Part shown: in pieces, positions 1 through 39,684 of the stretch
Position numbering within the stretch: position 1 is the stretch's first letter
Layout of the letters: each line of letters opens with the position of its first letter
Source of the DNA: a virus
Lineage: Duplodnaviria; Caudoviricetes
Direction: 5' to 3' (one strand)
IMG/VR virus record: IMGVR_UViG_3300032129_000024
Span: 1-39,684 of that record
Length of the DNA stretch: 39,684 bases
Program-made: the position numbers and the translations under genes
Notes under the pieces: model-generated
The model's database searches: none
Seen by the model: only the letters and a program-made list of their open reading frames with translations
Told to the model about the DNA's origin: nothing

Positions 1-127
1 GAGCGCCTACTTGGGTATCAGTCTTGGGCTGACGACAACGTGAAGCACTTGGGCGACGAGTTCCTGCCACACGTACCCAAGGTCCAGCAGGCTAAGTCCA
101 AGGCCCGTATCAGCACGTATGCAGGCA
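1..127. repeat. Terminal direct repeat copy 1 (circular-assembly overlap)
   Basis: 1-127 is identical to 39558-39684; the polymerase reading frame runs straight through the join. Confidence 0.97.
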
Positions 128-1512
128 AGGACGTCCACATCACGCGTGAGCTGATGAAGTGGCAGAAGCGCAAGATCAGGACAGACCTGAAGCCCCACGA
201 GGACCCGGTCCGTGTCATGCGGGACATCATGCTCCCAGCAGCGGACCCGCTCGTGCAGATGGAAGACAACCGGCTCCCGGTACGGCTGGCCCTTGTGTCC
301 ACGACCAAGGAAATCGTAGACGCTAAGATAGCAGCCATTGAAAAGAAGCTGGACGCCAGCGTACCGCCGAAGGACCGCTGGCCTGACTGGCTCCAGAAGA
401 CGACTCCCAAGTGGGGGAACACTAACTGGACTAAGTGGTGGCTCTACGTGCATCAGGGGGCACTGTGCCCACGGCGTACCAAGCCGACCAAGACGTGGCC
501 CGAGGGCAACCCTGGGATGTCTCAGGAGGACCTAGCCAAGATTGATCACCCAGCAGCACGCCTCCTGAGCCAGCGCTCCACCCTGTATAAGCAGCTCACC
601 GGCTTCCTGGTCCCTCTGGAGCAGCGAACGGTCGACGGCAGGGTTAGCACCAGCTTCAAGCTGACTGGCACGGTTACCGGACGACTGAGCAGCTCCAGCC
701 CTGGAGATGACAATCCCGGCATCAACTCCCAGCAGATCCCACGGGACAAGGCCACACGTAACCTCTTCGGCGAGAAGGGGCTGGCCTGGATTGAGGTTGA
801 CTTTAGTCAGCTGGAGCTTCGTGTGGCCGCTGTCATGTCTGGCGACCCGACCATGATAGCGCTGTTCGAGGCCGACGCTGACATCCACACTTATATCGCT
901 GCACGGGTTACCAAGAAGGACGAGAAGGACGTAACCAAGGCCGACCGTACACTTGCTAAGGGTGTGAACTTCGGCTTCCTCTATGGTATGATGGCTAAGC
1001 ACTTCGCGGACTACGTTCGTGAGAACTACGGCGTGATCATTACCAAGAAGGAGGCTGAGGCATTCCGTGAGGAGTACTTCCTAAACTTCAATGGACTGCC
1101 TGAGTGGTACCGGAAGCAGCGCAAGGAGGCCATCGAATTCGGCGGCGTCCATAACGAGTTCGGCCGGTTCCGGCACTTGCCCCGTGTGTATCATAGTGAC
1201 TACTGGGTGCAGGAAAACGCCTTCCGTCAGTCGATCAACTCTCCCGTCCAATCCACGGGTAGCGACTTCATGCTGATCAGTCTGGCGAGGCTTGGCCGAG
1301 ACTTGCGCCTGCCAGCGCTGGGGGCTAAGCTGGTCACCACAGTTCACGACTCGGTGTGCATTACTGCCCCGTATAAGACGGCCCGAAAAGTGGGACGTAT
1401 CGTAAAAGAGACAATGGAAAGTGCAGATGACAACCTCCCAAGAAAGTTTTACCTCAAGGCCGACGTCACAATATCCAGATGTTGGGGAGGTGAACCTCTT
1501 GCAGAGTTCTAG
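1..1512 (+). CDS. polA: DNA polymerase family A, C-terminal part (full gene is 39213..39557 + 1..1512, ~618 aa)
   Basis: ExoIII YAGKD, TGRLSS, motif A VDFSQLELR, motif B RTLAKGVNFGFLYG, motif C TVHDS; in frame with the N-terminal exonuclease part at the window end. Confidence 0.97.
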   Translation, partial: ERLLGYQSWADDNVKHLGDEFLPHVPKVQQAKSKARISTYAGKDVHITRELMKWQKRKIRTDLKPHEDPVRVMRDIMLPAADPLVQMEDNRLPVRLALVSTTKEIVDAKIAAIEKKLDASVPPKDRWPDWLQKTTPKWGNTNWTKWWLYVHQGALCPRRTKPTKTWPEGNPGMSQEDLAKIDHPAARLLSQRSTLYKQLTGFLVPLEQRTVDGRVSTSFKLTGTVTGRLSSSSPGDDNPGINSQQIPRDKATRNLFGEKGLAWIEVDFSQLELRVAAVMSGDPTMIALFEADADIHTYIAARVTKKDEKDVTKADRTLAKGVNFGFLYGMMAKHFADYVRENYGVIITKKEAEAFREEYFLNFNGLPEWYRKQRKEAIEFGGVHNEFGRFRHLPRVYHSDYWVQENAFRQSINSPVQSTGSDFMLISLARLGRDLRLPALGAKLVTTVHDSVCITAPYKTARKVGRIVKETMESADDNLPRKFYLKADVTISRCWGGEPLAEF

Positions 1513-1513
1513 T

Positions 1514-1651
1514 GTGTCAATCACAATCGTCACCGAGCGCAAGTCGCTCATCTCCCGTGGTGGTCGCGTAGAAGTTGACGTGTGTGTGGTATGTAGTGCA
1601 GTCGTGTTTGACGGCGTGCTTCATGACAACTGGCACAGGGCTTCCGCATGA
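1514..1651 (+). CDS. Small putative zinc-binding protein (45 aa, CxxC...HxxWH)
   Basis: GTG just after the pol stop; its TGA overlaps the next ATG (ATGA); CVVC...HDNWH motif. Confidence 0.6.
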   Translation: MSITIVTERKSLISRGGRVEVDVCVVCSAVVFDGVLHDNWHRASA

Positions 1652-2838
1652 CTGTCAAGAAGCTACCCAGCACAGGGGCTAAGCCCGGAGCATGGCATGG
1701 CGCTCGGGGCACATGGCCCACGACCGCTGACGGACAGCTAGTAATCACTCAGAGCATGGTCAGCAGCTTCGTTGAGTGCCCTCGTGAAACTTACTACGGC
1801 ATCATCCTGGGACTCCGTCCTCGCCTGGAGAGCAAGCCTCTCACCCGTGGCACATGGATCCACTCGCTGCTGGAATGCCGTGGGCAGGGTGGCGACTGGA
1901 AGGCGCTGCACAAGGAGATCACAGAGAAGGCTGAGCAGGAGTCATTCGAGGAGGAGACAGCTGGCCTCGCCCGTGAGTGCTACAATATCGTCCTCAGTTA
2001 TGACTGGGTTCACCGTAACGAAACACTCACCCCCATCGCGGTAGAGCTGACGGTAGAGCGTCCCATGTTCAAAGGGAAGGTGCTGTACCGTGGCCGGATT
2101 GACATCATCTGGCAAGACGCGAACGGTGACGTGTGGCTGGGCGACCACAAGACTCACGCCACACTGCCCGACTGGCGTTACCGGGAACTCGCCTTCCAGC
2201 ACTATTCCTATCTCTGGGCAGTGGCTCAGGCTCCCGGATACAAGGCCCTGGGACTGCCTCAGCCGAAGGGCTTCATCTACGACTACTGCCGTACGAGCGC
2301 CATCCACACTCCTACGCTCACCACTAAGGGCAAGATCAGCCGCGTGCTGAAGCCCACTGGCACGACGTTACCCGTGTTCCGTGAGTGGCTCATTGAGAAC
2401 CACCTGATGAGCGTCGTACGGGGCAAGGATCTTCTCGCCATTGAGGACCCGGCTGAGCGTGCCTACGTGGAGGAGTTTCTTGTGGCCCTGAAGCACCGGG
2501 ACTATACAACGGAGTTCCGTCGTGATAGGCTTATCTTCAGCCCAGAACAGGCAGAGCGTCAGCGGAAGTCGTTTGTGACTTCAGCCCGTCGACTGCTAAC
2601 ATACAAGTGGGATGATCCGGATTGCGTGGAGCGTAACCTTCACGCCTGCTCAGGGTTCATGTGCAACTACAAGGACCTCACAGTAGCCGACCTGATGCAC
2701 GGCACCAGCGAGATCGAGCAGCGGACACGGTACGTAACCACACGTGACCCGCTAAGCTATTACCCTAACCAAGAGAAGCAGAACAAGTCACAAGCTGCTA
2801 ACATTGCACAAGCCAAGAGAGTGAGGAACAAGAAGTGA
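1648..2838 (+). CDS. Cas4/RecB-like PD-(D/E)xK exonuclease
   Basis: N-terminal S..ECPR, GTWIH, GRID...LGDHKT, QHYSY and C-terminal Cys residues typical of Cas4-like phage exonucleases; sits in the replication module. Confidence 0.85.
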   Translation: MTVKKLPSTGAKPGAWHGARGTWPTTADGQLVITQSMVSSFVECPRETYYGIILGLRPRLESKPLTRGTWIHSLLECRGQGGDWKALHKEITEKAEQESFEEETAGLARECYNIVLSYDWVHRNETLTPIAVELTVERPMFKGKVLYRGRIDIIWQDANGDVWLGDHKTHATLPDWRYRELAFQHYSYLWAVAQAPGYKALGLPQPKGFIYDYCRTSAIHTPTLTTKGKISRVLKPTGTTLPVFREWLIENHLMSVVRGKDLLAIEDPAERAYVEEFLVALKHRDYTTEFRRDRLIFSPEQAERQRKSFVTSARRLLTYKWDDPDCVERNLHACSGFMCNYKDLTVADLMHGTSEIEQRTRYVTTRDPLSYYPNQEKQNKSQAANIAQAKRVRNKK

Positions 2839-3500
2839 TTTACACCATCTACAGCAGGCCCAAGGTCGGCAAGACAACGCTCGCCCTGAAGGACGCCCCA
2901 AGAGGGAACAAGACAGCCATCCTCAGCGCTGACCAAGGCCTCATCGGTATTGATACCACGGGCCTCACCGTAGAGGAGGACATGAGCAGCAAGAACCTCA
3001 GCAAGCTCATGAACGGCACTTTCATCAAGTCCCACGACCGTATCATCATTGACACGGCTACCGCGCTTCACGCCTCCATGCTGTTCGAGCTTTCCAAGGG
3101 TGGCCAGAGTACTCAGGCACACTACGGAATCGCGAATGGTGCTCTGGCCACACTCGTGAGAACACTCCGCGACGAAAAGAAGACCACCATCATCCTCGCC
3201 CAGGAAAAGCTCATCCTCCCGAACGAGGACTGGGCACCCGAGGACGAAGATGAAGACGCCGCTGTGCAGACGACGGTTGATTTGTCTCCCGGCGCTGCGA
3301 GCGCTATACTTCAGATGTCCGATGTTATTGGACGTCTCTACATTGCTCATATCGACGGCAAGCCCGTCCGTCGTTTATGGCTTGGCCCCTCGTCCTCTAT
3401 TGTGGCCGGGGCCAGGAGCAAGACCTACCACGGGACTCCCCCATACCTCAAGCAGCCCAGCATCACGCGCTTGAACAGCCTTCTCGGCTGGACCCGCTAA
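2835..3500 (+). CDS. AAA ATPase (Sak4/AAA_24-like)
   Basis: Walker A SRPKVGKT, Walker B IIIDT, IILAQE; lies between exonuclease and SSB-like genes. Confidence 0.8.
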   Translation: MIYTIYSRPKVGKTTLALKDAPRGNKTAILSADQGLIGIDTTGLTVEEDMSSKNLSKLMNGTFIKSHDRIIIDTATALHASMLFELSKGGQSTQAHYGIANGALATLVRTLRDEKKTTIILAQEKLILPNEDWAPEDEDEDAAVQTTVDLSPGAASAILQMSDVIGRLYIAHIDGKPVRRLWLGPSSSIVAGARSKTYHGTPPYLKQPSITRLNSLLGWTR

Positions 3501-3535
3501 CCGAGATCACAGAAAAACACGAAGGATAACACATC

Positions 3536-4390
3536 ATGGCTAAAAAGATCCGTCTCGATTTCAGCAAGACCGAAGAGCGTTCCGGCTGGAACACCAAGCA
3601 CATCAGCGAAGGCCTCCACAAGATGAAGGTTGAGTCGGTCCAGGAGACCGAGGCACAGGACGGCACGGCGATGCTCGTGTATGCACTGGTCCCGGCCGAC
3701 CCGACGCTCAAGACGCGTCGCTTCCCGTTCTACTGCAAACTTCAGCAGAACCAGCTCTGGAAGCTCCGCGACCTGCTCGTGGCTGCTGGCCAGACCGTGC
3801 CCAAGAAGGCGACCATGATCAGCCCCGACTCCGTGGTCGGCAAGTTCATCGCCGCCGAGGTGGAGGACGACACCTATCAGGGCAACCTCCGCTCGCAGGT
3901 TCAGGGCACCTACGGCCTGGACATTCTTGACGAGGACGGCGGAAGCGCCGACAGCGACGAGGACGAAGAAGGCGAGGACGAGTACGACGAGTCGGAAGCT
4001 GAAGAGGCCGACGACGAAGAGTACGAAGACGAAGCCGAGGACGAAGACGAAGCTGAGGAGGAAGCTGAAGACGAGGAAGCTGAAGACCTCAGCGTCCTGT
4101 CCCTCGCAGAACTCCGCAAGCGTGCCAAGGGCCTCGGCGTGGACACGGTCGGCCTGAAGAAGGCTGAACTCATCGAGTCCATCGAAGAGGAAGAAGCCGA
4201 AGCCGAAGAGGGCGACGAGGACGAAGAGCTTGACGACGAAGACCTTGAAGATGAGGAACTCGCCGACGAGGAATTCGAAGACGACGAAGAGCCCGAGGAA
4301 GAGCCTGCTCCCAAGCGTCGTGCCCCGGTCCGCAAGGCAGCAGCAGCCCCGGCCAAGGCAGCGCCGAAGCGCGTAGTCAAGCGTCGCTAA
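3536..4390 (+). CDS. ssDNA-binding-like protein (DUF669-like) with long acidic tract, HeH/Rho-N-like motif and basic tail
   Basis: N-terminal beta-rich domain (EGLHKMKV...LWKLRDLL..G), D/E-rich tract, LAELRKRAKGLGV...KKAELIESI; RBS GAAGGA. Confidence 0.65.
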   Translation: MAKKIRLDFSKTEERSGWNTKHISEGLHKMKVESVQETEAQDGTAMLVYALVPADPTLKTRRFPFYCKLQQNQLWKLRDLLVAAGQTVPKKATMISPDSVVGKFIAAEVEDDTYQGNLRSQVQGTYGLDILDEDGGSADSDEDEEGEDEYDESEAEEADDEEYEDEAEDEDEAEEEAEDEEAEDLSVLSLAELRKRAKGLGVDTVGLKKAELIESIEEEEAEAEEGDEDEELDDEDLEDEELADEEFEDDEEPEEEPAPKRRAPVRKAAAAPAKAAPKRVVKRR

Positions 4391-4396
4391 CGCCTC

Positions 4397-4690
4397 ATGC
4401 TAGAGGCTGAGGTAGTCAGGCGAATGCTTACTATCCTCAACGCCATCGACGGGGTGTATGCTATTCGCACCCACGGGGGTTCCTTTCAACAGAAGGGGAC
4501 CCCCGACGTCCTTGGGTGTGCACACGGTAAGTTCTTCGCCATTGAGGCTAAGAGGAGCGCGAAGGAACAGCCTTCGGCGGCTCAGCAGTATAACCTAAAG
4601 AAGTTTCGTCAAGCTGGTGGCAAGACGTTCACCAGCTACGACCCCAAGGCTACGGAAGTAATAGAGTGGATAACGAGGCTCTCCAGCTGA
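4397..4690 (+). CDS. VRR-NUC domain nuclease (Holliday-junction-resolvase-like)
   Basis: E..V, GTPDVL, FFAIEAK, S..Q motifs. Confidence 0.85.
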   Translation: MLEAEVVRRMLTILNAIDGVYAIRTHGGSFQQKGTPDVLGCAHGKFFAIEAKRSAKEQPSAAQQYNLKKFRQAGGKTFTSYDPKATEVIEWITRLSS

Positions 4691-6324
4691 TCAGCAAGGT
4701 GTGGCGTCATTCAGGTGTGGTAGGAACCACATGGATGCCCCACATCTACAAGATCGGACACAAGACCGACCAGAAGTTCCGCGAAGGTGCGGCGATCACA
4801 TCCCGTACTCCGGAGTTCCCGGACATGCGGGATTCCGTCGATTGGTACTGGACGCCTGCCGTTAGCAGCAGCGACAGCCGCAAGGCCAAGGAGTACCCAG
4901 CACAGCGCGCCATCTGGGTAGACTGCGACGAGTCCTACGACGACAAGCTGCTGGAGAGCCTGAAGCCCTCCTATATGTGGGAGACAAGCCCCGGCCACAA
5001 ACAGGCGATTTGGCTCATGAGCGAGGCCATGCTGGCCAGCGAATTCCACCGAGACGGCTTCATCGGTATGGTTACCCAAGCACTCGGCGGGGACAAGTCC
5101 GGCGTCGACATAGGCCAGCTCCTACGCGTCCCAGGCTCCACTCACCACAAGCGAGTCCCCTTCGTCGGCAAGATCCTCCGTCAGACAGGCAACGTGCACA
5201 CACGGGGCAGCCTGCTCTCACGTGTGGCCAGAGGGCTAGGCTTCTCGCCTGCACTGGCCTCTGACCTCGGTGCAGACGACCCCTATGGCGACCGGAGCAA
5301 GGTGCTCTGGAGGTTCAGCCGTAACGCTGCTGAGCTGGGACTTTCCCAGGAGATGGCATTCAAGCTGATCAAAGCTACCAAGTGGAACAAGTGGGGCGAC
5401 GACCCGGACCGCCTCAAGGAAGACATCGCCATCGCTTACGCACACAAGCCCAGCCCGCCGGAGGAGCAGCAGCAGCACGACCAGCCCGACGACAACGAAG
5501 AAGTTGAAGAGGTCGGCGCTTGGGGTATGTCCACGGTCGACGAGTTCGGCCCGGTACTACGCAAGCCGATCAACTGGGTGATACCTAACATCATCCCAGA
5601 AGCGGGCTGTGGTCTGCTGGTAAGCGCTCCCAAGGTGGGCAAGACACGCATAGCCATCGAGCTTGCGCTGGGCTTGGCGACCGGTCGTAGGCCGTTAGGG
5701 CTGTCACTGAAGCGCCCACTCGCTGTCGGCTTCTTTTCCCTGGAGGACGGCGAGTACCTGTTCTCCAGCCGTCTTGACGAAAGCCTCAACCGCGACCACG
5801 GCAGGTTCAAGCACCACTGGGACGGCCACATCATCCGGGACGGCAAGACGCTCTCTTGGGTGGAGCCGGTTCCTATGAGCTTGTTCACTAACTTCACCAG
5901 CGTAGACCTCAGCGAGGACGAGGACAAGCAACGGCTCTATGAGACGATTACCAAGTACGGCCTGAAGCTGGTAGTCATTGACACTCTTAGCATGGCTATC
6001 GGCAAGTCGGATGTGTCCAACTCTAAGGATATGTACTCCATCCTCAAAGACATCAAGAAGATCGCTAAGTCAACGGGCTGTGCTATCATGTTTATTCACC
6101 ACACTCGTAAGCGCGTCTTCGAGAAGGGTGAGACCATCCAGGAGATGGTGCTAGGCAGCACAGCGCTTCACGCGTGGTCAGACTTCATCATGAGCCTGTC
6201 ACCACCTACCGATGAGAGCCCCTTGCTAAAGCTGGCAGTTCAGACTAAGATGGGCACTGGCCTTCACGCAATCAGTGACGAGCTGAAGATTATCAAACAA
6301 CCTATGGAGGCACACAATGACTAA
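4666..6324 (+). CDS. Primase-helicase (RepB-like primase N-terminus + RecA-like AAA_25 ATPase)
   Basis: WVDCD, ETSPGHKQAIW, LLRVPGSTHHK (RepB primase); SAPKVGKT, SLED, VVIDT, IHHTRK, GSTAL (AAA_25). Confidence 0.85.
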   Translation: MDNEALQLISKVWRHSGVVGTTWMPHIYKIGHKTDQKFREGAAITSRTPEFPDMRDSVDWYWTPAVSSSDSRKAKEYPAQRAIWVDCDESYDDKLLESLKPSYMWETSPGHKQAIWLMSEAMLASEFHRDGFIGMVTQALGGDKSGVDIGQLLRVPGSTHHKRVPFVGKILRQTGNVHTRGSLLSRVARGLGFSPALASDLGADDPYGDRSKVLWRFSRNAAELGLSQEMAFKLIKATKWNKWGDDPDRLKEDIAIAYAHKPSPPEEQQQHDQPDDNEEVEEVGAWGMSTVDEFGPVLRKPINWVIPNIIPEAGCGLLVSAPKVGKTRIAIELALGLATGRRPLGLSLKRPLAVGFFSLEDGEYLFSSRLDESLNRDHGRFKHHWDGHIIRDGKTLSWVEPVPMSLFTNFTSVDLSEDEDKQRLYETITKYGLKLVVIDTLSMAIGKSDVSNSKDMYSILKDIKKIAKSTGCAIMFIHHTRKRVFEKGETIQEMVLGSTALHAWSDFIMSLSPPTDESPLLKLAVQTKMGTGLHAISDELKIIKQPMEAHND

Positions 6325-6535
6325 CCCGACTTACAAGCCCTACACTCCCCCGGAGAACCGTTCCGTCTGGATCAAGCTGCTGTCCGCTCTCCCCATCCCC
6401 TTTCTGCTGGTGCTGGCATTCGCGGTCCCGGTCGTGTGCTTCCTCGTGTGGTGGGACATCTACGGATACTACGCCTTCAAGGGTGCCTATGGAGCGCTCT
6501 ACGTTCTCGCGGGCTGGGTCCAGTACGGAAACTGA
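6317..6535 (+). CDS. Small membrane protein
   Basis: Hydrophobic segments; RBS GGAGG; overlaps the upstream stop. Confidence 0.7.
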   Translation: MTNPTYKPYTPPENRSVWIKLLSALPIPFLLVLAFAVPVVCFLVWWDIYGYYAFKGAYGALYVLAGWVQYGN

Positions 6536-6538
6536 TAG

Positions 6539-6567
6539 TTGCGATCCTTGGAATGTTGAGCTAGGTT
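6539..6567 (+). promoter_or_regulatory. SigA-like promoter TTGCGA-17-TAGGTT, leaderless start at 6574
   Basis: Matches the genome-wide TTGCnn-17-TAnnnT pattern; ATG 6 nt after the -10 box with no RBS. Confidence 0.7.
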
Positions 6568-6573
6568 AGCTAC

Positions 6574-7443
6574 ATGGACATCACAGGGAACAACATCAAC
6601 CCGAGCTACATCGAGCACGAGGGCTTCACGTACCTCGAGTTCAACGGCGAGTACTTCAAGGGATGCAAGCGCTGCTTCGGCGCTGGTCACTACGCATTCA
6701 ACGGCGAGCACGATCGCTGCTACATCTGCGACAACACGAGCGCGAAGCTCGGCGAGCACCTGGAAAGCAAGGCAGCGGCCGAGAAGTGGTGCCACGGTAA
6801 GGCAATGGCACGGGCGAACCGCATCCGCAAGGCTGAGGCCAAGCGTAACGAGGCGGTCCTGGCCATGGAAGCCAATCAGGCAGCACTGAAGCAGGCAGAC
6901 GCCGAGGTGTACGAGTTCCTCATGGCAGTCGTTATCGAGGAAGACACACAGGACCTCTACTCCACTTACGACGAGTGGGCAGCAGCTACCCAGCAGGACG
7001 GCCACACTAAGCTCGAGCGTGACAGCTTCATCCGCACGATGGCTGAGACGCTCCGCTGGGTTGCCCCGGCCAAGCCCTTCACCCCCAAGATGGTTGACGC
7101 GGTACGCCGTACCATGGAGAAGCGGGCAGCCCAAGCCACCGAGGCCGCTGCTCACCCCGTGGTGGAGGGTCGTGGTGTTATCACCGGCGAGATCGTCGGA
7201 ACCAAGATGGTGGACGGCGACTACGGTATCGCCTACAAGATCACGGTCAAAGACGACCGGGGCTTCCGCATCTACTGCACTGTCCCTCGGGCAATGGCCG
7301 ACTCGGCTTATGACGACGACGGACACGGCTGGTTCCCCCGCTCCAAGGGTCGCCGCGTAACGTTCACGGCTACGGTCACGGCAAGTACAGACGACCCCTC
7401 CTTCGGCTTCGGCAGCCGCCCGACGAAGGGTGCTTGGCTGTAG
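6574..7443 (+). CDS. Hypothetical protein with N-terminal CxxC..CxxC zinc ribbon and OB-fold-like C-terminus
   Basis: CKRCFGAG...CYIC; C-terminal ITGEIVGTK...VTFTATV; phage-like codon usage. Confidence 0.8.
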   Translation: MDITGNNINPSYIEHEGFTYLEFNGEYFKGCKRCFGAGHYAFNGEHDRCYICDNTSAKLGEHLESKAAAEKWCHGKAMARANRIRKAEAKRNEAVLAMEANQAALKQADAEVYEFLMAVVIEEDTQDLYSTYDEWAAATQQDGHTKLERDSFIRTMAETLRWVAPAKPFTPKMVDAVRRTMEKRAAQATEAAAHPVVEGRGVITGEIVGTKMVDGDYGIAYKITVKDDRGFRIYCTVPRAMADSAYDDDGHGWFPRSKGRRVTFTATVTASTDDPSFGFGSRPTKGAWL

Positions 7444-7451
7444 GCACAGAA

Positions 7452-7483
7452 GAGCCCCCCTCGGCCGTAGCTAAGGGGGGCTC
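7452..7483. terminator. Hairpin terminator between the convergent arms
   Basis: GAGCCCCCCT...AGGGGGGCTC inverted repeat between the 7443 (+) and 7501 (-) stops. Confidence 0.8.
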
Positions 7484-7500
7484 AGTGCTTGCCTGGAGGG

Positions 7501-7809
7501 CTAGTAGGCGTGGTCGCCGCCAGTGCTTTCCTTGACCACGATGGTCTCAGTCTTCTTGCCGCCGATGACCCGAGCGCCGTCGTACAGGCCAGCAGCACCC
7601 AGTCCCAGAACGATGCCCGTGCCGATCAGCTGGAACACGGTCTGGGTGTCGTACAGTGTGGCCGTGGCGAACCCGTCGAAGAGGACAAGGGCGACGCCCA
7701 GCCCCACGGCAACGAGCGGACTGAACCGAGCCGGGAGGCCGAGGTCCTTAGCCATCGTGACGAGGGCGATGACAGCGGGGATGGTGGCGAGTGTAGTGAT
7801 TAGTTCCAT
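7501..7809 (-). CDS. Holin
   Basis: Three hydrophobic segments, GLGAAGLYD motif, charged C-terminus; downstream of the endolysin. Confidence 0.8.
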   Translation of the reverse strand: MELITTLATIPAVIALVTMAKDLGLPARFSPLVAVGLGVALVLFDGFATATLYDTQTVFQLIGTGIVLGLGAAGLYDGARVIGGKKTETIVVKESTGGDHAY

Positions 7810-7813
7810 TACC

Positions 7814-8119
7814 TTATTCCTTCTCAATCGTGCTTGCTTGTGTATCGGGTAAGTGATAGAAATCTATGCGCTCACCCATTGCTTTCTGAGCTGCACTTAT
7901 CTCGTGCATTCCGGTAGTCAGTCGGTCTATAGCATCACCTAGATTCTTGCTTCCGTGGTTAGTTACGATATCGCGCTTCACCTCATCGACCTTATCCGTC
8001 GTAGTCTTCACATCCTTCTGGACCTTGGTTACCTTGGCTACAAGGACGGCTCCATAGGCCGCTGTCATGGCAACGGCGAGAGGGGTAAGAGACTCGATGA
8101 GGTTCATTAGGGGCTGCAC
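7814..8119 (-). CDS. Membrane protein of the lysis cassette (one TM + coiled coil)
   Basis: N-terminal hydrophobic helix; lies between endolysin and holin; RBS GAAAGGA. Confidence 0.75.
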   Translation of the reverse strand: MQPLMNLIESLTPLAVAMTAAYGAVLVAKVTKVQKDVKTTTDKVDEVKRDIVTNHGSKNLGDAIDRLTTGMHEISAAQKAMGERIDFYHLPDTQASTIEKE

Positions 8120-8152
8120 GCGAAAGTCCTTTCTGGTGCTGTGTGCTGTGTG

Positions 8153-9040
8153 CTAGAGGGTGTTCAGGGCCTTGGCTACTGCCCGCCATGTGTTAGGCCC
8201 TGGAACGCCGTCGATGGGACCGGTGTAGCCGTACTTCGCGGCCCAGCGCTGCATCGCCATGTAGGTGAACTTAGCAGGGATCCCGTCAATAGGACCTGTG
8301 TACCCGCTCTCGCGTGCGAGGTTACGCATTACACCCATCCATGAGAAGATGCCCATCACGCCGTCTACCGGTCCTGTGTAGCCTCCGTAGAGTTTGGCCC
8401 ACAGCTGCATCCGGCTCCACATGATAGAGCCTGGGATGCCGTCCTCCTCAGTGCTGGTTCGCGGCAGAGTAGGCGTGCCCGTGGGTGCCGTGCTGGTGGA
8501 CGCCGTGCTGGAGCCGTTGCCAGCAGGTGCCGAGGCCCCGTTAGCCTTGGCGATGATGTTGCCCATGTGACTGATGACGAAAGGACCGGGGCAGGCCGTG
8601 GCCACATACTGAGCGTGCCAGCCCACGAAGAACGCCGTCTGAAGCTCACCGGGGATGTTCTTGACAATGGCACGGCCAGCCCTGGAGGACTCGTCCGCGT
8701 GATGACGTACAATGGCCGACCAAGCATCCATCGCAGCTTGCGAAACTACCCACTCACCGCCGACCCTTGTGTTGTCAATCTCGACCGTGACGGAGATGTT
8801 GTCCACGCTGTGGTTCGTGGATGACGGGCGACGGTCAGGGTGCACGATGCCCGTGACAGTGCCGTCGTCTGCGATGTGGTATGTCGGGTGAGAGTTGCGA
8901 CTGTTAGCCGTGGCCACATAGTCACGACCGTCGGTGCCTGCGACGTGGTGGGTCATGGCTCCCACGACCTCCGCGCCATTCCTGGACCGGCCGAAGCCGT
9001 AGTCCATAATCTTACTTACATTCGGTGCCCATGTTGACAT
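8153..9040 (-). CDS. Endolysin: N-acetylmuramoyl-L-alanine amidase + peptidoglycan-binding repeats
   Basis: HHVAG, YHI, VEI, WH...TACPG (Amidase_2 pattern); S/T/P linker; three YTGP(V/I)DG repeats. Confidence 0.9.
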   Translation of the reverse strand: MSTWAPNVSKIMDYGFGRSRNGAEVVGAMTHHVAGTDGRDYVATANSRNSHPTYHIADDGTVTGIVHPDRRPSSTNHSVDNISVTVEIDNTRVGGEWVVSQAAMDAWSAIVRHHADESSRAGRAIVKNIPGELQTAFFVGWHAQYVATACPGPFVISHMGNIIAKANGASAPAGNGSSTASTSTAPTGTPTLPRTSTEEDGIPGSIMWSRMQLWAKLYGGYTGPVDGVMGIFSWMGVMRNLARESGYTGPIDGIPAKFTYMAMQRWAAKYGYTGPIDGVPGPNTWRAVAKALNTL

Positions 9041-9063
9041 GCTGTTCTCCTTATTGTTTGGGG

Positions 9064-11190
9064 TCAGGCTAGGATGGGGATCCTAGTGGCTGGGTCCAAT
9101 CTGCCCCCCTTGAGTCTTTCCCAGAAGCGAGTGTCTTCCTGGCCGAGACGCCATACAGCTATCCCGTCAAGTCCCCACATACGTTCGCCCTCGTCCATGC
9201 AATGCGCCATATACTCAGCGTCTGCGAAGTGGCACAGTGCCGTCCCCTTGGGATCGCACAGGTAGACCGTAGCGATCCAGCATTCGATATCCCGGGGGAT
9301 AATCCTGACAGCTTCCGAAGTGCCTGCACGGATGCCGACACCCTTCAAGTGGATGAAGTCCCAGTCAGGTGCAATGGCCTCTGTCCGGGTCGTACGCTCT
9401 TCCACGTCAGTGTTGGGACGGAAGCGGTTGAACCCATCCCAGGTCACGTTCGTGCGAGGAATACGGCCGACATCTGTGTAGGTGAATGTTCCTACCTGCA
9501 CGTCAACCGCCTCCCGAGGGTTATACCACCAGCCATCGCCCCATCGGACGTGGTCAAACCAAGCGTCGCCACTTGTGCTAAGCATACCAGATGGACCAGA
9601 TATATATCCTGCATCTGTGTAATCTATCCGGAGCGGTACGCCGCTCTCAGCTCGGCTGTAGTACACACGGGCACGGTTACCCCTAACCCGTAGCCCCACG
9701 ACCGCCTGAGAGGACCCTGGGACCGCGCTGGACCCCGGCGCGCTGCCTTGGTATGTGGCCAGTGTGGCACCATTCCGCGAGAGGACAACTAGGCCGCTCT
9801 GGTCGACCGTTGCCTGGAAGCTGCCACAGTACACACCAGCACGGCCAGCCGAGGGAAGCTGGAGCCGACCCTGGACGTGGTAGTTGCCTCCGGAGTTGAT
9901 ATTCGTGAGGCTTAGCTTGCCAGCCCCGGCCACACGATACTGACCGTAGGTACGGGGCACGGCAACGGGGTCGCCCTGACGCCAGTGGGACCACGAGCCG
10001 GTCTGGGTGTAGTACAGGCCAAGTGCTCCAGTGTTGGCACAGTCATCATCCATGATAGTCGCGCTCTGGGGATCCCGCTGGAGTACCTCGATGGTCAGGT
10101 TATGTGCGTCCTGATTATACCACTCGCCAGCCGTGTTCACGACCTGGATCGGCTGCACTGTGTGTTCCATGTATTCGGTCGTCACGCGCTGGTCCACCAT
10201 CTGGCCCACGTTCGTCGCAGCTGCCGATCCGTACCGGGTCAGATAGGGCTTGCCATTGTAGGTCGTGGCTACCATTCCGCTCCGAGCGGCGATGTGTGCA
10301 GCAGTGGCCCACCAGTAGCATCCGATGAGGACGAAGGGGCTGTTCGTTTCCTTGTCCCGGTAGACGAACCAGCTTGCGAGTGTCTGGCCTTGTGCGTTAG
10401 TGCCATCACCCCAGATGTTCCACTCACCGGTCGCCATATACCAGAACCAGTAATAGGCTCCGGCGTTGCCCCGATAGGGCCACTGAGGGTAACGGGGCAT
10501 CTCTTCCACCGGAACGTGAATCATCCAGTTCTGCCCGTAGGCCGACACCCCTCGCAGGATCTTCTCAGCGGGGATGACTGACACTGCCCAGTCGTAAACT
10601 TCCTTGAGCCAGAAGTACGGGGCAATCGGGCCTGGAGAGCTTCCGGACCAGCCGAAGTCATACGTCATGATAGCTACTTGGTCAAAGTAAGCCCCGAACG
10701 CTGCATAGTCCAGCCACGTCTCTCCACCGACCGAGTAGTTACCCTCGGTGGCAGCAGGCAAGGCAGCGGACACCTTCAGGCCCTTGGACCGAGCGTGGTC
10801 GCCGAGTGCCCGGTAGCTGGCCATCGCTTCAGCCGAGGTGATGTTACTACCGAACCCCTCGGCGTCAATGTCCAGGCCAGTGAGCCACGGGTAGGCCGCG
10901 TAGATGTTGTCCAGCTGGCCCATCACCTGTATGGTGAGCGGGTCTGACGGATTAGCCATCTTGCGGAACACTGTGCTACTGAAGCACTGCACAGTGAGCC
11001 ACCACTTGATGTTCGGCCACTTGGCCCGGAACGTCTCAACCGTGTTCTGGATGCTCATGTTCTGCATCCCGTCAGCGGTGAGGGTGTATGCTACCAAGAA
11101 CACATCGTCAATGACGTCCCCGTGGTTAGTCAGGACGGCGTCGGTTCGCACGCTGCTGTTCGCGTGCCACACTGCTACCCGGTTACCCAT
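9064..11190 (-). CDS. Minor tail protein with N-terminal GH18 (chitinase-like) domain
   Basis: GLDIDAE (DxDxE), IMTYDF, GPIAP, KILRGV..YG, C-terminal GIAVWRLG; start coupled by TAATG. Confidence 0.85.
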   Translation of the reverse strand: MGNRVAVWHANSSVRTDAVLTNHGDVIDDVFLVAYTLTADGMQNMSIQNTVETFRAKWPNIKWWLTVQCFSSTVFRKMANPSDPLTIQVMGQLDNIYAAYPWLTGLDIDAEGFGSNITSAEAMASYRALGDHARSKGLKVSAALPAATEGNYSVGGETWLDYAAFGAYFDQVAIMTYDFGWSGSSPGPIAPYFWLKEVYDWAVSVIPAEKILRGVSAYGQNWMIHVPVEEMPRYPQWPYRGNAGAYYWFWYMATGEWNIWGDGTNAQGQTLASWFVYRDKETNSPFVLIGCYWWATAAHIAARSGMVATTYNGKPYLTRYGSAAATNVGQMVDQRVTTEYMEHTVQPIQVVNTAGEWYNQDAHNLTIEVLQRDPQSATIMDDDCANTGALGLYYTQTGSWSHWRQGDPVAVPRTYGQYRVAGAGKLSLTNINSGGNYHVQGRLQLPSAGRAGVYCGSFQATVDQSGLVVLSRNGATLATYQGSAPGSSAVPGSSQAVVGLRVRGNRARVYYSRAESGVPLRIDYTDAGYISGPSGMLSTSGDAWFDHVRWGDGWWYNPREAVDVQVGTFTYTDVGRIPRTNVTWDGFNRFRPNTDVEERTTRTEAIAPDWDFIHLKGVGIRAGTSEAVRIIPRDIECWIATVYLCDPKGTALCHFADAEYMAHCMDEGERMWGLDGIAVWRLGQEDTRFWERLKGGRLDPATRIPILA

Positions 11191-11678
11191 TAGACGGTCC
11201 AGTTCATGCCAGTGGGCGGAATGAGGTATAGTGCAGCATTGATAGCGATGGGGCACACGAACTGAAGTGCCCCTGATCCGTTGACGCGGTACTGCACAGG
11301 GACGAGTCCGGCGTTCGTGTATACCACACCATTCCCCAGTCTGCTCAGGTTGCCAGTAGGAACGAACCCAGCCGGGAGCGTGCCGAAGGTGTAGTAGGTG
11401 TTCCCAGCGAATGCACTAGGGCAGCCGACAGGCCCGCTCTCCAGTGTGGCCAGAGCACCGACCTTGATCGCCGTCGGTGCCTTGTATGTGCTATACGAGG
11501 CCACACTGTACCCAGATGCCAGCGTGACAGCAGCAGACGAGACGGCGAGGTTAGTCTTACCGCCCGATTCTGTGCTAAGGGCGTCGTCGTTGGCTTTCAT
11601 GATACGGGCCAGCTCGGCCAGATCACGGAAAGTGTTAGGTCCATATTCCGGTGTCGGGGGTGTTTCTAAGACGGCCAT
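11190..11678 (-). CDS. Minor tail protein (fibre/RBP-like)
   Basis: GTLPAGFVP motif typical of tail-fibre tips; TAATG coupling on both sides. Confidence 0.7.
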   Translation of the reverse strand: MAVLETPPTPEYGPNTFRDLAELARIMKANDDALSTESGGKTNLAVSSAAVTLASGYSVASYSTYKAPTAIKVGALATLESGPVGCPSAFAGNTYYTFGTLPAGFVPTGNLSRLGNGVVYTNAGLVPVQYRVNGSGALQFVCPIAINAALYLIPPTGMNWTV

Positions 11679-12274
11679 TACCATCCTCCATGTTCTGCTA
11701 GTACGTCGGTCCAGGTCTTGTGCCAAGCCCAGACAGCAGCCCAGCCTCCCGCGTGGGAAGCCGTGACAGTGCCGAGGTCTGTGCGGATGTTGCTCGGGGG
11801 TGCAGCATGGATCCCGCGGATGGCCACCACTGCCGACATGAGGCCGTCGGTAGTGAGGTCCAAGCGCTGGTCAGCGCGTGCTGTGTGGTGAGGCGTGATG
11901 CCAGCCCCCGAGCTTAGCTTATACTCATATCCGCTGAAGTCTTGACGTGTGCTGATTTCCCCTAAATACATAAGACCCCACTGGACGGTCTGGACGCCGA
12001 GTGGGGATATGACCCCAAGATAGGGGCTTGCTTGGTCTTCATCGGCCATGACCCAAGTGTCATAATCTGACTGGATCATTCCGTTGATGTAGCGCCATAC
12101 CGGGGCAGGCTTCAGGGCTAGGTCGCCCACCTGTGGAGACCAGCTGAACAGGCTGCTACCGGGGTTCAGCTGGATGTCTGTGACGTTAGCGCCTGCCTGA
12201 GCGGTAACCTTCACGGCCACACCTAACAAGGGCTTGGAGGGCTTGAGCTGGCCGAATGTGCGGACGAATGCCAT
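11678..12274 (-). CDS. Minor tail protein
   Basis: Position in the tail-tip cluster; coupled start and stop. Confidence 0.75.
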   Translation of the reverse strand: MAFVRTFGQLKPSKPLLGVAVKVTAQAGANVTDIQLNPGSSLFSWSPQVGDLALKPAPVWRYINGMIQSDYDTWVMADEDQASPYLGVISPLGVQTVQWGLMYLGEISTRQDFSGYEYKLSSGAGITPHHTARADQRLDLTTDGLMSAVVAIRGIHAAPPSNIRTDLGTVTASHAGGWAAVWAWHKTWTDVLAEHGGW

Positions 12275-12462
12275 TAGGCCACCACACCAGTCGTCCAGGG
12301 CATCTCTGTCACGTTAGGCACCCAGCCTGTCCCCGTGGTGCCAGCCTGTAGGATGAGGTCGGTAACCTCTACCTCAGGCGATGCTGTAATGACCTTCACC
12401 TTGATCGTGAGGGTCTGCTTCTGAGTGGATGGGTTACGCAGTACCGCGAGCCGGATAGCCAT
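12274..12462 (-). CDS. Small tail-associated protein (62 aa)
   Basis: TAATG overlaps at both ends; VTDLILQAG...WVP motif. Confidence 0.7.
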   Translation of the reverse strand: MAIRLAVLRNPSTQKQTLTIKVKVITASPEVEVTDLILQAGTTGTGWVPNVTEMPWTTGVVA

Positions 12463-14894
12463 TACAACTCCAGGGTCTTAGTCTCGGTCGTGCCGTCAGT
12501 GTATTGGAACGTGATCTCAATCTGCACGGCTGCCTCGTTGTCGGCTTCCACCTGTGCAGAGAACACGAAGTTCTCACGGTTATCACTTGCGACCGTCTGC
12601 TCCAGGCTGCCACCAGCTGCCCCGAATGCGAACGAGTACCGGCCAGTCGCTCCACCCTCAACGACCTGAACGTTACTGCCTGCCCAGTGTGCCATTCCGT
12701 TATCGCCACGGCTATTGAGCAAGAGGTTGAAAGGGTTGATGTCACGAGTGTCAATTGACTGCCCCGTGGTAAGTGCACCGGGGTCGGTGCTGTCATCGCT
12801 GCTGGCAAGGCTCCGGAGCTTATTAGCTAACGTGATCTTAGACTGACGAAGGTCAATCCAGTCGATTTCCAACGACACGACCCGGTTCTTTACCGACTGC
12901 CCATAGTCCTCATCCATAACGAAGATCGTGTCAAGAACCTCGAAGCGGTCTATCTCGTCCAGGCGTTCCACAAGCCCCGACACGCTATACTCGTACGAGA
13001 TGGAGGGCTTGGCCCTGTCGGCCAGGAAGCCGGTCAGGAAGCGCATCATCGCCTGAGGCGTCATGCCCGACTTGAAGTCGTAGACGCTGGAGCGTACTGC
13101 ATCGGTCCAGGTGTGGTCCTCCACGTAGTCCACGCCGTTGTTCGCCGGGGCAATGGTAAGCCCGTCAGCGTTGCGACCGTAGATACGCGTGACGAGGCTT
13201 GTGGTATCCTCGCGCTTGATGGCTGTCTTGATGCCGCGCTCATACACGAAGTAGGTGCCACGGTCACGGCCACCCTGATCGAGCAGGTGGACGAACTTGT
13301 TCACGTCGTCAAATACGAGGTCGCCCCCGTACACCTTAGCAATCTGCTTCAGCACGCCGAGCACTGTGCCGGAATCGTTCTCCCAGCCAAGCAAGGCGTC
13401 CGGGTCAATCTGGCCCACATACCAGTCAGTCCCGGCCAGGACCGAGACAATGGCATCGAGCGCTGTACCGCTCCACGTCTGGGCGTCTATCTGGCCAGCG
13501 TAGAGCAGGTCATACCAGTTACGCTCACAGTAGACTTCAACACTAGCACGGTTATTGGAACGATCAATCGTCGTCGTGATAGCTCGGGCCACATAGTGCC
13601 GTCCCTTGAACAGCACCGGCATCTCTGCCTCAATCAGTGTGGCCTTGGTATCTGCGAGGCTCAGCGTGAATGTTAGGGTGGACTCGTTACTGCCCGATTC
13701 TAACGTGGTGCACGCGATAAGGGTGTCTTGAAGTAATACTCCTCCCCCGCTCGGCACGACCAGAATGGGATCCAGGGAGAACGGCCGGACCTGCTGGGTG
13801 CTGGGCAGAGGAGGAGTAGCTGGGGGGGCTGTGCTGAGCAGGATGTCGTCCACGTAGGACGTGAGCGCTGAGAGGCTCACTTCATACTGGATCCATGCCG
13901 TGCTCGGCTCAGCGGAGATGCTGGAGGCGGATTTCCACGCGCTCCAGGTAGTGAGGTTAGCGCTGGTTCGGTACCGTACAGAAGCCCCGTTGCCGTTCAC
14001 GGTTAGCAGCGGGATGTCTGCTCCCCACTGGGCAGGCATGGCACGGGTCTCCACGACCACGGGAAGGACCGCTGTAGACCGTGGGGACACGCGGCCAGAG
14101 ACGGTCTGGGTGTCGGCCTGAGTTGCCTCCAGAGCGCCGTTAGCAAGGCGTGACCGGAGTGCCCACTGGCCAGCGTTGCCAGAGAACGGGGCAGCCATGA
14201 CGACCTCGTCTACAGTGCAGCGGGTCCAGTAACCGTCCGGACCGTAGGCCACATCAAGATGAGCCGTGCACGCCGTGTTCAGGCCGAGCGCGGTACCGCT
14301 TGCACTATTGATGGTCCCGTCCTGGAGCCGGACGTTGTATACTGACCACGTTCCCAGGGTCAGGTCCATCACGGCACCGATCCAGTACCACTCGTCGGCA
14401 TTGAGTGTCATAGTCATGTAGTCGCTGACGAGCTGGTTCCCAGCGTTGTCGTAGAACCTGTAGTTCAGCGTCGGGACGCTTGCCGTGACGTTGACGGCGA
14501 GGTGGAACAGGGGTGCAGCCCCGGGAGTGCCCCGTGTGCTAAGCACCGGGTTCCACTGGGTGTCGTTCTTGCCATTGTACCAAGCACCGACCATGATGCT
14601 ACCCGAAGAGGGGAACAGGTTGCCGTCGTTCTCTACGCGGACGTAGGACTGCTCGGTCTGCCCTACGTTGTTCAGCCGGAGGCCAGTGCCCCATCGGCTG
14701 GGAACTGCTGCTGCACTGCTACTAGCGAAGTTGTTGACGTATACTGTGCGGTCGTTACCGCTTGCGTCAGGGGTTGGACGGGGATCGCCTGTACCGACGA
14801 ATGAGTCCAGGTGAAGCAGTACCTTAGTAACTGCATCTGGATCCCACTCGCCCGTCCAGTCGCCCCGACTGGTAGCGCGAGAGTACTCGACCAT
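12462..14894 (-). CDS. Minor tail protein (LamG/ConA-like N-terminus + Tal/hub-like prophage-tail domain)
   Basis: Second gene after tape measure; lectin-like W-rich N-terminus; DTTSLVTRIYG and IAKVYGG hub motifs; NLLLNS C-terminal segment. Confidence 0.85.
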   Translation of the reverse strand: MVEYSRATSRGDWTGEWDPDAVTKVLLHLDSFVGTGDPRPTPDASGNDRTVYVNNFASSSAAAVPSRWGTGLRLNNVGQTEQSYVRVENDGNLFPSSGSIMVGAWYNGKNDTQWNPVLSTRGTPGAAPLFHLAVNVTASVPTLNYRFYDNAGNQLVSDYMTMTLNADEWYWIGAVMDLTLGTWSVYNVRLQDGTINSASGTALGLNTACTAHLDVAYGPDGYWTRCTVDEVVMAAPFSGNAGQWALRSRLANGALEATQADTQTVSGRVSPRSTAVLPVVVETRAMPAQWGADIPLLTVNGNGASVRYRTSANLTTWSAWKSASSISAEPSTAWIQYEVSLSALTSYVDDILLSTAPPATPPLPSTQQVRPFSLDPILVVPSGGGVLLQDTLIACTTLESGSNESTLTFTLSLADTKATLIEAEMPVLFKGRHYVARAITTTIDRSNNRASVEVYCERNWYDLLYAGQIDAQTWSGTALDAIVSVLAGTDWYVGQIDPDALLGWENDSGTVLGVLKQIAKVYGGDLVFDDVNKFVHLLDQGGRDRGTYFVYERGIKTAIKREDTTSLVTRIYGRNADGLTIAPANNGVDYVEDHTWTDAVRSSVYDFKSGMTPQAMMRFLTGFLADRAKPSISYEYSVSGLVERLDEIDRFEVLDTIFVMDEDYGQSVKNRVVSLEIDWIDLRQSKITLANKLRSLASSDDSTDPGALTTGQSIDTRDINPFNLLLNSRGDNGMAHWAGSNVQVVEGGATGRYSFAFGAAGGSLEQTVASDNRENFVFSAQVEADNEAAVQIEITFQYTDGTTETKTLEL

Positions 14895-15667
14895 CAGATT
14901 CTCCTCGAGGGGACACGGCCTACGGCCTGAGTGAATGTGCCAGCAGAAACGCTGACGGGGATAGTGACTGTATCAATGCCCACGAGCCGGGTGAACTGGG
15001 TGAAGCGATCCGCGATGTTGCGAACCTTGGCCCCGGTAGCCGTGGTCATGATATAGAAGTCTAGCTTCTCAAAGTCCAGGACCATAGTCTGGCCAGCTGT
15101 GAGCGGGCCTGATACCTCCATGGCCCCGGCGATGAAACGCTGGGTGCTCGACAGAACCCCACGGAATTCGACCGTGGGGTAATAGTTAGTGTTGCCCTGT
15201 CCAACTAGAGTCATCCCTCCAGGAGCTGAGACGGTCGCTGCTGCTCCCGTGGTGTACCCGTAGGGGTTAGGGGTGGCAATGGTGGCCACACCAGACAGGC
15301 GGGAGACGCCTTGGTCGCTGAACCACAGCACCTTATCGCGCCTCCAGGAGATAGGCCCGGCGAGTACGCCTTGCCATACCCACGGGTCCATCGCGTTCGG
15401 CGTGAAGTCCTGCTGGCCGTGCAGCATAGGGTTGAGCGCCATGCTAACCTGATCGGCCTTGGCCAGCACGTCGTCAATGTCCGTACCGGTCAGCTCCAGG
15501 TTGAAGACCCACTCGGTGGATCCCATCCGGGACTTGTAGTACAATGACCCGTCGCCAGCCGGGAGGTCGTCCAGGGTTACCTCGGCGGGCAGCATAGGCC
15601 AGTCCGTCAAGATCGCCTTGAAGTCGGTGATGGACGTGGTGTCAAACGTCCCCAGTTTGAAGCTCAT
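14894..15667 (-). CDS. Distal tail (Dit)-like minor tail protein
   Basis: Immediately after tape measure; PAGDGS and TPNPYGY motifs. Confidence 0.8.
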   Translation of the reverse strand: MSFKLGTFDTTSITDFKAILTDWPMLPAEVTLDDLPAGDGSLYYKSRMGSTEWVFNLELTGTDIDDVLAKADQVSMALNPMLHGQQDFTPNAMDPWVWQGVLAGPISWRRDKVLWFSDQGVSRLSGVATIATPNPYGYTTGAAATVSAPGGMTLVGQGNTNYYPTVEFRGVLSSTQRFIAGAMEVSGPLTAGQTMVLDFEKLDFYIMTTATGAKVRNIADRFTQFTRLVGIDTVTIPVSVSAGTFTQAVGRVPSRRI

Positions 15668-18060
15668 GCTAGTACTCCTTGCGCTCGCAGCTCGCGGGTC
15701 ATGTCGGTCTTCAGCTGGGTGGATAGTGTGCGGATGTCAGACTCGCTGCGAACCTGCATGGAGGCCACACTTACCAGAGGCCCGCTGATGGTGATCTGCT
15801 GCCCGGATGCCGTGGCATAGTTCGGTGTGGCCGTAGCCTGCATCGGGACCATCTGCTGTGCCACGTTAGTCGTCAGGGACTGTGTGACGCTCTGGTCGAA
15901 GCCAAGCGTCGGCAGCTTACCAGCTTCCTTCACGATTCGCTTGTTCATGGTCGTGATGGGCTTGATAGCGTCTTCAGCGTGCTCTTCTACACCGACACCG
16001 ATACCAGCCGGGAGGTACTGGCCGACCTCGTCACGCAAGCGCTTAGAGGGCGACGCGATACCGAAGAACCCGCCGATCTTGCCGACTACGTCACCTACGA
16101 ACCCGCTGATCTTACCCCAGAGCCACCCAGCAGCACCAGAGATGCCGTCCCATAGGCCCCGGACAATGTCCTTACCCTTGGAAAGCATCTGGCCACCCAT
16201 ACCACCGAAAGCCCCGATAATGCTGCTGATGATGCCGGGGATCTTGCCTACGATGAACCCGATGATGCCGCCGAGGTTACCCATGAGGGAAGTGATAAGC
16301 TGGAAGCCTGCACCGAGTAGCATCGGGATAGCTCCCAGGAGGGCACCTACGATCCCGCCGATGATTTGCGGTATGGCTCCAACGATGGTACCGATGATCT
16401 GAGGCAGAGCACCGATTAGCGCTGTGATGAGCTGGATACCAGCCCCGATGAGCATCGGGATAGCCCCGATTACTGCACCGAGTACAGCCGTGATGATAGT
16501 GGGGATAGCTGCTACGATAGCGGTGATGATCTCGGGCAGTGCTGTCACCAGAGCGGTGATAAGCTGGATGCCTGCATCAATGAGCAGCGGGATAGCACCG
16601 ATCACGGCACCGATCACCGAGGTGATGATTTGGGGGAGAGCACTAACGATCATCGTGATGATGGTGGGCAGTGCCCCGATCAGCGCGGTGAATAGCGTTA
16701 TGCCAGTTTCAATGAGCTGAGGCAGTGCCCCGGTGATGAATCCCACGATCTGGTGGATAAGCTCGGGCAGGTATTCCAGCAGAACCGGAATGGCTTCCAT
16801 GAGGCCCGTGGCAAGTGCCTCAATAAGCGACAGTGCGACCTCAAAGAGCATAGGCAGGTTAGACAGGATACCCTCGGCGATACCCGTGATCATGAATGCT
16901 ACCTGAGGGAGCAGACCGGGCATAGCTGCCACAAGGCCCTCGCCCAGCGCGATGACTGCCTTCATGCCAGCGTCTACCAGCATAGGCAGGTTCTCAACGA
17001 CCATGTCAACGAGGCCCACGATAGCGGGCACGATGGCCGTGATCAGCCCCGGGAGAGACGAGGAGACCCCCTGCACCAGCCCACCGATGAGGGCCACACC
17101 AGCGTCCAGGATGGCGGGGATAGCCGTTACGATGGCACCTATCAGGCTCTGCATCATTTCGCCGAGCTTAGGCCCGAGCGTGGCGATGTTAGAACCGATG
17201 TTCTCGATGATAGGGCCGACGTTAGTGATGACCGTCTCAAGCGAGCTGATGACGTTGCCCGCTAGTGTGGCCACATCAGCGTCCGCGCTGCCAAGCCCTG
17301 TCAGGAGGTTATCGAAGCTGCCCTTCAGCATACCTACGGAACCAGAGATGGTCTCGCTTGCTTCCTTGGCAGTGGTGCCAGCGATGCCCATATCTTCCTG
17401 GACTAGCTGGATGGCCTTGCTGACGTCAGCGAAGTTGCTGAGGTCAAACGTCTGCCCCATCGCTCCTGGAAGCTTTTCAGCATCCGTCAGGAGGCGCTGC
17501 ATTTCAGCCTGAGTACCACCATACCCTAGTTTCAGGTTGTCGAGCATAGTGTAGTTCTGCTTCGCGAACCCAGAGTAGGCGTTCTGGATGGACCCGATGT
17601 CGGTGCCCATCTTGTTCGCGTTGTCAGACATCGCTACCATGATGTCGTTAGCTGCCTTGGCAGAGTCTGCACTCTCGCCGAGGCTGCCCGTCAGGGAAGC
17701 GGCGAAGCCCGTGGCCTGAGTCATAAACTCAGTAGCGCTAAGTCCGGCGGTCTTGTAGGCGTCGGCGGCGTAATCCTTCATGGCATCGGCAGAATCACCG
17801 AACAGAGTTTCGATGCCGCCGATGGCCTGCTCAGACTCAGCGAAAGCCCCGATGACGCTTGCGCCTAGTGCCCCGCCAGCCGCGACAGCGGCCAACGAGA
17901 AGCCGACCAGTGCTTTACCAGCACCAGTCAGCCCCCCCTTGACCATCCCGCCGATCTTGGAGTCAGCCTTGCCAGCGCTGTCGCCCACACCAGCGAGGCC
18001 CGACTGGACCTTGTCAGCGCCGTCGAGTGAGAGTTTGATCCTCACATCGTTGTCAGCCAT
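15664..18060 (-). CDS. Tape measure protein
   Basis: 798 aa, Ala/Gly/Ile-rich, AKQNYTMLDNLKLGYGGT motif, periodic P..I..(G/I) repeats, FGIASPSK. Confidence 0.95.
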   Translation of the reverse strand: MADNDVRIKLSLDGADKVQSGLAGVGDSAGKADSKIGGMVKGGLTGAGKALVGFSLAAVAAGGALGASVIGAFAESEQAIGGIETLFGDSADAMKDYAADAYKTAGLSATEFMTQATGFAASLTGSLGESADSAKAANDIMVAMSDNANKMGTDIGSIQNAYSGFAKQNYTMLDNLKLGYGGTQAEMQRLLTDAEKLPGAMGQTFDLSNFADVSKAIQLVQEDMGIAGTTAKEASETISGSVGMLKGSFDNLLTGLGSADADVATLAGNVISSLETVITNVGPIIENIGSNIATLGPKLGEMMQSLIGAIVTAIPAILDAGVALIGGLVQGVSSSLPGLITAIVPAIVGLVDMVVENLPMLVDAGMKAVIALGEGLVAAMPGLLPQVAFMITGIAEGILSNLPMLFEVALSLIEALATGLMEAIPVLLEYLPELIHQIVGFITGALPQLIETGITLFTALIGALPTIITMIVSALPQIITSVIGAVIGAIPLLIDAGIQLITALVTALPEIITAIVAAIPTIITAVLGAVIGAIPMLIGAGIQLITALIGALPQIIGTIVGAIPQIIGGIVGALLGAIPMLLGAGFQLITSLMGNLGGIIGFIVGKIPGIISSIIGAFGGMGGQMLSKGKDIVRGLWDGISGAAGWLWGKISGFVGDVVGKIGGFFGIASPSKRLRDEVGQYLPAGIGVGVEEHAEDAIKPITTMNKRIVKEAGKLPTLGFDQSVTQSLTTNVAQQMVPMQATATPNYATASGQQITISGPLVSVASMQVRSESDIRTLSTQLKTDMTRELRAQGVLA

Positions 18061-18077
18061 GCTGTCTCCGTTCTAAG

Positions 18078-18527
18078 CTAGGATTTATCGGGTGTTGGAA
18101 GTGACTCACCGTCACCCTGCGAAAGCCAATACAGGCCCATCGCTGGGTCGGGGCCATTGCCCTTAGAATGCGACTCAAGAGAAGCCTTATTGGATGTCTT
18201 CCACATGTCCTGTCCTGTCGCTATAGCCTGCATAGCGGGGCAGTCCAGGGACCACGCGGTATAATCTTCAATGGTCTCTTCGCGTCCCAGTCTTGAGTTA
18301 TGCAAGTGCTGACTGAGTTGCCTTCCGCATCCCGGGCACTTGGCCTCCTTGAGGTGTTTCCATTGCGAGAGGATCTCTAGATCCACCTCTTGCCAGGAAT
18401 CCGGGCTTCCCCCGTCAAGGAGGTGAAGCGGAGGTCGCCCGGATGCCAGAGCCAAGTCCAGCAGAAGTGCTAGACGAGGCCCGATTTCGTAGGGCGGATG
18501 GATACATCGCCGCCCGAGTTCTGCCAT
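18078..18527 (-). CDS. Tail assembly chaperone, frameshift extension (gpT-like portion)
   Basis: -1 frame ORF overlapping the 3' end of the chaperone and ending just before the tape measure; listed start is nominal. Confidence 0.7.
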   Translation of the reverse strand: MAELGRRCIHPPYEIGPRLALLLDLALASGRPPLHLLDGGSPDSWQEVDLEILSQWKHLKEAKCPGCGRQLSQHLHNSRLGREETIEDYTAWSLDCPAMQAIATGQDMWKTSNKASLESHSKGNGPDPAMGLYWLSQGDGESLPTPDKS

Positions 18528-19000
18528 GACATGAACGCCTGGATTACTCCGTGCAGCGTTCCGCCGGGGAGGATACCCTTATCGCTCTTGGAACTGACGA
18601 GAGCAGCGTCAGCGGAGATGGCTACAGCGTCGTCCGCGTCGGTGCCGAACACACCCACGAAGGTCTTCTGTAGAACCTTCTCATACTGATCAACCGGGGA
18701 GAGGTTGGACTGCTTGGTAAGCATGGCCCATTCCCCCAGCTGGAGTCGGCTGTACTTGATCCACACCGGGCGAGCCTCGGGCTTGGCTTCGGCCACATTA
18801 GCCTCCAGGGTGGCAAGGTTATCCGCGAGGAAGTCCTTGTTCCCTGTCAGCGTCTTGAGGGCCTTGGCCTGCTGGAGTTCGGCCTTGGCATCTTCGTACT
18901 CCTGCGAGTACTTGGCACCGAGGTCAACCTCGATGATGAGGACGTCAGCACGGCGTTCTTCGACCGCCTGCATGAGTTCTTCGTAGCTGTTGAATGACAT
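18470..19000 (-). CDS. Tail assembly chaperone (gpG-like)
   Basis: Between major tail and tape measure genes; strong RBS AAGGAGGAG. Confidence 0.8.
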   Translation of the reverse strand: MSFNSYEELMQAVEERRADVLIIEVDLGAKYSQEYEDAKAELQQAKALKTLTGNKDFLADNLATLEANVAEAKPEARPVWIKYSRLQLGEWAMLTKQSNLSPVDQYEKVLQKTFVGVFGTDADDAVAISADAALVSSKSDKGILPGGTLHGVIQAFMSWQNSGGDVSIRPTKSGLV

Positions 19001-19027
19001 AAGGGTTCTCCTCCTTGTGGCTTGGGA

Positions 19028-19528
19028 CTAGACGGCAGCTACGACAGCGACGGCTGTCTTGCTACGGCCCATGACGGTGATGTGAGCGGTGATACCGACG
19101 AAGGTGTTGCTTGCTTCGAGGGGATCGATGGACGTGATGACGACTTTCCATACCCAGACCATCTGAGCAGCGGCCAGCGCGTCATCGTGGGCAACGCCGT
19201 CACGACGCCAGATGTAGACAGTGTCGCCGATGCTGAGGCCTGCAATGAGTTCCTCGTCGGCCTGTCCGGTGGACTTGATGACGAGGTCGTCCATGGCGTG
19301 AGTGGTGCTGCCCGGAAGCTGTTCGCTGGCCGGGTCGCAGAGCCAGTCGATGGATTCGCTGTCCGTGCTTGATGTACCATTGAAGGTAGTGATCGAGCAG
19401 TCCAGGCCGACACCAGCGTTGAGCTCGGTGACGGTAGGTGCATTCAGGTCGAGGACGACCGGAGCCACACCGACCGCGACGTTGCCACGGCTGATCTGGG
19501 TTGAGGGGTTCCACTGTACGAGTGCCAT
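19028..19528 (-). CDS. Major tail protein
   Basis: APTVTELNAG..LDC...WLCD...LPG pattern typical of actinophage tail tube proteins; synteny. Confidence 0.85.
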   Translation of the reverse strand: MALVQWNPSTQISRGNVAVGVAPVVLDLNAPTVTELNAGVGLDCSITTFNGTSSTDSESIDWLCDPASEQLPGSTTHAMDDLVIKSTGQADEELIAGLSIGDTVYIWRRDGVAHDDALAAAQMVWVWKVVITSIDPLEASNTFVGITAHITVMGRSKTAVAVVAAV

Positions 19529-19543
19529 TGTCTCAGTCCTTTC

Positions 19544-19762
19544 TTACTTGGTCGCCTTGGCAGCCTCAGGAGAGGTCACCTCGGCCTTGGGGGTAACCAC
19601 AGCGGGAGTGCTGTGGGAGTCTTTGAGTCGGGGCTTGTAGCCCAGCACGGTCTCGCCGGGGTTCAGGCCGCGGACCTTGGTCTGGGTCTTGGGATTGAAG
19701 TTGACCTCGGAGATGGCATAGCGGATGCCCGTCTCCTTGTGGTCTACAATGATGCCGGTCAC
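19544..19762 (-). CDS. Hypothetical virion-associated protein
   Basis: RBS AAGGAGG; overlaps the upstream stop; synteny. Confidence 0.7.
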   Translation of the reverse strand: MTGIIVDHKETGIRYAISEVNFNPKTQTKVRGLNPGETVLGYKPRLKDSHSTPAVVTPKAEVTSPEAAKATK

Positions 19763-20121
19763 GATATTCCTCCTTGGTTGATTTGGATGGTAACTTGAGA
19801 CTCGTAGTGGCCTTCAACCTGAGCGCCTGAGTAGCCCATGGAAGCGGCGATAACGCTGCCCCCGACGACCTGCCCGTGGAGGCGCTGCATGACAGCTAAG
19901 GCGATGTTGAACGATGCCGAAACACTTGCACCACAGCAGTAGACGGTGAACTGTAGTGACCAGTCGACAGCGTCCCCGGTGACGGCGAGGTTGACGTAGT
20001 CCACGAGGAGAGGCCGCTGCACCACATAGGGCAACGCTGCCCCGCTGGGTGCATAGCCCTCGTACGTGGGGACACCCACATCTGTGAGTGCTAGGGTGAT
20101 GTCGCTCATCTGTAGGCTCAT
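19759..20121 (-). CDS. Tail terminator
   Basis: YAP..AALPYVV and LQFTVY motifs; synteny. Confidence 0.75.
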   Translation of the reverse strand: MSLQMSDITLALTDVGVPTYEGYAPSGAALPYVVQRPLLVDYVNLAVTGDAVDWSLQFTVYCCGASVSASFNIALAVMQRLHGQVVGGSVIAASMGYSGAQVEGHYESQVTIQINQGGIS

Positions 20122-20471
20122 CAGATACCCAAGTCCTCGGCGGAGAACAGGTCCCCGGCTTCGGCGTTCAGCTTAGAGGCTGCCGTCACATGGAAGGGGC
20201 GAGCAGCCACTCGGCTAGTGCCCAAGGCCACATAAGCGGCGTAGACCACGGTCGGGCCGATGAAGATGGTGTTCTTGCCCTCGGACTCAGCCGTGGTACT
20301 GTTCAACATGGTCCCAGTGTCCACGGCGTGAACGTTCTGGATTTCCTTCTTCATGAGGCCGACGCCGACCTGGGACAAGGTTCGCAGCTTGACGTCTGCC
20401 GTGGGATCTACTTGCTTGGCAGCAGCAGCCATGAGCGCGGCGAGCTGGCCCATCGTCAGTTGCTTAGCCAT
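20121..20471 (-). CDS. HK97 gp10-like neck protein
   Basis: VDTGTMLNS, YAAYVALGTSR..ARPF; start taken at the TAATG overlap (20471). Confidence 0.8.
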   Translation of the reverse strand: MAKQLTMGQLAALMAAAAKQVDPTADVKLRTLSQVGVGLMKKEIQNVHAVDTGTMLNSTTAESEGKNTIFIGPTVVYAAYVALGTSRVAARPFHVTAASKLNAEAGDLFSAEDLGI

Positions 20472-20875
20472 TAGATTCCCTCCTTGCCCTCTTGGTTGAC
20501 TACGTTGAAGTCTGTTGCGACTGCCTTGCGGATCATGGCGAGGCCGTTCTGGCTGACCTTGTCCAGGAGGAGTGTCTTGCCGACGAGGCTTGGCTCCTGT
20601 GTGCACGTGACCACGGTTACGGCCTGCCCCGCTGCTAGTGCAGTACCCTGAGCGACCTTCACGCTGTAGAGGCTCTCCACACGGCTCTCCACAGCGTTCG
20701 CTAGGGTAGTTGTCTGCACCAGCGCGGGAACCGGCTCCCCAGCGGGAACCAGAGGACGCACGACAGAGAAGCCCACGGTAACCGGCTCGCCCACGTTGCT
20801 GATCTGGACCGTGTCGGTAAGTACCGACGAGGCCAGCAGCCGGGAGGCGTCAGCTAACGTCTGTGTCGACATCAT
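20471..20875 (-). CDS. Head-to-tail stopper-like protein
   Basis: Synteny; beta-rich; RBS GAGGAGG. Confidence 0.65.
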   Translation of the reverse strand: MMSTQTLADASRLLASSVLTDTVQISNVGEPVTVGFSVVRPLVPAGEPVPALVQTTTLANAVESRVESLYSVKVAQGTALAAGQAVTVVTCTQEPSLVGKTLLLDKVSQNGLAMIRKAVATDFNVVNQEGKEGI

Positions 20876-21254
20876 TCTGGCCCCTCCTCATGTTAGTGCG
20901 ATATACGTGTGGCCGTCCCGGAATGGGAAGGATCTTGATGACTGAATTATCCGCCCCACTGAAGATGACGCTCAGTGTGCGGAAGTAGGCGGCGAGGGTA
21001 CCCCAGGAAGGGGGATCTACCGTGACTGAGGTACCCTCGCTTGACGTCTGCTTCACGAACGGCTGAGCCTGCATGAATCCCAGCAGTGATAGAGCAGCGA
21101 AATAGACGTCGTAGGTTACGAGGTAACCTGCTTCACCCGGCCACATACCATTGGAGTCTGGGATGCGTGCCCCGTCCAGTGCTGCCTGCTTCATGCTGAC
21201 CGATATCAGCCCGTAGCCGGGAAGCGTCTGGAGAAGGTTGCTCAGCTCATCCAT
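20850..21254 (-). CDS. Head-to-tail adaptor-like protein
   Basis: Synteny; TYDVYFAA motif. Confidence 0.65.
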   Translation of the reverse strand: MDELSNLLQTLPGYGLISVSMKQAALDGARIPDSNGMWPGEAGYLVTYDVYFAALSLLGFMQAQPFVKQTSSEGTSVTVDPPSWGTLAAYFRTLSVIFSGADNSVIKILPIPGRPHVYRTNMRRGQNDVDTDVS

Positions 21255-21256
21255 GG

Positions 21257-21712
21257 TTAGACCCGCATTGCGAGGCGGTTATTGAAGCCAGTGAAGAAGG
21301 TGTCGGCCCACTGACGCGACGGGGACATTGCCACGTCCTCGAGGGTCGGGTGCTGGTTCCACGTGGTGTAGTTGGACTGACCCGGTCCGCCCCAGTTACA
21401 GGCGTAGTTTCCGACTCCCGTGACGGTCGCGCTGCCCGGGATGCCATCGATCGGGCCGGAGTAGTAGCCCTTGTTCGCGAGGACACGCATGATGCCCTTG
21501 ATGGTGTTGGCTCCCCAGATGCCGTCAATCGGCCCGGAGTAGAGGCCCTGCTGCTTGAGGAGGTTCTGGGTGGTCGCACGACGGTTATAGTCAAGCGGCT
21601 CACCCCATCGGTAAGTCGAGGTTCCGGACTCGCCACACTGACCCCAGCCGGAGTATGCGACGGAGTATCCGTATCCCCACTGGGTAGCCGGATTAGTTCC
21701 ACATGCTGCCAT
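21257..21712 (-). CDS. Peptidoglycan-binding-domain protein in the head module
   Basis: Q..L...GLYSGPIDGIWGANT and GYYSGPIDGIPGSAT repeats (PG_binding_1-like). Confidence 0.75.
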   Translation of the reverse strand: MAACGTNPATQWGYGYSVAYSGWGQCGESGTSTYRWGEPLDYNRRATTQNLLKQQGLYSGPIDGIWGANTIKGIMRVLANKGYYSGPIDGIPGSATVTGVGNYACNWGGPGQSNYTTWNQHPTLEDVAMSPSRQWADTFFTGFNNRLAMRV

Positions 21713-21745
21713 GATGTATCTTTCTTTAGATGGTGATCTGTGAAA

Positions 21746-21776
21746 GGGGTGGAGCCGGACCCGCCAGCTCCACCCC
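21746..21776 (-). terminator. Intrinsic terminator after the major capsid gene
   Basis: GGGGTGGAGC...GCTCCACCCC stem followed by TTT on the minus strand. Confidence 0.75.
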
Positions 21777-21793
21777 CTAAGTGGTGCTACCGC

Positions 21794-22783
21794 TTACGCG
21801 GCGTCGTCGATGCCATCCAGGGGCACCGGGTCGGTCTCGGTGATGACTGCGAACGGGTAGTCCGTGACGGCACCCCCGATGCGAGCCGTGCTGAAGGCCG
21901 TGGCGAAGCCGACGCGGAACTTGAAGCGGAGTGCGACCATGTCACGCTCGGCGAGGTTGATCTGGTTCGCACCAGTGCCGAGGGTGGCCTGATCCAGGAG
22001 CTTGACCTGGACGTCCTCACGGATGCCGAGCACGACCTTGGAAGCGTCACCCACAAGGGCAGTCGCAGCGGAGCGGTCCCAGCCTCCGTTGGTCAGGTAA
22101 CGCAGGTCCTGACCGTAGATGCTGGCAGCGCTGCCGTCCGAGCGGATGGCGTCCAGGTAGATGGGCTGTCCGTCGGCGTCACGCAGGCCGCGGAGCGACC
22201 GACGCAGGAAGCGACCGGTGAAGGCGCTGTTCACGTCGAACTCGTCGTCCTCGACAAGGCCGAAAGCCTCGTTGAAGTCGACCGCGAGGTCGGTGAACGT
22301 GGTGTCCTCGCCGCCAGTACCGCGGACCTGATAGTTGCCTGCTGCAATGGCACCGGGCACCAGAGCCGGGTCGAGCCAGGAAGCGGGCTTGTTCGTGCCG
22401 AAGAAGATGGCAGCGTCCAGGACGCGACCGAACTCCTGAGCGACGAGCGGGCGGACCTCGGACCAGATGTCGAAGTTGGCATCGGCGAGGGTGTTCTCGT
22501 GCACGGGCACGATAACGGCGATCTCTTCGGCGATGAGTTCCTTGTTCGTCCAGCTGACCTTGGAGGTCTGCTTCACGCCGGAAGCGTCGGTGGAGTTGTC
22601 GTGTGTGACGAAGCCTGCCGTCGGCAGCGCCGACAGTACGGGCATCCGGGCCACACCAGCGCTCATCCGGACGGTCCGGAACGCGGCGAGGGCTGCCGAC
22701 TGGGCAGTTTCCGGTTTGATGATTTCTGCGATGTCCTGACGGGCCAGGAGAGCCAGCGCGTCGGCACGGGAGATGTCAGCCAT
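21794..22783 (-). CDS. Major capsid protein (HK97 fold)
   Basis: LIAEEIAVIVPV, LDAAIFFGT, LRDADGQPI, NLAERDMVALR; strongly biased codons. Confidence 0.95.
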   Translation of the reverse strand: MADISRADALALLARQDIAEIIKPETAQSAALAAFRTVRMSAGVARMPVLSALPTAGFVTHDNSTDASGVKQTSKVSWTNKELIAEEIAVIVPVHENTLADANFDIWSEVRPLVAQEFGRVLDAAIFFGTNKPASWLDPALVPGAIAAGNYQVRGTGGEDTTFTDLAVDFNEAFGLVEDDEFDVNSAFTGRFLRRSLRGLRDADGQPIYLDAIRSDGSAASIYGQDLRYLTNGGWDRSAATALVGDASKVVLGIREDVQVKLLDQATLGTGANQINLAERDMVALRFKFRVGFATAFSTARIGGAVTDYPFAVITETDPVPLDGIDDAA

Positions 22784-22822
22784 TGGACTGACTCCTTTCT
22801 GGCACGAATGCCGTGGTGAGTA

Positions 22823-23362
22823 TTACTTGAGGGCGGATCGAAGGAGAGCGTTCATGTCCGGCTTCTTGGAACCCGGTGCTGCTGCACTGGAGCCAAGTGC
22901 CGTTGATGTGGCCGAGGGGTTAGCCGCGTTCCACGTCTTGACAATGTCTGTGATGGATTCGTCGGTCTCGAACAGGGCCTTGGTAAAGGTCCGGCTGTCC
23001 AGGGCCTTACCCAGCGGGCCTCCGGCTGACTGCAAGAACGCCTCGAGCCGGTCATACCGGGTCTGGAGCGTTTCTACGGCTTCGGCTGTGGGCCGTGCTG
23101 CGAGGTCGGCCTCCATCTGGGTGGCCTTCTTGCTCGTGGCTCGCAACTCCGTGATCTCGGTCTTCTGAGAGGCGATGCTGAGCTTCTGAGCGGCGAGGGA
23201 CTTGACCAGAGGGTGGTCATCGGGCAGCTTGATGGGCTCGGTGCTGGCCTGCTGCTGTGTACCGTTCTCTCCCGTTTCGGAAGTGGTGCTCTGCTGCTGG
23301 CCTTGCGCTTCCTGACCCGACGTTTCGTCGGTGGAAGTGTTTGTGTCGTTGTCGGTAGGCAT
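22823..23362 (-). CDS. Scaffolding protein
   Basis: Low-complexity N-terminus, coiled coil, C-terminal DMNALLR; RBS GAAAGGA before ATG at 23362. Confidence 0.85.
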   Translation of the reverse strand: MPTDNDTNTSTDETSGQEAQGQQQSTTSETGENGTQQQASTEPIKLPDDHPLVKSLAAQKLSIASQKTEITELRATSKKATQMEADLAARPTAEAVETLQTRYDRLEAFLQSAGGPLGKALDSRTFTKALFETDESITDIVKTWNAANPSATSTALGSSAAAPGSKKPDMNALLRSALK

Positions 23363-23381
23363 TTCGCCTGTCCTTTCCATA

Positions 23382-23410
23382 AGTGTAACTGATTGGGCTG
23401 GCAAGTGCAA
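23382..23410 (-). promoter_or_regulatory. Promoter TTGCAC-17-TACACT upstream of scaffold/capsid
   Basis: Matches the genome-wide promoter pattern; intergenic. Confidence 0.7.
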
Positions 23411-23470
23411 GCCCAGATACTAAACCCACCTATTTAGGTAGGTCTTCCTCCTTGGAAGTGTGTGAGGGGG

Positions 23471-24349
23471 TCACTTTGGACCCCATTTCTTGAGAGCCGC
23501 CCGATACTGGGGGCTGTTAGTTCCGAACATGACCTTGGCATTCTGAAGCTTCTGCTCATCTGTCATGTTGAGGCCATTAGTAATCTGGAGGGCAGGCTGA
23601 GCGTCCGACTTGTGGACAGGCTGAGCCGTGCTGGGTGCTGCTGGGTTGCCCTTGCCGCTGAGCGGGTCGCGCTGGGTGGCCGTGGTAGGTCCGGCGCTGG
23701 CCTTAGCCTTGGCCCCCTTCACCTTGAGGTCAGCCCAGCGAGGATCCATGGTGATGGACCCATCCGGCTGGAGTGTACCCTTGTAGGCCACACGTGAGCG
23801 GAGCGTGGGAATGAGCGTGCAGCGACCGTTCGGGTGATCACGGATAGCACTGTCCTCCACGACCAAGCCCTCACGGCTGAGGCAGTAATCGCACGTCCGC
23901 TTAGACTCCTCGCTGCCCCACACCATAACGAGCAAGGGCAGGTCGGCAGTGCTGTCCCACTGGTTCTTCCAGTAGGCACTCACGGTCTCGGTCCGGGCTA
24001 GGCGCTCCAGCTTGCGGTAACTCTTTCCCAGGCCAGCGTTCAGCATCTGCCTAGCGGCGTCCCGGCTGTTCAATCCGGCGGTGATGCTTGCGCTGATGGC
24101 TGCCTGCTGCATGTCATCGTAGACCTTGCCGAGGAACGGGCTAAGCTCCAGCGTCTTGGGCACTGGGAAGCCCGCCAGCGCCCCCAAGCTGGCAGCCTGC
24201 CCACCCAAGCGCTGGATGAGTGTGGTGCTCGTACGCTGGAACTGACGGATGTAGGCAGGGACGTCAGTCTGAGTGGACAGACCCCCGAGCCAGCGGAGGT
24301 AAGCCTTGCGAAGCTCACGCTCCATCTTGTCAGTAGGTACGGTAGGCAT
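23471..24349 (-). CDS. MuF-like minor head protein
   Basis: RLARTE, RTCDYC, HPNGRCT. Confidence 0.85.
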   Translation of the reverse strand: MPTVPTDKMERELRKAYLRWLGGLSTQTDVPAYIRQFQRTSTTLIQRLGGQAASLGALAGFPVPKTLELSPFLGKVYDDMQQAAISASITAGLNSRDAARQMLNAGLGKSYRKLERLARTETVSAYWKNQWDSTADLPLLVMVWGSEESKRTCDYCLSREGLVVEDSAIRDHPNGRCTLIPTLRSRVAYKGTLQPDGSITMDPRWADLKVKGAKAKASAGPTTATQRDPLSGKGNPAAPSTAQPVHKSDAQPALQITNGLNMTDEQKLQNAKVMFGTNSPQYRAALKKWGPK

Positions 24350-24462
24350 TAGATGTCCTTATTGCAGCGTTCGCAGCGAATGGTCTGGGGGGCGAAGGAG
24401 TAGGCGCTTCCTGAGTAGTTGCTCAGGTGGAGGCCCACCCGACACAGGAGACGGCCGAACAT
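24349..24462 (-). CDS. 37-aa zinc-ribbon microprotein (DUF1660-like), absent from the ORF track
   Basis: MFGRLLCRVGLHLSNYSGSAYSFAPQTIRCERCNKDI; TGATG overlap with the portal stop and TAATG overlap with the MuF start. Confidence 0.75.
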   Translation of the reverse strand: MFGRLLCRVGLHLSNYSGSAYSFAPQTIRCERCNKDI

Positions 24463-25811
24463 CAGACGCCAGCCTTGGCACGCTGTCCGGGGTTGTCCCC
24501 GTATGCCTTGACCTGCCCCGGTGTGGCCGGGAGGCCAGTTTGGCCCATAGCGGTCATATCGGTGGGCTGTCCCAGCTGGCCGTCCGTGGGGGCACCCAAG
24601 CTGTCGTCCTCGTAGTCCTCCAGGTCCACTCCAGGCGTTACCACCTCGGCAATGTAGGGCAACGGGTACCCCATAGTGCTAAGGGCTATGCCGTGGGCGT
24701 CTGCAGCCTCCTGGAGCAGGTCGTCCTCGGTGTTCCAGATAGCGAACTCCTTCTCGGCGCTGTCCTTGACCTCAATCGTCCGCTCCACACCGAGCAAGGC
24801 TGCGAGTTCTTCAAGCACGGGGTCCAGGTTGTCACGCATACGGGCGATCTTATTGTTGAACCGCTTGCTGAGCACCTTCAGGGCCACACCAGTCGGGGGC
24901 ACGCCTTGTCCAGGCTTGAAGTAGTGCTGAGGGATGCCGCTGCTCTGGCTCACCTTGTCAATGATGCTGTCGTGATATGCTATCATGTCGCCGATGGTGG
25001 GTGGGTTCAGCTGGCCGAAGGGTCCATCACTGCTGGTCGTGAAGATGCGGCCACTTGCCCCCTCCACCTCCTGCTCGGTCATGGCGTCTGTGTTACCCTG
25101 TCCCCCGCTGGGCAGGTACGGGTTCGTCGGGGGTAGCTCCACATTCATGAGGAACCAGAACGGCCGAGCGTACATCTCAGCGATCACGGTCTGGTCAATG
25201 ATGCTGTGGTTCACCCGGTCCTGCAATGCAGCCAAGCTCGGGCCGAAGCCCTTGTCGTCCAGGGCCAGCCGGAACAGGGTGTTACCCGTGGTCTGTTCAA
25301 CGAACTGGTAGCCCTGCTTCGTCGCGGCTGTCATGTCGGTGGGCACGTCCTTACTGAAAAGACGCGTGGTCCCGTTAGTGTAGGCGAACGTGACGTAGTC
25401 TTGCATCTTCTCAATGGAGCGCGTGAAGATAGCGGCGACAGTATACAGGCCGTCGCTGATCATCTCGTAATGCTCGGGGAAGTGGGGAGTGCCAGCGGAG
25501 TCCACCACCACAGGGCACTCCCCACGTGCAAGGAGGGGCACTAGCACATCGCTGAAGCCCCTCAGCTCATCGGGTACGGGAACAAGGTTCTCAGCGTACA
25601 GGTCAATCACGGACTTATAGATGTTCTCGCTGGTCTGCTGCTTCCCGATGTCAGGGAAGGCCTCGGCGACATAGCTTTCCCATGCCTTGCCGTGCAGCGC
25701 GTACGACATCACGCCGTTGTAATATGTGGTATAGGTCGGGGCTTCCCGCTCGAGCAGGTATGCCTCAATCCGGCTGATGCCGGTGTCCTGTGTGGTGAGT
25801 GTGTCGGTCAT
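24462..25811 (-). CDS. Portal protein
   Basis: Follows terminase; YYNG, NIYKSVID, SGIPQHYF...PTGVALK (SPP1 gp6-like pattern). Confidence 0.9.
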   Translation of the reverse strand: MTDTLTTQDTGISRIEAYLLEREAPTYTTYYNGVMSYALHGKAWESYVAEAFPDIGKQQTSENIYKSVIDLYAENLVPVPDELRGFSDVLVPLLARGECPVVVDSAGTPHFPEHYEMISDGLYTVAAIFTRSIEKMQDYVTFAYTNGTTRLFSKDVPTDMTAATKQGYQFVEQTTGNTLFRLALDDKGFGPSLAALQDRVNHSIIDQTVIAEMYARPFWFLMNVELPPTNPYLPSGGQGNTDAMTEQEVEGASGRIFTTSSDGPFGQLNPPTIGDMIAYHDSIIDKVSQSSGIPQHYFKPGQGVPPTGVALKVLSKRFNNKIARMRDNLDPVLEELAALLGVERTIEVKDSAEKEFAIWNTEDDLLQEAADAHGIALSTMGYPLPYIAEVVTPGVDLEDYEDDSLGAPTDGQLGQPTDMTAMGQTGLPATPGQVKAYGDNPGQRAKAGV

Positions 25812-25812
25812 G

Positions 25813-27234
25813 TTAGTTTCCCATCCGGAAGTAATCTGCTCGGCCTTGCTGAATAGCTTGTGTCATGGCGTCTACCTCGTCGTCATGCTTGCCGAAGGGG
25901 AAGTCCCTAAACTCTTGGAACATGCCGTCACTGTAGATGCTGTCCACGATTGCAACGTTGCCCTCGTCCACGATCGGCTGGATAGCCAAGGCCCGGACCT
26001 CCTTGCTCCCCTGAGGGGTCACGGGCTTGATGAGTGCTGCCCGCTTCCTCAGGGTGTTGAGCAGGGCTGCCCCGTTAGCTGCCTTCTCCACATAGATGCG
26101 ACTGGTCTGGGGCCAGCGAGCGGCCATCTGCTGAATGGCGCTTACCGTCTCAGTGAAGGTGGCCCGCTCGTGGTACCGGTCGATCATGATCCAGCGCTGC
26201 CCTATGACGGCCCATACCTGTCCGGCCACATAGTCCCCGGCTGTCGCTTTCTTGCGACCGTTCTGGATGGTGCCGAACGTCAGGTCCCACGACTGCACCA
26301 CAAGGGCACGGCCCAAGGTCTGCATGAAGCCGTGGTCGTCCCTGAAGACAACTTGGTCCCAGGGTATGACGTCTATCTTGTTGACGTTGATATAGCTGCC
26401 ACCAGTGACCTGAGGGTCACCCTGATAGAGTGCCTGCCAGACGTAGGTCCCGACCGCTGACTTGATCAGCTGCCAAGACTTAGCACTCCGGTTCTGCACT
26501 GATGGCAGCCATTCCCCGACTGCTCGGCCAAGTATGTCCACATTACCGAGAGAGTCGGGGTGAGTGGAATCGTGTGTGGCCTGAGCGGGTATGTTGACGT
26601 ACTCGGCATCTAGTGCCTTCTGTACGTGAGCTATGAGGTCGTCCTTGTGCCAGCGAGTAGCAATGACGATGATCTGTGACAGGCTGGCCATACGGGTCAG
26701 GACGACGGAGCTGAACCACTCGGTCGTCGTTTCACGGATGGTCTCAGACTGGGCTTCTTGCATGTCCTTGATGGGGTCATCAATAACGGTCATGTCACTG
26801 CGGAACCCTGTCATGGCACTGCCCCGGCCAGCAGCTAGGAGTCCTCCACCTTCACGAGTCTCCCAACGTTGAACATTGGAAGAACCTGACATCAGGGGGG
26901 TCCATGTGCTTACCAGCCCGCGGATCTGGCGGGAGACCGCGTTCGCACGTGCCTGCGAGTAAGTCGCATAGACTACCTTCAGCCACGGATTGCGAATCAA
27001 CTGCCATGCGATGTAATGCACAATCCACGTCGTCTTACCTTCCTGAGGCGGCGTAGAGTAGGCCACACAGCTTAGGCTAGTGTTCAGCGCTTCTGGATCA
27101 ACTGAGCCTGTCAGGACCTCTGTGAGAGCCGATGTACGGATGCCCGAGGCTTTACAGTAGATGTTGAAGTCTTCGCTGATCTCCTCATAGGAGTACACTG
27201 CGAGGTCCAGGGAATCCTGAATGACGTTGCTCAT
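25813..27234 (-). CDS. terL: Terminase large subunit
   Basis: PPQEGKT, VIDDP, TRWHKDDL, ALYQGDP, SWD, EKAANG, HDDEVDAMTQA. Confidence 0.95.
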   Translation of the reverse strand: MSNVIQDSLDLAVYSYEEISEDFNIYCKASGIRTSALTEVLTGSVDPEALNTSLSCVAYSTPPQEGKTTWIVHYIAWQLIRNPWLKVVYATYSQARANAVSRQIRGLVSTWTPLMSGSSNVQRWETREGGGLLAAGRGSAMTGFRSDMTVIDDPIKDMQEAQSETIRETTTEWFSSVVLTRMASLSQIIVIATRWHKDDLIAHVQKALDAEYVNIPAQATHDSTHPDSLGNVDILGRAVGEWLPSVQNRSAKSWQLIKSAVGTYVWQALYQGDPQVTGGSYINVNKIDVIPWDQVVFRDDHGFMQTLGRALVVQSWDLTFGTIQNGRKKATAGDYVAGQVWAVIGQRWIMIDRYHERATFTETVSAIQQMAARWPQTSRIYVEKAANGAALLNTLRKRAALIKPVTPQGSKEVRALAIQPIVDEGNVAIVDSIYSDGMFQEFRDFPFGKHDDEVDAMTQAIQQGRADYFRMGN

Positions 27235-27866
27235 GAGGTACCCTTGCTAACTTCAGCAGCGACTTCGTCAACCGAGATACCGGGGAACGCCTTGAGGAGA
27301 CGTGCAGCTTCACGCGCTGTCTGCATCCGTAGACGCTTAGTGTCGATCTCTTCAGTGCCACCAGTAACCTCCTGGAGAAGGCGAAGGATCTGGACCAGTT
27401 CCTGCTCGGCCTTGTGCAACTCCACCACAAGAGGGTGAATGCCGCTTACATGCTTCTTCTTTGAAGTCACGTAGATCTCTTCGCCTACCTCAGCCTCGGT
27501 TACTTCCCGAGAGTCGAGAAGCATACCATAGTAACGCGAGGGATTAGCACCGAGCTCAATGCGAAGGGCAATGATGTCGGTGATCTTGTTCCTGGCCAGC
27601 TTGTTCAGCTCAGCTTCTACACTGATGCCGTCTGTGGAGTCACTAATACCCCACAGCGACGCCGCCTTCTTGCCGACGCTGGCGACCGTGCTCTTGCGAA
27701 CGCTGGCCGCTGTACCGCCTCCATGCGACTTGCACACGGTAAGCCCTGCCACGGCTGTCCGCTTGCACGGCTGACCTGTGGTAGTTAGCGCCTTGCACGC
27801 TCCAGCACGCACGGCAGGACGGGTGACGTCCTTGGTGCTGGGTCGCTTGCTTGGCTGAGTGGGCAT
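27231..27866 (-). CDS. Terminase small subunit (probable)
   Basis: CKA..TTGQPC...CKSHGG zinc motif; overlaps the terL start. Confidence 0.7.
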   Translation of the reverse strand: MPTQPSKRPSTKDVTRPAVRAGACKALTTTGQPCKRTAVAGLTVCKSHGGGTAASVRKSTVASVGKKAASLWGISDSTDGISVEAELNKLARNKITDIIALRIELGANPSRYYGMLLDSREVTEAEVGEEIYVTSKKKHVSGIHPLVVELHKAEQELVQILRLLQEVTGGTEEIDTKRLRMQTAREAARLLKAFPGISVDEVAAEVSKGTS

Positions 27867-27957
27867 AACAGCAACCCTAGCTCACCCAGACGACCAGAGC
27901 AAACTATGGAGTCAAATTCGTCTCAACGAATATTATCAGTCCAGGCCACAAGTCCCG

Positions 27958-28221
27958 CTAGAGGTCTTGCTCCAGCTGCACACCAGTCATAACGGCCTGC
28001 TCCATCATGTTCTGTACGACCTGCCACTGACTCAGCGAGAGGACGAGGGTGTACTGGTCAATGATGTCCAGGACCAGATCATGAGCGCGACGCTGCTGCT
28101 CACCATACCTGCTGATCTCTGTGGACGGCGCTGACGCCTCACCGATAACCTCGTCAAGAACCTTACCGGCCAGCATCTCGTCACGCATAACGCGCTGACC
28201 CCTGCTCATGCCCGAGGCCAT
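27958..28221 (-). CDS. Hypothetical protein
   Basis: TGATG coupling with the upstream gene. Confidence 0.65.
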   Translation of the reverse strand: MASGMSRGQRVMRDEMLAGKVLDEVIGEASAPSTEISRYGEQQRRAHDLVLDIIDQYTLVLSLSQWQVVQNMMEQAVMTGVQLEQDL

Positions 28222-28436
28222 CAGACGTGCCAGAAGTGATTAGGCGACACCGAGTAGTAGATGGGAACGATGAACATCGTAAGGATTCCCAGGACGAACC
28301 AGTGGAGGAGGAACGAGTGTCCCGTCGGGACCCTCATGTACTGAGCCTTGTCCCTGGACTGCTTCACGTTAGCGACGTGGCCAGTGGCCGGAGCCGGTGC
28401 CGGATACTCAGGCGGCTGAGGTTCGTAAGTGCTCAT
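28221..28436 (-). CDS. Small membrane protein
   Basis: RBS TAAGGAG; hydrophobic C-terminal segment. Confidence 0.75.
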   Translation of the reverse strand: MSTYEPQPPEYPAPAPATGHVANVKQSRDKAQYMRVPTGHSFLLHWFVLGILTMFIVPIYYSVSPNHFWHV

Positions 28437-28544
28437 GAGGGTGGACTCCTTATGGTAAGTGGATGTTTAGTTGACCCGCTGGAAAGCATGAAGTGTAGAT
28501 GTCTTTGAAGTATCTGGCCTAAGCCCCCCAGCGGGTTACTAACT

Positions 28545-28573
28545 ACATTACCAGTACGCCACTCCCAGCGCAA
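28545..28573 (-). promoter_or_regulatory. Leftward promoter TTGCGC-17-TAATGT
   Basis: Consensus match in the divergent intergenic region. Confidence 0.7.
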
Positions 28574-28809
28574 CTCACCCTGACTAATCTAAGCGCAGCG
28601 ATCCGAGCGACGTCCAAGGAGGCCGAAGCCCGGAGGGCGAGAGCGCCGACGCAGGATAGACGTCGTGACGGATAAATCGCAAGCCCACATCCATCTTCCT
28701 TTTCTCTCCTACCACTTGAACCCGTCGGTCTTCCCTACCGCCTCCGGCTCCAGTCAGCCCTCCGGTCCTTAGTGGTAGCCATAAGCCACCCTTACGCGCA
28801 TTAGGTAAG

Positions 28810-28838
28810 TTGCGCCTTACGCGCATTCCTGCCACAAT
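28810..28838 (+). promoter_or_regulatory. Rightward promoter TTGCGC-17-CACAAT flanked by a 13-bp direct repeat
   Basis: CCTTACGCGCATT at 28790-28802 and 28815-28827. Confidence 0.55.
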
Positions 28839-28866
28839 GATACAACGCAACACATTAGGAGCACAC

Positions 28867-29439
28867 GTGAACCGGGAACGACAGCAGCAAATAGACAACT
28901 ATTCGGGGGAGCTAACTGAAGGCAACGGGCACAGCGCGGAAGACATAAAACGGATCATCACGGGGCTTTCTAAGCTGGCCACACTAGAAGAGGCAGCAGT
29001 ATCCCGCATGAAGCCTCACAGCGAGAAGGCAGCGACGGCAGTGAACATCAATAAGGGGGAGAGGGTTATCGCAGCACTATACGAAAGCCTCAGTCTGATA
29101 GAAGACGGGGAATACGAGGCAGCGGGTGAAAGCCTGGGAACGCTGGCAGGCATGGCAGCACCACGGCGGAAGATGCCGGAGTTCACCGAGAAGGAGGATG
29201 ACGTGTGGCCTGCCACTCCACCATCTAAGCCTCAGGCAAGCACGCTCTCCCGCACACGGGCACTCTACGACAAGTGGGAACAGGAAGAGGACGACAGGAA
29301 CAAGCTCCAGGACCCGGACTTCCAGCAGTGGCTGAAGGTCATGGGACACACGGTAGAATATGACTTCGTCCGTGAAGAGGCAGACGTAGTTCCTGCCCGT
29401 CCGGCTCCCGGTCGCAGTAACCGTCCGGAGGACTACTGA
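28867..29439 (+). CDS. Hypothetical protein
   Basis: RBS AGGAG then GTG at 28867; TGATG coupling to the next gene. Confidence 0.75.
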   Translation: MNRERQQQIDNYSGELTEGNGHSAEDIKRIITGLSKLATLEEAAVSRMKPHSEKAATAVNINKGERVIAALYESLSLIEDGEYEAAGESLGTLAGMAAPRRKMPEFTEKEDDVWPATPPSKPQASTLSRTRALYDKWEQEEDDRNKLQDPDFQQWLKVMGHTVEYDFVREEADVVPARPAPGRSNRPEDY

Positions 29440-30314
29440 TGGACTTCACGATGGACGACGTGGTGCACTTCGTAAACGAGCGCCATGCAGCATTCACGGG
29501 CGACACAGTAACCGACCCCATCATCAAGACCCGGAAGTTCACTAACGTCTTCCGCGTGCTGGACCGGGGCAGTCAGTACCTTCTGGAGCTGATGGACCTG
29601 TACGACGATCCGGCAGACCGTATCGCAATCAGCTATTTCTACAGGCAGGTGAACCGCCCAGACACGATGAAGGCGATCATCAGAGCGAACGACGGATACG
29701 CTCCCAACTTCGCGGACATTACCAGCCCCAAGTTCTACGACCGCGTAGTTGCGCCAGTGCTGGCAGCGCGTCCGGGTGAGTTCCTGAACGGGGCTTACAT
29801 TATCCTCATCAAGCCCGGTGACAGCCGTGGCACCTTAGCTAAGATGCGCGAGATGTTCCCAGCAGCAGGGCCACACCTTGCCCATGTGGCCAAGATCCCG
29901 CACCTGGACCTCAGGGTCAGCGGATTGCAGCGGACACCGGGCCTGGGACCGTTTCTGTCTATGCAGATCGCGACCGATATGGGTTATTGTGCAGGCGAGC
30001 CGGATCAGGAGAACGACTTCGTGTTAGCTGGCCCTGGAAGCCGTAAGGGTGTGCAGGCGATCTCGGATAAGAAGCCCGAGGACGTCATCAAGAACTTTCC
30101 TGTAGGAGAGATCCCAGCCCTGCCCGGGAGCAACGGCAGGCCCGCCAGCTGGATGGACATTCAGAACGTCTTCTGCGAGTTCAGCAAGTATGCCCGATAC
30201 GTCCAGAAGGGCAGCACAGCAGGCAAGCCCTACGAACGCCGAGGTAGCTACGACGTACGAATTCCTGACCAGTTTGTAAATAAATCATCTAAGGGGTTGC
30301 GAAGGAAATCATAA
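29439..30314 (+). CDS. 5-hmdU DNA kinase-like protein (aGPT-Pplase1 / HMUDK helical family)
   Basis: FVNERH...DPII...KFTNVFRVLDRGSQ, GAYII, HhH-like PGLGPFLSMQIATD, GPGSRKG, QNVFCEFSKY. Confidence 0.8.
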   Translation: MDFTMDDVVHFVNERHAAFTGDTVTDPIIKTRKFTNVFRVLDRGSQYLLELMDLYDDPADRIAISYFYRQVNRPDTMKAIIRANDGYAPNFADITSPKFYDRVVAPVLAARPGEFLNGAYIILIKPGDSRGTLAKMREMFPAAGPHLAHVAKIPHLDLRVSGLQRTPGLGPFLSMQIATDMGYCAGEPDQENDFVLAGPGSRKGVQAISDKKPEDVIKNFPVGEIPALPGSNGRPASWMDIQNVFCEFSKYARYVQKGSTAGKPYERRGSYDVRIPDQFVNKSSKGLRRKS

Positions 30315-30325
30315 TCACATAAGCT
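30297..30325 (+). promoter_or_regulatory. Promoter TTGCGA-17-TAAGCT with AT-rich upstream element
   Basis: Consensus match; TGTAAATAAAT at 30275. Confidence 0.7.
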
Positions 30326-30364
30326 GATAACATCATCAAGTAAGGCAAACACAGGGAGCACATC

Positions 30365-30640
30365 ATGGCACGCACAGTCCTCATCGGTATCGATGACAAT
30401 CAGGGTTACGCACCGGACCAGATCAGCACAGCGGTCACGCTGGAAGCGCTGCTCGAGTCGGTACAGAACGCCATTGAAGAGTTCGGTGCGGACGCCAAGG
30501 TCGTCCTCTACAACGGCCAGCGCTACGGGGCAGGCTTCGGCCGCTTCCAGGCTTACGGCAGCGACGCAATCATCAGCGACGCTAACCCGGACGAAGACGA
30601 AGACGGCAACGAGTACGACACCAGCGAAGACGGTCTGTAA
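30365..30640 (+). CDS. Small acidic hypothetical protein
   Basis: RBS CAGGGAG; own promoter. Confidence 0.8.
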   Translation: MARTVLIGIDDNQGYAPDQISTAVTLEALLESVQNAIEEFGADAKVVLYNGQRYGAGFGRFQAYGSDAIISDANPDEDEDGNEYDTSEDGL

Positions 30641-30646
30641 ATAAAT

Positions 30647-30691
30647 AGTTGAGGGCTGGGCTTGCGCTTAGCCCTCAACTGACTGTAGTGT
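30647..30691 (+). promoter_or_regulatory. Hairpin (30647-30680) overlapping promoter TTGCGC-18-TAGTGT
   Basis: AGTTGAGGGCTGGGC-TTGC-GCTTAGCCCTCAACT; the -35 box sits in the loop. Confidence 0.65.
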
Positions 30692-30732
30692 TCTAAACAT
30701 CAACCAAGCATCACTAACAGGGAGTCCACCTA

Positions 30733-31461
30733 ATGTCTGAAAAGAAAATCACCCTCATCGCTCAGCTGCTCGCCAAGGCCGAGCAGACCACCCCCGAAGA
30801 GGCAGAAGCCCTCACCGAGCACGCCGAACGCCTCATGGTCAAGTACGGCATTGAACAGGCCGTCATCAATGAGCGTCGTGCCAAGTCGGGCAGCGCTTCT
30901 GAAAAGATTGTTCAGATCAGCATCACGTTCAAGGGCTCCTACCGCTTGGAGCACGTACACATCGGCCACATGGCAGCGAATGGCCTTGGGAACATCAAGT
31001 GCCTGATGAACACCTTCAAGAACAGCACGGCGACGCTCCACCTCATCGGCTTTGAGTCGGACGTGGAACAGGCCAAGGTTCTCATCGCCAGCCTCATCGT
31101 CCAGTCGTCCGTGGCGACCCGTACTTGGTGGAAGGAGAATAAGGGTACCTACAGCATGGACAGCACGTACGATCAGGAGGCAGCCCGTCGCAGCTTCGTC
31201 CGGGGCTTCGGCACCGGAGCCGGTAACCGTATCAGTGAGAGCCGTGCCAAGGTCGTCCAGGAAGCTGGCACGGGCACTGAGCTCGTGCTGGTGAGCCGGG
31301 CAGCCAAGGTCCAGGAGCACTTCGACGGCATGAGCATCGGCCGGAACAAGGGTCGCGGAGGCAAGGGCGACAGCCGTGCAAGTGGGCAGGGCTACAAGGC
31401 AGGGCAGAACGCCAGCACCGGCGAGAAGTCCATGACACAGGGTCGCGGCATCACCGCATGA
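30733..31461 (+). CDS. DUF2786-domain protein
   Basis: KI..LLAKAE..TPEEAEA....AERLMVKYGI N-terminus; RRSFVRGF; GYKAGQ. Confidence 0.85.
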   Translation: MSEKKITLIAQLLAKAEQTTPEEAEALTEHAERLMVKYGIEQAVINERRAKSGSASEKIVQISITFKGSYRLEHVHIGHMAANGLGNIKCLMNTFKNSTATLHLIGFESDVEQAKVLIASLIVQSSVATRTWWKENKGTYSMDSTYDQEAARRSFVRGFGTGAGNRISESRAKVVQEAGTGTELVLVSRAAKVQEHFDGMSIGRNKGRGGKGDSRASGQGYKAGQNASTGEKSMTQGRGITA

Positions 31462-31709
31462 TCCACACGGTAGAGGAGGTCGTCACTCTGGGCGACCTCC
31501 AGGCCCTCTCGGCCACAATTAGCGGCCCAAGGTGGGCATTCTCAGGAAAGCTGGACAGCATGGACGAAATGAACTGGTATGAGATCATGAGCAGGGCACT
31601 CACTAGCATCCGGCACGACTGGCCCGTGACCAAGCTGCAGAAGATGGCCAACGAGGACCACTTCACGGCAGTCAGCGGCGACGTCATCATGGAGTTGCGG
31701 AAACGTTGA
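31458..31709 (+). CDS. Hypothetical protein
   Basis: ATGA overlap with the upstream gene. Confidence 0.7.
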   Translation: MIHTVEEVVTLGDLQALSATISGPRWAFSGKLDSMDEMNWYEIMSRALTSIRHDWPVTKLQKMANEDHFTAVSGDVIMELRKR

Positions 31710-31723
31710 ACATCAGCTAAGCT
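31695..31723 (+). promoter_or_regulatory. Promoter TTGCGG-17-TAAGCT
   Basis: Consensus match upstream of the 31755 ORF. Confidence 0.7.
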
Positions 31724-31754
31724 CATATCAACATCAACTATAAGGAGCAGGGCA

Positions 31755-31904
31755 ATGACCATCACAGAGAAGCGCGAACAGGTAGAGCAGCAGTTGACCG
31801 AGGCCGCTGAGGTCTACAAGTCGGGGCAGACTAACTCCAAGGCAGCACTCGCCAAGGTGAAGCGCCTTGTCCGCCAGAAACTTTCTATGACTGGACTTGC
31901 GTAA
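31755..31904 (+). CDS. 49-aa hypothetical protein, absent from the ORF track
   Basis: MTITEKREQVEQQLTEAAEVYKSGQTNSKAALAKVKRLVRQKLSMTGLA; RBS TAAGGAG and own promoter. Confidence 0.75.
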   Translation: MTITEKREQVEQQLTEAAEVYKSGQTNSKAALAKVKRLVRQKLSMTGLA

Positions 31905-31925
31905 GCCTCAACGTTGAGGTAATGT
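31897..31925 (+). promoter_or_regulatory. Promoter TTGCGT-17-TAATGT with a perfect palindrome in the spacer
   Basis: CCTCAACGTTGAGG at 31906-31919. Confidence 0.75.
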
Positions 31926-31966
31926 TCTAAGTACCAAGCAACATCAACTAACACAGGGAGCACAAC

Positions 31967-32290
31967 ATGGACCTCACAACATTCATCAACGAAGCAATGA
32001 CCGCCAATCCCGTAGAAGCCCGCATCGCTCGCAAGGTCTACAACACCCTCCGCGACGCAGGCGACCCCATCAACGAGGTCTTCGACGGCGAGGAGTTCGT
32101 CAAGGTGGCAACCCAGCGGGAATTCTTGGAGGTCCTGTTCAACCTGGACGAGGTGAAGGCATACACCCTCAGCGGCGGATGGGTCATGTTGATCAACGGC
32201 GAAAGCTGGGACATGATCAGCGACTACACCATTGACCTGGAAGACATGCTGAAGCCGGTCACCGAGTACATCTACAAGCACAGCAACTAA
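31967..32290 (+). CDS. Hypothetical protein
   Basis: RBS CAGGGAG; phage-like codon usage. Confidence 0.8.
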   Translation: MDLTTFINEAMTANPVEARIARKVYNTLRDAGDPINEVFDGEEFVKVATQREFLEVLFNLDEVKAYTLSGGWVMLINGESWDMISDYTIDLEDMLKPVTEYIYKHSN

Positions 32291-32296
32291 CCTGGA

Positions 32297-32318
32297 CGGG
32301 GGGGCTTCGGCCCCTCCG
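32297..32318 (+). terminator. Hairpin terminator with a UUCG loop
   Basis: CGGGGGGGC-TTCG-GCCCCTCCG just after the stop codon. Confidence 0.7.
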
Positions 32319-32325
32319 CTTCAAG

Positions 32326-32354
32326 TTGCATAACCCTGAACGTGAGGCTATACT
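32326..32354 (+). promoter_or_regulatory. Promoter TTGCAT-17-TATACT, leaderless start at 32361
   Basis: Near-consensus -10; ATG 6 nt downstream; no RBS. Confidence 0.8.
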
Positions 32355-32360
32355 GATAAC

Positions 32361-32576
32361 ATGACATCAACACTTCTCACACTTGGCCCGCTCGTCTACT
32401 CGCCCCTGCTGGGCATGGACACCCCGACTTATATCACTGTTCCCGAGGGCCTGACTTTTGACTGGTCCGACGAGGCTGGCATGTATGTCGGCCGCGATGG
32501 CCAGCCCGACGTCTTCCTCTATGTTGAAGGCGAGGTGCTCACACCCGAATCGTACTACGAGCTCATGAAGTCGTAA
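32361..32576 (+). CDS. Hypothetical protein
   Basis: Between a promoter and a terminator. Confidence 0.75.
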   Translation: MTSTLLTLGPLVYSPLLGMDTPTYITVPEGLTFDWSDEAGMYVGRDGQPDVFLYVEGEVLTPESYYELMKS

Positions 32577-32583
32577 CCGACAC

Positions 32584-32616
32584 GGCCACACTTAGCCGAG
32601 CGCGCTAGGTGTGGCC
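32584..32616 (+). terminator. Hairpin, probable terminator
   Basis: GGCCACACTTAGC...GCTAGGTGTGGCC. Confidence 0.6.
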
Positions 32617-32622
32617 TACCCC

Positions 32623-32651
32623 TTGCGGGAAAAAAATCAATGCGCTAAGGT
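32623..32651 (+). promoter_or_regulatory. Promoter TTGCGG-17-TAAGGT for the nucleotide-modification operon
   Basis: Consensus match; A-tract spacer. Confidence 0.65.
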
Positions 32652-32698
32652 TAGTTAGCTGGTGCACTGCACCGGGTAAAATTCAAGGAGAACAAGCA

Positions 32699-33448
32699 AT
32701 GAGCAAGACAGATTCTGAAGATATGGTGCTGGCACTGGCCGACGCCCCGATCGATCCTCGTACCGGGAATAAGGTGCTGTACTCGGCCAGCTGGAAGGCA
32801 ACGAACCACTCCATGATCGGCGAGCTGAACCCTGACTGGGTACGCCGTGAGCTGGACTGGTTCATGTCGGGTAGCAATAAGCTCAGCGACATGGAAGGCC
32901 CGGTCCCCAAGCTGTTCCAGGCTTGCGCTGGTATCGACGGCAAGGTGAACAGTGCCTACGGTCACATCCTGTTCAGCAATGAGCTGAAGTACCCATACCT
33001 CGGCATCCCGCTCTTCGACCGCGTGGTCAACACCTTCGTCAATGAGGGGGCCAGCACTCGGCACGCCGTGGCGATTATCACCGACCGCGATGTTCACCAG
33101 CTTGCAACCTACAACGAGCGCAAGGACTTCATCTGCACGAACGCGCTCAACTTCATGATCGACTCGGACCAGAAGCTGCACATCATTGCACAGATGCGCT
33201 CCATGGACGCCGTGTTCGGCTATCGTGCGGATTACTCCATGTGGGACGCGCTCATGGAGTACCTGCTCGGGAACCTGGAAATGGTCTTCCCCGACCTTAC
33301 CCGTGGCGACATCACTTTCCAGGTCGCTAACCTCCACGTCTACCCTCGTCACTTCGACCTGCTCACCCAGTGGGCCGACAAGATCTACGACGCTCAGGAG
33401 ACCGAGATGCGCGGCATCTGGGCCAAGAACAAGGCGGTCCGTTCATGA
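32699..33448 (+). CDS. Thymidylate-synthase-fold enzyme, dCMP hydroxymethylase (T4 gp42)-like
   Basis: NSAYG, DFICTN (catalytic Cys), MRSMDAVFGYRAD (Asp at the base-specificity position), NLHVYPRHF; RBS AAGGAG before ATG 32699. Confidence 0.85.
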   Translation: MSKTDSEDMVLALADAPIDPRTGNKVLYSASWKATNHSMIGELNPDWVRRELDWFMSGSNKLSDMEGPVPKLFQACAGIDGKVNSAYGHILFSNELKYPYLGIPLFDRVVNTFVNEGASTRHAVAIITDRDVHQLATYNERKDFICTNALNFMIDSDQKLHIIAQMRSMDAVFGYRADYSMWDALMEYLLGNLEMVFPDLTRGDITFQVANLHVYPRHFDLLTQWADKIYDAQETEMRGIWAKNKAVRS

Positions 33449-33744
33449 ATCCCTGGGAACTGCTGCTGGCCGTGCTTGGCTGGGGCCTGCTGGGCGCTGT
33501 GCTGCTCGTGCTGGCGCTCCTGCTGGGTGGCCTGCTGGCCCACGGGGCACGCTGGGCACGCAAGCGGGCACGGGGCAAGCGCCCACAGCCTACAGCGGGG
33601 AGCCAGCCCACGGCAGAGGACGAGTACCTGCTGGAGGCGACCATCATCGGAGTGAGCCTGTACGGCACAAGCCCTAACCCGTCCCTGGAGGCCTTCCGCG
33701 CTGGTGCGCGCTGGGCTTGGGCTTACCGTGGGGTGAAGCCGTGA
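33445..33744 (+). CDS. Membrane protein
   Basis: Long Leu-rich TM segment followed by a basic patch; ATGA and GTGA overlaps. Confidence 0.75.
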   Translation: MNPWELLLAVLGWGLLGAVLLVLALLLGGLLAHGARWARKRARGKRPQPTAGSQPTAEDEYLLEATIIGVSLYGTSPNPSLEAFRAGARWAWAYRGVKP

Positions 33745-34664
33745 GTAACCTTCCACTCTTGATCCCGAGCTACAACCGACCTGACGCTCCTCTGGTCAAA
33801 CTGGCGAGTCAGCTCATGGGTGACGATTACCCGTGGTGGACGTTCGTCCGCAAGAGTCAGGTCCGTGACTACTCGGCCACTGTGCCGAAGGGCCACATCG
33901 TATCCATGCCGGATGCCAAGGTGGGCACACTTGGGGACACGCGGAACTGGATGATGCGCTGGGCCTTGCGTGAGGGCTTTCCTATGGTGTTCGACTGGGA
34001 TGATGATGTGGCCCGGATTGGCCGTAAGCTCCCGGACGGCACACGTCACCAGTCCTGGAAGTCCACCCGTAACGACGACCCGTGGTTTGACGGACCCGGT
34101 TACTGGGAGGAGGCCAGTCGGCTCTCACGTCAGGTCTTCAAGCTCTATCCTGGGACCGTGGTGGGCAGCGTGCAGAACCAGCGCTGGGCCAGCACAGCGA
34201 CGCTCCAGGTGCAGTGCGGGAAGACCCCAAGGCGTACCAAGATCCTGAACGTGCAGCGTCTGGTGGATAATGAGCTATGGTGCCCGCCGGAGTTCCGCTT
34301 CCACGGTGAGGACATCGGCAACCTCGCCTCCTACCTCCAGTATGACTGGCAGGTATTCACGATCTGTAATCTGGTGTATGATTTCGTATCGGAGACGGAC
34401 ATCAACCTGCCGAGCACCTTGCGGAGCCGGGACGAGGAACAGAACCGAGCCATCCACAGCGATGAGTTTGACAGCTTGCAAGGCTATGACATCAAGGACT
34501 ATCTTAGGATCAATAAGTCCTATGATGACGGGTCCTATATGTATGGTGATGTAGACTGGCGCAAGTTCAGGAAGCTCACTGGACAGGTTAGCTACACTCA
34601 CGAGTTCCGTGCTATCATGGACCGTGTGCAACTCCGGGACATCCCGGTATCAATCAAGAACTAG
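33741..34664 (+). CDS. GT-A fold glycosyltransferase (TET-associated/GREB1-like pattern)
   Basis: LLIPSYNR, GDTRNW, FDWDDD (DxD), GEDI. Confidence 0.8.
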   Translation: MSNLPLLIPSYNRPDAPLVKLASQLMGDDYPWWTFVRKSQVRDYSATVPKGHIVSMPDAKVGTLGDTRNWMMRWALREGFPMVFDWDDDVARIGRKLPDGTRHQSWKSTRNDDPWFDGPGYWEEASRLSRQVFKLYPGTVVGSVQNQRWASTATLQVQCGKTPRRTKILNVQRLVDNELWCPPEFRFHGEDIGNLASYLQYDWQVFTICNLVYDFVSETDINLPSTLRSRDEEQNRAIHSDEFDSLQGYDIKDYLRINKSYDDGSYMYGDVDWRKFRKLTGQVSYTHEFRAIMDRVQLRDIPVSIKN

Positions 34665-34672
34665 GAGATCTA

Positions 34673-35260
34673 ATGCTTATCGCGTTTGAAGGCCCCGACA
34701 ATGTGGGCAAGTCCACCAGCGCTATGAACCTAACGCACGACGGCAGGTCCATCTATAATGCGACCATCGCCAACTATCACGAAGCTCGTCAGGACCTGAT
34801 CGATTCGCAGGAGACGGACCTCGTGGTATGCTTTGACCGGATCGACTGGTTCAGTCACATGGTCTACCGGCTGGCCTTGCCAGGCCGGGAGTGGAACGAC
34901 GTGCGACCCCGTACCGTGTTCGCCATGCCGGACACCCACTTGGTCGTCAAGCTGCATCATCCCGACTTGGCTAACTTCACAGCCGACGAGATCGTGGACA
35001 CCCCCATCGCCCAAGTGAACCCGATGTACCGGGACCAAGCGGAGTTCCTGGCCGCGATCAATAAGTCCCGAGGCTACAACCTCTTCAAGACCGTTTCTAT
35101 CATCGAGGTCTTGCACGACCAGCAGACCGGGTCCTACTCCCAGCATCTGGTGATGTTCGACAGCCCCGTCTTCCAGTGGGGTGCAGCAGCGGCCCGAATG
35201 GTGGACAGCGACGAACGCCTGCTAGAGTTGCTCCAGTATGACGAGCAGCAGCGCGTCTGA
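34673..35260 (+). CDS. dNMP (thymidylate-kinase-like) kinase
   Basis: IAFEGPDNVGKST P-loop; FDR...S.MVY. Confidence 0.85.
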   Translation: MLIAFEGPDNVGKSTSAMNLTHDGRSIYNATIANYHEARQDLIDSQETDLVVCFDRIDWFSHMVYRLALPGREWNDVRPRTVFAMPDTHLVVKLHHPDLANFTADEIVDTPIAQVNPMYRDQAEFLAAINKSRGYNLFKTVSIIEVLHDQQTGSYSQHLVMFDSPVFQWGAAAARMVDSDERLLELLQYDEQQRV

Positions 35261-35942
35261 CCTCCACGGGGATCACCTATTCAAGATAGGTGTCCTGTGC
35301 ACTAGGGCGAGCAAGCACTACCCCAAGGCCACACGTACCGAGGCCGAAGCGGAGTTACTACGGTACCGCGATCAGGGCCTAATCATTCAGGAATATGGAA
35401 AGGAGCTAACGATGTCCAAGGCAACTCGTGCTCATGAAGAGCCAGCCACGTTCAGCGGTCAGGGTGTACTGTTCGCAGTGATCGACGACCGCGAGGAAAT
35501 GGGCGCTGGCAAGGTGACCACGGTTAGCGTCATCGCTGACGCCATCGAAGCAGCCCTGGACGCTGGGCACGAGGACAGCGAAAGCATCGCACGATACATC
35601 ACTACCAGCGCATTCCAGCACGTCACCGACAAGCGCGTCCGCTTCAATAGCGTGCTGAAGGCTGGTGACGTGGTGGGTGCCCTTATCACCCAGAAGCTGC
35701 ATAACGCATACAATGAGTTAGCCAAGATGGTTGACGAGGAGGACGACCCTCGCAAGAAGGCCGAGATCAGGTCGGAAGCTACCGGCTTCGCTGAGGCGCT
35801 GAATGTGGTAATAAGCCCGTTCAGCTGCGAAGACGCTGACGACCCCCGACTGGTCAACTGGGACGAGGTTGACCGGATCACAGCAGCGTTCGAAAAGGAG
35901 CAGCGCTTCGTGATCAGAGAACGTAAAGACAAGATCCAATGA
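35238..35942 (+). CDS. Hypothetical protein (alternative start 35412 with RBS AAGGAG)
   Basis: Open frame in the operon; start uncertain. Confidence 0.7.
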   Translation: MTSSSASDLHGDHLFKIGVLCTRASKHYPKATRTEAEAELLRYRDQGLIIQEYGKELTMSKATRAHEEPATFSGQGVLFAVIDDREEMGAGKVTTVSVIADAIEAALDAGHEDSESIARYITTSAFQHVTDKRVRFNSVLKAGDVVGALITQKLHNAYNELAKMVDEEDDPRKKAEIRSEATGFAEALNVVISPFSCEDADDPRLVNWDEVDRITAAFEKEQRFVIRERKDKIQ

Positions 35943-35978
35943 CCCTGTATACTGCACGACCAAGCAAGGAGAACCACA

Positions 35979-36608
35979 ATGAGTGAACGCGACGACATGA
36001 CCGAGCAGGCTTACCACGGACCGGCGATTGTGGCCATGCCCATTGACGCCTACGAAGTCCACCTGAATAAGATGGCTCAGCTGTTCTTTGAGTCGGCCGG
36101 ACTGCCCCTGTATATGTCAGACAAGCCAAACATCGTTTCGGGCTTGCGTGCCGTGTTCTCGGGCAAGGCTGCACCACTGCCGACAGGCACCCTGGAGGAT
36201 CTCGCTCCGAAGGCTCCTGCAGTCCCCAGCGCTCCGGATCACGTCTATTCCGCTGAGCAGGGCTTGGACTACATGCTCGGCCTCCAGCACAAGGTTGAGA
36301 GCGTCTGGGGTCGTAACGTAGACGCGTCCGACCCCGAGGCCGTGAGCAAGTACATCCGGGAGGTTATCCTGTGCACCACGGACGAACTCCATGAGGTACT
36401 GGCCGAGGTGCACTGGAAGCCCTGGAAGGACAGCCGTGGCATCAAGGACCTGAGCAAGTACCGGGGCGAAATGGCCGACGTGCTCCACTTCATCCTGGAC
36501 CTGTACTTGGCAGGTGGCATCACCGGTCGCGAGATCATCGCGGACTACTTGGCCAAGCACCACGAGAACCTCGCACGAAACACGAGCCTCGCGTACCGGG
36601 CCAGCTAG
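35979..36608 (+). CDS. Dimeric dUTPase/dCTPase (MazG-like all-alpha NTP pyrophosphatase)
   Basis: DELHE...WKPWK...EMADVLHF. Confidence 0.85.
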   Translation: MSERDDMTEQAYHGPAIVAMPIDAYEVHLNKMAQLFFESAGLPLYMSDKPNIVSGLRAVFSGKAAPLPTGTLEDLAPKAPAVPSAPDHVYSAEQGLDYMLGLQHKVESVWGRNVDASDPEAVSKYIREVILCTTDELHEVLAEVHWKPWKDSRGIKDLSKYRGEMADVLHFILDLYLAGGITGREIIADYLAKHHENLARNTSLAYRAS

Positions 36609-37072
36609 TGACAACACGATCAACATGGGAGACCGTCTGGGCTGATGTAGCTCAGGCGGTCTCCCGTCGTTCTGCCTGCGATCGTGCTCAGGTAGGTGCC
36701 GTCCTTGTCAAGGACAATCGTGTGGTCTCCACGGGCTACAATGGCCCGGCCAGCGGCCACCCAGCAGACACGTCCCAGGGCTGCCGTAGCTGGTGCCCAC
36801 GGGCAGCAGGGACAGCCCTGGACCTGCATACGGGCTATGGGTACGCCTGCCCAAGCATCCACGCCGAGGCTAACGCTCTACTGTATGCTGCACGGCCACA
36901 CTCAGAGGGGGCGACCCTGTACGTTACTCATGCCCCGTGTGCGGACTGTGCTAAGCTCATTTCCAACTCAGGCGTCGTTCGTGTTATCATGCTGAGATCT
37001 CAGGAAGACCACCGACCCGACCCTGTACCATATTTCCAGGCTTGCGGAATAGAAGTGATGGTCCTATCATGA
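36608..37072 (+). CDS. dCMP deaminase
   Basis: RSAC.RAQVGAV, STGYNG, HAEANAL, PCADC. Confidence 0.92.
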   Translation: MTTRSTWETVWADVAQAVSRRSACDRAQVGAVLVKDNRVVSTGYNGPASGHPADTSQGCRSWCPRAAGTALDLHTGYGYACPSIHAEANALLYAARPHSEGATLYVTHAPCADCAKLISNSGVVRVIMLRSQEDHRPDPVPYFQACGIEVMVLS

Positions 37073-38436
37073 AGCTAGAACTGAGAGACTCCCAGAGGGT
37101 AGCGCTGGAGGTGCTGACCGAACCCGGTCGTCACTTCGCTGCACTCTGGGCAGAGCCACGTTCAGGGAAGACAGCTGTCGCCCTAAAGTGGATCGAGCAT
37201 GTAAAGCCCGACGTCGTTATCATTGTCGGTCCCAAGATCGCTGAAGGGACCTGGAGGACCGAGGCTGCTAAGTGGCTAACGACAACCTACAGGTTCTACC
37301 CGCTGACGGCAGGCAACGAGTACCCGACCCCGGCTCTGTTCAAGGGGGTGGCGCTGCTGTTCGTCAACTACGAGCAGTTCGGCAAGGCACCGTGGAAGCG
37401 CCTGGGACCGTACATCGGCAGGCTGTCCACGCGGTTCAAGGGTCAGGGCATGATGCTCCTGGACGAGTCACACATTATCAAGACTCCCCGCTCGGTAGCT
37501 GGCAGGCACATCAGGCCGCTCGCTAATAAGTGGCACTATCGTCTATTGATGACAGGGACCCCGGTAACTAACCCGAACCAGATAGACGCGGTATACGGGC
37601 AGTGGACCTTCCTGGACCCGGACATCCGTGACCAGTGGGCAAGTGCCCGCGACTTCCGGGAGCACTTCGGGGAGTGGACTAACGTCAAGGGCTTCCCCGA
37701 GCTTATCCGTCCACGCAATCAGTTCCAGCTGAACCAGTACATCCAGCCTAACGTGATAACAATGGTCGGTCCCGGTGACCCCGTGCCCATCCACCGAATC
37801 CGTTACCCTGTGCCGGACAGCGTGACCAAGCTGCACAAGGGCATCCTCAAAGAAGGTGTCGTGGAATACGAGGGCCACACTGTTATCGGGCTGAACCCCC
37901 TGACTCGTCTGCTAAGGATGCGGACGCTGGTAGGTGGGTGGCTCAAGGACGACGAGGGCGAATCCTTCACTGTCAAGGAGGCAGCACGCGCTCGTCTGGC
38001 AGCGCTTGGGAAGGTGCTGGGCTGGTGTGACGGCAAGATCATAATCGCGTGCACCCATCTCTGGGAAATCAAGCTGGTGAAACGCTACCTGGACCTCAAG
38101 TCCGTGGGGCACTTGGTTATCACCGGGGCCACACCTAATAAGGGCCACGTCATTGAGGCCTTCCAGCGGGACCGTGAGGCCCGTGTGCTGCTGGTGCAGC
38201 CGAGGACCGTGGCAATGGCCGTAGACATCTCGGTCGCCAACGACCTCATCTGGTATACCAGCGACTTCAACTACGTCACGTTCAAGCAAGCAAGCGACCG
38301 GATCAAGCTGTCGCCAGCTAGTCCTAACGTGTGGTTCTTATGTGGCCGGGGCACTGTGGACGAGGACGTGTGGACCACCCTCCAGGAAGACCACGACCAC
38401 CTATCCAAGGTAATCAAGCGGATCCGCCGTGACTAA
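37069..38436 (+). CDS. SNF2-like DNA helicase
   Basis: EPRSGKT, LLDESH, MTGTP, QASDRI; ATGA overlap at 37069. Confidence 0.88.
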   Translation: MKLELRDSQRVALEVLTEPGRHFAALWAEPRSGKTAVALKWIEHVKPDVVIIVGPKIAEGTWRTEAAKWLTTTYRFYPLTAGNEYPTPALFKGVALLFVNYEQFGKAPWKRLGPYIGRLSTRFKGQGMMLLDESHIIKTPRSVAGRHIRPLANKWHYRLLMTGTPVTNPNQIDAVYGQWTFLDPDIRDQWASARDFREHFGEWTNVKGFPELIRPRNQFQLNQYIQPNVITMVGPGDPVPIHRIRYPVPDSVTKLHKGILKEGVVEYEGHTVIGLNPLTRLLRMRTLVGGWLKDDEGESFTVKEAARARLAALGKVLGWCDGKIIIACTHLWEIKLVKRYLDLKSVGHLVITGATPNKGHVIEAFQRDREARVLLVQPRTVAMAVDISVANDLIWYTSDFNYVTFKQASDRIKLSPASPNVWFLCGRGTVDEDVWTTLQEDHDHLSKVIKRIRRD

Positions 38437-38470
38437 CTGAAATATATTTCTCAAATAGGTCGGCGTGGGC

Positions 38471-38499
38471 TTGCACTCTCCCGAACCGTGTGTAATACT
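38471..38499 (+). promoter_or_regulatory. Probable promoter TTGCAC...TAATACT with AT-rich upstream palindrome GAAATATATTTC
   Basis: Intergenic; -35 matches the genome pattern, -10 spacing imperfect. Confidence 0.5.
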
Positions 38500-38567
38500 T
38501 GCTCTTGTCAGCAAGTGGCACACAAGCCAAGCAACACCCTCACACATCAAATATCAAGGAGAACATC

Positions 38568-39011
38568 ATGGCAGTCGCAAAGAACACCAAGGCAGCAGTC
38601 CTCGACAACGAGCTGGACATCGAAGAGACCGAAGCCGAGGTTGAGGTGCAGCCCACCGACAAGCAGATCATCAACGAGGGCATCGGCCGCGTCCTCGAGT
38701 CCCTGACGGTTCCCGGTCAGCACAACCGATACAAGGCCATGCGAGCCATCGCCTTCCAGGCGTTCTCCAACGCCATCGCCGACGGCACCTTCGACGACCT
38801 CGTCGATGAGGCCATCAGCAACGTCGACGCACTGCCGTCCGGCTGGGAAATCGAGCGGGCCGAGAAGACCGAAGAGGTCGTCGCCCCCGTCAAGAAGGCC
38901 CCCGTCGCCAAGGCCAAGGCCGCTCCTGCTGCCAAGGCTGCACCGGCCAAGACCACGGCTGCCAAGGCTGCTCCGGCTGCCAAGACCCCGCGTCGCCGTC
39001 CGGCGCGCTAA
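38568..39011 (+). CDS. Hypothetical protein with histone H1-like Ala/Lys/Pro tail
   Basis: RBS AAGGAG; acidic N-terminal domain; repeated AKAAPA tail. Confidence 0.85.
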   Translation: MAVAKNTKAAVLDNELDIEETEAEVEVQPTDKQIINEGIGRVLESLTVPGQHNRYKAMRAIAFQAFSNAIADGTFDDLVDEAISNVDALPSGWEIERAEKTEEVVAPVKKAPVAKAKAAPAAKAAPAKTTAAKAAPAAKTPRRRPAR

Positions 39012-39015
39012 TGCT

Positions 39016-39065
39016 CACGGGTAGTCATTAGTTCTTCCCCCCTGTGGGACTAGTGGCTGCCCGTG
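39016..39065 (+). other. 20-bp RNA hairpin with five U·G pairs
   Basis: CACGGGTAGTCATTAGTTCT pairs with GGGACTAGTGGCTGCCCGTG. Confidence 0.75.
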
Positions 39066-39071
39066 TTCGCC

Positions 39072-39180
39072 GGGCCAATAGCTCAACCGGCAGAGCACTC
39101 ACATGAGGACGCCAAGGCCCTTCCCCGCCATGGATAAGTCCCGGAGAGATACGTAGGTTCGAATCCTACTTGGTCCACCA
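39072..39180 (+). ncRNA. tRNA-like RNA with Ala identity elements and an expanded, non-canonical anticodon region
   Basis: Acceptor stem GGGCCAA/TTGGTCC + ACCA; D arm GCTC-AACCGGCA-GAGC; T arm GTAGG-TTCGAAT-CCTAC; ~41 nt where a 7-nt anticodon loop should be. Confidence 0.85.
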
Positions 39181-39212
39181 CTAAACTGAACATGAACAAT
39201 AGGAGTCCACCT

Positions 39213-39684
39213 ATGGAATTACTGATTAGCGATGACGTCGCTGAGGTTAGAAAATACCTCGCTTCATCTACCGCTCCACTCATCGTTGACATAGAGACCA
39301 CGTCTCTCACCGTCAGCAAGGGTCGCATCCTGTGTGTCGCCTTCGCCCCGTACGACCGCGAGGACGTGCTGGTGTGGTGGCCCCGTGACCTAGCAGAGAT
39401 CGCCCAGCTGCGACTCAATCGCATGGTCGCACACAACTCGCCGTTCGATAAGCGCTGGCTCAAGAGCTATGGTGCCAAGTGCCGAGTCATCTGGGACACG
39501 ATGTTCATGGCTCATCTGCTGGACGAGAATCACCCCATCGGTCTCAAGGACTTGGGTGAGCGCCTACTTGGGTATCAGTCTTGGGCTGACGACAACGTGA
39601 AGCACTTGGGCGACGAGTTCCTGCCACACGTACCCAAGGTCCAGCAGGCTAAGTCCAAGGCCCGTATCAGCACGTATGCAGGCA
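39213..39684 (+). CDS. polA: DNA polymerase family A, N-terminal 3'-5' exonuclease part (continues at position 1/128)
   Basis: RBS AGGAG; MELLISDD...VDIET (ExoI), AHNSPFD (ExoII), WDTMFMAHLLDEN; absent from the ORF track because it crosses the window end. Confidence 0.95.
   Translation, partial: MELLISDDVAEVRKYLASSTAPLIVDIETTSLTVSKGRILCVAFAPYDREDVLVWWPRDLAEIAQLRLNRMVAHNSPFDKRWLKSYGAKCRVIWDTMFMAHLLDENHPIGLKDLGERLLGYQSWADDNVKHLGDEFLPHVPKVQQAKSKARISTYAG
39558..39684. repeat. Terminal direct repeat copy 2 (circular-assembly overlap)
   Basis: Identical to 1-127. Confidence 0.97.

Follow-up and report, generated by a model that had tools for sequence, protein, structure and literature searches.

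Non-decoding RNAs with an alanine-type acceptor and T arm have been described as the TLD-only tmRNA of mycobacteriophage DS6A, which is proposed to titrate host SmpB, and as the CDS-less tmRNAs of organelles (PMC4131195; PMC11915505). YrlA-type Y RNAs, which in M. smegmatis are cleaved by RNase P and receive a CCA tail and which are present in mycobacteriophages, mimic tRNA in retaining the D, T and acceptor parts, with a permuted topology and a link to Ro60 (PMC4201824). Phage tRNAs that act in the setting of tRNA-targeting immunity have an altered anticodon region and are working decoders that replace the host tRNA (PMC11555353; PMC10264068; 10.64898/2026.07.10.737580), and allo-tRNAs have an 8/4 or 9/3 branch, with an 8- or 9-bp acceptor and a short T stem (PMC5389517). 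In phages of cluster EA, the DNA between a small gene (phrog_4077) and the DNA polymerase I gene (pol) is treated, in the available portions of four papers, as the site of one ordinary tRNA-Ala or an undetermined tRNA (PMC7302621; PMC9583789; PMC12138531; PMC13741009).

The element described here lies at 39072..39180 of the window, the whole 39,684-nucleotide stretch of DNA that was analysed, and occupies the same slot as the cluster EA tRNA, with the same GGR...YCC-A top half and an interior of a new type. Like the DS6A RNA it does not decode; unlike that RNA it retains a D stem of 4 bp and is scored as a tRNA, and many members of its family lack G3·U70. It shares the D, T and acceptor parts of YrlA, whereas the window genome yielded neither a Ro60 (TROVE) gene nor a YrlA match. 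In contrast to the counter-defense tRNAs it cannot decode, and its acceptor/T arrangement is 7/5 instead of that of allo-tRNA. No description of this family was found among literature titles and the opening lines of abstracts, although the candidate-RNA tables of PMC10690425 could contain a member; the slot appears to hold an exchangeable family of tRNA look-alikes that is mis-annotated and undescribed.

The window is one complete phage genome of 59% G+C with a 127-bp end repeat, and the runs containing it are for the most part brine metagenomes. Judged by its proteins, it is a cluster-EA-like Microbacterium phage: the N terminus of pol matches 191 GenBank records and the phrog_4077 protein 181, all from Microbacterium phages and with cluster EA scoring best. 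All features of this locus given next are on the plus strand. A SigA-type promoter-like site (TTGCAC, 17 nt, AATACT; 38471..38499) lies 5′ of the conserved 147-amino-acid phrog_4077 gene (E 1.3e-47; 38568..39011), which forms the left border of the slot. A sigma-70 scan returned no promoters, this site falling under its threshold; by eye, the same −35/−10 spacing recurs in many of 29 relatives. The site likely drives the small gene, the tRNA look-alike and pol and, since many relatives share it, the element is probably made early together with pol. The small gene is trailed by a predicted 20-bp hairpin with a C-rich loop and no U tract (39016..39065); comparable hairpins follow the gene in relatives, and the modeled structure is likely a weak terminator or 3′ stabilizer. 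Downstream of the element, the ribosome-binding region and start codon of pol (39199..39215, 35 nt past A73) are predicted to fold into a small hairpin of their own, and the ribosome-binding word is also found ahead of other genes in the window. The N-terminal part of pol (PF01612 and PF00476) occupies 39213..39684, and the gene runs via the 127-bp end repeat into 1-1512. No tyrosine integrase (PF00589) was found in the window genome, so the element lacks the setting of a tyrosine-integrase attachment site within the 3′ half of a tRNA gene.

The element itself is a real, well-formed tRNA look-alike of 109 nt, with an alanine-type acceptor, a D arm, an extended anticodon domain, a T arm, A73 and CCA. 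The 5′ strand of the acceptor, which begins G1, G2, G3 (39072..39078), pairs with 39170-39176 at probabilities of 0.72-1.0, forming G1-C72, G2-C71 and G3·U70 (39074/39174). The D arm (39081..39096) has a 4-bp stem (39081-84/39093-96; pairing probability 0.99) and GG in its loop, the T arm (39153..39169) has 5 bp including A51-U63 and a canonical loop, and the discriminator A73 (39177) is followed by an encoded CCA (39178-80; together 39177..39180). Outside the anticodon domain this copy carries no lesion. Rfam matched it as a tRNA (49.1 bits, E 2.7e-08), the sole match at gathering score within the window, and gave no tmRNA or YrlA match; ARAGORN made no call on it. The fold of the whole element has a z of −2.13 (8/200 shuffles).

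The anticodon domain (39098..39148, by fold prediction) consists of a weak base stem and an insert. The stem, 39098-102/39144-48, forms four of five pairs, with an A30×A40 mismatch, and encloses 41 nt (39103-39143) in which a GGAC/GTCC helix (39107-10/39138-41) belongs to a single predicted bulged hairpin ending in an 8-nt pyrimidine loop (39119-39126); as 109 of 500 shuffled inserts were equally stable, this fold is no better than that of shuffled sequence. The structural statements of the original prediction, from the acceptor with G3·U70 and A73 through the CCA and the arms to the 41-nt insert, all hold, as does its placing of T-GAG-G at positions 33-37. A canonical tRNA-Ala arm (5-bp stem, 7-nt loop, U33 and NGC anticodon) is absent, and the insert contains no T-NGC word. 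Of the eight excisions in stem register that would cut the 41-nt loop to 7 nt, none yields an alanine anticodon; only two produce U33 together with a purine at 37, each of them reading GAG, with A32 and the A30×A40 mismatch.

There is no sign that the insert is an assembly error. The sequence is identical over 1500 nt in a second locus (L051), and the element is identical, without indels or joints, in contigs of five of eight runs (X2, X7, X8, X6 and X11) at depths of 14-149; the other three runs do not span it, and of the five that do only X11 is possibly independent of the source material. No homolog of the insert was found in GenBank phages, two pattern matches in viral contigs were discarded because their interiors are unrelated, and the best similarity ratio of the window interior among relatives is 0.57, with no shorter version among them, so that by sequence comparison the interior is a type of its own. 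The suggestion that the loop displays a guide or aptamer gained no support: the longest match to the insert elsewhere in the genome is 11 nt, which also removes it as a copy of other phage sequence. Rfam likewise gives no support to a hammerhead or other ribozyme in the insert. A 17-codon frame crosses the insert with no clear ribosome-binding site. The loop at 39119-39126 is C-rich, as is that of the upstream hairpin at 39016-39065, and the insert may derive from a C-rich-loop hairpin of this kind; the hairpin of one relative gives a weak match to 6C RNA (31.6 bits, under the gathering score).

How does the slot compare among related phages? Defined as the stretch that runs from the phrog_4077 gene to the start of pol, it was collected from 24 GenBank records together with viral and metagenome contigs, and the counting set was hand-picked to 67 rows (the window and 66 loci) after duplicates, truncated loci and distant polymerases were dropped. 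Four of these rows form a distant group without the element. Among the remaining 63 EA-like genomes or contigs, an element with a T arm is present in 58 and the slot is empty in five. Five of the 58 were set aside: L009 and L013, each with a Met(CAT)-like gene whose acceptor is mismatched in the same way; L083, with an ordinary-looking Gln-type tRNA; and L028 and L068, in which the register is unclear. The other 53 rows reduce to 45 distinct family elements. In every case the element lies 23-260 nt upstream of the pol start, and the window copy falls among them both in position, between the hairpin of the phrog_4077 gene and the start of pol, and in its G1-C72, G2-C71, R3-Y70, A73, C74, canonical T arm and non-canonical interior. 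The Met(CAT)-like genes of L009, the nearest relative by pol (88%), and L013 are flanked by additional hairpin modules. GenBank labels for this single locus, which our comparison corrects, range over Ala, Phe, Pro, Ser, Asn and undetermined, and 12 of the 24 records carry no tRNA call despite the element.

The top half of the element is nearly constant. Counts among the 45 come from related rows, are not independent events and are all inflated by kinship: G1-C72, G2-C71 and A73 are each found in 43/45, G53-C61 in 45/45, C5-G68 in 35/45 and A51-U63 in 36/45, and the 3-70 pair is split among G·U (21), A-U (18) and G-C (six), U70 being present in 39/45. The interior (positions 8-48) ranges from 31 to 117 nt and is 74 nt in the window. 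Because the main parser picked the 5′ strand partly by pairing, covariation was tested again with the D arm alone as anchor; in that parse acceptor pairs 4-7 are paired in 97% of cases against 65% in shuffles (0/5000; 22 distinct stems), and T-stem pairs 49-51 in 100% against 60% (0/5000; 13 distinct stems). The acceptor and T stems therefore covary in relatives. Near-canonical anticodon arms occur in only four of the 45, and none joins G3·U70 to an alanine anticodon. Together with the covarying stems, this supports the earlier claim that the element is, as read from sequence, a non-decoding tRNA mimic, and speaks against decay of an ordinary tRNA in one isolate, as the relatives have no ordinary tRNA-Ala at this site.

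Below the top half, two interior types were compared pair by pair, with structures drawn from the same sequences that were tested, so that the controls are biased in their favor. In a type of seven sequences every pair is formed and nine of 21 pairs are changed on both sides, three of them among the six pairs of the interior stem; pair 3-70 varies inside this type (G·U in four, A-U in two, G-C in one). In a type of five sequences, whose acceptor has 6 bp and whose two hairpins carry mutually complementary loops, four of the six pairs of the long interior stem are doubly changed, and covariation of the loop-loop pairs was never seen. These compensatory changes inside the interior indicate that the two types are selected structures. 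EA1-like slot elements with a 6-bp acceptor, T arm and two hairpins lie at L026:1380-1457, L027:1379-1457, L078:1097-1174, L085:1078-1155 and L157:1078-1156, and their loops are complementary over 5 nt, a possible kissing loop. ARAGORN called no tRNA in L026, L027 or L029; in EA1-like records, elements of a distinct type thus exist where it makes no call.

By the pol tree, a quick IQ-TREE run, and by pairwise identity, slot contents differ between phages whose pol N termini are 97-99% identical: Fulton and Hasitha differ from Zayuliv at 98.7%, L018 from Sansa at 98.0%, and PrincePhergus from BouleyBill at 97.8%. The slot is filled in L020 and empty in L021, with pol 99.3% identical, and one slot type recurs at 59-76% pol identity. 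From these patterns the slot looks like an accessory locus for interaction with the host. Several further forms were seen. Mercedes, Juicer and WilliamStrong carry an unannotated type (L457:2143-2254, L458:2107-2219 and L466:2136-2248) with A3-U70, in which a D-arm-like hairpin sits just 5′ of the T arm, past a large unrelated hairpin. HerculesXL and WestPM (L035 and L037) have an unannotated D-armless form of 63 nt with G3·U70 and a long stem topped by an Ala-anticodon-like loop. In the slots of L076/L077 and of L016, Leu-type anticodons (TAA and CAA) stand on alanine-type bodies (A3-U70 and G3·U70); a G3·U70 member with such an anticodon, if it works, could mistranslate.

Swapping, loss and interiors that are selected yet unrelated point to an accessory locus that faces host factors, and for this reason we rank first, tentatively, the reading that the element is a host-processed, non-decoding tRNA mimic that would serve as a decoy for host proteins attacking or sensing tRNA ends. 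The element would be transcribed early from the SigA-type promoter along with the small gene and pol; host RNase P would cut at G1 and 3′ trimming would free the CCA end, giving a stable small RNA. As its sequence stands this RNA could not decode, and no single excision would provide an alanine anticodon. Host AlaRS is predicted to alanylate the window copy, charging being optional across the family. In the last and least secure step, the tRNA top half would occupy a host protein, belonging to a defense system or being a toxin, whose targets are acceptor stems or CCA ends, and the interior would be the variable part, exchanged by phages as hosts and defenses change. The top half is the part read by RNase P, the CCA enzyme, AlaRS and acceptor-end toxins, and attackers of acceptor stems or CCA ends exist in retron Eco2 and HEPN-MNT (PMC12916289) and in MenT and CapRel (10.64898/2026.07.10.737580). 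Against a decoy, in two studies that tested phage tRNAs against defense these worked by replacing the host tRNA, and changes in the anticodon or stem-loop abolished rescue from retron-Eco7 (PMC11555353); under OLD, host tRNA was still degraded (10.64898/2026.07.10.737580). Also against it, CCA is encoded in just ten of 45 elements, the evidence of compensatory change comes from interior types other than that of the window, for whose interior no homolog was found and whose insert has a predicted fold no more stable than that of shuffled sequence, and oversized tRNA-like genes with any acceptor type are common in viral contigs, which would fit frequent decay as well. Anticodon nucleases, named in the original prediction as targets of a decoy, cannot be the target of the window copy, which lacks an alanine anticodon loop. 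A more specific and less probable form of the decoy reading, which we consider unlikely on present sequence evidence, is that the EA cassette supplies exchangeable anticodon-less RNA sponges for immune proteins that attack or sense tRNA ends, with interiors that diversify in an arms race. If so, it would be counter-defense without translation, built on a constant tRNA top half with hairpin, kissing-loop or D-armless interiors. Since phages cultured on M. foliorum, the laboratory host, differ in the slot at ~99% pol identity (Fulton and Hasitha versus Zayuliv), these ideas are directly testable.

Could the element instead act in cis? RNase P cutting at G1 would then separate the upstream mRNA from that of pol, and the tRNA-like cap would protect or tune the pol message. 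We regard this as somewhat unlikely. The parts retained in the family are just those read by RNase P, a nuclease that reads the top half only and so would leave the interior and pair 3-70 free, and the place ahead of pol is fixed. All 35 copies that do not encode CCA have C74 (18/18 in the anchor-only parse); the figure is 41/68 among normal viral tRNAs (p 2e-6) and 17/22 among those rich in GC (p 0.006). C74 is a pairing partner of RNase P RNA, and RNase Z is blocked by CCA (PMC1874595). Cis action accounts for the fixed position and invariant C74 but not for swapping, since a cutting mark has no need of frequent exchange or of compensatory change in the interior, and the slot is empty in five of 63 EA-like rows, one of them the 99.3% sister. 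Two predicted folds of the window sequence are close in energy (−86.9 versus −85.6 kcal/mol), and in one of them the T arm pairs with the ribosome-binding site of pol: 39152-39169 and the hairpin at 39199-39215 share stem letters and can swap strands. This is unconserved in relatives, where the letters of the two do not covary, and the T arm was accordingly rejected as an anti-SD switch. Outside EA, four of ten look-alikes directly precede Prim-Pol (two), SNF2 helicase or PD-(D/E)XK genes, as a cis signal might; the other six lie beside tRNA genes (three) or before WhiB or unnamed genes (three), and early regions commonly contain replication genes anyway. A family in which just the top half is retained would point to a further use of tRNA shape, be it to lure host proteins or to offer RNase P a handle on the mRNA of a replication gene. 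Decay is less probable than cis action. Here a spare or cleavage-resistant phage tRNA-Ala would have come under relaxed selection, the window copy being disabled by a recent insertion and without function. This has some probability for the window copy because its insert is unique and of ordinary predicted stability. Alanine-anticodon-like words persist in several types (19/45 by a loose pattern), oversized tRNA-like genes are widespread, and the nearest pol relatives hold the Met-like gene with its mismatched acceptor. Yet no relative has a normal tRNA-Ala with G3·U70 or a shorter form of the window interior, compensatory change maintains the stems, and damage in the window copy does not extend beyond the anticodon domain.

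Alanine identity offers a further reading, which we think improbable: the RNA, once charged by AlaRS, would carry alanine for a purpose other than decoding, and would either donate it to a non-ribosomal transferase or soak up AlaRS, EF-Tu or a sensor of uncharged tRNA. The window copy bears the full alanine set (G3·U70, G1-C72, G2-C71 and A73) and AlaRS disregards the anticodon (PMC6055181); it is therefore predicted to be chargeable by the host enzyme, and to this extent the original prediction stands. G3·U70 is also more frequent in the family than in normal viral tRNAs (21/45 versus 6/118, p 3e-9, uncorrected for kinship), as is A51-U63 (36/45 versus 45/118), and U70 is nearly general. A51-U63 is linked to weak EF-Tu binding. 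As the point of the element, however, alanine identity is weakened: 24 of 45 lack G3·U70, which changes within single types, making alanylation unlikely as a shared function, and well-supported branches of the pol tree force at least ten changes of the 3-70 label. Insect and human AlaRS no longer charge a tRNA with A3-U70 or G3-C70 (PMC9976931), E. coli AlaRS depends critically on the amino group of G3 (PMC6055181), and no transferase was found among the 35 distinct window ORFs scanned. Least credible of all are a miniature tmRNA and an intron-containing tRNA whose splicing would leave an alanine-identity tRNA with a GAG anticodon. The insert starts near position 37/38, the GAG letters pair with the insert, and archaeal genomes have tRNA-Ala genes that are interrupted by an insert 3′ of a TGC anticodon. 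Nevertheless, only the two excisions noted above yield U33 together with purine 37, and both keep the flawed stem; inspection revealed no bulge-helix-bulge, Rfam found no intron (group I core) in the window, and the RtcB profile matched neither the window genome (0/1) nor its relatives (0/20), a search that covers phage genomes. As regards a tmRNA, the D stem is intact, whereas a tmRNA TLD, with its SmpB site, lacks one; none of the three frames through the insert gives an Ala-ending tag, which TLD-only forms do not need; and neither ARAGORN nor Rfam calls one.

To see how general such genes are, viral contigs were scanned for elements in which a D and a T arm flank a long middle, with the acceptor left unconstrained. 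Rough estimates from 7/64 and 1/64 parts give ~1100 such genes against ~16000 stretches of normal length. The idea that alanine identity generally marks oversized tRNA-like genes of phages was rejected, as G3·U70 occurs in 2/101 long against 6/118 normal genes (p 0.29), in samples of 120 and 125 loci drawn from the scanned parts, the long set including intron-bearing and long-variable-arm tRNAs; alanine-type ends therefore mark the EA lineage and not such genes generally. A strict GGR...UCC-A scan with long middles found 11 in viral contigs (eight G·U and three A-U); among the ten whose surroundings were compared, four lie directly before replication or recombination genes and three beside other tRNA genes. 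In bacterial and archaeal genomes the strict pattern gave 16 matches, none of them actinobacterial, and several are the archaeal tRNA-Ala genes noted above, with their insert 3′ of the anticodon.

Other features of these genomes deserve mention. The window encodes, in this order, a 5-hmdU kinase helical domain (29439-30314), a thymidylate synthase-like protein (32609-33448), a TET-associated glycosyltransferase (33717-34664), a thymidylate kinase (34673-35260) and a deaminase (36608-37072), which together suggest DNA base modification. In eight relatives (L038, L039, L040, L009, L033, L036, L044 and L011), the last 60 nt 5′ of the pol start contain a small pseudoknot-like motif; its 3′ part has an alternative partner in the ribosome-binding site of pol, and changes on the two sides appear to match, as in Juicer. 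As modeled, the motif may be a translational switch; it is absent from the window and had no Rfam match in the 14 loci scanned. Finally, in two unrelated GC-rich phages (L494 and L496), a lone GGR...UCC-A look-alike stands immediately 5′ of a Prim-Pol gene, and the first 24 nt of that in L496 are identical to those of the PrincePhergus element.
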